Source of the DNA: Malacoraja senta
Lineage: Eukaryota
Assembly (NCBI GenBank): GCA_038087875.1
Contig: CM075989.1
Coordinates: 12,030,001-12,094,000 of the forward strand
Direction of reading: 5' to 3'
DNA: 64,000 nt
Shown: positions 1 through 64,000 of the stretch, piece after piece
Numbering within the stretch: position 1 is the first letter of the stretch
Layout of the letters: every line of letters starts with the position of its first letter
Position numbers and translations under genes: made by a program
Notes under the pieces: model-generated
The model's input: the letters and a program-made list of their open reading frames with translations, nothing else
Told to the model about the DNA's origin: nothing
The model's database searches: none

Positions 1-718
1 TCCAGTACCAGGTGAAAACCATACGAAGGACAATGACACATGGATGAGGAATAAAAGGGCACAGGGGATGCTGTTTAAGGTGACATATTCAAACGTTGCA
101 GTGCTGGAGAACTGAGCTACACTGAACAGCAAAATGTCAGTGAGCAGCTGATTTTGATGCAGGTCTGAAATAGGTCATCTCCTGTCAGAGCGGCTTACCA
201 GTATTCACAGCACCTTCTTGCCAGGGCAGAGATGGGGATCAAGCTGGTAGAAAGTGGCACCAGCCCCTGAGCCCCTCCCCATCCATCCTTACCATGGAAC
301 TGGGGGCAGGCAAGGCCATTTCCCCCTGCTCCAGCTCCATGCCAGGTTGTTGTGCACTACACTAGCCTCCTCACATGCTTTCACCTCACCGTGTGACATC
401 CCACACCCAGCGGATGGGAACAAGGGCAGGTTTGAAGTTTGGAGTGTATTAATCTGGGCAGTGATGTTTCAAATGAAGGTGGGTGGGAATCTGGAACTCC
501 CTCACCCAGTGAGCACACCGAGGCAGGGACACAAGGTGCTGGGGTGGAGAAACTTTCAGATGATGGATAAGAGACGGACAGATGAGTAACTAATTCAGAG
601 TTCGTACCACTGCAAATTTGCAGTTCTTTGCTACAGTTAAAACTCATCAACATCTGTCAGTTGCTGGGCACATCTGTCAGTTTCAGGCCAGGCTGCCTGA
701 ACCTTGCATGGAGCGACA

Positions 719-732
719 CTGCCCCCTGGAGG
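719..732 (-). promoter_or_regulatory. CTCF-like motif
   Basis: Minus strand reads CCTCCAGGGGGCAG, a close match to the CTCF core consensus, in non-repeat sequence. Motif match only. Confidence 0.45.
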
Positions 733-970
733 TGTACGTCATGCAATACACTCTTTAGTTCTACACTCTGGTGTAGAAACAAAGAACTGTAGATGCTTGT
801 TTATACCAAAGATACATAAAGTGCTGGAGTAGCTGATCAGCCATTTCTCAACTGTTCCCTCTCACCCTTGACATTTTATGGAAATACTCCTCACCCCAAA
901 CCATCCCTCCTATACACACACACACCTCCCCCCACACTGACTCACACACACTCACATACAACACGCATAC

Positions 971-1275
971 TTTAGCCTTTACTTTTTACTTTAGAGATAC
1001 AGTGCAGAAATAGGCCCTTCAGCCCACCGAGTCCGCACCAACCCCCGTACACCAACACTATCCGACACACTAGGGACAATTTACAATTTTTAAAGGTTAA
1101 TCTACAAACCTGTACATTTCTGGAGTTTGTGAGGAAACTAGAACATCCAGAGAAAACCCACGCAGTCACAGGGCGAACGTACAAACTCTGCATAGAAAGC
1201 ACCTTTAGTCAGGATCAAACCCGGGTGTCTGGCGCTGTAAGGCAACAATTCTATCACTGCGGCACTGTGCCGCCC
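971..1275 (-). mobile_element. tRNA-derived V-SINE (HE1-like), full length
   Basis: Minus strand starts GGGCGGCACAGTG...GGGTTTGATCC (pol III A/B boxes), then a V-core-like middle, a CR1-like 3' end and an A-rich tail. Many copies in the window. Confidence 0.85.
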
Positions 1276-1597
1276 TGGAGGCATACCTTCAGATTCAGGG
1301 ACAGTTCCTTCCCAGCTGTTATCAGGCAACTGAACCATCTTTTCACCAGCTAAACTGTGGTCCTGATCTCCCATCTACCTCATTGGAGTCCTTTGAACTA
1401 TCGTTAATCGGACTTTAACGGACATTATCTTGCACTAAATGTCCTTTATTCTTCATCTGTACTCTGTTGATGGCTTGAGTGTAATCATAAGGAATAGGAG
1501 TAGAATTAGGCCATTCGGCCCATCAAGTCTACTCCACCATTTAATCATGGCTGGTCTATCTCTCCCTCCGAACCCCATTTTCCTCCGAACCCCATTC

Positions 1598-2855
1598 TGG
1601 AATTTTTTGAGGATGTGACAAGTAAAATGAATGAAGGGGTGCCAGTGGATGTAGTGTATTTAGACTTTCAGAAACCCTTTGATAAGGTCCCGCACGGGAG
1701 ACTGGTGACTAAAATTAGAGCACATGGTATTGGGGATAGGGTGTTGACATGGATAGAAAATTGGTTGGCAGACCGGAAGCAAAGAGTAGGAGTGAACGGA
1801 TCCTTTTCAGAATGGCAGGCAGTGGCGAGTGGAGTGCCGCAAGGCTCGGTTGGGGCCGCAACTGTTTACCATATATATTAATGATTTGGAAGAGGGAATT
1901 AGGAGCAACACTAGCAAGTTTGCAGATGACACAAAGCTGGGTGGAAGTGTGAACTGTGAAGAGGATGTTAGGAGGTTGCAGGGTGACCTGGACAGGTTGA
2001 GCGAGTGGGCAGATGTGTGGCAGATGCAGTATAATATAGATAAATGTGAGGTTATCCACTTTGGTGGCAAAAACAAGGGGGCAGATTATTATCTCAATGG
2101 GGTTAGGTAAGGGGGAGGTGCAGCGAGACCTGGGCATCCTTGTACACCGGTCACTGAAAGTTGGCTTACAAGTACAGCAGGCAGTGAAGAAAGCTAATGG
2201 AATGTTGGCCTTCATAACAAGAGGATTTCAGTATAGGAGTAAAGAGGTTCTTCTGCAGTTGTATAGGGCTCTGGTGAGACCACATCTGGAGTATTGTGTA
2301 CAGTTTTGGTCTCCTAATTTGAGGAAGGACATCCTTGTGATTGAGGCAGTGCAGCGTAGGTCCACGAGAATGATCCCTGGGATGGCGGGGCTGTCATATG
2401 AGGAAAGATTGGAAAGACTAGGCTTGTATTCACTGGAGTTTAGAATGATGAGGGGATATCTTATAGAAACATATACAATTATAAAAGGACTGGACAAGCT
2501 AGATGCAGGAAAAATGTTCCCAATGTTGGACGAGTCCAGAACCAGGGGCCACAGTCTTTGAATAAAGGGGAGGTCATTTAAGACTGAGATGAGAAAAAAC
2601 TTTTTCACCCAGAGAGTTGTGAATTTATGGAATTCCCTGCCACAGCGGGCAGTGGAGGCCAAATCACTGGATGGATTTAAGAGAGAGTTAGATAGAGCTC
2701 TAGGGGCTAGTGGAGTCAAGGGATATGGGGAGAAGGCAGGCACGTGTTATTGATAGGGGACGATCAGCCATGATCATAATGAATGGCGGTGCTGGCTCGA
2801 AGGGCCGAATGGCCTCCTCCTGCACCTATTTTCTATGTTCTATGTTTCTATGTTT
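1598..2855 (+). mobile_element. CR1 LINE, 5'-truncated, ORF2 RT fragment plus 3' UTR
   Basis: VYLDFQKPFDKVPH, GVPQGS, KFADDTKLGG and LVRPHLEYCVQFWSP across frameshifted ORFs. Ends in a (TTTCTATG)n tail. Inserted into a minus-strand CR1 3' UTR (1486-1597 / 2856-3030). Confidence 0.95.
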
Positions 2856-3029
2856 CTCTCGCCTTCTCCCCATAACCTCAGACACCTGTACTAATCAAGA
2901 ATCTATCTATCTCTGCCTTCAAAATATCCACTGACTTGGCCTCCACAGCTTCTGTGGCAAAGAATTCCACAGATTCACCACCCTCAGACTAAATAAATAT
3001 CTCCTTCCTAAAAGAACGTCCTTTACAAT

Positions 3030-3244
3030 ATAGACAATCCAATAGGTGTAGGAGTAGGACATTCGGCCCTTCGAGCCACCACCGCCATTAAATGTGATCA
3101 TGGCTGATCATTCCCAATCAGTACCCCGTTCCTGCCTTCTCCCCATATCCCCTGACTCCGCTATCTTTAAGAGCCCTATCTTGTTCTCTCTTGAAAGTAT
3201 CCAGAGAACCGGCCGCCACCGCCATCTGAGGCAGAGAATTCCAT
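3030..3244 (-). mobile_element. CR1 LINE 3' end fragment
   Basis: Reverse complement matches the 3' end of the CR1 at 2630-2850. Confidence 0.8.
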
Positions 3245-3769
3245 AACGTAGTTTTTTCTTGAGATAGCACGCAACAAGAAGCGTTTCGCTGTACCATTTA
3301 CACGTGACAATAATAAACTAAACTAAAAGCTCGATGGAAGAGCTCCTGTGAAGAGGGTGTGAGAGGCGGGAACTGCAGAGCTGGGCCGCCAGTGATGGGT
3401 GAGAGCGGGGACTTTACAGGAGGCAGAGGCAGAGCCAGAGAAGCACATATACCTCAGAGAGTGAGATACTGCAGCGACTCAAAGGAAAGCGATGTCAGCG
3501 TGTGAACTGGTTCTGTTTTGATAACCCTTATTTCCCGGCAGTCGTGTCAGATGGTTCAGAGACACACCTGATTAATGCTATGAAGGGAGGGACCGGAACA
3601 TCCAATTAAATTCAACTTGTCGTGAGAGACTCTGCGATAAATGACCGGCTATCTCTCCCTTACCCCTCTTCACTCTCTCTTGCGTTCTCCTTCCCTCCCT
3701 CAACCCTCCCTGCCTTCAACCTTTTTTTCTCTCTCCCTTCCCCATTCCTGAAGTCAGACCCAGTGGACC

Positions 3770-4190
3770 ATAACCGCCGGAAATCTTCCACCTTGCTAGC
3801 GTGCGAGAGGATTGCGAACACGCCCTGGCCCTGGCCCGCGGGACTCCGTGTCAGCTAATGTGATCTGACTGCCCCTATTCACCAGCAGACGCTTCTCATT
3901 CCTTCACTGAACTGTCACTAATACAATTATTCGAGCTCGTCTCTTCCTCGCAGCTTTTGCTTTGTGCTGATTGGATTTACGCGAGAGGCCGACTGGACCG
4001 GTTCTGCTTGCTCATCATTCCCTCTCCCACTCCCGAGGGTGTGAAACCCGGCAAATAAAGAAGGCAGCAGATAGGAGCGAATTAGAATTACTGGGGCGCG
4101 TGGGGGTGCAGGCCGTGGGAACGTTCCCTGACCAGGAGTACTCGAAGCTCCGGCGACCCCGGCATTGGGAATGGATCTAGAACAATGGAT
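3770..4190. promoter_or_regulatory. CpG-rich unique segment, possible regulatory element or alternative promoter
   Basis: Locally high CpG density in a CpG-depleted background, an ATTGG (reverse CCAAT) box near 3970, and a polypyrimidine tract upstream. Confidence 0.3.
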
Positions 4191-5092
4191 TTAGACGGCA
4201 TAGCGGTGGAGTTGCTGCCTTACAGAGCCAATGACTCCGGGTTCGATCCTGACTACGGGTGTTGTCTGTGTGGAATGTGTACGTTCTCCTTTTTCTTGAT
4301 TAGTACAGGTGTCAGAGGTTATGGGGAGAAGGCATAAGAATTGGGTTAGGAGGGAGAGATAGATCAGCCACGATTGAATGGGGAGTAGACTTGATGGGCC
4401 GAATGGCTTAATTCTGCTCTTATCACATGATCTTATGAGAACAAGCCCCCGCAGCCACAGGAGGCCATTCGGCCCGCCTCTTCTGTGTCTACTTGGTGAA
4501 AGTGTTCCGTCCTGTTTGGAAGGTTCCTGTTGAATCTGCTCCCAGATCATAAAAACATTGCGGGACAACTTCCCCCTCCAACCTCACCACCACCCCCCCC
4601 CCTTTCCACCCCGTCCGACACTTGCCCCAACCCTCTGCTTCTCACACTCCTTAACCCCACGTGTAAAACCCCTCCCCAACTTTCCCCGTGAGAGCACCAA
4701 GAGAGATCCTGTAGGATCTACTGAATCCCACGACAGAAATCAAAGAACAAACGACACTTAGCTGATTCCAGAAGCCCCTTTTACCTACATTCTCACCAAT
4801 CATAACCCGTGTGTAGATAAGGCCAATTAGTGCCTCTGACCTTGGAGTTGATATTAAGCTCTTGTGGCTGGACCTTCTTGTGAGGCTGCTGGCGAGTCGC
4901 CAGCGGTGACAGGCTGTATGTTGGCAAAACCAACGCGGGCCACAATCCCACAGAGTGCCCCAGCCCCGATGCGGTTATAACAGAACCCCAGAGGTCTTCG
5001 GGTGGGGGTGGTCTTCATCTGAGAACCGGGCCAGGGTCAGGAGGGACCCCAGGGCTTAGAGAGAGTGAAAGAGATCTTACAGCCTGAGCACC

Positions 5093-5320
5093 GACTGTCG
5101 ATCACCCGTTCACACTAGTTCTACATTATGCCACTGTCTCATCCACTCCCTGAACACTAGGGGTAATTTACAGATGTCTATTAACCTACAAACCCGCACA
5201 TCTTTGAGATATGGGAGGAAACATACGCGGTCATAGGGAGAACGTGCAAACTCCACAATGACAGCACCCGAGGTCAGGATCAAACCCCATGTCTGGAGCT
5301 GCGACGCCCCAACAGGTTCA
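5093..5320 (-). mobile_element. V-SINE (HE1-like) fragment
   Basis: Same core as 971-1275 (AGGATCAAACCC B-box complement, GGAGAACGTGCAAACTCCAC). Confidence 0.75.
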
Positions 5321-5984
5321 ATGGGGAAATGACTTTCATGAACAACAGTCCCCAGTGTGCATCTGCCGCAGATGTCCTTTTCCACAATGGGTTCAATTCG
5401 CACACAGCAAGATCCCATGTGGTAGTGGCTGGATATGTTTAGATGCTGAGGGGCGAGTTACGCCCATGGTCGCTGTCCAAATTATATCAAGGGACCTTCC
5501 CCCTCCCCGGGACCTCTTTAGATGTCAGCGTGGTCGATGCATTCACGTCTCGGTGGAGACTCAGAGCCTCAATACTTGTAGGTTGAGGTGGGCCAGGGCT
5601 GGGTCTCAGTGGGTGGGGGAGATGGTTCTGGGGATGGGAGGATGATGGGTGCAGTCGTGGACTATTCCCCTTTAGGGAGAGGGGACGGGAAGGCAGTACA
5701 GTGCGGAGGCCCCTGCGCCGCTACCTCGCCACATCCCATCCTCTCCTGCCCTTCTGTCCTCCACCCTGATGCTCCACGATGCAGGAATGATGACTAGAAT
5801 AAACTGGAGCCTGCGCAGAAATCCGTTCTTAATCCCCGGCGACAGCTCCCTGATCCCCCTCACTCAGGCCGGCCCGATCCGATGTGACAAGGCGCCAGTC
5901 TAAAGCAAACAAGCTAAACTAAAGCTCCAAAGAGGGCAGGCAGTCACCTGGGCCCGGAATACATCAGCATTCGTCCACGCACTC

Positions 5985-6330
5985 ACAGGAGGGAGCAGCG
6001 TTGAGGTAACGCTTCATTGTCAGAGAACAACAGTGCTGCCTGCACCGAGGGAGCGCCGCACCCTGGGAAGGGCCGCACTGAGGGAGCGCCGCATTCTTCA
6101 GTTGAGACGTTAAATCATGAACCGGACATAAAATAACATCCCAAAACATGGCTTCAAGTAAGGACAGAAGTTCTGGCCGGAGTCCTGGGCAGTGATTAAC
6201 CTGCACTTTATAATCCCTAAAGCAGATGAGCTGGTCTCCAACTCACTGCTGTCTGTGGGATCTTGCTCTGCAAAATGATGTTACAGTTCCTGCATTATAA
6301 TCGTGGCAACAAAACTTTTCCTTCTGGATT
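5985..6330 (+). mobile_element. Deu-domain SINE (SacSINE1/AmnSINE1-like), degenerate
   Basis: CTGAGGGAGCGCCGCA...TGAGACGTTAAA...GCTGTCTGTGGGATCTTGCTCTG pattern. Related copies at 34590, 50030 and 53285. Confidence 0.6.
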
Positions 6331-6380
6331 GAGACCACGTGTTGCGCCCCTGACACAACTAATCAACCTCGCCCCGAGTG

Positions 6381-7180
6381 TAGGAAGGAACTGCAGATAC
6401 TGGTTTACACCGAGCATAGACAGAGAATGCTGAAGTAACTCAGCGGGCCAGACAACATCTCTGGAGAAAAGGAATAGGTGCCGTTTCGGGTCGAGACTCT
6501 TCTTCAGATTGAAGTCAGGGGGAGGGAAACTAGAAGTATGAAAAGTTTCAGAACAAATCAGAGTCGGCACCGATGACCAAGGAAAGGTGGAGCCCACAAT
6601 GGTTCTTGCTGGCTGTGGAAGAGGTGATAGCAAAGGGACATATGGATGCGAACAGTGGAACTGGCAGAATGACAAGGGTGGGGGTAGGGCAGAGAGAGAA
6701 GGAATGCATGAGTTACTTCAAATTACTTGAAATCAGAGAAATTAGACCACTGCCCGAGCGAAATATGAGGTGCTGTTCCTCCAATTTCCGTGTGGTCTCA
6801 TTCTGAGTGGAGGAGGCCCAAGCCAGAAAGGTCAGTATGAGAATGGGAAAGTAGGCCAAGGCGGACTGAGCGTACTGTAGGTGTTCAGCAAAACGATTGC
6901 CCAATGTGCACTTGGGCTCGCCGATATATAGGAGTCCACACCGAGAACAACGGATTTAGTAGATGAAGTTGTTGGAGGTGCAAGTGAACCTCTGCCCCAT
7001 CTGAAAAGACTGTTGGGATCCCTGGATGGAGTTGAGGGAGGAGGGAAAGGCACAGTTGTGGCAGGGGAATATATATAGGAGTCCACACTGCCTGAAGAAG
7101 GATTTCGACCTGAAACGTCACCTACTCCTTTTCTCTACAGATGCTGCCTGGCTCGCTGAGTTACTCCAGCATTTTGTGTC
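6381..7180 (-). mobile_element. Penelope-like element 3' end (GIY-YIG remnant) with inverted pLTR
   Basis: Minus strand has RFAEHL and KLEEQHLIFR remnants plus a pLTR. A plus-strand pLTR lies at 7091-7180. Degenerate TSD AACCTC(G/A)CCC..AGTG on both sides. Confidence 0.85.
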
Positions 7181-7422
7181 GAACCTCACCCTAGTGAACC
7201 TAGTCCTGTAGACTCCCAATCCAAAATCATCAGTGTGTTTACGAAATCTTGCTCTGCACCTACAGTGTTACAATTCAAAATGGTGACCGTCAGAATATCT
7301 AATTGATTATAAAAGAACTCTGGATTTCAGGAGGAGGAAAATGTCCTTGTGTGCATTCAGGTCAGGCCACAATCAGTGTGTAATTAATTCATATAGTCAT
7401 GACCAGTGCTCTACCCATTCAC

Positions 7423-7528
7423 ACTAGAAACAAGGAACTGCAGGTGCTGGTTTTCTAAAAAAAACACAAAATGCTGAAGTAACTCAACTGACGCAGCGAG
7501 TTACTCCAGTACTTTGTATATATTTTTT
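7423..7528. mobile_element. Mini Penelope pLTR fold-back insertion
   Basis: pLTR tail in reverse followed by the forward pLTR end. Flanked by the direct repeat CT(A/G)CCCATTCAC at 7411-7422 and 7529-7540. Confidence 0.7.
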
Positions 7529-8059
7529 CTGCCCATTCACCCCTGGAACTGGAGTTGGTGGCTCTGTGCTCTCAGTAGTGTGAAATGCCACCAGCCATTG
7601 ATGCATATTTTGGCAGTGGGAAGTTTATCGGGAATATGGCTTTGACTGAGGTGGGAGTCTGCCAAACATGGTTAAAGTGATCACTCCAGCCATCAGGAGA
7701 TGCAGGTGCAGACAGAGGAGCAAAGGGGACAGAGAACCTGTTGGATTTGGTTTAATGCAGGCATGCACTTTAGAGGGAAGAATGTGGAGAGGCAGCATTC
7801 ATCATACATTACAGGAAGTGGACACCTGCGGCTTAATCTACACATCTGTGAAAGGTGGCAGAACAGGTAAATGACAGGTAAATGTCAACCTGCAGGCTTT
7901 ATCTGTGCTGAACAAAAACACAGAAGCAATTTATAAATGCTGGCCAGACCTCAGTTTGAGGATTACAGTCAGTTCTAGGCACCACTGTGTACGCACCTCA
8001 GATGGTGCAGAGGAGCTTCACTGGAGTCAATACTCTGTAACACTGGTGTAGCTTTGTCT

Positions 8060-8730
8060 CAGTATCAAAGGGCCCTGGGAAGTGTTGTAGAACAGGGCAA
8101 TCTAGGAGTACAGGTACATAATTACCTGAAAGTGGTGTCACAGACTGATAGGATGGTAAAAAAGGTTTTTGGTACATTGACCTTCATCAGTCAGGATATA
8201 GTGTATAGAAGTGCGATGTTATGTTACGGTTGTACAAGGCATTTGTGAGGCCACATTGGATTGGTGTAGGAAAGAACTGCAGATGCTGGATTAAATCGAA
8301 GGTAGACAGAAAATGCTGGAATAACTCAGCGGGACAGGCAACATCTCTGGAGAGAAGGAATGGGTGACATTTTGGGTCGAGACTCTTCTTCAGTGTACTG
8401 ACACTAGTAACTAATACTGCAGGAAGGATGTTATTAAGCTGGAAAGAGTGCAGGGAAGATTTACGAGAATGTTGCCTGGACTCGAGGATCTGAGCTATAG
8501 GAAAGGGTTGGCCAGGCTAGGACTTTATTCCTTGGAGAGCAGGAGACTGGTGATCTTATTGAGGTGTATAGAATCATGAGAAAAAAGGCAGGGTGAATGT
8601 ACAGTCTTTTGTCTTTTGAATGTACAGAAAATCAAGAACCAGACGATATAGATTTAAGGTGAAAAAGGCAAGATAGGAACCTGAGGGGCAACTTTTTCAC
8701 TTAGAGGGTGGTGGGGTATATGGAACGATT
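8060..8730 (+). mobile_element. Degenerate CR1 fragment interrupted by a Penelope pLTR (about 8262-8394)
   Basis: RALGSVVEQGNLGVQVH...VKKVFGTLTFISQ matches the other CR1 copies. The pLTR sequence interrupts it at the VRPHL codons. Confidence 0.8.
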
Positions 8731-9109
8731 CCATGCACAGCAATGTGGTAAAACCAGATCACTGGGGGAACCTCTCAAACCCCCACCTTGGGATATTATC
8801 AAATTTACAATATAGAAACATAAAAAGTAGGAGCAGAAGGAGGCCATTTAGCCCTTCAGGCTTGTTCCGCCATGAAACAAGGTCATCTTCTCTCCTACCT
8901 TGTTCCTGCCCACCTCGTATCCCTGGATCCCTCTGGCATTACCTCCTTTATTGAATTTTCACTCTCTCTGGGGGAAAATTCTATAGCTTCACTACCCTCT
9001 GGGTGAAGAAACTTCCAATATCAGTTCCAAATGACAAATCCTGCATCCTGAGGTCATCAGCCATCAGCCTGCCTGCGTCTAGTCTGGCTAATTCTGTTAA
9101 TATTTCATG

Positions 9110-9450
9110 CTGCCCCTCTGAAGGTGTGACATTCCCTCAGTAGTAAACATAAACAAGCACAGTGCTCCCTCAGTTTGGTCTCCCACCATGCAGTGGTCCC
9201 TTGGTACGGTCCCTCCACAATGCAGTGCTCCCTCAGTACTGCTCCTTCCACAGTGCAATGCAGTGCTCCCTTCCTACTGGTCCTCCCACAATGCGGTACT
9301 GCCCCTCCAACTGCACGGAGCTCCCTCACTACTGTTCCTCCAACAGTGCGGTGCTCCCTCAGTACTGCTCTCAGAGTGCAGCATTCCCTCAATACTGGTC
9401 CTCCCACAGTGCCGAGCTCCTCAGTACCTCCCCTCTCACAATGCAGCATT
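9110..9450. repeat. ~32-33 bp minisatellite (CAGTGCAGCACTCCCTCAGTACTGCCCCTC.. units)
   Basis: Degenerate tandem units visible directly. Confidence 0.85.
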
Positions 9451-9982
9451 CTGTTAGTGCTCATAGGACCAATGATTTGAAGCTTGGAGAGGCAGAACTC
9501 ATAGAAATGTAGGTGATGGGGAGATGCAGTGGAAATTCTAGAGTTCAGGACCCAGGCATATGGAAGCATGATTCCCAGTGCTGGGTCCAGATGTTCGTGA
9601 GGGATGAAGAATGTGCGAGTCATTCAGGGCTGGCAAGAGCAGTGGGAATAGGTAGAGAAGGTTACATTGCCTGATGCCGAGTCAGCGCGATGTTGTGATC
9701 ACTGGGCATGTCTCGTTCTCAGGGATATCAAACGCCCGGAGCCAACATTCCTGAGTGATCAGGAATAATAAAACTCTGCAACTCCCTGACTGAGAGCACA
9801 TCAGAGCCTGTTAGGCACACAGATTAGGCAGATGCAAATCTTGATAAAAAATGCTGACAGACTCAGAATAATTCAGCAGCACAGCACCAAACAAGATAGT
9901 GTCGAGAATACAAAATTTGCCAGTTTGGAATTTTCCAGAATAGTGCACTTCCCTTCTCCTTGTTTCTGAATCTGTTCAAAAG

Positions 9983-10335
9983 CACTCCCTAAGTACTGTC
10001 TTACAGTACTGCCCATCGGCAGTGCAGCACTCCCTCAGTACTCTCCCTTGACAGTAGAGCACTCCCTCAGTACTGCTCCTCCATAATGCTGCATTCTTTC
10101 ATTACTCCCCACTAGCAGTTGCAATCCCGCACTACTGCCCCTTGACAGTGTTGCACTCTCTCAGTACTGCCCCTCCACAGTGCAGCACTCCTTTAGTACT
10201 GACCCTCTGACAGTACAGCACTCCCTCATTACTGCCCCTCTGACAACACAATACTCCCTCACTACTGCCTCTACAATTTGCTGCATTCCCTCCGTACTGC
10301 CCCTCTGATAGTGCTGCATTCCCTCGGTTGTACAG
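9983..10335. repeat. ~32-33 bp minisatellite, same family
   Basis: About ten degenerate units of CAGTGCAGCACTCCCTCAGTACTGCCCCTCTGA. Confidence 0.85.
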
Positions 10336-11249
10336 CATTTGGCAGCCTGCATTTTGTGCACAACTGCCTAGAGTGAGTTTGAACTTGAGATTGTAATAAC
10401 TCATCCCTAACCCTGAGACCGGTGCTGTCAGATATTACTCAACCATGTGCTGATGGCCTGATTCCCAGTGTCTGTTGGATTAGACTGTCACCTTGTGCCA
10501 CAGTAAACCTGCAGCTTGGACTGGACCGCTGCCCACTGAGACATTAAATTGTGAGTGAGAAATAACTGAGATCAGTTGTTTCCCTTCGACTGTTTGGAAA
10601 ATCATCAGGCTCTCCCTTTGAATCTATAACTCTGTGACCACAACCTCACTTTGACTGGACATCACTGACTTGAACCCTTTTTGGTTGTCTTGAGGGGGCA
10701 AAAGGCATTTGAGCAACACAGGAGTTTTGTTTGCTTCTCTCAGCAGTGGTGTGACTATGCTGATTTGTGTTAACTGCACCAGTCCTTCCCTAATCTTCAC
10801 CGTGTGTTTTTTGGCTCGATGGGAGAGCTGCACTGTCAGAGCTGAAACATTAGACCCTCAGTGTTGCCTCAAAGGGACACTCCGGCACAGTTGTGAAGAA
10901 GGACAAAGGTACCTGAGCCCTACACATCTTTCAGTCAACATCTTTCCAGCGTGTGTGGTGCTTTGGGATGTCTTCAAGTTTTGGAAGCACTGCAGAGAGA
11001 GGCATCCACACTGTTGCTGAGGTAAAGGGCAGTAGGTATCATTCATTTTCTGAGACTGTGCTAGTAGAGCCAACATTGTCAAGGAATAAACCCACCATAT
11101 CCAATCTTTGCCTTAGATATTTTTGGTTCAGAGGCCTCCAATATGCACTGGATACCTAGTTATTGCAAGGTAGGAGGCCATTCTGCCCATCATCCAGCTG
11201 CAGGCAGCAATTGCACTCCCCACCTAGTTCCTTCTAACATTCTCTTTTA

Positions 11250-11470
11250 GACCATCTACCTCATTAGAGACCTTTGAACTATCTATATTCAGACTTTACT
11301 GGTCTTTGTCTTGCACTAAACGTTATACCCTTTATCCAGTATTTGTACACTATGATTGTAATCATGTAGTGATTGTAATCATGTAGTCTTTTCGCTGACT
11401 GGGTAGCCCGCAACTAAAAAGCTTTTCACTCTACCTCGATATACGTGACAATAATAAACTAAACTAAACA
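11250..11470 (+). mobile_element. Rex1/Babar-type LINE 3' UTR
   Basis: Matches 1370-1488 joined to 3247-3328. Ends in an (AAACT)n tail. Confidence 0.65.
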
Positions 11471-11734
11471 ATGGCTTATTAATGATCTTCCGCTGATTCT
11501 CCAACCACCCTCTGCACCCAGGATAATTTACAGCAGCCAATAAACCTACCGACTGGCACACCTTTGAGATGTGGGAAGAAACCGGAGCACCAGGCAGAAT
11601 CACAGGGAGAATGTGCAAACTCAACCAGAAGCCAAGTTCGAACCCCCCAACCCCCCAGATCTTACTGGCAGCAGCGCTGCCTGCTGCTCTAAAGTACTGT
11701 CCTTTGAGGCGTACTCAGGCTAACACGAGGACTT

Positions 11735-12006
11735 TAATTTAGTTTAGTTTAGAGGTACAGCATGGAAACAGGCTCACATTAACACTATCTTACACACACT
11801 AGGGACAATTTAGACTTATACCAAATCCAATTAACCCACAAACCTGTACATCTTACCAGTGTGGGAGGGAACTGAAGATCTTGGAGAAAACCCACATGGT
11901 CATGGGGAGAACGTACAAACTCCAGACAGACAGCATCTGCAGTCGGGATCGAACCCGGGTATCTGGCGCTGCAAGGCAGCAACTCTACCGCTGCGCCACC
12001 ATGCCC
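11735..12006 (-). mobile_element. V-SINE (HE1-like)
   Basis: tRNA-like head with GGTTCGATCCC B box on the minus strand, V core and (AAACT)n tail. Confidence 0.85.
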
Positions 12007-12639
12007 AACAGCACTTAGTTACTTTGAGGAAGCCTATCATGCACAATACCTGCTTTCCTCAATCCCATGCTCTGATGTCCCATTTGAATATGACCTCATT
12101 TAATATAAGCAGCTGAATTTGCAAAATTTAATCTCCTTTATGGATAAATAGAAGTAATTCAGGAGACTTTTCCGAACCAGAGTTCTTTGTTTACTGTACT
12201 GACGTGTGTCAGTGCAAAGAGTTAGCAAGTTCTGGCTCGTGAAACTGTGAGAGACGGGCAGTGAGCACGGGGCTCATCGGACTCTGGAATGCAGGAAGCT
12301 GCTTGTCTGACCTGCACCTGGGATCCTGCAGCAGGATGATCTCAGCTCTGGGCACCACAGCCCAGCAAGGATAAAGTGGTCTCAGGAGCACCTAACAAAG
12401 TCATACTGACCATTTCATCATTCAAATATGAATCCAATACAGAGAGGTGGCTAAATATTTGACAGGAATAAATTTATGAAAAGTGCCGTTGAGTGGCATA
12501 AATCAATGAGTCTTCCAAAGAGCCACCAGGAACACGATGGGACAAATAGGCTGTAGTTTGCATGATCTTTGGCATTTCCCTGCCAAAATGATCTGTCAGC
12601 ACAGTACAGGGTGCTTTAGGCCAGGGTATTCGTTGGGTT

Positions 12640-12945
12640 GAATGCTGGGATGGGGTGGGCTGAGTATTGGGCTAGGATGGGGGCAGCAGAAGGTGGGACT
12701 GGGCTGGGGTAAGGTGGGCTGGTTTTGAGCTGGGGAGCGGCTGGGCTGGGGTAAGGTGGGCTGCTTATTGGGCTGAGGTGTGGGGTAGGCTGGCGTAAGG
12801 TGGGCTGGGTATTGGGTTGAGGTGGGGGTGGCAGGCGGTGGGCTGGTTATTCGTCTGGGGAGGGGTGATTACTGGGGTAATGGACGAGGTGATTTTGGGG
12901 AGAGGTGGGGACTTATTTGGTATTGGGATGAGCGTGGGTGAGGCT
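12640..12945. repeat. G-rich GGGCT/GGGGT pentamer-based low-complexity tract
   Basis: Repeated GGGCTGGGGTAAGGTGGGCT units. Confidence 0.8.
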
Positions 12946-13464
12946 GCAAATTCCAGGCTGTGAACAGAAATCCCACGGTGAACATCTTTTGTCCAAATGT
13001 GCTGAATAATCAGACACTAAAAGAATGGACCAGCAGTAATCACTAACACAGTAAGGATGACTGCAGACAGGACAAATCAGTTGTTGTTTTTAAATGTGTA
13101 AGTGGGATGCAGGAACAATAACATTTGCTAAAGCTGATTTAATTCTTAGGGTCTGAACGGCAACCATTGCATCCTTTCATCATATTTCACTAACCCCCTA
13201 TTCCAGCATCATTGAAGGGTGTCGGGCTCAGTGATGTGCCTCAGTTTCAAAGCTACCTTGTGACTTTACTTATGCTTTTGTCTGTGTGTAAAGATTCCAA
13301 CCTGCAGCTGGGTCTCTATGCTGTAGCCTAGTGGGCACTTCTCACTTAGAAAGTTGTGTGTTCAAGTCCCACTCCAGGCACTTTTAGATAGTAGAGCCAT
13401 AGCCTCATGCAACACTGAACTGGCCCTCCAGACCCCGAGTCCGTGCTGTCCATGAAATATCATT

Positions 13465-13910
13465 ATTTGTTTCTTATTACCACGTGTACCAAGATACAAT
13501 TACAATCTTAGTTTTGCATGCTGTCCAGGCAAATCATACCATACGCAAGGACTACAGGTAGTGTACAAAGAGAAAGGAAACAGCATAGAATATAGTTTTA
13601 CAACTGCAGGGAAAGTGCAGAATAAAAAAATGCAAGGGTTACAGCGAGTCTGATTGGGAGATCGGTAATTCATCTCGGGCATATGTGAGGACTTTCCCAG
13701 TCTGAAAACAGCGGGGAAGAAGCTGTTCTTCAATCTGGTTGTATGTGATTTCAAGCTTCTATATCTTTTGCCTGACGGGAGGGGCGAGAAGCGAGAATGA
13801 CCAAGGTAAAGCTGTGATGCATCCAGATAGGATGCTTTCTATTGTGCATCTGTAAAAACTGGTCAGAGTCATTAGAGAATGCCCGATTTCCTTAGCCTTC
13901 TGAGATAGCA
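13465..13910 (-). mobile_element. Rex1/Babar-type LINE 3' fragment
   Basis: Minus ORF KSHTTRLKNSFFPAVFRL. A homologous plus-strand copy lies at 14565-14875. Confidence 0.75.
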
Positions 13911-14564
13911 CCCATCTACACTAATCCTGTTCTTCTTCTCGGGTCAACACCAGTTCCCCTGCATTCACCTATACGAGGGGCAATTTACAGTAGACAATTA
14001 AACTCCAAACAAGGGTATATTAAGTCAGGTGCTCAGAGGGAACACTGTGCAGTTGTTAGGAAATATTAAACCAAGGTACTGTCATGAATATTTAATAAAA
14101 ACATTGTGGTGTGAATCTTAAATAGCAGGGGCTCTGTCCACGGTATGATATAAAAATCACCGAAAACAAACTAGCGTCATAGTTATACAGCACGGAAACA
14201 CACCCTTCGGCCCAATTCGTTCATACTGACCAAGATGGCACATCTAAGCTAGACCTATTTGCCCGCATTTAACTCTTATCCCTTTAAACGTCTCCTATTT
14301 ATGTACCTTTTCAAAATACTTTAAAATATTACTGTATCTGCCTCAGCTACTTCCTCTGCTGCTATTTCCATAGAGAATATCCAGTAATTGTGCTCAAATT
14401 CACTGTTGAACAAGAGAAGCATTCAGAATTCAGTCTGAAGAAGGGTCCTGAACCAAAACATGGTTTGTCCATTTCCCTCCATTGCAATCTTGCTGAGAGT
14501 TATAAACACATCCCACTCCATCACTCAAACCAGTCTTCCTCCTCCTCTGCCCGCACCCCCCCCC

Positions 14565-14875
14565 CCCCCCCCATTGATCCAGCCACTTCACACTGCCTGA
14601 GGAAAGCAGCAAACATAATCAATGACCACTCACACCTTGGTCGTCCTCTTTTCTCACCTCCACCTCCGGTCAAAAGATACAGAAGCTTAAAATCACATAC
14701 TGTACCACTCGATTTAAGAACAGTTTCTTACCAGTTGTTATCAGACTCTGGGCCAGTCCTCACATATGCCAGGGATGAATTGCCAATCTCCCAATCTAAC
14801 TCGCTGCAACTGCTTGCATATTTTTAATCTGCATTTTCTCTGTCGCTGTAACACAATATTCTACACTCTGTTTCC
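14565..14875 (+). mobile_element. Rex1/Babar-type LINE 3' fragment
   Basis: HCLRKAANIINDHSHLGRPLFS..KRYRSLKSHT matches the C-terminus of the Rex1 copy at 37.9 kb. Confidence 0.75.
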
Positions 14876-15654
14876 TTGCTGCCTGACCAGCTTAGTTCCT
14901 CCAGTAGTTTGTTTTATGCTGAAGATTCCAATATCTCCATTTAGAAGCATTTTGTCAGGTATAAAGGCTTGTGAGAGTTCAGGCTGCAGGTATATGAGTC
15001 ATGGTGAGCTTTGGGCGTGTGTTTAAACAAGCGGAAGCAGGCAAATCTTAGCAGCCGTTGCCCATTCAGAAAGCATCTGGCAATAGCTGCTCTGAGCAGA
15101 CCTATCCAGACTGGGACCCCTGCTGTTTGTGTGCCCAGAATGGTCCAGACACCATGTTTGACTGTGGCTTGGCTGTGCATGGGGCAACTTTTGCTGAAAG
15201 GCAGAAAGACGTGCAAGGATGGCTGAGAGTGAATTCAGCAGTTAGCCAGGTGTGAGGAACCTCTCTGCAGCCAACTGAATGTACAGAGGGATGGGAGTTT
15301 GTTGTCTCAAATGCCTGAGATGTGACAGGCAAATTTATCTGTGGATTAGGGCGTGAAGAAGGCAAGGCCTGGAGTGATGCTGACACATTGGACTATAAAT
15401 CAGCTCCTAACGACTGTGGAGCTGGGAGGGAGTATGTCAGGCAGCATCTGAAGAAAAAGAATAGGCAACGTTTCGGGTCCAGACCCTTCTTCTCTGAATT
15501 GATGGTAATTATTTGCAATAATTTGCTTGCCTGGAAATGGTCATCTTCAACAGTATGGCACTCAACCAGAACTACGGATAAACATTAGAAATGAGAGCAG
15601 AAAATAGGCATTCAACCTCACCCGAATCGTCCACTCAATAAAAACATGTGCAAA

Positions 15655-17300
15655 TGGGTGGTTAGATCACACGGGGTCTAGGGCGAGCTAGAAAATTGGA
15701 TACAAAATTGGTTTGAAGGTAGAGATAGAGGGTAGTGATAAAGGGCAGTTTCTCAGTCTGGAGACCAGTAATAAGTGGTGTGCCACAGGGGTCAATGCTG
15801 GGTCCACTGTTGTTCATTATTTATATTTAACAATTTCAATGAGAATGTAGGTGGCATGGTTAATAAATTTGCAGATGACTCTAGACTTGGTGGTATAGTG
15901 GACAGTGAGGAAGGTTATTTAATATTACAACTGGATTTTGATCAACTGGACAAATGGGCCAAAGAATGGCAGATGGAGTTTAATTCCGATAAATGTGAGG
16001 TGTTGCACTTTGGTAAGATAAATCAGGGCATGACTTACACAGTAAACTGTAGAGCCCTGGGAGGTGTTATAGAACAGAGAGATCTAGTGGGGCAGGTACA
16101 TCATTTTATGAAAGTAGACAGGGTGATGAAGAAGCCATTTGATATGTTTGACTTCATCAATCAGGGTTTTGAGTATAGGTTACAGCTATCCAAGATATTT
16201 GCAGTATGTGTAAACTTGTGTTCAGGAATGATGTTATGCTATTCTATAGGAATGAGGTTAATAAACTGCAAATGGATGCAAAAAAGACTTACAAGGATGT
16301 TACTGGGTCTAGATTTTGAGTTTTAAGGAGAGACTGAATAGGCTAGGACTTTTTTCCATAGAGCATAGGAGGCTGAGGGGAAATAATTAGTGGTTTATAA
16401 AAGCATGAGCAGCATAGATAAGGTGAAGAGCCACATTCTTTTCCTCAGGGAGTCTAAAACTAGAGTAATTAACTAAACTAAAATGAAAACAGAGCCGCAC
16501 ATTGGTACAGCGATAGAGCTGCTGCCTTACACACTGGAGACTGGTTTGATCCTGACTATGGGTGCTGTTTATACAGAGTTTATATGTTCCCTCTGTGACC
16601 ATGTGTTTTTTCTCTGGTTTCCTTCAATATTCCAAAGACATGCAGGTTTATAGATAGTTGGCTTCTGTAAATTGTTCCTAGTCTGTTGGGTAGACCAATG
16701 TATGGGTGATCGTTGGTTGGCGTGCAATCAGTGGGCCGAAAGAGGTGTTTCCACACCGTATCTATGAAACAAAAAACTAAAACTAGAGGGCATAGGTTTA
16801 AGGTGAGAGAGGAAAGATTTAAAAGATACCTGAGAGGTAACATTTTCACACAGAAGGTGATATGTGCATGGAGTGATCTGCAAGAGGAGGTGGTAGAAGC
16901 GGGTACAATTATGACATTTAAAAGACACTTGGGAAAGGACAGGATGGGAAAGGTTTGGATGGATATGGATCAGGACAGGGAAGTAGGACTAGATCAGTTG
17001 GGCAACTTGGTTGGCATGGATGAGGTGGGTTAGTCTTAGAGTCATGCAGCATGGACACAGGCCCTTTGGCCCAACTTGTCCACAGTGAACAACATGTTCC
17101 ATCTACACAAATCTCACCTGCCTGCATTTGGCCCATATCCCTCCAAACCTGTCCTATCCATGTACCTGTCTAATTGTTTCTTAAACGTTGCAATCGTCCC
17201 TGCCTAAACTACCTCCTCTGGCACCTCCTTCCATACACCCACCATCCTTTGTGTGAATGGGTTGGTGGGTCTCTTTCTGTGCTATATCAATCGCTGACTC
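15655..17300 (+). mobile_element. Degenerate CR1 RT fragment plus 3' UTR with nested SINE and nested inverted CR1 tail
   Basis: KFADDSRLGG, WQMEFNSDKCEVLHFG and RGHRFKVREERF. A minus-strand CR1 3' end lies at about 17035-17257. Confidence 0.85.
16466..16776 (+). mobile_element. V-SINE inserted in CR1 with 12 bp TSD
   Basis: TSD CTAAAACTAGAG at 16454-16465 and 16777-16788. The SINE head starts at about 16494. Confidence 0.85.
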
Positions 17301-17759
17301 TCTGACTATCTTTGAGAATACTTAATATTCACTGCCCGCTGGGTGTAGGAATTTCTTCTTTTCTCTGCCCCGAATGGACAGCCATTCGTTTGAAAATGTA
17401 ATCTCTGCTTCAAGCCACTGCAACCTCACCCCATCAGCCACAGGAAACACCATCTCTACATCTGCCCCATCAAACCACATAAGAATTTGGTTTCAATGAA
17501 ATCACCTCTGGTGCTCTGAAACTCTTGACACTTTGCACACTCTGCTTAATCTCTCCCCAGAGGACAAATCCTCTCCAACAGTTCAGTGCCCCTCAGTTCT
17601 GCCCCTTCAGCACCGTCCCACCTCTGTGTGCCGAAATTCTGTACTCCGAGAGTAGGTGTTGGAGCTGTAACCTCCGGTCTGGGCTGTGTCCAGCTCCCTT
17701 CCTTTGATGCCCAGGACCCCGAACACTGCAAAACCCCGAATCCCGACAAACTTCTTTCG

Positions 17760-17900
17760 CCCAGGACGGGATGGGCGGGTTCATCTAACATCAATCATGG
17801 CGGGAAGGGCGGGGTTGGAGGGCGGAGTTGGAGCTGGGAGTTTGTCAATGGGCCGATGCGCTGCTTTTAGCCGAGTGAAGAACCGGGCTTCGCTCAGTCG
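17760..17900 (+). promoter_or_regulatory. CpG-island promoter: three GC boxes and an Inr-like TCAGT
   Basis: GGGCGG at about 17773, 17807 and 17820. TCAGT at 17894-17898. CpG-dense from about 17.75 to 18.5 kb. Confidence 0.65.
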
Positions 17901-18110
17901 CTGCCGCTCATCCATCCCGGACGAGGTGTCGCCAGTCACGGAGCAGGGCTGCGAGCCCCGCGGTACAACTACGGCCCGGGAGAGGAGAAGAGAGGAGAGC
18001 GAGGGAACTGGCACGCGGCGTCCGCACCCTTTCACCCACATCACCTTATCACTTTTCCAGCCAACTTTTCTCCGCCATGTGTTGGACGGAGAATTGATAA
18101 GGGCATGCGG
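17895..18110 (+). other. Probable first exon of an unidentified plus-strand gene
   Basis: Lies inside the CpG island and ends at the strong donor CGG|GTGAGC (GT at 18111). Contains a uORF MCWTEN* (18077-18097) and ATG CGG (18105-18110) directly before the donor. Confidence 0.55.
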
Positions 18111-18924
18111 GTGAGCTGAGCTTCGAGACGTGGGGGACGAGCTGCTTTGCTGCCGGACTGTGAGAGGGTGCAGTGAGTGTGCGGGGGGGAAGGGGAAGTT
18201 GGGCAGCGGGTGGGGCTGCGGTGTCGGTGTGAGAGAGTTGCTACATCGTTTGCATTGAGTTTCACTGCGCGCGAGTTGTGTTGCGCGTGCACCAGTCAGT
18301 GGCATCACGCGCGTACACATGCACCAGTGGCAGGGTCGCGACGCGCGCGTTTGTATGTGCGAGACATTGGCGAAGCGTGCGAGAGATAGTCGCGTACTTG
18401 TGAAGAAGGGATGGCGTCGCATGTGTGAGTGGGCGGCGCGTTTGCATGTGGGTTGTGTTGCGTGTGAGCAGCGGCAGCAACACATTCTGTTCAACTTTGC
18501 CCTGGGGCATTTCAGCTGGTAAGATTTATAAAAAGTTCCTGAACTACTTCAGAAAATAGGCAAGGGTTCCTCTTTTAAAAAGTGTCCTTCGGAGAAATGC
18601 AACTTTCCCCGCTGATGGTCAACATGTCACTCCTCTCATGAAGGAATGCCTTCTCTGCACCCATCCTTTGGTTTCGTGGAATGTTTGTTAATGAGATTTC
18701 TTGAATTACTGGTTTATGTGCAGCTCCACTGAGAGCTGTCGCTCACTCGGGTGTCAAGGTAGAAATATCTCTGCTCCACTCTCAACTCCCGCGGAAGACA
18801 TGTTATAAAGGTTGCAGCTCCTCGCAGCTCCTTTTAATCCCTTTCATGAACCCAGGATAACTCACCGCCTTTGAAGAGGGTTCACAGTTGTAGCGGAGGA
18901 AATGCAGCAGCCAATGTATGCAGA

Positions 18925-19655
18925 GCCAGCTCTTTCCAGGTGAGACATGGTTCACATGCACCTTTAACCTCATCTACTGCTCTACTACCTCATCTCTGCT
19001 ATAGGATCTTTGCTGCATTCGGTGTTCCTGATCAGGCCTCCTTTACATCTGCAATACCAAATTTACACTCGGCGACCATTTCGCCGAACACTTGCGCTCA
19101 GTTGCTAACCATTTTAGCTACCCTTCCCATTATCATACTGATTTTTCTGTTCTGGGCCTTCTCCATTGCCAGAGTGAGGCCACATGCAAACTGAAGAAAC
19201 AGCAACCCATATTCTGCTTGAATAATTTACAACCTAAAGGTATGAAGAATTAATTCTCCAATGTTAAGTAACTAACCAAGCTACAAACAACCTTTCCTTC
19301 CTCCCTCTCCCCTTCCCTGTGTCTCAGCGGATTCATACCCATTCCTCCAATTCCACCTCCCCTCCAACCTATATTCCTTCCTCTGGCTTCACAACTTGCT
19401 CTTCTCTCCTTATCTTATGCCTTTTGTCTTTTCATCTCTGGTCTTTGTCCAATTATTTGCCTATCAACACCCCTCTCCCCCCCACACACACACACCTATC
19501 ACTCACCAGGCTTTGTCCTGTCACTCTTCTCTTCCAGCTCTCTCTTACCCCCCACCCTAATCAGACTGAAGATGGGCCCTGACCTGAAATCTAACCTATC
19601 CATGTTCAGTAGAGATGCTGCCTGACCCTGAGTTACTCCAGCACTCCCTGTCTTA
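18925..19655 (+). mobile_element. Old Penelope-like 3' fragment (GIY-YIG remnant plus pLTR)
   Basis: TCTTTCCAGGTGAGAC...AACCTCATCTACTG...TTCGCCGAACAC is homologous to the 21660-21990 segment. Confidence 0.75.
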
Positions 19656-19804
19656 TTTTACCATTTATATTGTCTGGGTAGAGCAGAAAGGTTTTCAGTT
19701 TATCACCTCATCCAAAATATGCCACCTCTGGCAGTGCAGCACTCTCCCGGTATTGCACAGTTTAGATTTGTGCTCAGATATTGGAAGACTGAAACTCACA
19801 ATCT

Positions 19805-20730
19805 GATCAGTCTGAAAAAGAGTCCCAACCTGAAACGGCGTCTGTCCATTCCCCCCATAGATACTGCCTGACCCTCCATCATAGCCATAGTCATAGAGTG
19901 TCACTGAGAGGTTTTGATTGGCGATTGGTGGACAATGGCTGAAGAAAATGAGACAAAAGTGTGCAGATAATGAGAGATGAGTGAAATTAAAGCGGGATAT
20001 AGGTGGAAGAGGAGAGTGGGAAGAAGGATGGATAGTGGGAGAAATAGGTGAATGCAGGGTGATGGTTAGCATCGGAAGGCAGAAGTGCCTGGGGGAGGGA
20101 AGGGGTGGGTGAGGTGCGATGAGCAAACCATGGAGTCATGGAGAGAGTGGTCTCTGAAAACAAGGAAGAGGAAGGGTGGGGACAGGAAGATGTGACAGGT
20201 GGTGGGATAACATTGGCGATGTCAGAGAATTATGTATTGGATGCAGAAGAAGGTGGGGTGAAAAATAAGGACCAGGGGACTCTATTCATTTCTGTCTTGA
20301 GAAAACAGAGGAGTGAGAGCAGAACTACAGGATACGGAGGAAACATGTGAGGGCTTCATCCACAACAGCAAGGTGTTTGGGGGGGCACCATATTTACTGA
20401 AGTAAGAGAACATCTAAGATGTCCTTGAAAGGAAAGGTTCATCTTGAGAACGAGTGTAGCAGAGACAGAGAAACTGAGACATTTCTTGCAAGGGACAGGA
20501 TCTGAGGAGGAAGAGTCATGGTAGTTGTGGGAGTCACTGAGTTTGTAGGAGATGTCTGCGGATAGTTTCTCTCTTGAAATGGAGACAGAAAGATCAAGAA
20601 AGAGGAGAGAGGTGCCAGAGCAGATCAGGTGAACTTGAGGGTGGGGTGGGAGTTAGTGATGAAGTTGATGACATTGACGGGTTCTACACGGGTGCAGAAG
20701 CAGTTGTCAATGTAGTTAGCGGAAGAGTGG
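19805..20730 (-). mobile_element. Old Penelope-like RT/linker fragment with an adjacent plus-strand pLTR piece
   Basis: Minus-strand YIDNC...NFITNSHPTLKFT parallels YIDDC...FTTNFHPALKYT of the 55-56 kb copy. Confidence 0.65.
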
Positions 20731-21048
20731 GGGAGTGGTGCCGAGGTGTGTTTGGAGTAAAGAATGTTGATGAAGGTGTACAAAATTGAGGAGGTGGGTA
20801 GTAAGAATATTCTTCCCAAGCTGTTTAAGGTACAGGTGAGGTGCAGAAGGTGTAGAGGAGATTTGAGGACAATTTATTTTTATGGGGAGTGCTTGGAATC
20901 TGGAATTCTGGGGAGTGAAGGAGGCAGAAACTCTCTCAACATTTAGGAAGCATCTGACCTGCACTTGAAATGCCAAAGCATTGAACGCTATGGACCAAAT
21001 GTGGGTAAATGTGACTCGGATGGATAAATAATGGTCAGCATTGACATG

Positions 21049-22179
21049 TTTAAGAAAGAACTGCAGATGCTGGAAAAATCGAAGGTAGACAAAAATGCTG
21101 GAGAAACTCAGTGGGTGAGGCAGCATCTATGGAGCGAAGGAATAGGTGACGTTTCGGGTGAGACCCTTCTTCAGACTTGTGTGGGGGGGGGGGTGGGGGG
21201 TGCGGGAAGAAGAAATGAAGAGGCGGAGACAGACTGTGGGAGAGCTGGGAAAGGGAGGGGAAGGAGGGAGAAAGCCAGGACTACCTGAAATTGGAGAAGT
21301 CAATGTTCATACCACTGGGGTGTAAACTACCCAAGCGAAATATGAGGTGCTGCTCCTCCAATATGCGGTGGGACTCTGGCCATGGAGGAGGCCCAGGCCA
21401 TCTTGTCCTCACCTTCCACCCTACCAGCCGTCACAACAGATAATCCTCCGACATTTTTGCCACCTCCAACGTGAACCCACCACTGGCCACATCTTCTCAT
21501 CTCCCTTTTCAGCTTTCCGCAGAGACCGCTCTCTCCGTAACTTCGTCCCTTCCCACCCAAACCACCCCCTCCCCGGTACTTTCCCTTGCAACTGCAGGAA
21601 ATGCTACACTTGTCGCTTTACCTCCCCCCTTGACTCCATCCAAGGACCCAAGCAGTCTTTCCAGGTGAGGCAGAAGTTCACCTGCACCTCCTCCAACCTC
21701 ATCTATTGCATCCGCTGTTCTAGGTGTCAACTGCTCTACATCGGTGAGACCAAGCGCAGGCTTGGTGATCGCTTCGCCCAACACCTCCACTCAGTTCGCA
21801 TTAACCAACCGGATCTCCCGGTGGCTCAGCACTTCAACTCCCCCTTCCATTCAGAATCTGACCTTTCTGTCCTGGGCCTCCTTCCTGGCCAGAGTGAGTC
21901 CCACTGCAAATTGGAGGAGCAGCACCTAATATTTCGCTTGGGTAGTTTACACCCCAGCGGTATGAACATTGACTTCTCCAATTTCAGGTAGTCCTTGCTT
22001 TCTCCCTCCTTCCCCTCCCCTTCCCTGCTTTCCCACAGTGTACTGTCTCCGCCTCTTCCTTTCTTCTTCCCGCCCCCCCACATCAGTCTGAAGAAGGGTC
22101 TTGACTCGAAACGTCACCTATTCCTTCGCTCCATAGATGCTGCCTCACCCGCTGAGTTTCTCCAGCATTTTTGTCTACT
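21049..22179 (+). mobile_element. Penelope-like (Neptune-type) element with inverted terminal arm and 15 bp TSD
   Basis: TSD GTCAGCATTGACATG at 21034-21048 and 22180-22194. 21049-21398 is the reverse complement of the element's own 3' end. Inserted in a CR1 3' UTR. Confidence 0.95.
21400..21991 (+). pseudogene. Penelope Cys-linker plus GIY-YIG endonuclease fragment
   Basis: GTFPCNCRKCYTC...NLIYCIRCSRCQLLYIGETKRRLGDRFAQH...LEEQHLIFRLGSLHPSGMN. 5'-truncated, no RT. Confidence 0.9.
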
Positions 22180-22700
22180 GTCAGCATTGACATGGTGGGA
22201 TATGGGGCCTGTTCCTGACTTTGAAAATATTACCTTGGTGGAACTTGGGTAAAATCCACGCCCCACCATCATAGCTGACCTTGTATGTATCAGGGCCACA
22301 CTCCCCGGGGCTAACTGGAGGAGAGATTAACTGCACCATCCTGAACCCCTGGCTTCCTGCCCGACACCAGCAGCAGAACTGTTGCACTGCAAGTTTGTGA
22401 AATGCATTTCATTTCTTGCTTCCTGAATGGAACTACCACAAGATGGCAACAGCATGCCAGAGTTGTAGAAATAAGGAACTGCAGATGCTGGTTTACCAAG
22501 GAAAGATGCAAAATGCTGGAGTAACTCAATGGGTCAGGCAGTATCCTTGGAGAAAATGGATAGGTAATGTTTTGGGTGAGGACCATTCATCAGACTGATC
22601 CCACAGTTCACACCTGTGCACTCAGCTATTGTTTAATGTAAAAAGATAATGGTATTCCTTCCTTCACCATCCTTGGATTTCCAATACAATTCACTGCGAG

Positions 22701-23827
22701 CAGTGACGGATTTAGATGAAGAGAGGACCTGGGCTATTCCACTTGTGAGGCCCCTCCCAATCCCCCACCGCCCACGACTAGAGGAAGATGGAAGAGTGTT
22801 TTAAATAATTTGAGTAAAGCCAAAGATGATGACGGATGTTTAAAATTCCGCAATTCGCAATTCCTTCTCTAAAGGACATAAAATGTTATTGTTAAATACC
22901 GTAGTGATCTAATTTTTTTTATAAATGTTAAAATTAACACAGTGAAAAACTTTTGCTATAACCAAACTGTAAACATTTTGTGGAATAAGCAGGAATTTTT
23001 AGGAAAATAAAATTGTAAGATTACTGTTATATTAAATTAAAAAAAAACACAAACAAATAAAGTAAAATTAATCTTCAACAGTTATTAGAAAAGAATACAT
23101 GAAGGGGTGTTCTCACAAAATGGGGTCCATTTGAGTGAAGAAAAAAAAATCTGTATAATATTTGGGAAATATTTCTTAAAGAATTGTTCCTTTTGGACAA
23201 TTATATTGTAAAATCTGAATCAAACCTGCTTCCAAAAACGAGAATGCTTTTTCCTATCGTTAACAAGGATGCTACAAATAAACTTAGTTTTATTACTAAC
23301 CTGACAGTGGCAGCCACAGCACTAAACAGTAGGTTTCTAGCAACGATTATCAGCTCTACCCCTAGCATTGCTCCTTGCCAAATTCCTAGTTCAAATATCT
23401 TGCACTTTCCTACTTACCCCTGAGTTTTGACTTTTGAAGCCTGCAAGTATCCAAAGATGTTCCCTGCACCCGCCATCGCTGCTTACTGGAGCACGTGTGA
23501 AAGTTTGCCAGACGCTGGTGCCACCAGATTGACACCGATGTGCAGCCGAGCGTGGCCAATGAGATAAGGGGCTGGAAAGCTGCGCTTTTTAAACATTTAT
23601 TTATTGCCTGTGCTGGTGTCGAGTTATCGGCTTAAAACAGTATTATTCTGAAATGGAGGGCAAGGAAATTTACTAAAGGGTTGTTTAGAGACTACAGTGC
23701 GTTGTGACAGCATATGTAAGAAAGGCCTATGACAGTGTCAAAAATATTATACACCTTGGCCGGAGGCCCCCTAGATTTTGAGGCCCTAGGCTTCAGACTA
23801 CCAGACCTGTAGGTAAATCCGGCACTG
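22701..23827. mobile_element. Non-autonomous hAT-type DNA transposon (1127 bp)
   Basis: 14 bp TIRs CAGTGACGGATTTA / TAAATCCGGCACTG (1 mismatch). 8 bp TSD ACTGCGAG (22693-22700) / ACTGCAAG (23828-23835). GAGGCCC subterminal motifs at both ends. Confidence 0.9.
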
Positions 23828-23839
23828 ACTGCAAGAGAA

Positions 23840-24125
23840 TCAGACAGCTCCAGCAACCCGAGTTGAATCCTGACTTCTGGTACCGTTTGTGTGGAGTTTG
23901 CATGTTCTCCCTGTGACTGTGTGGGTTTCCCAAGGGTGCTCCAGTTTTCACAAAATGTCCCCAAGATGTGCGGGTCAGTGGATTAATTGACTGCTGTAAA
24001 TTGTGTAGTGTCAAGAGAATTGGGAGGAGGGGGGGAGAGGATTAATAGGTTACATGGAAATAAATGGGGGAAGGGATTGTTCTGATGCATCTCTATGGGC
24101 TGAATGGCTTCCTACATTGTATGAA
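23840..24125 (+). mobile_element. V-SINE, degenerate
   Basis: GAGTTGAATCCTGAC B box, then the TGTGTGGAGTTTGCATGTTCTCCC V core. Confidence 0.7.
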
Positions 24126-26746
24126 AATATGTTAGTTTTGAGTTAATTTGCATTTAACTACTAATGTTGATCTCTTGACATTGTCTGAGAATGATCAGAC
24201 AGTTGTGAGTTAGTTTCTCCTGGCATCACTTTCAACACACTCCACGCAGGAGAAGATGAGACGTTTCTCCTGGTCGGATCCACAGGACCACTCTGCACAT
24301 GTTCGCACCTCCTTCCAGCCACGGAGATGCTCCCAGCCTGCGACACAACACTCTGGGAGGACAACATCACCCTCTTCTCCGGAGATGTGACCATCTTTCG
24401 TGGATGGAGTCCGTTCACACAGACCCCGATCAACCCATGACCTTCCAACAGAGGGTGTCTCGACGTTGGTCTGAGCATGCAAATCCAGCCCAGGGCTGTG
24501 TCTCTTGGCAAACACTGTGGGCAACAAGGGCTGGGCTGGGACTGCATACAATGTACAGCAGCGAATCGCAGCTTCAGTTCCTCGACTGCGTGCCAATGTA
24601 CTTGCCCAACCCAGCCTACCCTCGCCCCCCCCCCCTCTTCATCCTCATTTCCTTCTCTCTGCTTCATGCATGCCCCTTTCCAGCTCCCTCTTAAAATCCA
24701 ATTTATTCACCTGTTCTGCTACTGTGGGAGTGAGCAAATCCCAACTGAACCACTTCATAATCTAAAAGCTCAGCCCTCCATCTCTTCCTCGTAGAGGAAC
24801 GAGCCTCAGCCCCTCAACCCCTCCTGACCACATAACCTGATATCCTCAATAGACACGAAATGCTGAAAAAACTCAGCGGGCCATGCAGCATCTCTGGAGA
24901 GAAGGAATGGGTGATGTTTCGGGTCGAGAGTGCAGTCCCTTCCTACACAATCTGAGACTCTGCTGGTTCAGGACCCTGGAGCAGAACCTCATAAAGCTGG
25001 TTCTCTCTATCATTTGTGCATCTCCAGTATTGCCCTGAGTAGTATGTCGACTCGAACTAGCAGAGGGGTTGTGCGCAGACCTTTTCTCATGGGGAGCAGT
25101 TGAGTTGATTACTACAAATACACTGAAGATGGGGCAGATGAAGGGTTAAGTAGGTGGCACGGGTGGAGGAGAAACACTGGCTGCACCAGAGGGTCAGGAA
25201 GGCATGTGGAAGTGTGGTAGATCCAGCTCCTTATGAATCTGCCCACTCTGGCTTTTGGGCTTGCAATTCCAGCAGTTTGAAGTCTGCTCCACATTTTACT
25301 GGCACCCTCTAGGCAGCAGTAGCAGTCTTGAGAGCTGAGGAGGTGGCCGGAAAGAGAAACTCTGCTTTTGATATATTTTCATAAATGTGATCGTGAGTAA
25401 ACAACTCAGTCCTTGGACCATGCCTTAGGAACTGTGTCTGACCCAGGACCACATGTCTGTGGTCGGACAAACAGCTGGCACTCGCAGAGCATGAGTCCAT
25501 ACACCGCCTCTGGCTGAGACATTACATTCTTCAAAAGCCAACATTTTAGAAAAATATTATTAATCAAATAGCAAAAAAAATCTTACATTTGCTTGGTTGT
25601 TGAAGGTAAATCTTTAGAAAAATTAATTTCATCCAAAATAATCTCTGCACAACAGTGCTTCATCTGGGAATATTTATGATCTCGCACTTGCATCCTTCTG
25701 TCTGGCTCCTCATCCCTGACCTCCCTCTGAGGTTCAGCACTAGCCACAAGAGGTCCTGGTCTCGGGATCTGAGCCCTCCACTAACCAATGCCACCTCCCG
25801 GCTCAGGACTTCTGCTTCCATCTTTGAAGAATTGTATTAGAACTGTAGAGAGATGCAGTAGGAGGTCAGTCACTTCAGCCACCAGGCCCATGCTGACCAT
25901 CAATCACCCACTTGCATTAATCCCATCTCATTCTCTCCACATTCCCATCATTACCCCCCAGATTCTATCACTCATTAGGGACTATCTCCAATAGCCAATT
26001 AAGCAACCCGCACATCTTTGGGATGTGTTTGGAAACGGGAGGAAACCAACGGTCACAGGTGGCATCTGATCAGTCTAAAGAGGGGAAACAACCTGGAACA
26101 TCGTCTGTCCATGGCCCTTCACAGATGCTGCCTGGCCTGCTGAGTCCTCCAGTAGATTATTTTTGCTCAAGATTCCACATTTTCTGCAGTCTCATGTGTC
26201 CTCAAGAATAAACCCTCTTGTTTTTGCCTGTCTCCCATAATTTTATAACTTCGATTACATTACTCTTTAGTCTGTCTAATGGGATTAACCCACAACTCTG
26301 TCCAGCATGCCTCTCCTCATAGCTATATCATTTATCTCTGGAAATGGTGCAGTACGTCTTCCCTCCAGTGGTCTCCTACCTCCCTACAGTGCAGAAACTA
26401 GAAGAGACCACAGCTCCAGCTGAGCAAACAGTTTAATTCAATTCTGAGCAGACTTCCTGCTCTTTGAAAACTATAACTCCTAGCACTCATCTGCAGCTCC
26501 TAACATTCTGGTGTTCTGAGAGTACCACTGGAGATGGATGGGGGAGCTGAAGGCATTTGGAGGTTTAGTGGGGATCCTCTACTAAAACACAGCTGCTGAG
26601 ATGATCCACGTCCTTCAGGTCTCCTCTCTCATGCAGCTAAGACCCTGGAGCCTGGTATATTTTGCCTGTTGTTACATTTCTAGTATCTCCACTGTGGCTT
26701 GGTTTTCTATGCATTATTAGCCCTCTGTCCAATTCGAATTTATACA

Positions 26747-26760
26747 CCACTGGGTGGCGC
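26747..26760 (+). promoter_or_regulatory. CTCF-like motif
   Basis: CCACTGGGTGGCGC in unique sequence, one mismatch to the core consensus. Confidence 0.35.
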
Positions 26761-27689
26761 TCCAGTGCTAAGTGCGTGCTGGGAGAGATGGTAATCAGGA
26801 GTGTGGTGAGCAACATCTGTTTTAATAGAACAACTGCAGTGTCCCAAAAATCTCAGCAGCAAAAATTCTACAGCAGTGACAGATGTACAACATTGTGCAC
26901 TGTTCTACTCTCTCTTTGACAATAGAGACCTACTGGTGAAGATGCAAATAAAAACATTACAGGATAAAAGTGGAACAGAGAGTTTATAGGCACCAGGGAA
27001 GATTGAACACTCTTGAGTAGGTAAAATAGATCTTTAAATGTCAGATAGAGATGATGAAAGTGTGTCCACAGTGAGCAGTGAGATGTCTAAAACCAAGATC
27101 TGCAAGTTAAAGCGAATCATTAATAAATATTGTGTGATGAATTCTGAGTTTCTTCTTTGGCCAACGAAGGTGGAGAGGACAAATTATGGGGTAACTGGAT
27201 TTGAGAAAGTATACATAGGTTAAGGTGGTATAGTGAACACCAGGTGGGCCACATGGCCTGTGACTTCAATGTAATATCCCAATAATGGCAACATGGTCAA
27301 CAAGGATTGGATCAGATGTTGCATGAATGAACAATTTGGCCAGGATGAGGAAATACCTTTGTTTTTCTCCATGGGTACCTAGGGTTTCTCTGTACCCCTG
27401 AACAGAGCTAAGTAATTGAGAGCTGTGACAAGACATCCGATGAGAACCTCAACAATTGACGCAGGAAACGGGGAAATGCCAAAGAGACAGGCCAAATCGT
27501 GGAATTGTACAGAAACAGGCGTTATTGACCCACTGTATCTTTCCCTTCTGCCTGCCAATGTCCCTCTGTACTTCAATCCTACTAAAATCCTTGCTATTTA
27601 CTCGATATCTCCTGCTAAAATTTGAAAAATAAATAGTCATTTCATTAATTTTATATTTTCAGATTTTTGCAGTACATTATCCTGAAAAC

Positions 27690-28580
27690 CATTTATTCTG
27701 CGTATTACATTGAATGAGAAGGCTCGTAAAAGGTTATTATAGAAAATTAAAGCTCTTGCTTTAGGAAGTAACATATTGGTATGGATAGAAGATCATCTGG
27801 TGAACACCAAATGGAGAGTGGGGATAAATGTCTGGCAACATGTAGTGAATAGTGCGTCACAAGGATTGGTCCTGCGTATTTTTTAAAATATATATAAATA
27901 ATGAAGGGACCAAAGATTGTGAAGACTGCATAAGGAGGCTACCAACAAATATTGATAAGTGAGTGGTGCAAAGATGTGGAACATAACATGAAATTATTCC
28001 ATTGACAAAGTAGAAATTGCAGAGCTCTGAGGGATTCTGGATGTCCCAGTGCATGGTTGACTAATTAGCAAGTAATTAGAAAAACTAATATAATTTATTG
28101 TTTCTGGCAAAATAAATGAATGTAGAAGTAAAGAGTTTATAATTTAGTTATAAAGTGCATTGGTGAGAACATGTGGAGTATTTTTTAAATAAGAATTTTA
28201 ATGCATTGGAAGCAATTTGGAGAAGGTCTACAAGACTGATAATGGGAATGGGAAGATTGCTGTATGAGAAAATGTTGTCTGGAGAGAATGCTTGCTCTTG
28301 AGACATAATGTAGAACCGGTGGTTTAAAAATAAGTGATCACTCATTTAAGAAAGAGATGAGGTGAATATTTTTTCACAGGGGGTCCTAGAACTTTGGAAC
28401 TATCTTCTTCAAAGGGTGGTGGAAACAGTCTGAATATTTTTAATGCAGAGTGAGATTTTTAATGAGCAAGGGGATGAATGGTTATTGCAAGTAGACAAGA
28501 AATGGAGAACTAAGGTTAGTTGGATCAACCAGGCTCTTATTAAATGTTGGAGCAGGCTTGCGGAGACAAGCTCACTACTC
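27690..28580 (+). mobile_element. Highly degenerate CR1 fragment
   Basis: Residual WIED, LVR.HVEY and F.QGVLELWNYL patterns. Confidence 0.55.
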
Positions 28581-29044
28581 CTGTTCCAAACTTGTACATT
28601 TGCTTTAATTCTCACAACAGAAAGAAGCTATCTGCTCCCTCTGCTATGTGCCAGTCATTTTGCCCTACACCAGTCTCCTCCCACCTGCTTCACCACTACT
28701 TCCTCCTTCCCTCATGTCCATCAGCTTCCCCTTTAACATATATACACACTGCTCACCCAACCTTCACCGTGGGAACAACTACCATGCTCTCCCTGCTCTG
28801 GGAAAGAAGTTTGCCCTGAATTCCCCAATGGATTTATTGGTGACCTTCTTAAACTATGGCTCTCAGTAATGGTCTCATCCAATGATAGCATCTCCACATC
28901 TACCTGACTGAACTTGTATCATGCCAAACACTAACTACAAACCACAGGCTGCAGACTCTGGCAATCCTCACAGTAAGATTGGGGTCAGGTGTCGAATGTT
29001 AGCCTTGAATGATGCTGTGTGGTCCTCTAACTCTATGGACACCC

Positions 29045-29715
29045 TATTATCATAGTCGTAGAACTATACAACACAGAAACTACCCCTTTGGATCACCTTG
29101 TCCATGCTGACCAAGTTAGCATTATGGGCTAGTCCTATTTGCAAGCATTTGGCCCATATCCCTCCAAACTGTTTCTATCCATATATCTGTCCAAATTATT
29201 TTTGAAGGTCATAATTGTATCCATTTCTATAGCTCCCTATGGCAGCTCATTCCAGATATGGACTCTCCTCTCTCATCTTTAGCCTATGTCCTCGATATTT
29301 GGAATCCTCTAACCTGGGATAAAGACTGAGTGTTCACTTTATCCATGCCGCTCAAGAAATTATGTACCTCAATAAGGTTACCCCTCGACCTTCTGCACTC
29401 CATGGAAAAGAGTTCCAGTTTATCCAACCTCTCTCTATAATGCAAGACCAGGTAACATCCTCATGAATATCTTCTGCACCCTTTCCAACCATCCTTTCTA
29501 TAGCTGGGCAACCAGAGCAATCTGCAATACTCCAAGTGTGGTCTCACCAACAACTTGTACAGCTGCATCATGATGTCCCATTTTTTGTATTCAATACCCT
29601 TCCTGATGAAGGCAGGCATAGCAAATGCTTCTTCAGTATCCTGTCCACCTGGCACAACACTTTCAGGGAACTGTGCATCTATACTCGCACTTGTCAGAGT
29701 TAAATTTCATTTGCC
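29045..29715 (-). mobile_element. CR1 3' fragment
   Basis: Minus ORF QLYKLLVRPHLEYC followed by a CR1 3' UTR. Confidence 0.8.
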
Positions 29716-30972
29716 ATTCAGGTAGGAATCAGATAGGTTGTCAGGCAAGGTCTGGTTGTTTTCAGGTCGGAACAGATCAGATTCCTCTCACAAATGGGAC
29801 AGTGAGTGTAGGGGTTGCTCACAGCAAGTGCCTTTTCATGGAATCTTACATTAATCCTCTAGAGGTGCCTCTGCTGTTCAAAGGAAGCTAAGTCAGGTGT
29901 TTGCAGATGATAAGGCATCAGCAGCCTATTTAATGTCTCAGCTTGTTTGTTACTTTGGAGATTCAGAACAAGGACTTCTCGGGCTGAGTGTTTATGACAG
30001 CACTGCACTGTCATGTTGCTATAAGATTATAGAGAACCATCTGAGTCAAAACTTTGTGCTTCTCGCATCAATGAATTTCAGTCCGACCGGATCGATGGTA
30101 CGATGGATTCTTGTTTCAGTTACTATTTTGACTTTGCGAAATGGGCCATTTAGCCCCACTGCTGTAGCTGGTGTTACTGTCCTTGGTGGTTTCCTCACAC
30201 TGTTGCTCTCCATTTCCCCTCTCTTTCATTTATATATCCAATTCCCTGAGAATACACATTTCTCCCATTCCCCTCTCTGTGAAAGTAGTTTCCACATTCT
30301 TCCTATTTCCCAAGTTAAATGAATTTGGTTTCTTCACATGACAAATTTGTGCAGGACGATGAGCCTAAGCTGGCCTTGGGTCCTGGCAGGTTGCAATGCA
30401 AAGATCCTATCGATTATAATTTCAGGGTCTGAGAATTCAGTGCCTCTCTGAAATGAACCCCAGGAGGCTGCTTAAAATGAGACCTCGTCCTGCCACAATA
30501 GCTACAGGCCAGGAGATGAGGGTCAGGAGGAGGCCATTAGATCATTCTTCTGGTTCTCTTAGATTATGGCTTACATTTACTTGTTTGAGTTCCATGTGGT
30601 TTAATATCCAATACAAATCTACCCATCTCAGTCCTGAAGATCCCAAAATCCACAGCATCTGACATTTGTCATTACAAAATGAGGCTGGCTAACTGGAGCT
30701 TCAGTGAAAGCATTTTGGGAGTCAAATGCAAGAGGAAATTATACAGTAATTGGCAGGAGCATTGGTGCACAGAAGGATCTTAGGCTGCAAGTGCCTGGAA
30801 AGTGGCTACATATGTAGAACAGGAAGGTGTACGTCACACGTGCTTTCGTCAGTCTGGGTGTTAAGTATAAAAGTCAGGAAGTCATGTTGCAACTATATAA
30901 AACTTTGTATAGACTGCATTTGTATGGTGTCCAGTCCCGGTAGCTGGATTACAGGCTTAGGAGAGAGTACAT

Positions 30973-32073
30973 CAAGTCGTCAAGTCACATTTATTTATAT
31001 AGCGCATTTAAAAAACAACTCTCGTTGGCCAAAGTGCTTTACATTTGTTATAAGAATAGCACAAACAAAACAAACTACATACATATATACATGTAGGAGG
31101 ACGTCAGGAAAGGCTTGGGAGTGTAGATAAGTCTTTAGTCTTGACTTAAAAGAGTCGTTGGAGGGGGCAGTTCTGATGGGAAAGGGGATGCTGTTCCACA
31201 GTCTAGGGGCTGCAACCGCAAAGGCGCGGTCGCCCCTGAGCTTATGCCTAGACCGTGGGATATTCAGCAACCCCAAGTCGGCCGATCTGAGGGGCCTGGA
31301 GGTGGAGTGGTGGGTGAGAAGACTTTTCTATGTAGGTGGGGGCAAGCCCATTGAGGGCTTTGTAGACATGGAGGAGGATCTTGAAGTTTGTACGGAACCG
31401 CACAGGGAGCCAGTGGAGAGAGGCCAGGATCGGGGTGATGTGGTCCCTTTTTCGGGTGCCCGTCAGGAGTCTTGCTGCGGCGTTTTGGACCAGTTGCAGG
31501 CGGGACAGGGAAGATTGGCTGATGCCAGTGTAAAGGGAGTTGCAGTAATCTAGGCGGGAGGAGATGAATGTGTGGATGATCTTTTCGAGGTCATCAAACT
31601 GGAGGAATTGTTTTATTTTAGCTATCGTCCGAAGCTGAAAGAAGCTAGCTTTTACCACGGCATTGACTTTGTCAAATTTTAATGCTGAGTCAAATATCAC
31701 GACAAGGTTTTTGACATGAGGTTTGAGTAGTGGGGTAAGGCTTCCAAGGCTGCCTGCTATCATTTTGATTGAGTCCAAGGGGCTGAGAAGGATGACCTCA
31801 GACTTACTCTCGTTTAGTTGGAGGAAGTTCTGGACCATCCAGCACTTTATATCCTCGAGGCAGTGGGTAAGGTTAAACAGATTTGATTGTTTTTTGGGCT
31901 TCAGGGGGAGATAGTGTTGTGTATCGTCTGCGTAGCAATGGAAGGAAATGCCGTGCCTTTCAATGACTTGGCCTAAGGGGAGCATATACAGGGAGAAGAG
32001 AATGGGGCCAAGGATGGAACCTTGTGGAACCCCACAGTAGAGATTAGCTGGGGAGGAGAAAGAGTTGCCTATG
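30973..32073 (-). mobile_element. L2-clade LINE, 5'-truncated, RT C-terminal half plus 3' UTR
   Basis: CGVPQGSILGPILFSLYM, FHCYADDTQ, SRLDYCNSL, LQLVQNAAARLLT, HITPILASLHWLPV and GDRAFAVAAPRLWNS. Tail AATAAA..(GACTT)n. Inserted within a CR1 remnant (about 30730-32240). Confidence 0.95.
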
Positions 32074-32251
32074 TTACATAAGAGGGTCACCAGGACGTTA
32101 CGTGGATTAGGGAGCATTAGTTAAAATGAGAGATTGTAAATGCTTGGGTTGTTTTCTCTGAAGTATCAGAGGCTGACGGGCAACTTGATATAAGCATATA
32201 ATATTATGAAAGGCATAAATAGGGTAGATACTTTCTCCAAGTCATAGCATC

Positions 32252-32375
32252 TTCTTGCGTATAGCGTGCACAGCCTAATGTTGTAGGACAACTTGTTCTA
32301 TTTGATTGTGCACGCCGGGTTGATTGCATTCGTCAAAACAGGGCGGACCACGTGAAGGTTGCAATCTTCCACCCC
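32252..32375 (-). mobile_element. 124 bp retroposed fragment with (AAG)-type tail and 12 bp TSD
   Basis: TSD AGTCATAGCATC at 32240-32251 and 32376-32387. Minus strand ends ...GCTGTGCACGCTATACGCAAGAAG. Family uncertain (SINE or RTE-type 3' end). Confidence 0.7.
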
Positions 32376-32707
32376 AGTCATAGCATCATACAGCACTTAA
32401 GCAGGCCCTTTGGCCCATCAGGAACCCAGTGAAATAAGTACCGGTTTACACTATTCCTATACAGATCCATATACTTCTCCCTGCATTCTCATGAACTCCC
32501 TCCAGATTTTACCATTCAGCTATAGACTAGGGGAAATTTATGGTTGCCAACTACCCTACCAACCCGCATAAGATGTGGCAGGTTACTGCTGCATCCATGG
32601 AAACCTTCGCAGGCACACGGAGTAATGTGTAAACCTCACAGATGGCACTGGAGCTCAGGATTGAACCTGGATTGCTGGCATTGACTTAACAAGTCCACTA
32701 ACTGGGT

Positions 32708-33430
32708 TAGTGTTGTAGAGCAGAGGGATCTAGGAGTACAAGTGCATGGTTCCATGAAGGTCGAGTTGCAGGTAGATAAGGTGGTCAAAAGGGCTTTTGG
32801 CACTTTGGCCTTCATCAGTCAGAGAATTGAGCATAGAAGTTGGGAGGTCATGTTGCAGTTGTAAAGGCGTTGGTGAGACGGCATTTAGAATATTGTGTTC
32901 AGTTCTGGGCACCCAGTTATGGGAAAGATATTGTCAAGCTTGAAAGGGTTCAGAAAAGATTTACGAGGATGTTGACAGGACTAGAGGGTGTGATCTATAG
33001 GGAGAGGTTGAGTAGGCTGGGTCTCTATTCCATGGAGCGTAGGAGGATGAGGGGAGATCTTATAGAGGTATACAAAATCATGAGAGGAATAGATTGGGTC
33101 GATGCACAGATTCTTTAACCCAGAACTGGGGAATTGAGGACCAGAGGACATAGGTTCAAGGTGAAGGGGAAAAGATTTAATAGGAATCTGAGAGGTAACT
33201 TTTTCACACAGAGGGTGGTGGGTGTATGGAACAATCTGCCAGAGGAGGTAGTTGAGGCTGGGGATATCCCATTGTTTAAGAAACAGTTGGACAGGTACAT
33301 GGATAGGACAGGTTTGGAGGGTTATGGACCAAGCGCAGGCAAGTGGGACTAGGGTAGCTGGGACATTGTTGGCTGGTGTGGGCGAGTTGGGCTGAAGGGC
33401 CTGTTTCCACACTGTTAATCTATGACTCTA
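32708..33430 (+). mobile_element. CR1 3' fragment
   Basis: LVRRHLEYCVQFWAP...RRMRGDLIEVYKIM...RTRGHRFKVKGKRF. Tail CTATGACTCTA. Confidence 0.9.
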
Positions 33431-34589
33431 ACTGCACCACTGTACCAGTCCAAGGAGCATCTGAAGGAGGGAGGGGGAGTAAGGGAGGGGGAGTAAGGGA
33501 GGGGGAGTAAGGGAGGGGGAGGGAGTGATTTAAGGAGGAAATTCCAGGGTTCAGATCCCAGGCAGTTGAAGGCATGACAGTATGGCTGTATGGTGGAGCA
33601 ATGGAAATTAGTCAATGGTCAGAAGGCTAGGATTGGAGAAGCACAGACATCGCAGAGCTTGTGGGGCTGGAGGTCACACAAGGCCATGGAGATATTTTAG
33701 CATAAGAATAAATCTTTATAACATTTTTGGAAGTAACTTCCTCCGAGGAACTCAGAATTCTGTGAACACACTTAGAATCTGAGAACTCGCGCAGGTACAT
33801 TAGTTCCTCCTGAGTGTTGGTTCACAACACTGTCTGGCTTACAGACTTCGCTCGACCATCGAACACTTTAAGTGTTAAATCTTAAAATCTATTGTGCTAA
33901 TGTATACGGTTTGATTGTCAGGAGATGATTCTGTAATGCAGCTTTATGGGAAATTCTGTATTATTTAATCAGAACAAGGACTGCTTCTTGCAAGGAAAGG
34001 TCGCTTCTGCCCCCAGACACCTTCCAGAGGGAGGGAGTGGGTAGGTGTTATTCACCCACGCCTAGGTTCCTGTTTTACACTCTTCCTCTCACCACTTAAC
34101 TGTGATATTTCCAGCATAGAAATGAAGGGAAAATGTGCAGCACAAAGGCAGAAGTTGTCTTGTTACGAAAGGGAGAACAATACAATAATAACCTAGAACA
34201 TTGTGGTTTATAAACTGCTATAAAACATTTCCAGCCATCTGCTTTCAGACCTAATACACCTCTTTCAATATCACTATGTCCTACAGCACTAAATGAGGCC
34301 ATTTGGCCCATTTTGCCTATACTGATACAGTTGGCCAATTACCCTGCACTTTTCCTGGTGGCCTGGGCAAAATTCTTCCCCTTGAAACCTTAATCTAATT
34401 GCTTTGTGAACGTATCTGTTGAATCTGTTCACACTGCCTTCCAGACAGTTGTTTCCAATCACAGCAGCGCATCACGTGACAAATTTCAAGCATTTGTTGT
34501 GGTGAGGTGTCTGTGGGGAAGAATATAAGCAGCACGGTGCCTGACTCAGCAGGAGGTGGTCAGTGTTCAACACTGAGCAAGCTCAGCCC

Positions 34590-34925
34590 GAGGATGTCTA
34601 GGCTCAAGTCCCACTCCGGCTGGATCGGCATTTCTTGTAGGCTGAAACTCTTAGCACAATACTGAGAGAGAGAGTGGCACTGTTGGAAGTGCTGCCTTTC
34701 GGATGAGATGCCATGTGTTGTCTTTGTAGATCGAATTCTAGAGAAGATCAAGAAACCAATATATCCCCCACAACCAACATTACATAACCAAATGATAGGC
34801 TGTAGTCATTTTGCTGTGCGTGGGAGCTTGCTGTGTATGAACTGGCTGCCTTGTTTACTACTACAGTGGTCTCACATGAAAGGTACTCCACAGGCTAGTA
34901 AGTGGTTTGGGAGATCCTCAAGCTA
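34590..34925 (+). mobile_element. Deu-domain SINE, degenerate
   Basis: TCAAGTCCCACTCC head, TACTGAGAGAGAGTGGCACTGTTGGAAGTGCTGCCTTTCGGATGAGATG, and GTGGGAGCTTGCTGTG. Confidence 0.65.
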
Positions 34926-35744
34926 GGGAAATGCTGGTGCTTTGCATAAGGCCACAGCCTGCTGGGTTTAGGTAGGTGACTTTCCTAAACTAAGAAATAC
35001 AATCAAAGAATCATTGCAGCATGGAACAACGTCATTCAGCTCATCGGATCTACGCTCACTTCTGGTACAACTATCCTATCATTGCTACTCCATTGCTTTT
35101 TTCTCATACCCTATGAATCAGTCTCCTTCACGGGCCTAACCAATTCACTGTGAGGGCCCTGACTGACTCAGTATGCCCACCTGTCAGGCAGATCTTAAAG
35201 TACCGTCTTCAAATCTCTCCAGAGGATGAGGAGACTCGGTTTACTGTGCATTACGCTGGAAGTTATTATCTTATGTGGTCTTTGGTTGTGGTTTCCATGG
35301 CAGTGCCTCAGTCTTGCTCTGTGGGAGACTTGGTTTTGTCTCTCTGTTCTGTGGCAGAGAGCAGTCGATGTAGGGTGCCCACTCCAGCTGCTGATAGCTA
35401 TCCACAGGTTATGGCCCAGCCTGTAGTGGTTCCTGCCCACTATGTCTGCCACTGCTTCCCCTGTATACTTTCAGTTTCCAGTCAGTGATTCCCCAAAACT
35501 GTCTCCTTCCTTCTGCTGCTCCTGACATCACTCCCCCCCCCCCCCGACTCCCCACCCCTAATATCCAGCTGTGTGGACAGTATTGGGAGGTCAAGCTTGG
35601 GAGAATGCAACAAAAACCTATAGCCACTGAGCAGCCTGAGCTTCTCCCCAGACACACACTCACAAACACCTTCCCCATCCACTCCTACACACATACAAGT
35701 GCACACCTCACCCAAACACCTACGTGCTCATCCCCTACAGTATA

Positions 35745-37450
35745 CAGCCATGTAGAGTGATACAGTGTGGAATCAGACCCTTCAGCCCAATATGCCCACA
35801 CCGACCAACATGTCCCATCTACACTAGTCCCATCTGCCTGCGTTTGGCCCACATCCCTCTAAACTTATCCTATCCATGTACCTATCTAAATATTTATTTA
35901 ACGTTGCATTAGTACCTGCCTTAACTACATCCTCCAGCAACTCGTTCCATACAACCACCACTCTTTGTGTAAAACAAAAAAGTTAGCCCTCAAGTTCCTA
36001 TGAAACCTTCCCCCCCTCACCTGAAACCTATGTCCTCTGGTTCTTGATTCCCCTACCCTGGCCAAAAGACTCTGTACATTTACCCGATTTATTCCTCTCA
36101 TGATTTTGTATGCCTCTATAAGATCAACCTACCTACCAAGAAATAAAATCCTAGCCTGCTCAACCTCTCCCTATAGCTCATGCCCTCGAGTCTCGGCAAT
36201 ATCCTCCTAAATCTTCTCTGCATGTATTCCAGCTTGACAACATCTTTCCTATAACATGGTGAACAAAACTCAACACAACACAATGTGGGCTCATCAACCA
36301 CTTGCATGACTGCAACATGACCCCTCAATTTCTATATTCAATACTCTTGACTGATGAAGGTCAATGTGCGGAAACTCTTTTAGACCACTCTATCTACCTG
36401 TGAGACCACTGTCAAGGAACTATGTACCTACACTACAAGATCGTTCTGCTCTACAACACTCCCCAGAACCCTACCATTCACTGTGTAGATCCTGCACTTG
36501 TTAGACTTCGTTAAATGCAATACCTCACATTTCTCTATTAAATTCCATTAACCATTCCTCAGCCCAACTGATCAAGATTCTGCTACAAATTTTGACAACC
36601 ATCTTAACTATACAATACCAACCACTTTAGTGTCATCTGTAAACTTGATAATCATGCCATATAATTTCTCATCCAAACCATCAATATAGATGACAAACAG
36701 CAATGGGCCCAGCACCGAACCTTTAGGCACACCACTAGTCACAGGCCTCCAGTCCGAAAAACAACCTTCAACCATCCTCTGCTTCCATCCATGAAGCCAA
36801 TTTTCTATCCAATATAACATCTACAGCACTGCCCTCATCAACCTTTTTTGGTCACATTGTCAGCTTTTTAAGACGCAACCTCCCATGTACAAAACCATGC
36901 TGACCATCCCTAATCAGCCCTTGACCATCTAAATGCATGCATATTTTGTCATTCAGAATACTCTATAGTATATTTCTGACCACAGATGTTAGGCTCACTG
37001 GCCTGCAGTTCTCATGCTTTTCCCTTAAGCCTTTCCTGAGTTGAGGCACAACATTTGCCATCCTCAAGACTTCCGGCACCTCACCTGTATTTAATGATGA
37101 CTTGAAATCTCAGCTAGGGGACCTACAATTTCCTCTCTAGCTTCCTACAATGTTCTCAGATATATCTGATCAGGCCTGAGATTTGTCTACCTTTATACGC
37201 GTCTGGACCTTTAGCGCCTCCTCGACTGAAATACTGACTCCAAGTTCCCTGATCCTCATGTCTTTCTCGATGCTAAAAAGAGAGGAGAAATACTCATTGA
37301 GGACTTGCCCATCTCCTGTGGCTCCACACAGAGTTGACTGCTTTGATTCCTGAAGAATCCCATTTTCTCTCTGGTTACACTTTTCCCCTTATAAAATCTC
37401 TTAATGTTATCTGCCAGAGCTATCTCCTGTCCCCTTTTTGTCTTCCTATT
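35745..37450 (-). mobile_element. CR1 LINE fragment (RT plus 3' UTR), degenerate
   Basis: Minus ORF WIENWL...VTSGVPKGSVLGPLLFVIYI...KFTDDTKVVG. Confidence 0.9.
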
Positions 37451-37597
37451 TTTACATCTCCACACACTTTATACCACTACACACAAACCATTACACATAC
37501 AATCCATGATAGGCACATACTTACACTGACATTCACTCACTGACAACATATGCACTCATTCTCAGTGCTCACTTGATTGGAAGTAGAACCAGAACCC

Positions 37598-39597
37598 CAA
37601 GTTCAAGTTCAAGTGAGTTTATTGTCATGTGTCATTTTGTCATGTGATAGGACAATGAAATTCTTGCTTTGCTTCAGCACAACAGAACACAGAAGGCATT
37701 GACTACAAAACAGATCAGTGTATCATTATATAAATATATGCACACATGAATAATAAACTGATAAAGTGCAAATAACAGATAATGGGCTATTAATGTTCAT
37801 AGTTTTGTCCGAGCCAAGTTTAATAGCCTGATGGCTGTGGGGAAGTAGATATTCCTGAACCTGGTCGTTGCAGTCTTCAGGCTCCTTCTGCAGGTAGCAG
37901 GGAGATGAGTGTGTGGCCAGGATGGTGTGTGCCTTGATGATACTGCCAGCCTTTTTGAGGCAGCGACTGCGATAGATCCCCTCGATGGAAGGGAGGTCAG
38001 AGCCGATGATAGACTGGGCAGTGTTTACTACTCTTTGGAGTCTTTTCCTCTCCAGGGCGCTCAAGATGCCGAACCAAGCCACGATGCAACCGGTCAGCAT
38101 GCTCTCTACTGTGCACCTGTAGAGGTTTTAGAGAGCCCTCCTTGACAAACCGACTCTCCGTAATCTTCTCAGGAAGTAGAGGCACTGATGTGCTTACTTA
38201 ATAGTAGCATCAGTGTTCTCGGACCAGGAAAGATCTTCAGAGATGTGCACGCCCAGGAATTTAAAGCTCTTGACCCTTTCATCCATCGACCCATTGATAT
38301 AGACGGGACTGTGGGTCCCCATCCTACTCCTTCCAAAGTCCACAATCAGTTCCTTGGTTTTGCTGGTGTTGAGGGCCAGGTTATTGTGCTGGCACCATAT
38401 GGACAGTTGCTCGATCTCTCTTCTGTACTCTGACTCATCCCCATCAGTGATACGTCCCACAACAGTGGTGTCATAAGCGAACTTGATGATCGAGTTCGCA
38501 CCATGACCGGCTACGCAGTCATGAGTATAGAGTGAGTACACCAGGGGGCTGAGCACGCAGCCTTGAGGTGCTCCCGTGCTGATTGTTATCGAGTCTGACA
38601 CATTTCCACCAATACGAACAGACTGTGGTCTGAGAATGAGGAAGTCGAGGATCCAATTGCAGAGGGATGCGCAGATACACAGTTCTGCGAGTTTGGTAAC
38701 CAGCTTGGAGGGGATGATTGTATTAAATGCCGAGCTGTAATCGCTGAAAAACAGCCTGACATATGAGTTTTTGTTGTCCAAGTGGTCCAGAGTGGAGTGG
38801 AGGGCCAGCGAGATCGCATCCACCGTTGATCTGTTGTGGCAGTAAGCAAACTGCAGTGGGTCCAGGTTTTTGTCGAGGTAGGGGTTGATTTGCACCATGA
38901 TCAACCTCTCAAAGCACTTCATCACCACAGGTGTTAGTGCCACAGGTCGATAGTCATTGAGGCACGTCATCTTGCTCTTCTTGGGCACTGGTATGATTGA
39001 TGCCCTTTTGAAGCAGGTGGTAACCTCAGATCTCAGAAGTGAGAGGTTGAAAATGTCCATAAAAACTCCAGCCAGTTGGTCCGCACCGGTTTTTAGAACA
39101 TGACCAGGTATACCATCAGGTCCAGGCGCTTTTCGAGGGTTCACCCCTCTGAAGGATTTCCTGACGTCGGCCTCTGTGACTGAGACTGAAATACCATCAC
39201 AGCGAATGGGAGCTCGGGAAGGCACATTGGTGTTCTCCCTATCAAAGCGTGCGTAAAACGCATTGAGCTCATCAGGGAGTGGTGTTTCGCCGACATTCGA
39301 GCTGCCTCCTGATTTCGCCTTGTAGGAGGTGATTGTATTCAGGCCCCGCCACAGCTGCCGAACATCTGTCTCATCCTCCAGTTTGGAGCAGAAGTCCCTT
39401 TTGGTCTTTTTGATGGCCTTACCAAGGTCGTATCTGGACTTCTTGTAGACCACTGTATCATCAGACATGAATGTCCGGTGTCTGGTCTTCAGAAGAGTGC
39501 GGATCTCAAAGTTCATCCAAGGTTTCTGATTGGGAAACACTCGGAAGGTTTTTGTAGGGATGCAGTCCTCCACACATTTCTTAATGAAGTCTGTAAC
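37598..39597 (-). mobile_element. Rex1/Babar-clade LINE, 5'-truncated
   Basis: A 459 aa RT ORF, a frameshifted C-terminus (MLTGCIVAWFG), a 3' UTR and a (CTTGAA)n tail at about 37600-37615. Confidence 0.95.
38194..39573 (-). pseudogene. Rex1 reverse transcriptase ORF, catalytic motif mutated
   Basis: KAPGPDGIP, NDYRPVALT, DPLQFAY, FSDYSSAFNTI and GAPQGCVLSPL. KFAYDTT replaces KFADDTT. Frameshift near 38195. Confidence 0.9.
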
Positions 39598-40339
39598 GGC
39601 CCAGTTTATGATTGGCTAAATCAGGGATGAATGCAAAAGTCTCTCCCTTTTATTTTCAATTTTTGATTCAACTCCCTTTTGAAGAGTTAATTTTGTAGCT
39701 TGCTTTCACTGCCTAGATTACAACAAGCTCATGGGTATAATATTTCCTCTATCTCGGTATGTTCTGCTAGATCCTTTTAGTTATTCTCTATGGGCTTCCT
39801 GCTCTCCTGCCTCTAGAAGCAGAGTTGCATTGACTCTTTCATAAAAAACCCTCAAATATTTGAACACCTTTACCAATGCCCCCCTCTTAACTTCACTATA
39901 GTGAGAAGAATTGCAGTGTCTCCTCTCCTTAGGAAACTGCAACAACCCTCGATCATTGTGGTCAGTCTGCCTTGATACCGCATCCTTGCTGATGGCAGAG
40001 AATCCCACTTTCTGCAAGAAAAGGTGACTGAGAAAAGCGGAGGTGTATATCAAGAGCAGGAGGAGTTGGTTTGCTTACAAAGGCTGCAGAGGGAGCAGGA
40101 TTGAAATGCTGAGCATGTCCGATAAGCTTGGCAACTGTACAAATGGAAGAGACTTCTCAGGCTGAAGTGTAGCTGACATGGGCATCGTACATCCAAGCCA
40201 GCAACTCAACATTTTTCAAATGATGACAATAGTAAAACAAATCTGCATTTTTGTAATTTTCTATTTTGATTCCTGAACCCTTGTTTATTATCCAGACAGA
40301 GCCATCATCTTCTTACAAATCACACCCATTGATTACTTG

Positions 40340-40457
40340 AGTAAGAAAGAACCACAGATGCTGGTGTAAACCGATCAAGACCTGAAACATCACCCATTCC
40401 TTCTCTCCAGAGATTGTGTCTGTCCCGCTGAGTTACTCCAGCTTTTTGTGTCTATCT
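40340..40457. mobile_element. Mini Penelope pLTR insertion with inverted tail and 15 bp TSD
   Basis: TSD CCCATTGATT(A/G)CTTG at 40325-40339 and 40458-40472. Confidence 0.8.
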
Positions 40458-41029
40458 CCCATTGATTGCTTGTCAGGCTGCAGAACCTATGGCCTCATTT
40501 AGCCGGGAGTCATTTAGCAAAGTTTCTTGATCAATTAATGTTTGAAACAAACTGACCTGCGCCTGTCACTGTTAATCCTTTGATTTGGCCATAGTCTGGT
40601 TTAACCCTGTGTTACTGAACAAGGAAAGTGAGGCAAGGACAGAGACACTGTTTATCGAGCTACTTCTAGTCCATCCCTATACTCAGCTCTATCACTGTTC
40701 CACTTTCACCCTCATCTAATCCACCTTTATCTCATTCCCATACAAATCTCACTCCCACTCCCGCAACTTCCTGGCCCCATCTCCCAGCACCACCGCCCCT
40801 CCCAAACCCCACACGAGAATCATCATATCCCTCTCCAACAACCTCCTCCACATACCACCCCACATGCCTCACCCATTCCCATCCCACCCTAAACCCTTCA
40901 AAATCATATCCAGGCTCACTCCTACCCCCTCAATGTCCTTCCTACAATCTATGCCAGAATCAACCCCCCTCACCCTCCTCCCTACCCTCGGGTCTTCCCA
41001 CCCCCAGCCTCAACATGCATCCCCACACC

Positions 41030-41525
41030 TGAACGGGATCTTGATCAGCTGAATAAATGAGTCGAGGAATTGCAGATAGAGTTTAACACAGATAAATACA
41101 AGGTGTCTCTGGGAAGTCAAAACAGGATAGGACTTTCATAGTGAAAAGTAGGAGATGTTGGGCAAGTTAGGACTTTATTCCTTGGAAGTAGAAAAATAGG
41201 AGTAATAGATAGGGTGAATGCACACAGTCTTTTCCCAAGGATTTGGGAATCAAGAACTAGAGGGCAGAGGTTTAAGGTGAGAGAGGAAAGATTTAATCGG
41301 AACTTAGGGGGGAAACTTTTTCACACAGAGGTTGAACATGTGTGGAACAAGTTGCCAGAGGAAGTGATTGAGGCAAGTATATTAACAACATTTTAAAGAC
41401 ATTTGGACAGATACATAGATAGAAAAGGTTGATATGGGTCAACCACCAGCAAATGGGAATAATTTAGATGGGCACTTGTTGGGATGGACTGAAATTGGGC
41501 TGAAAACCCCATGTATGACTCTATA
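41030..41525 (+). mobile_element. CR1 3' fragment with internal deletions
   Basis: SRTRGQRFKVREERFNRNL...VWNKLPEEV. Tail TATGACTCTA. Confidence 0.8.
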
Positions 41526-43287
41526 ACTCACAACATCGTTCTTGCCTCAAGAGAAACAATAATCATTGCTCTTCCACATTTTGAGGTCTCCCAGTTAAAA
41601 CACTAACTTCATCCCTTTTTGCACGTGCTGATCAATACGATTCCTATTTCAGATTTTTGGAATTGTGTACATTTTAATAATTTTTAAATCTCACCCACTG
41701 AAGAGCTTGGCCAAGGGTACAATGCATGGCATTTCAGCTGCCCTCTGTTAAAGAGTACTAACAATTGCAAATTTCACACCATTGTGTTTAACAATGAAAG
41801 GGGAATATTATTCTGAATTGCAGATAGATTTTCTCTGATCTTACAAAAGATCTATTTAAAATCAATTGTGCCTGAATGGATATTATTAATGTTGCAGACA
41901 ATGGAGTTTCTGAATGCAGCCACTGATTTTAATCATTTTCATTGGAAGCGTTTCCAAATCTGGAATATTGTGAGATTATAGTGTCACTTGTAAGATCAGA
42001 ATTTATTACCACTTCCTACATGTTGATCTGCCATCTTGAACAGCTGCAGTCCTTCTGCTCTCAGGCTGCTGTTAATGAGAGGAGTTATGAGAATTTGGAC
42101 ACCGCAATGGTGAAAGACCAACAATATATTTCTGAGTAGGGATGCTGGAACAGAACTTGCTGGACTTCTACTCCCTATGTGTTAAGGTTTGCGAAGCATC
42201 TGTCAAAAGAGTCCAGTACAATACTGAGACAGTGCCACCATCCCTGAGGGGTCATGTTTTGAGTGAGATATTAAATTAACCTCCCAATTCTGAGTAAATT
42301 AGCTGCTATTTTCCCCTCGTACAACAGTTTCTGCATTTCACTGATGGCAAATTGCTGTGGATAATGATGACAACATAATGGGTTCTATTGAAATGCAAGC
42401 TTGTCTTTATGTCTCAGTAATCAATGCAATAGTTGATGAAAAAGTTCCTGATTCAATTAAAAAAAAAAATTCCAACTGCTTTATTTCTCTGACAATTGTT
42501 TCTATAACTGATTATACATGTGTGATGCTTCACACAGGAGTCAGTCACCCCATCTGTGCAAAGCCTTGTCAAACTCACCAGCCAGCACCTTTGTTTTCAC
42601 GTTGCTCATTCGGATATAAACGTCATGACAAATAACATAGACTAAATCAAGAGCCGTGCTTTTGATGACCGTAATAAATGGTTGACTTGAGCTGAGACTT
42701 GCAAAAACACATTCTGCCTCCTGATGACAGTCTATTATGTGTGAATTTCTAAGTCAGAGAGTCACTATGGAGACATCTCGAAGCACAGACTCCAGAAGCA
42801 AGGGAAATAAACCAGCCTTTAATTAGCTTCTCCACCTCTCATTTAGTATCATCACTTGATTTTTCTGCTTGAAATCAGAGCAAGTAAATATATCTACATT
42901 TATTTTTCTTCTGTAGTATATATTACATATATTTTCTTTTGTTGTGTGAAACGAGGCTTACACAAACAGCTTTGGGGGATGCAAATGATTAAATTTTCAA
43001 CAACATGGCTTTTCAATATGCAAGCAGCAGAGTTCAAATGAAAATCTAATAGATCAAAGTGAGTGAAGCTGAGCTGTGTCCCTTTGTATTAAACTGTGTG
43101 TATTTGTGCACTCTAGACATTCCATCACAGTCAGCAGCTACACACAGGTACAGTTTACAAACAAACCAAACCCAGAGCCAATTGTAGTGCATTGTGATGG
43201 ACCACGTCATGAGTTCTCTCCCTCCTGTGTGGTCACTCAGCGTTACTTCCAACTCATTCCCATTTTGTAAACCCATCAAACTCTTTA

Positions 43288-43630
43288 GATCATATGACAT
43301 AGGAGCATTCGGCCCATCGAGTCTTATCTGCCGTTCGATCATGGCAGATATGTTTTTTTCTCTCAACCCTATTCTCCTGCCTTCTCCCCGTAACCTTTGC
43401 CACCATCTGTGGCAATGAATTCCACAGATTCACCATGTTCTGGCTAAAGAAATTCCTCCTCGCCTCCATTCTAAAGGTACTCCTTTTATCCTGTGCCTGC
43501 TGGTCCTGGATTTTCCCACTGTTGGAAACATCCTCTCCACATCTACTCTATCTAAGCCTTTCATTATTCAGTAGGATTCAATGAGATCCCCCTTCATTGT
43601 TCTAAACTCCAATGAGTACAGGCCCAGAGC
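43288..43630 (-). mobile_element. CR1 3' fragment
   Basis: Reverse complement resembles 2420-2850. Confidence 0.75.
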
Positions 43631-44187
43631 CACTCTGGAAATAGAATGACACCTTGAAGACTCACTCTTCAATGACTCATTCCACTCCCAATTGTTCTTA
43701 ATGAATAGAATTCATAATTCTTAGAGTTCACCCAAATGGTTAATTTTTTATACATTTTCCTTACAGAATTGCTCAGAGCTTGTCGTCTACATTCACTTGA
43801 TGCTTAATTATAATCCAGGAGCAAACCATTTTTAGAAGCTTTCGTCATTTAATATAGAGTATAGGAAATGCAAAAAATAGTTCTGAATGTTGTCAGGATT
43901 GGATGATATGTGAGCATCTGTTGTGATGTGTTGGTATTAGTACTATTGGTTTATTATTGTCTTGTGTACGGAGATACAGTGAAAAACGCTCACGCCGTTC
44001 AGTCAAATCTATACAGGAGTACAATCAAGTATAATAGCTAGTGCAAAAAGATAAATGCCAGAATGCAGAATATAGTGTTATAGTATTAGAATGTTACAGT
44101 TACAGAGAAAGTGCAGATTAAAGAAAGTGTAAGGGCTGCGATGAGGTAGGTTGTGAGAATGGAACTACACTGAATGTTATTGCATCT

Positions 44188-45120
44188 GAGATTAGCAAAT
44201 TTGCTGATGATACAAAAGTGGGTGGTTTTGCAGATAGTGAAGCTGGTTGTGAAAAATTGCAGCAGGATCTTGATTGATTGGCCAGGTGGGCTGAGGAATG
44301 GTTGATGGAATTTAATACAGAGAAATGTAAAGTGTTGCATTTTGGGAAGTCTAACATGTGCAGGATCTACACAGTGAATGGTAGGGCTCTGGGGAGTGTT
44401 GTAGAGCAGAGGGATCTAGGAATGCAGATACATGGTTTCTTGAAGGTCGAGGCTCAGGTAGATAAAGTGGTCAAAAAGGCTTTTGGCACATTGGCCTTCA
44501 TCAGTCAGAGTATTAAGTATAGAAGTTGGGAGGTCATGTTGCAGTTGAATACAACGTTAGTGAGACTGCATTTAGAGTATTGTGTTCAGTTCTGGGCACC
44601 ATGTTATATAAAAGATGTTGTCAAACTAAAAAGGGTAGAGAAGATTTATGAGGATGTTGCCAGGACTAGAGGGTCTGAGCTGTAGGGAGAGGTTAAGGAG
44701 GCTGGGACTATTCCCTGGAGTGAAGGAGGATGAGGGGGTAATCTTATAGAGGTGTATAAAATCAAGAGAGGAATAGATTGGGTAGATGCACAGACTCTCT
44801 TGCCCAGAGTAGGTGAATTGAGGGCCATAGAACATAGGTTTAAGGTGAAGGGGAAAAGATGTAATTAGAATCTGAGGAGTAACATTTTCTCACAAAGGGT
44901 GGTGGGTGTATGGAACAAGCTGCCAGAGGAGATAGTTGAGGCTGGGTCTATCCCAACATTTAAGAAGCAATTAGACAGGTACATGGAAAGGACAAGTTCG
45001 GAAGGATATAGACCAAATGCAGGCAGGTGGGACTAGTGTAGCTGGGACATGATTGCCGGTGTGGGCAAGTTGGGCCGAAGGGCCTGTTTCCACACTATAT
45101 CACTCTATGACTCTACGACT
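44188..45120 (+). mobile_element. CR1 RT C-terminal fragment plus 3' UTR
   Basis: SKFADDTKVGG, WLMEFNTEKCKVLHFG and LVRLHLEYCVQFWAP. (CTATGACT)n tail. Confidence 0.9.
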
Positions 45121-47069
45121 GAATGGTGGTGTATAGAACAGTGAATATATGGGGATAACAATGAGCTGTGGTGGTACTGGGCTTCAGATGGTGCAAACTT
45201 CAGAATAATCGAGTGCGGTTACAAGATTGTAATCTAATGGTTCGTGTCTTTTGTATGCATGTCATATATATATGAAATCACAATTTAATTGTATTATGTA
45301 GCCCCTTGATATGGTTACGGCTGATGTACAAATGTACTTCATTCCTGAACAAGATGCCTAATTTAACAACAGCCTGACAATCTGAATTATCTCCAAAATC
45401 TGGAACTAAAAGTAAACATGATCATAAAGCTGTTGTATTGCTGATGTATTTAGGGTATACACCTGTGGTCTTACTGTGTGGGCTTATATACCACTTCAAT
45501 CCCCAAACTAATATTGTTTACTTTTATCTCTCCACTGATCTAACAAGTCACTCAATTATCTACTCAACGAATTGTATAGTTGTACAGCACAGAAATGCAC
45601 CCTTTGGCACACCATGTCTAGGCCAACTTTGCTGCCCATCCACACTTGTGCACATTAGAACCATATTTTTCTATGCCCTACCTATTTATCTGTCTAAATT
45701 ACTCTTAAACATCGTCATTGGATCTGATTCCACCATTTCCCCTGACTGCGCGATCCTGATATCACCCACTCCCTTTGTAAAAATCTAACTCCTCAGAACC
45801 CCTGTAAAACTTCTTCATCTCACCTTTAACCTGTGATCTATTCCTTTTGATACATGTTTATTTTCAAGCATGTCTTTTCATGAACTTTAATTACTGTGAC
45901 AGGCCACCTCTCTACAATCCATCTGCAGAAAATCTCTATACTGCCAATTAATAAATGTGCCAAATGGTAGGACACATTTCTTAGACAGCCTTTGTAAGAA
46001 GATATGTCATGTGATCCTCAACTCAGCATGAGGCACATTTCAAACAAAAACTGAAACTAAAATTGAAAGTGATCTCACTGCACCAGACAATGTGCCATTT
46101 CACCTCCAACGTGTGCCAGTCTACAAACAATTCCTTCCACTAATGTTTAAGTAAGAGGGCAAGTTCAAGGGGTGAAGAGCTATAACAAGAGTTAAGAATC
46201 CTCAGAACCTTCTGATTAGTTTAGGCTACGTGCCGTTTGCTTTCCGCAAGCACCATCTCATGCTAAATATTCCCTAATTACAAGCTTCTTGCGATGCACA
46301 TTAATTGGCCATCAATTATGCAGATCACAGTGAATAGAATTTGTGCGATCCTCCGACAGCAGCCAACCACTCAAACCAGAAAGGGGCAGTTTAAACTATT
46401 GCAGCTTATTCCTATAGACAATAGATCCTCACTAGAGATTTTAACATTTTCAGATTTTATTTAAACCTAGATGCACATTCCTTATCTTATGTTTATATCT
46501 CTTTCTATACCAGGTGTGCTCTAATTCACAACTTTCTTTCCCCCTCCACCGTTTGCCTCCATCTTGGTCCAAACCCTGACTAGTTATTAAGGAGGTGATT
46601 GTTGGACCTGTCATACTCTGATGTTTCAGCTGCCCCATTGCTTCCCCTAACCAACCCATACTCTCTCCCCTACCGCACTCACTATCCCCCTCACGTTCCA
46701 TTAGTTTTGGGGCACAAACATTTGGGTTAATTTGATAGTGACACTAGGTGAAGTAGAATCAGCCCACTACATTCAAAAGAAATTAACTGTAGATATTTAT
46801 GGACTGAACTGCATTCCCAATCATTATAGCTGATTCCCATTCAACTAACAAGAAGGTTCCTGGGATACGAAGGACACAGAGAGATGGACCAGTAGGCAAA
46901 GCTTTTCACCAGCAAGTGCTCTCAGGATTTTCTTTCATAAAATATAGTCAGGTTCATTGCAGCATTTTCTTTTTTTTTCTAAACTGTAATTATTTAGGAC
47001 AAAATATGGGTAGAATTTAAAATGGTGTTATTACAATTTCGTGACAAAGACCTATAAGGACATGGAGAT

Positions 47070-47770
47070 ATTAAAGGAGATACAAACATGATTTATTGTC
47101 TCAACACCTGAACTGAGAATGTATATGCGATAAGTGGCAAGTAATATCATGCCAGCCATTGACCATGTTTGAGAGAGTTTAACCGGCTACCCATAACATT
47201 CATTACTGAATTTCCCACTATCTGTAACCTGGAATCCCCTGATCAGAAACTCAACTGTAATAGCCACATATATATTATAGCTACAGGGCTGGGTATTCTA
47301 CAGCAAGTGGTTCCCTTCCTGACACCCCAAAGCTTTACTACCATTATTAAGTTAGGAGGTGTGATGGAATGCTACCTACTTGCCCGATGAGTGCAATATG
47401 ACCAATTCTCGAGAAGCTCAAAGGACCCACTTGATTGACACTCCATCCACAAGCCTAAATATTCATTCTTTTTACCACTGGTATGCTGTGGCTGCCATGA
47501 GCACCATCTACAAAATGCAGGCCAATACTCAGTCAAGCCCCTCTGACAGCATCTCTGAAACACACAACCTCTACCATCAAGAAAGACAAGGGCAGCGAGC
47601 ATATGGGAACACTCCACCTTCAGGCAACCTCCAAGTCGCACCATTCTGACTTGGAAATATATCACCAATCTTTCATCATCTCACATCATCACCTTCTGGA
47701 TCTCGATCCCCCACAGCATTGTGAGACTTGAAGAACTGCAGCTGATCAAGAGGGTGGTTCACCACCACCA
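47070..47770 (+). mobile_element. Old LINE 3' fragment (CR1/L2-group; clade uncertain)
   Basis: Residual NIHSFYHWYAVAAMSTIYKM resembles post-RT LINE C-termini. Possibly the same family as 62235-63760. Confidence 0.5.
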
Positions 47771-50029
47771 CAATTATGGACAGGGAATAAATAAATAATA
47801 TAATAAATTACTTTCCGTAGTGTCAGGAAGTGCTGTCTTGCCAGCAGACCTAAATCCCCAAAATAGACTAGAATATTTTCCTTAGAAACAAGCAGAAAGT
47901 TAACGAGGTCAAGGCTTTCAAGTTTGTGAAGTAGTTTCATCAGAAGGATGTATTTAAAATATCCTCTTTGTGGAGACCAAACTAATGGGCTTTAGTATAA
48001 GGGAGTCATTAAAAAATTCAGAGGGGAATTCAGGAAAAACACTGTAAACACTGTAAACACTGTGAGAATGTGGGACTGTGAAAATACATTTCACAGGGAA
48101 CTGGATAAATAGGAGGTGGATATGGTGATAAGAATGGTGGGAGGAGGCTGGTGTGAAGCAGCAACACCAGCATAGAGCAGAAGGAGTGAATGGCCTGTCT
48201 TGGTTCTGCAGGCTCAATGTAACAAATGCTTTATTAAATTTGACAGAGTTCTTGCAGCGATGCTTTGAACTAGTTAGTCTCAGGTGCAACATCACAGTCA
48301 ATATTGCTTCCAACACCCCAGGGCTTATGGCTTACAGTTGCAGTTCTCAGCAGAAACCAATATTCTGTGTAATACAATAAAAGGGGAATATGGGAAAATC
48401 TGTTACAATACACATGTGAGATGTTTAAAAAGAGAACCGGGGCAAAATCAATATTTCTGTGTGAATCATCTCCCCAAGTAATATTGCTGTGGAGGGAATT
48501 AATGAAAAGTCTACTCCTGACTCAGACTCGAACATAGTGGGGTTCAGGGTGGGGGTGAGAGGTTTCACCAGGGCATGGCAGTGGGGACGGGGTTAACTGC
48601 AGGAACTTACAGGAACCAGTGCAGAACCTGTGAGATTTTGATTCCCATCATATGTAGATTGAGAACCAATCTATCAATAGGCAGGTGATTGATTTGAAAC
48701 CCGTAGATCAGAGTTTTTACGTTTAAAGCCAAACGTAGGCCATGTGGGACCAATTGGGGTTTCCAGTAATTATACTCCCAGACTAATCTGAATATCAGAC
48801 AAAGAGTCCTGCTGCCTAAAGTTTCCCATCAAACGCCTCATGCAACAAAGAGTTATGCAATGTCATTTAGACTTCATCCTCTCTCTGCCTACCTGACATT
48901 AGCACTTCCTCACTCCCCCACCATGGGTGGTGTGGGACCTAAGACACCCACGTGCACAGGTTCAGCACCAATCATTCTGATGTGTCCCCATGCCTCTCTG
49001 CTCCTAAATCCACCCTTTTGTGCCAAAATAGTTATTTTAATGTAAAAGCTCGGCTAAGGCAATGTAAGTTACACTATACTAGATTATAGCACAAAGCACT
49101 TCTCTACAGAAGACCATCTTAATAAGGCTTCCTACAACAAATCCAATTCCTAAAAACAGATTAAATAGTGTCATGTCGTTATTTTGTGAAGCCATTCTGT
49201 GGCCCTATTAACACCCATGTGCCCTATACTATACTGATCTCACAGTCAAATATGCACTTTGGTTGCATTACAAAGGTGCAAATCTACCTCGATTTATTTT
49301 ATTTTTTCAAATATTAGTTTTGCTACAATATAGATACTGTATGCTAGTGGCTACAAAGACACTGCTTATTCATCCTTAATAAACAATGGAATTCATATTA
49401 CATCTGATGAACTTTCATTGATATGAGGTCCATGTAAAATAGCAAATTTGACCTGATACTTTGACTTAAATTGATTTAAGCCAACTTCATCATTTTGATT
49501 TGCTTTAAACACGTAAATATAACAAATTGATGATGGCAATAGGAGCCACAATTTATAATTATGTCGCATGTAGTGGGTCAATATTTCTATTTGCCACATT
49601 GCTCCATTGAAGAGTTTCCCAATAGCATTCAAACTTACCAAGATATTGTCTGACAATTATCTGAATTATTTAAGGTAAAAATCATTATTCCAAACACTAT
49701 TGCAAGTAAAGCCAGACATGTACCAACTGCCTTGATGCTGACCTTATTAAATATCAAGCAGAGTAGGTGTTAATGAACATCTCAAGAAAATGAATGCATG
49801 GCAGATCCTGACATTTTACCAATGCTTAATATCTCAAACCAAATGCTTTTCTTCTGACCTAGAATTCATTAATGGTCATTTAAGATGATCAGTGTATTCA
49901 ATGTGAGCTGAGTAAACCATGGTCTATTCCAGAATATCTTCATCCTCAACTATAACACACACTCGTTGTAATCCAGTTTACCTTCACAACAGAGAACCTG
50001 TAATTAAACAATGCTTCTTGCTACCTCAT

Positions 50030-50260
50030 AAGACTTCACAAGCCAGGAAGTACTTTCAGAGTTTATTCGCCAACGTAATGTGGGAAATATGACAGCCAAT
50101 TTGTTCACAACAAATTCTCACAAACAAGGATGTTACAATCAACAAATTACCTGTTTTTAGTATTATTAGTTGAAGAATGTACATTGATGAGAAAAACTCA
50201 TCTTCATTTTTCCGTAGAACCTTTTACATCCACCTGAAGGAACAGAGAGATTTTATATTT
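50030..50260 (-). mobile_element. Deu-domain SINE, degenerate
   Basis: CAGCCAATTTGTTCACAACAAATTCTCACAAACA...CTTTTACATCCACCTGA is the reverse of the Deu-SINE pattern. Confidence 0.55.
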
Positions 50261-50299
50261 AATTTTTTGTCCATTAAATGTTATGCACATTTAGGACTC

Positions 50300-51697
50300 C
50301 CCAGGATTTATCCCCTGACTGGAGAACAGTAAATGTCTTCCCCCAACTCACGGAAGACAGCAAGGAAAAGCTCACCATTTATAGAGATGCAAGCTTAATA
50401 TCAGTTGGAGGGAAGATTCTGGAAAAAATTCTGAAAGAGAAGATTAATGAATGTTTAAAAAGACAGGGACTAATCAGAGACTGCCCATATGGCTTTGTCA
50501 AGGGCAAATTCTGCGCGACCAATTTAATTAAATCTTTGAAAAGTTTTTTAAAAATGTATCATTTGAAGGCAGGGCAGCAGATATGGTTTACGTGCATTTT
50601 AGAAACGTCTTTGACAAGATCCCAGATGGAAAACTAGTTCAAAAGATTAGGGGCCATAATAAACCAGGGTAATTTGACAAAATGGATCCAAAATTGGATT
50701 GGCAATAGTATACGGAGAGGTGTGGTTGAGTTTGTTTTTTTGCAACAGGATACCTATAACTGGTGGTGTCCTAGAAGGATCTTTGATGTCAATAATATAG
50801 GTGAATGACTTTGACGTGGATATGGGGGGCATGATCACTGTTTGTAAATGACACAGATATTGGTAGAGTTGTTGACAGTGTGGAGAGTAGGCGTCAGAGA
50901 GAGATCGCTGGGTGAAATGGGCTAAAAAATGGCAGACGGAGTTAAATCCGAACAAACGTGTGATGATGTATTTTGTATATGGCTAGAACATATACCATGA
51001 ATGATAGGGTCTTTGTTAATATTGAGGAATAGAAGGACCTTAGAGTACATCCATAGTGGTGGCATGGTTAGGAAGACACTTGGTTTACTGGCCTTCATTA
51101 GTCAGGGCACTGAATACAGAAAAAGGAAGGTTATGCTCTAAATTTATGAAACCTTTGTCAGACTTCAACTGCAGCATTGCTTGCAGTTGATTATCAAATA
51201 TAGGAAGGATGTGATAGAACTGGAGGGGATACAGAGGAAATTCACCAGGATGTTGTCTGGAACAGAGCCTGTCAGTTCTGAGAAGAGACTGGAGAGTCGA
51301 AGTCTGTTTTCCCAGGAGTAGAGGCATTAAGAGGGAATATGATGGGTTATATAAAATTATGAGATGTATAGATAGTTTAGTTTAGCTTAATTATAGCATA
51401 GACTGCTGAATTATTTTCCCCGTCACAGAGTTAGATAAAAAATAGATGAATTAGGATTAGGGGGATTTGAAGGGGACCTTTTTCACTCAGAGTATGATGC
51501 GTACCAGGAATATTGCCGGAGAGAGTGGTGGAAGTTGGGTTGTTGACAGCATTAAAATGTCCAGATGAGCCCTTGAATAGCTTGGGCACAGAGGGCTATG
51601 GACCAAGGGCTGGGCAATGAGATAAATATGAAAGAATGTCCCTGGTCAGCCTGGACAGGTTGATCTGTATGGCCTGTTTCCATGCTATTCTATGACA
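50300..51697 (+). mobile_element. Degenerate CR1 RT fragment plus 3' UTR
   Basis: DWRTVNVFP...YRDASLISVGGKILEKILK...YGFVKGKFCATNL. Confidence 0.8.
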
Positions 51698-52311
51698 CAA
51701 TTGGCTAATTTCACAGCTTTGCTGTATTTCCCAACATTTAATAAGCCTTGGCACTGTCTGTGGGGAGCTTCCAAGGGCAGGCCAGACCTGGTCATTGACT
51801 GGGTGCTCAATGTGTTCTCTGGTCAGCCAGTGCTTTCTATTTAAGTCAAGTGTCCACATCACATTTACTGTAGGTCAGATGAAACTAAAGGTTCCATGGG
51901 AACCTTTCATTACCACCCAAGAAAAGTGGCAGCAAAAATCAAGGAAGAACAGGCTGGCAAGATTGGATAAGGTGGCGTTCCTTCCTTAGAACCACTTGCA
52001 GTTTTGCATTTGTTTGAACTTTTGAACGTTTCATTCAGAGTTTTACCACAGCTATCTGAAGTTAATGACTGGTCACCCACAAGCCTAGACACAGCAGGAC
52101 TTCCTGACACTGAGTAGCTGATTAAAAACTGCTTTCATCCTTTAATATAAATGATGATGGAGAAATGAGACTGGATTCCTCTTTGCCTTCTTTCCTATTT
52201 CTTTCAGCTGAGATGTTGATTTATCTGCCCTCCAGATGAGGATGTGAATATTTTGAAGAATAGGGATTTTCTCCTCAATGCCATTGAACCAATATTCATT
52301 CCTTAGCATAA

Positions 52312-52600
52312 GGTGGCACAGTGGTGCAGCATAGAGAGCTGCTGCCTCACAGCTCCAGCGACCCATATTTGATCCTGACCTAGGATACTGTCTGCGCGAA
52401 TACTGATCGGGTTTCTTCTGGGTGCTCTAGATTCTTCCACATCGCAAAGTCGTGTGTATTGGTAGATTAACTGGCCGCTGTAAATTGTACCTGTTGGGTG
52501 AGTGGAAGAACAGGAGGAGTTGATGAGAATGTGAGGAAATTAAAAAGGTAGGATAGCGTTAGTGTGTGCTTTCACTAGTCAACACGATCAACATGGGCTA
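52312..52600 (+). mobile_element. V-SINE, degenerate
   Basis: Head GGTGGCACAGTGGTGCAGCATAGAGAGCTGCTGCCTCACAGC...TTTGATCCTGACC. Confidence 0.75.
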
Positions 52601-54257
52601 TATGATTTTATTACTAATCACAGAGATTTGCGAAGGCTGCTTGTGAGAACTTGCTGTGATTAAATTGGCTGCTACACATGTAATCAGCCATAACAACCAA
52701 AGATCCTTGATAACAACTCTTCAAAAATAGTTCATCAGTTGAAGTGTGAATTGGGATGTCCTGGGTTGTGCAGGGTGGTAGAAATGCGTGCCTCTTGACA
52801 GAAAAGTAGAGATTGCGCAGTATCCACCAGTCCCAGCACTGAGTCAACGTTCAGGCAAGGCCATGGGCTCTTTGTTCAGTTTAATCCAAACTAGTTATTT
52901 ATCTCCCTTTGATTGATTCCTTCCAGTGCTCAGCCATGGGGGGGTATACCTCTGCCACAGACTGGTGCCACTTTCAATCTCACATCTGTAACCCTTGGAG
53001 CTTTTTATTTTCTTGCTGTTTTTATTTTCTTGCTGTTGAAGAATGAGTCATTGCAGCAAGTCAGTCATTGCTCAATTCTATCAGAGACTGCCTGAGTGCA
53101 GAGAATACAATGTGGGCACTATTTATAGCCACAGTCTAAAATAAATAATTTCACCAGTGCCTCCAACACTCACATGGTTAGCTTTGTAAAGACCAGTAGA
53201 GTCAATAATCATTTATTAAAGATATTTATCTTTCATCTTATTATCCTTTTATTTTAAAGCAAAAGGCTGAAAGATGTTGCATTCATTGCCTCATTCTCTG
53301 GAGCCAATAAAGTTATTTCTGAAAAATAGTCACTGCTACATTGCAGGAAATGTAGCAGACAATTTGCACACAGCAAGCTACCATAATAAACAATGACATA
53401 CATAATCTGTTTTTGGTACTACTTGAGGATTAAATATTGGCCTCAGATATCCTGCTTTGAGCAGTCAGGTATGGTAGTATTTTCTAGGATGCAGTTTGCA
53501 TTGTTCCCAAAGCAACATGCTGGTAATCTCAGTGCCTTTGCCCCAGCACCTTCTCTTGTGTTGTGGCGAAATCACACAAAAAATGTTTCATCTTGAATCT
53601 CAGCCTATCATTAAAATGAACAATTCAACAGCTAACAATTATGTCTCCATAAGACACAATATTTTTATTAGCTCTGCTTTAAGTTGCACAGATCTAATAC
53701 ATTGTCCCATGCTACTCATTGTTTAGTTTCTGATGTTTACACACAGTATGTCTAGTAATCACATGCTCCTGCTCGGAGGCGAGAAGTGGAAGGTGCAGTG
53801 TTAAACCTACACCCATTCCTGGAAATATCAGGCACATCTCTTTTGTTGGTAGGAGGACCTTGATGCGGTATTTCAGAGGAGACCTGCTGTGTAGGATAAC
53901 TCCCCACCTGGATCCAAGTTGGGAATTGGAATGGTGAAGCTGGTTGGATACAACAGGCTGAATGACATTGTGTGTTGTGATTTTATGAAGAATAGATGAA
54001 GAAGAAATGAACAGGATGTTGCGCTAATTTGATTAGAAGGAGAGGGATAGGAGGAAGCTTGTGTGGGAGATAGACAACAATATGGATCTGTTGTGCTGAA
54101 TGGTTTGATTCTGTGCTGTACACCCAATATAATTCTGTGAGGCGTTTAGGGCACATGACCCAGATACAATATCACATTGCCTGACAGAATTTTCAGCTCT
54201 ATCACCAAAGCCTTTCCTCATAACTTCATTGTATCAAACCATATGGTTAATAGTGAG

Positions 54258-54386
54258 TCTGAAGAAGGGTTTCGACCTGAAATGTTGCTTATTTCCTTCG
54301 CTCCATAGATGCTGCCTCACCCCCTGAGTTTCTCCAACATTTTTGTCTACCTTCGATTTTCCAGCATCTGCAGTTCCTTCTTAAAC
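54258..54386 (+). mobile_element. Solo Penelope pLTR unit (129 bp) with perfect 15 bp TSD
   Basis: TSD ATGGTTAATAGTGAG at 54243-54257 and 54387-54401. The insert starts at TCTGAAGAAGGG and ends with the CAGCATCTGCAGTTCCTTCTTAAAC tail. Confidence 0.9.
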
Positions 54387-55171
54387 ATGGTTAATAGTGA
54401 GATTGCTAGGAAAAATTCAGACCTGCCCATTCCTGTATTTTAAAAAAAGTACCTGGTTGGAATTAGTTGCTCCTGAAACAGCTTTACTGCTTCCATGGGA
54501 TCTTGTTATGTCTAGGTAACCTGCTATAAAATGTACAAAGCAGGAGCAGACTACAAAATTCTTTTGCTTTCAATGATCCAAAGAAAATGACTCTTCTCCA
54601 TTATAATGTAGGATGATTTTAAATGGGTGGTTGATGGTAAGTGCAGAATTGGAGGGCCCAAGGGCCTATTTCAATACTGTATCGTTTTATGACGGTATCT
54701 CCTACCCCCACTCCACCCATGACAAAGACAGAAATATAGAATATACTGTGGAACTGACTCAGCTGCTATCGAGTTGTCTAACAATGGCCAATCCTCCGAC
54801 TATACCACTGACCTTTCTTTTTCTTCAGTAATATTTTTGTCAAATTTATATTTATTATTAATCCCTGCTGCTGAGCCCAGACAATCTGCACATCAATGAA
54901 AAAAGAACACTTAATTTCACTCTCATTCACGGCTATATCTGCCCCATTTTCAAACCTTACACTGTCATTGTGCCTTCACACGTTTACCTCTCCCCCTGCC
55001 TTCGGTTCGACTTTCTGTCTCACCATTCCACTATTTCATACCTTCTACTTCACGCATTGTTAACACGTGGATTTCTAACAAACAGCTTCTATTCTGTATT
55101 TTCTGGCCCCAACTAAATCCAGTGACCTGACTGATGTGTGAATGAGAGCAAACATTAGTCTATGAGAGCAG

Positions 55172-56655
55172 GTACACAAAAATGCTGGAGAAACCCAGCG
55201 GGTGCAGCAGCATCTATGGAGCGAAGAAAATAGGCAACGTTTCAGGCCGAAACCCTTCTTCAGACTGATAGGGGGTGGGGAGAAGAAAGGAAAAAAGGCG
55301 GAGGAGGAGCCCGAGAGCTGGGGGAGGGGAGGAGACAACCAGAGGGCTGATGAAGGGGAGGGGACAGCAAGGGCTAGCAGAATTGGGAGAATTCAATGTT
55401 CAAGCCCCCAGGATGTAGACTGCCCAAGCGGAATATGAGGTGCATTTCCTCCAATTTCCGGTGTTGCTCACTGTGGCCATGGAGGAGACCCAGGACAGAG
55501 AGGTCAGATACGGAATGGGAGGGGGAGTTGAAGTGCTGAGCCACCGGGAGGTCAGGTTGGTTATTGCGGACCGACCGGAGGTGTTCGGCGAAACGATCGC
55601 CAAGCCTCCGCTTGGTCTCACCGATGTAGATCAGCTGGCATCTAGAGCAGCGGATGCAATAGATGAGGTTGGAGGAGATGCAGGTGAACCCCTGTCGCAC
55701 CTGGAACGACTGCTTAGGTCCTTGAATGGAGTCGAGGGGGGAGGTGAAGGGACAAGTGTTGCATCTCTTGCGGTTGCAAGGGAAAGTACCCGGGGAGGGG
55801 GTGGTACGGGAGGGAAGGGAAGAATTGACAAGGGAGTTACGGAGGGAGCGGTCTTTGCGGAAGGCAGACATAGGGGGAGATGGGAAGATGTGGCGAGTGG
55901 TGGGGTCACGTTGGAGGTGGCGAAACTGACGGAGGATCACTTGTTGTATGTGACGGCTGGTGGGGTGAAAGGTGAGGACTAGGGGGACTCTGCCCTTGTT
56001 GTGAGTGGGGGGATGGGGAGAGAGAGCAGTGTTGCGGGGTATGGCAGAGACCCTGGTGCGAGCCTCATCTATGGTGGAGGAGGGGAACCCCCGTTCCCTG
56101 AAGAATGAGGACATTTCGGATGCCCTGGTGTGGAACGCCTCATCCTGGGAGCAGATGCGGCGTAGATGGAGGAATTGGGAGTGCGGGATGGAGTCCTTAC
56201 AGGAAGCAGGGTGGGAAGAAGTGTAGTCCAGATAGCCATGGGAGTCGGTAGGTTTGTAGTGGATGTCGGTAAGAAGTCTATCACCTGCGATGGAGATAGT
56301 GAGGTCAAGGAATGGTAGGGAAGTGTCGGAAATGGTCCAGGTGTATTTGAGTGCCGGATGGAAGTTGGTGGTGAAGCGGATGAAGTCAGTCAGTTGTGTG
56401 TGGGTGCAGGATGTGGCACCAAAACAGTCATCGATGTAGCGGAGGTAGAGGTCGGGGATGGGGCCCTGGTACGCATTGAAAAAGGATTGTTCTACGTACC
56501 CGACAAAGAGGCAGGCGTAGCTGGGGTCCATGCGTGTGCCCATAGCTACGCCTTGTATTTGGAGGAAATGGGAGGAGTCAAATGAGAAGTTATTGAGGGT
56601 AAGGACCAGCTCCGCTAGGCGGAGGAGGGTGTCAGTGGCCGGGTATAGGTTGCTA
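55172..56655 (-). mobile_element. Young Penelope-like (Neptune-type) retroelement, 5'-truncated, 16 bp TSD
   Basis: TSD TAGTCTATGAGAGCAG at 55156-55171 and 56656-56671. Uninterrupted ORF followed by a pLTR. Confidence 0.97.
55374..56654 (-). CDS. Penelope RT (C-terminal part) + Cys linker + GIY-YIG endonuclease, open to the truncation point
   Basis: LNNFSF..QIQGVAMGTRMDPSYACLFVG, YLRYIDDCF, LPFLDL, PCNRKRCNTC and LIYCIRC..IYIGETKRRLGDRFAEH. No stop over about 426 codons, but the N-terminus is missing, so this copy is probably not functional. Confidence 0.9.
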   Translation of the reverse strand, partial: SNLYPATDTLLRLAELVLTLNNFSFDSSHFLQIQGVAMGTRMDPSYACLFVGYVEQSFFNAYQGPIPDLYLRYIDDCFGATSCTHTQLTDFIRFTTNFHPALKYTWTISDTSLPFLDLTISIAGDRLLTDIHYKPTDSHGYLDYTSSHPASCKDSIPHSQFLHLRRICSQDEAFHTRASEMSSFFRERGFPSSTIDEARTRVSAIPRNTALSPHPPTHNKGRVPLVLTFHPTSRHIQQVILRQFRHLQRDPTTRHIFPSPPMSAFRKDRSLRNSLVNSSLPSRTTPSPGTFPCNRKRCNTCPFTSPLDSIQGPKQSFQVRQGFTCISSNLIYCIRCSRCQLIYIGETKRRLGDRFAEHLRSVRNNQPDLPVAQHFNSPSHSVSDLSVLGLLHGHSEQHRKLEEMHLIFRLGSLHPGGLNIEFSQFC

Positions 56656-58004
56656 TAGTCTATGAGAGCAGTTGGAAACCATTCATTACCTGATTGTGAA
56701 GAACTATATCACATGCTGTGACTACTACTGCCAAGCAAGTCATGGACAGCAAGCAGATATAGAAGATTGCAGAAGCTGGAATCTTGAGCAAAAAAAAAAA
56801 CTGCTGGAGGAACTAAAACTGGGCAAAATAGCGGGTATGATTTCTGCTGTCCTTTAAATTATACCATGGAAAACCATGGTGTGTGCCTGGATCTGGACAA
56901 CATTACCACAGGTAATAGTTGGGCTGTGGTAGATAATTAGATAAACTCATTGAAGAATGCTGATGGGCTTAGGGTGGTCCAATGGCAGGAGTGAACATCA
57001 ACATGGCTGCTTTGCAGTAATTTGTCTTAAAGTGCTGAACAGAGAAATGAGATGAGTATGCAGCTCCCATACTTCTTGTTCGTTGGATTATTGCCTCCAT
57101 TAAAGGGAATCAACATTCAGTTCCACTGAGAGACAGAAAACACTGCAAATGTTGGAATCGGCAGCAAAAATCAAACTACTGTGGAAACAACGACCTGTCT
57201 TGCCTTGGCCACTTCCACTGCCAGGTCAAGGCCAAATGCAACTGGAAGAAAGTACCTCATATTTTGCCTGGCTGTCTACAACTCAACAGGTCTCCATCCA
57301 ATGTTGTCGGTCCATTTCCTCATTGTCGGTCCCTCCACAGATGTTGCCTGACCCAGTGAATTTGTCAAGCAGTTTGTTTTCTACCATAGGGATTTGGCCA
57401 CGCATCTGGAGGTCCACGCTGGTCTCCAATCATTAAATCCTTCCAAGACCCCATAAAACCCAAATCAGAAGTTAATGAGATTAATGCAACTGTGGTAAAT
57501 GTTACTCCGATTTATTGCTAATTACTTTTTCATTATATATAATAGTTCAGTTGTTGGCTGAAGACTTGTGTCACAGTGCAGCATCCAGCTTCACCAATCT
57601 CGAACAATCTTTTAGAAAGGTTGAACAACATGTCAAATCCAGCTGTAAATTAATGGAGAAAACCTGCAACTTCACAGACTTATTGTAAGATTAATTCTGA
57701 AAGAGATAAAATCCCACAGAAAGCATTTTGATGTGAAGCTGAGCTCAGTAAGCTGGCTTTCAAAACAGAACAGTTCTCTGGAAGCAGTTTGAAGCTGGTG
57801 AGCTGTCAGCTCAAAACCACTCTGACGTAGAATGCAGTCAGATTTGTTTATAATCTGCCCCCAGCGCTTTGATCAAATGGAAACCCAATGAAACTGATTT
57901 CTTCCACCCTTTCAACATTGACCCCAAGGTTTAGCCTCAAAATCTCTTGGAATGGTTGCATGGAAGAAGAGTGGCAATAGGTGTGAGATATAAGTGGGTA
58001 TCTC

Positions 58005-58149
58005 CAGTGGCGGACTGGCCTGGGTGTCAGCTTGCCCGATGGCAAGTGGGCCCCTGATGAAGTGGGCCCCCTATATCAAGTGGGCCCCTGATGAAGTGGG
58101 CCCCCTTTGTCTCCTGGCTACCAATATTTTTAGACCCAATCCGCCACTG
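58005..58149. mobile_element. hAT-type MITE, 145 bp
   Basis: TIRs CAGTGGCGGACTGG / CCAATCCGCCACTG. Perfect 8 bp TSD GGTATCTC (57997-58004, 58150-58157). Four AAGTGGGCCCC motifs inside. Confidence 0.93.
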
Positions 58150-58614
58150 GGTATCTCTGCTACTTTTGCTCTTTGACCTTCTGTCACCCTCACATAGAAC
58201 CTTTACTAATTGCACTTGCTACAGAGTGGTCTCCCTGCTATCTACCACAAGGAAGGTCAACGCAAGGATCTTCCTCAACTCCTGGTGTCCAAAGAACTAC
58301 TCCCAGTGTAGATTATGTGCAACAATAGAGAGAAATGAAGCTCCAACCACATACGTGGCCTTTTTTGACCTATTACTTTGATTCTGTTTATTAGGTGGAA
58401 CTGTGGAGAACCTTTTTCAGATTCAGCCACTCTCAAAAATCTGGGTCACAAAAATCTAATGATGATGATTGATCAAGCCATGATCCTATTCCATGTGAAG
58501 ATCGGTGACAAGCAAGGGAACATCATAACTTTGATTTGTTTTCAATCTTTTTCTTTGCAATGCTGCACCTCACCTACACCAAGCTTCTCACAGGAATGGA
58601 ATTAATCTATGACT

Positions 58615-58915
58615 AAGGATTCTAATACTAGAAGGCATAGGCTTAAAGTGAGAGGGGGGAGGATTTAAGAGCAACCTCAGATGACCTTAATTCAAAGGAT
58701 AGGCCATATCTAAAATAAGCTGCCAGAGGTAACTAGAGAAATGATACAATTACGACTTTCAAAAGATATTTAGGCAGGTATATGGATAGGAAGGGATTAG
58801 GATATGGGCCAAATACAGGCAAATAGGACTAACCCAGAATGCCAATTTGGTTGGCATAAACAAGGTGGGCCAAAGGACTTGTTTTCATGCTCTACATATT
58901 TCTATGATTCTATGA
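58615..58915 (+). mobile_element. CR1 3' end
   Basis: TRRHRLKVRG-like codons and a TTCTATGATTCTATGA tail. Confidence 0.7.
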
Positions 58916-59374
58916 TGAATAGGAAACAGTCTATCATACAGCACTTACACTCGAGAACCACGACCACTCCTACCTGAGTGTTTGCGCAACCTTATGCAGA
59001 CAGCACTTGCGCGTAGCGGCCAAGCTCCAAGTCATTGCCAACTTGTTCACTGAAATAGATCAGCAGAGTGCATCCAAAATCCATGAAACAAACATCCCTG
59101 ACCAACCTGCCCAGCAGTAGAACAGTTCGTTCCAATATAAAGATTCACAGCGGGCTCCTTGAACACATGACCACCTCCTTAGTCTTGGCAAGTGTCAACA
59201 GTTACATTTATTACCACCTTTCATGTACCAACACAATCTTTGGCCACTCGAGGAAAAAGGTGCTGGAAGTTTGAGACTTCAAACCCAACATAAAGCCCCT
59301 GATCTACTAGGCAGCAGAGATCTCCCCTATGTATTTCTGATGTGGAGGCTATGGAGAGGGTGGAATAGAGATTA

Positions 59375-60760
59375 ACAATCCCTGTTCCAGGCGTACACTG
59401 GCCCTATCCCCAAACTCTATCTCCATTACATCAGTGCTACCTCCTGCACCCATGCAGAACTCATGAATCATCAACTTCACCATCAATTTTAATCCTGCAC
59501 TCAAATTTACTTGGACCATCTCTGTCACCTCCCTCCCCTTTCTTGATCTCACAGTCTCCATCACAGGAAATAGACTATTGACTGACGTCTATTACAAACC
59601 CACTGACTCCCACAACTATCTCGACTACACTTCTTCCCACCCTGCTTCCTGCAAAGACTCTACCTACTCCGAATTCCTCCGTCTATGCCGCATCTGCACC
59701 CAAGATGAGGCGTTCCATACCAGGACATCTAAGATGTCCTCATTCAATAGGGAACGGGGGTTCCCCTCTCCCATCATAGATGAGGCCCTCACTCGTGTCT
59801 CCTCGGTACCCCGCAGCTCCACTCTTGCTCCCCCTCCCCCTAGTCGCAACAGAGACAGAGCCCCCTAGTCCTTACATTCCACCCCATCAGCCGTGGCATA
59901 CAAAACATAATACTCCGAAATTTCCACCACCTCCAACGGGATCCCACCACTAGCCACATTTTCTCATCTCCACTCATTTCCGCCTTCTGCAGAGACCGTT
60001 CCCTCCGCAACTCCCTGGTTAACTTATCCCTTCCCACCCAAACCACCCCCTCCCTAGGTACTTCCTCTACAACAGCAGAAGATGCAACAGCTGTCGCTAT
60101 ACCTCCTCCCTCGATTCTGTCCAGGGACCCCGACAGTCCTTTCAGGTTAGACAGAAGTTCACTTGCACCTCCTCCAACCTCATCTACTGTATCCGTTGTT
60201 CAAGATGTGGACACTTATACATCGGCGAGACCAAACGCAGACTGGGCGATCGTTTCGCGGAACACCTTCGCTCATCCCGCCTGAACCAACCTGATCTCCC
60301 GGTTGCTGTACACTTTAATTCTCCTTCCCATTCCTACAGACATTTCTGTCCTAGGTCTCCTCCATTGTTAGAGTGAGGCTAAATGCAAAATGGAGGAACA
60401 GCATCTCATATTACGCTTGGGCAGCTTACAGCCCAGTGGTATGAATATTGATTTCTCTCACTTCAGGTAGCCCCGGCATTCCCTCTCTCTCTATCCCTCC
60501 CCCAACCAAGTCGCACCAGCTTTTCATTTTCATCCTACAAACAGCTAACAATGTCCTGTTTCCTTTATCATCGTTACTTTTTTGCATATCTTTTATTCAT
60601 TGTTCTTTATCTCTCCACATCATTGTCTATATCTCTCATTTCCCTTATTCCTAACCAGTCTGAAGAAGGGTCTCGCCCCAAAACGTCACCCATTCCTTCT
60701 CTCCAGCGATGCTGCCTGTCCCGCTGAGTTACTCCAGCTTTTTGTGTCTATCTTCGGTTT
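59375..60760 (+). mobile_element. Penelope-like element, 5'-truncated and frameshifted
   Basis: TDVYYKPTDSHNYLDYTSSHPASCKDS...; GIY-YIG codons (LYIGETKRRLGDRFAEH) at about 60.2 kb; pLTR at 60657-60760. Confidence 0.9.
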
Positions 60761-61220
60761 CACCAGGACATTGCCTGGTTTAGAGAGTGTTAACCATAAG
60801 GAGAAGTTGGACAAACTTGGAATGTTTTGTCTGGAGCCTCAGAAGCTGAAGGGACACCTGATAAAAGTTTATAAAATTATGACAGGCAAAGATAAGGTGA
60901 ACCGTCAAGTGTTACTCCTAGGAGATTAGTGTCAAAGATCAGAGGGCATATCATTGACGTGAGAAGGTGTAAGTTTAAAGGAGACATACGAGGCAATTTT
61001 TTTTACACAGAGAATGGTGAGTGCCTGGAATGTGTTGCCAAGGGTGAAGATGGAAGCAGATATGATAGTGGTGTTTCAATGGCATTTAGACAGAAACATG
61101 AATGTACAAAGAATGGAGGGATATGGATCACATGCAGGCAGAAGGGATTAATTTAATTTGGCATCATTGTCAGCACAGAGATTGTGGGCTGAAGGGCCTG
61201 TTCCTCGGCTATACGGGACT
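60761..61220 (+). mobile_element. CR1 3' fragment
   Basis: FTRTLPGLE...LKGHLIKVYKIM and SKIRGH...KFKGDIRGNFF. Confidence 0.75.
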
Positions 61221-61404
61221 ATTCCACATTCTACGTGTCATGAAGCAAGCACCTCAAATGGTAAAGTCATTCAACACAGAAACCGACTGTTCAGCCATTC
61301 GATTCTGTGCAAACCATTAAGCACCCATTTACACTAATCCTATTTTATTCTCCCCACATTCCCTTGAGATTCCCAGATTCGATCACTCACAAGACAGAGA
61401 TGTA

Positions 61405-61800
61405 GGACCTCCTCGCATACCCTACGTAAAAATCCCGAAATAGACACTATTCCGTGGTCTGTCACGGGAAGGGATTACCAGGTGAACAGAAGAAAAAAAT
61501 TCAAGGATGTGCTGAAAGTGTCTTTGAAGAAAAACAAGAAACACAACATCTTCACTGACTCCTGAGAATCTCTGACTCATGACCTTTCAAAGTAGCAAAG
61601 GAGCCTTCAGGATGATATTGTAAAACTCGAGTCCATGCATCAGAAGCACAAAGAATACCAGTATTAACAGTGGAAGCATCTCCTATCTCATTTGTGGAAG
61701 AGTCTGTGTTCCGCACTAGCCTCATTAGCCACTTCAGAACCTACCAAACAGCATGGACGTAAGTCACACTCGGTCTCAAGGGACTGCCTAAGAAGTGATG
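61405..61800 (+). mobile_element. RTE-clade LINE 3' fragment
   Basis: Residual CHGKGLPGEQKKKFKDVLKVSLKK...ESLTHD, typical of an RTE C-terminus. Confidence 0.65.
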
Positions 61801-62789
61801 GGTAGTGTGCGAGGTGAGCTGTGTGTCACAGGAGTGGTGTGCAAGGGGAATAATACAAGGAGAGGTACCACCATTCATAGGTACTGGTAGTGTGCAAGCA
61901 CGGTTGTGGAACCAAAGCAGTATAAAGGGAATATGTAAGTCTCCACGCTGTAAAATGTCAGTAGAGCTTTATTAAAGGAGATGGCAATGAACAAATATGC
62001 ATTGAAGACACATTAGAGTGCAGTAGCAATCTCCTAGGATACCTCGGCAGCTCACTCTGATCACAGATCGTAATGTCGGTAAAAATAAAACAAAAGGACA
62101 ATGTGAGCCCCTGTGCAAGTGGAGGCGATGTTAATAAGATCAAAGTGGAAAAATGAATTTAGATAATCCAATAATCCCTGATGTACTGTACACTCCCATG
62201 AGTGTGTACACATGCACATGCATACAGAAATATACACTCAACCAATGGATCAAACCTCTGAGTCCTACCACGTCTAGTCGGGAATGGTAGTGGACAATTA
62301 AACAGCTAACCCAGGAGACCCTAGACACATCCCCATCCTCCACAATGGCAGGGACATGCATCTGACTGCTAAATTTAAAAATTGAAGCATTCACAACTAA
62401 TGTTCAGCAGAAATAAGCGAGTTCGGTATTTAAACTGCGCATGCCCAGGTCATAGGTCACTCGAGATAAACATTCGCGGCACCAGAGCTGCTGCGTTTCA
62501 TCCGTAGTCAGGATCGAACCCGGGTCTCCAGCGCTGCAAGCACTGTTGAATTGCCACTGGAGTTAGCGACACTTCTCCCTTCTCCACTGGTCCATGCAGA
62601 AATCTCAGCAGTGAAAATCTAATGTGCATAAACTGCATGTGAAAACAACATGTGTGAGAGGGCCAATTTCTCGGCATTAATATCGGAGTTTGGGCGTGGG
62701 TCCAGCATCAGGAACGAGCCCGGAGATGAAGTCGGGGCCTGGACTGGATCCCAGGCTGCGGCCGAGCTGAGGGCTGGAGTCGTGGCCAA

Positions 62790-63031
62790 ACCCGGGGCCT
62801 GGTCAAGGTGTACCAGCGCCTTGGGTGCCACCCGGTCGCTGCCATCCTGCAGCACAGCCTCTGCTTCCTGCTCTGGCTCAGCCACCGGCCACCCTCACCC
62901 TGCCACTGGCACAGCGAGCCCGGCTCCGTCGAGACCCAGGTCCACGAGTGCTTCGGCCGCCTACAGCCAGGGCCAGGCCGAGTACGAGAACCAGGCCGTG
63001 TTCAAGGCCCTGGCGCTGCTCTACTACATGG
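62790..63031 (+). pseudogene. Exon-like coding fragment of an unidentified gene, one apparent frameshift
   Basis: GC3-rich frame RGLVKVYQRLGCHPVAAILQHSLCFLLWLS...ETQVHECF switches at about 62955 to GC3-rich AAYSQGQAEYENQAVFKALALLYYM. Ends at the donor ATGG|GTAGGT (GT at 63032). Confidence 0.6.
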
Positions 63032-63039
63032 GTAGGTGC

Positions 63040-63440
63040 TGGGGCAGGGAATGGGAGGAGGATGAGGGAAATGGGGAGGAGGGAGATGGGATGGGTAGAG
63101 GGAGATGGGTGGGGGGGAGGGTTGGGGGGCCTCGCTGTCTACCCACTGGCGAGGGATAACGCACCGCGCCGTTATACAGCAGGGGGGGGAGAGGAGAGAA
63201 GGGATGAGGGAGGGAGGGGGAGAGAGGGATGAGAGAGGGAGGGGGGAGAGAGGGATGAGGGAGGGAGAGATGAGGGAGGGAGAGGGGAGAGAGGGATGAG
63301 GGAGGGGGGAAAGAGAGGGAGTGGGGTAGAGGGGAGCTGGAGTCCAGGGGGGTAGCGAGGAGGGTAGAAGGGGTCTGGGGAGATGGGCAAGGTGGGATAG
63401 AGGGGGGGGAGTAGAGGGAGAGGGGGACAGGGAGGGTGGA
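63040..63440. repeat. Polypurine (GA-rich) low-complexity tract
   Basis: GAGAGGGATGAGGGAGGG-type units. Confidence 0.85.
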
Positions 63441-63779
63441 TTTGATGGGAGCGGGATAGGCGTGAGTGGTGGAATATTACATTGGGGGAATGGGTTGCGT
63501 TGGGGAAACAGGTGAGTGGTGGAATATTGCGTTGGGGAACGGGTTACGTTGGGGGACCAGTCCTCCCTTGTGACAGGGACCCAAGGGTCCCACTTAGTCT
63601 AGTTAAATCTAGAAATGGCCAAGAACACTGGATGCAGCAACTATGTGACCCAACCACATCCTGGCTGCAGTACTGAAGAATTGTGCTCCAGAACTAGCTG
63701 CACCTCTAGCCGAGCTATTCCACTACAGTTACAATACTAGTACCTATTCGACAATGTGCTGTCTTTTTAGTATTGCTCC

Positions 63780-64000
63780 TGCAACAGTGCTACGCTGCCT
63801 TCAATAATATAAGCTGATAATAACATTGCCCTCCAATAATATACGCTGACTAAACACTCGCCCTCCAACGTGCAACACTGCCTCAGTACTGTCCTTCCAA
63901 TTGATCAACGTTCCCTAAGTACTGGTGCTCTCACAGGGCAGTGCGCCCTCAGTACTATACCTCCAAAGGTGCTATAGTACCTCAGAACTGCTCCTCTAAT
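63780..64000. repeat. ~32-33 bp minisatellite, same family as 9.1 and 10.0 kb (runs off the window end)
   Basis: Degenerate CTCAGTACTG..CCTCCAA units. Confidence 0.7.

Follow-up and report, generated by a model that had tools for sequence, protein, structure and literature searches.

A captured SAC3D1 exon fragment with its splice donor inside a dispersed, probably Helitron-type, mobile family of skates

In the skate Malacoraja senta, the stretch of DNA analysed here (the window: 64,000 nucleotides of contig CM075989.1) contains a GC3-rich fragment of a SAC3D1 exon that is captured cargo inside a dispersed mobile family and not a resident exon. The fragment is broken by frameshifts, nothing else of the gene lies in the window, and the piece belongs to a multi-copy family with unrelated 5′ flanks; together these observations identify it as captured. 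The carrier is probably a non-autonomous rolling-circle transposon of the Helitron HLE1 type, an assignment based on two traits of this one copy, its 3′ end and its missing target-site duplication (TSD), and on the A/T-rich sequence that flanks other copies. The features of the element and its flanks are as follows.

62260..62411 (+), left flank, an old repeat read as a putative LINE ORF2 remnant
62412..62455 (+), 5′ terminal segment, common to very many copies, from contig ends and depth
62456..62682 (+), inner non-coding part including the SINE scrap, across which other contigs chain
62502..62546 (+), SINE scrap nested in the element, from depth and shared continuations
62683..62802 (+), block A, the skate repeat insert of SAC3D1, P0002 residues ~76-108
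62803..62961 (+), block B, P0002 residues 202-256
62956..63031 (+), block C, P0002 residues 259-284
63032..63037 (+), donor-like GTAGGT, beginning exactly at the end of the SAC3D1 likeness
63040..63440 (+), GA-rich low-complexity tract, from sequence composition
63462..63511 and 63512..63560 (+), subterminal tandem duplication of 50 + 49 nt
63576..63591 (+), G+C-rich palindrome GGGACCC-AA-GGGTCCC, ending 11 nt before the 3′ end
63599..63602 (+), CTAG, the presumed 3′ end, after a 7-nt spacer and followed by T
63603..63753 (+), right flank, a decayed LINE ORF2 piece from just before the RT domain, from alignment

The initial annotation had proposed that the exon was captured from another gene, whose parent it left to a protein search, and the proteins bear this out. 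A phmmer search with 62781-62954 as the query against 1.84 billion proteins gave five matches, one of them credible: P0002, recorded as SAC3 domain-containing protein 1-like from Rhinoraja longicauda (71% identity, E 1e-9). The other four, P0001 and P0003-P0005, are repetitive or unnamed frames with 26-51% identity and were set aside. P0002 contains the Pfam domain SAC3_GANP (E 5e-69), and its best PDB match is human SAC3D1 (E 8e-51). By tblastn, matches of P0002 to the window were confined to 62677-63033, plus one chance match (E 0.58), and its residues 1-75 and 285-444 had no match within the 64 kb. Pfam, PDB, and ESM Atlas searches with the window's own frames did not recognize the SAC3D1 piece, and a word-index protein search missed it. 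The Rhinoraja SAC3D1 proteins P0002, P0006, and P0007 contain a low-complexity repeat insert at residues ~76-185 that is missing in human SAC3D1, and the Rhinoraja gene is annotated under two records, on a 6.6-kb contig and on a 32.8-Mb contig, which are either a duplicate gene or an assembly duplicate.

The fragment consists of three blocks in changing frames, spanning residues ~76-284 in ~115 codons with two frameshifts. Block A, from the stretch missing in the human protein, is identical to P0002 at 19 of 33 aligned residues (tblastn E 4e-7). Block B (36 of 51 identical) begins after a frameshifting deletion of ~17 codons and lacks 4 further codons inside, and block C is identical at 20 of 26 residues. 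Between blocks B and C, we infer an apparent frameshifting deletion of ~11 nt; a 1-nt insertion at this point was considered and dropped because the parent protein implies a deletion. GC3 reaches 0.92 in the 53 codons of 62796-62954 and 1.00 in the 25 codons of 62956-63030, and no stop-free 40-codon stretch elsewhere on the + strand of the window exceeds 0.80, in line with the initial description of this piece as the window's only strongly GC3-biased coding-like sequence; the minus-strand maximum of 0.95 is the antisense of the same piece. The start of the coding-like part, first placed at 62790, has to be moved to the left, as SAC3D1-derived sequence already begins near 62683 in the protein alignment. 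Its end was placed correctly: the exon closes at 63031, and the likeness to P0002 stops at residue 284, exactly at the GT of the donor at 63032. Human SAC3D1 presumably has an intron at the matching position, and the GA-rich tract at 63040-63440, also present as described, is possibly captured SAC3D1 intron.

Compared with human SAC3D1, the captured sequence represents the central part of the skate homologue's SAC3 domain, without the N-terminal 75 residues, ~17 conserved mid codons, and the C-terminal 160 residues. In the PDB-match alignment, the absent N-terminal residues fall opposite the human segment that contains the wedge-loop arginine R102. According to the accessible portion of a study of the human SAC3D1–PCID2–SEM1 complex (PDB 9RV1), this complex frees RNA from UAP56, and R102 is required for SAC3D1 activity (PMC13391367). 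A piece without the wedge-loop stretch would therefore yield no working SAC3D1. Neutral cargo is its most likely status.

Evidence for the family comes from sequencing runs, 23 of 24 of which contain part of 62250-63750, under 10 organism codes. Contigs were compared over 62100-63045 only, in four runs: X1, X3, X6, and X23, the last first guessed to be RNA and judged probably DNA. The other 19 runs, with word shares of 0.05-0.27 that were mostly small, were left out of the evidence. Depth over the left flank is that of a single contig (26.5, 16.8, and 45 in X1, X3, and X6, X23 being without coverage there). Relative to this flank, depth in X1, X3, and X6 is 4,000-7,000 times higher at 62420-62451, 8-14 times at 62644-62675 (a part in which this copy shows local divergence too), 317-1,947 times at 62708-62771, 16-239 times over the central part of the exon piece, 695-3,952 times at 62964-63027, and 100-1,200 times at the donor (63028-63045). 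Summed contig depth is not copy number, and as an order of magnitude only it indicates hundreds to thousands of copies of the element. The exon piece is multi-copy in X1, X3, and X6, which bear three organism labels, and present in X23, and the carriers are likely several skate genomes. A single-copy exon spliced in frame, the outcome against which the initial annotation had set its own reading, is not what these runs contain, the piece being both multi-copy and frameshifted.

The copies are dispersed, as contigs that end just before 62412 (180, 213, and 179 in X1, X3, and X6) have flanks that agree at only 0.34-0.35. These ends cluster 11 nt to the left of the boundary first assigned, 62423, which lies inside the element. 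The element starts at ~62412, and the family may reach 1-3 nt further left than this copy. Because the unrelated contig flanks all stop before 62412, the letters at 62412-62422 belong to the element and not to the LINE; the TC at 62423 is thus internal, and the junction of this copy, initially read as T|TC, is AGA|AATAAG. Flanks of other copies are A/T-rich, with majority last letters TAC, TTC, and TAC in the three runs, where a majority letter over A/T-rich flanks neither fixes the 5′ dinucleotide nor establishes A|TC. This copy has GA right before 62412, and its left junction looks deleted, which hides the target base.

Depth in X1 is 206,647 at 62431, compared with 5,246 at 62482, and since the 5′ segment is so much deeper than the inner part behind it, 62412-62455 is likely common to several families with different insides. 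Contigs of other copies chain over 62413-62573, 62491-62624, and 62507-62661. The scrap at 62502-62546, which we take to be a SINE, is present as first described: it has the top depth of 62100-63045, and contig ends continue on both sides of it into one common sequence. None of the contigs listed reaches from the 5′ end into the exon; this, together with the depth dip at 62644-62675, suggests that the exon piece may mostly travel with other 5′ parts. Within the window there is no second copy of the element, matches being found only to the SINE scrap and the GA tract.

At the 3′ end, the hairpin, the 7-nt spacer, and CTAG|T stand in position and letter as initially described, and so do the 50-bp tandem duplication at 63462-63560 (43 of 50 columns identical, 86%) and the missing TSD, which measures 0-1 nt for each of five left ends tried (62409-62412 and 62423). 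The predicted fold of the palindrome has a stem of 6 bp and a loop of 4 nt, at an energy no better than that of shuffles (z 0.07), and a 7-bp palindrome with CTRR within 3-15 nt occurs at 13 other places in the window, with a CTAG|T ending only here. Because of this fold score and these other places, the hairpin plus CTRR of this copy is, by itself, a weak Helitron mark. No terminal inverted repeat (TIR) was found in 61500-64000 (best 6 nt). The 3′-end pattern gave 0 matches in viral, metagenome, and prokaryote collections, as did the 5′ pattern in metagenomes, collections in which skate DNA is not expected; the antisense frame of this terminus, compared with proteins to detect copies recorded as spurious proteins, found none.

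Comparison among copies indicates an order of events in the history of the family. Other copies have stayed nearer to SAC3D1 than the one studied here: from their majority letters, 40 of 203 differing sites were listed, and of the 20 analysed at 62707-63004, 16 lie in codons mapped to P0002. In 14 of these the residue changes, each time to that of P0002, and the other 2 are silent. Shorter deletion subfamilies exist and appear to outnumber the long form. Eleven of the 15 joints listed (among 84) skip from 62741-62781 to 62961-62989, they are seen in all four runs, and such shared joints account for the outer blocks of the fragment being several times deeper than the middle. Record 7 of X1 (62855-63024; 24 other letters in 170) crosses the second frameshift without a gap, and the diverged records 2 and 3 of X1, 20 of X3, and 28 of X6 cross the first without a gap, further records having 8-12 gap letters there. 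As the frameshifts are common to diverged copies, the cargo was frame-broken before much of the spread. Most compared contigs are 90-95% or <90% alike; the family is old and this copy decayed.

The insertion at this locus is likely common to organisms A, B, and D, as contigs of X3 and X6 cross from the flank (~3% different) into the element, reaching 62441 and 62440, or 30 and 29 letters inside. They fall just short of the 31 letters of the bridging rule, and 29-30 letters would be the length expected where a contig made from 31-letter words enters a repeat. X1, whose flank contig has 0 differences in 362 nt, may be the source of the window itself; X1 is not independent for the locus, and its diverged contigs are paralogues. 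No empty site was found among the rows listed for the four runs over 62100-63045, a listing that leaves out 956 loose ends.

The initial annotation placed the element between two collinear halves of an old LINE. This stands for the right flank, where 63649-63753 aligns to residues 166-200 of the LINE frame at 38197-39615 (-), with 1 of 500 shuffles as good, and is not confirmed for the left flank, which has no significant alignment to that RT frame (204-296 of 500 shuffles as good). By depth the left flank is an old repeat: it stays close to the level of a single copy except for a slight rise at 62260-62323 (458 and 328 compared with 26.5 in X1). Both flanks presumably come from one LINE of cartilaginous fish and are collinear in it, with a gap of roughly 25-30 codons at the junction. 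The LINE at 38197-39615 (-), a 473-codon open RT frame, is probably a younger insertion. A degenerate tandem-type repeat at 63750-64000 is also found at 9114-9436 and 9983-10309 (60-69% identity).

The remainder of the window is rich in repeats. A Pfam scan of 214 frames (213 stop-free frames of at least 75 aa and one flank frame), which misses short exons and missed the SAC3D1 piece itself, gave nine matched frames: five reverse transcriptase, three GIY-YIG, and one chance match. None of these was a Helitron domain, and an autonomous partner was likewise not seen. Penelope-like retroelement pieces with GIY-YIG lie at 55374-56708 (-), a 444-codon open frame, and at 21326-21988 (+) and 59467-60376 (+). 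A mir-184 precursor lies at 18032-18114 (+; Rfam, 64 bits), in a G+C- and CpG-rich stretch at ~17800-18500; its mature sequence apparently differs from the usual form at one position outside the seed.

The palindrome 11 nt from CTAG|T, the absence of a TSD and of a TIR, and the cargo in the element's orientation all fit a Helitron. As defined in the accessible part of PMC11417382, an HLE1 element starts with TC, ends in a hairpin plus CTRR, and has an A|T target. A different reading, which we regard as unlikely, is that two neighbours are being seen as one, the 5′ part and the SAC3D1 piece lying in a Pack-TIR that has lost its right end, and the hairpin-CTAG being a separate Helitron piece or chance. 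The flank letters TAC before 62412 in two of the three runs would fit a TA target followed by C, and the hairpin-CTAG is known from this copy alone and is a motif common by chance; however, an inverted copy of the 5′ end is absent from 61500-64000, LINE-like sequence resumes right after CTAG, and multicopy Pack-TIRs are rare in animals, with four cases (1.4%) in the portion of PMC8277862 available. It is improbable that the element is a Helitron2/Helentron (HLE2), a rolling-circle type with T|T insertion and short subterminal inverted repeats. The T-rich flanks beside the 5′ end of other copies and the TT after CTAG here would suit such an element, whereas no inverted repeat of 11-18 nt joins the ends (62405-62470 against 63440-63610; best 6 nt, in one decayed copy), and a hairpin with CTRR marks HLE1 in the accessible text of PMC11417382. 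RNA-based spread, as a retroposed copy or a SINE-like family, is very improbable: the SINE scrap adjoins, and the piece is truncated on its 5′ side like retrocopies, yet it stops at a GT donor, the family goes on into non-coding sequence and not into the next exon, and neither a poly-A tail at the piece or element nor a TSD was found. A resident or segmentally duplicated SAC3D1 exon of a gene or pseudogene amid repeats is scarcely credible and is rejected together with the retrocopy. In its favour, a donor closes the likeness, and a further exon might be located past position 64000; against it, the piece has very high depth with deletions shared among paralogous contigs, two frameshifts, no match for residues 1-75 in the 62 kb upstream, and no pyrimidine-rich acceptor upstream (a pyrimidine fraction no higher than 0.63 ahead of each of 15 AGs).

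For a Helitron, known capture routes offer a model of how the cargo was acquired. In the accessible portion of the work on Helraiser, the palindrome lies 11 nt from CTAG, the left end is needed and the right is not, and the element reads through to new ends (PMC4778049). In bats, by the available text of PMC4224331, host DNA was captured by composites in which the 5′ end of one element was paired with a 3′ end lying downstream; this end-bypass route was traceable in only 3 cases, and 26 were without a related Helitron near the parent. Helitron cargo tends to lie in the element's own orientation, according to the part of PMC12001565 available. By analogy, the 5′ end of an ancestral skate Helitron would have started copying at or near SAC3D1, continued across the exon with its donor, and terminated at a downstream hairpin-CTAG end (end bypass, or composite transposition). 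A RepHel transposase acting in trans would have copied the composite around the genome, and early frame-breaking deletions would have been amplified with the element, giving rise to the shorter subfamilies. One copy would have inserted into the old LINE at this locus, likely ahead of the divergence of organisms A, B, and D, and a small deletion likely removed the first bases of this copy and some of the LINE. A shared 5′ end with a variable inside, an exon in the same orientation, the hairpin-CTAG|T, and the absence of TSD and TIR fit this order of composite capture. We infer both the capture route and the position of the parent intron; capture by gap repair into an existing element is a possible alternative to end bypass. 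It is conceivable, at a low probability, that the copies serve as exon traps for transcripts of the host or yield silencing RNAs directed at SAC3D1, a nuclear RNA sorting factor, and that the family has a non-TC 5′ end, which would make it a structural variant of HLE1.

Capture of gene fragments by Helitrons is documented in vertebrates, in bats and Xenopus, and the principle is not new. Our literature search, with subscription papers and Repbase/Dfam outside it, found no Helitron gene capture in cartilaginous fish and no SAC3D1 cargo, and the family may already be present in a repeat library. The skate family would be a case from a third vertebrate lineage, one whose parent gene can be traced, whose copies are numerous and include nested deletion subfamilies, and whose insertion at this locus several species likely have in common. 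It could be used for dating the capture, for testing end bypass at the parent locus, and for asking whether the donor is used. In practice, the annotation of genes and short-read analyses of skate SAC3D1 can be led astray by the copies.

Among known systems, as far as the accessible portions of the published accounts describe them, the closest is HelibatN3 of bats, which carries a NUBPL exon with its donor in about a thousand copies and is able to trap exons (PMC4224331, PMC4778049). Like HelibatN3, the skate element is non-autonomous, holds a piece of a host exon with its donor and the following sequence between its ends, and is high-copy in a vertebrate. Unlike that of HelibatN3, the skate cargo starts mid-exon, without a visible promoter or start codon, amounts to ~115 codons with two frameshifts common to copies, and resides in a cartilaginous fish; in this comparison the skate 3′ end is known from one copy, and a TC start is not established. 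The hairpin 11 nt before CTAG is shared with Helraiser. In Xenopus laevis, Heli1Xen1 has 19 coding fragments in 64 insertions, with at most 17 copies named in the part of PMC12001565 available. The skate family resembles it in having host coding fragments in non-autonomous HLE1 copies in the element's orientation but, in contrast to these young, low-copy captures, is old and by depth far more abundant. Pack-TIRs are likewise animal DNA transposons with host sequence, but on the available text of PMC8277862 they need TIRs, which were not found at the skate element, and are mostly single-copy.
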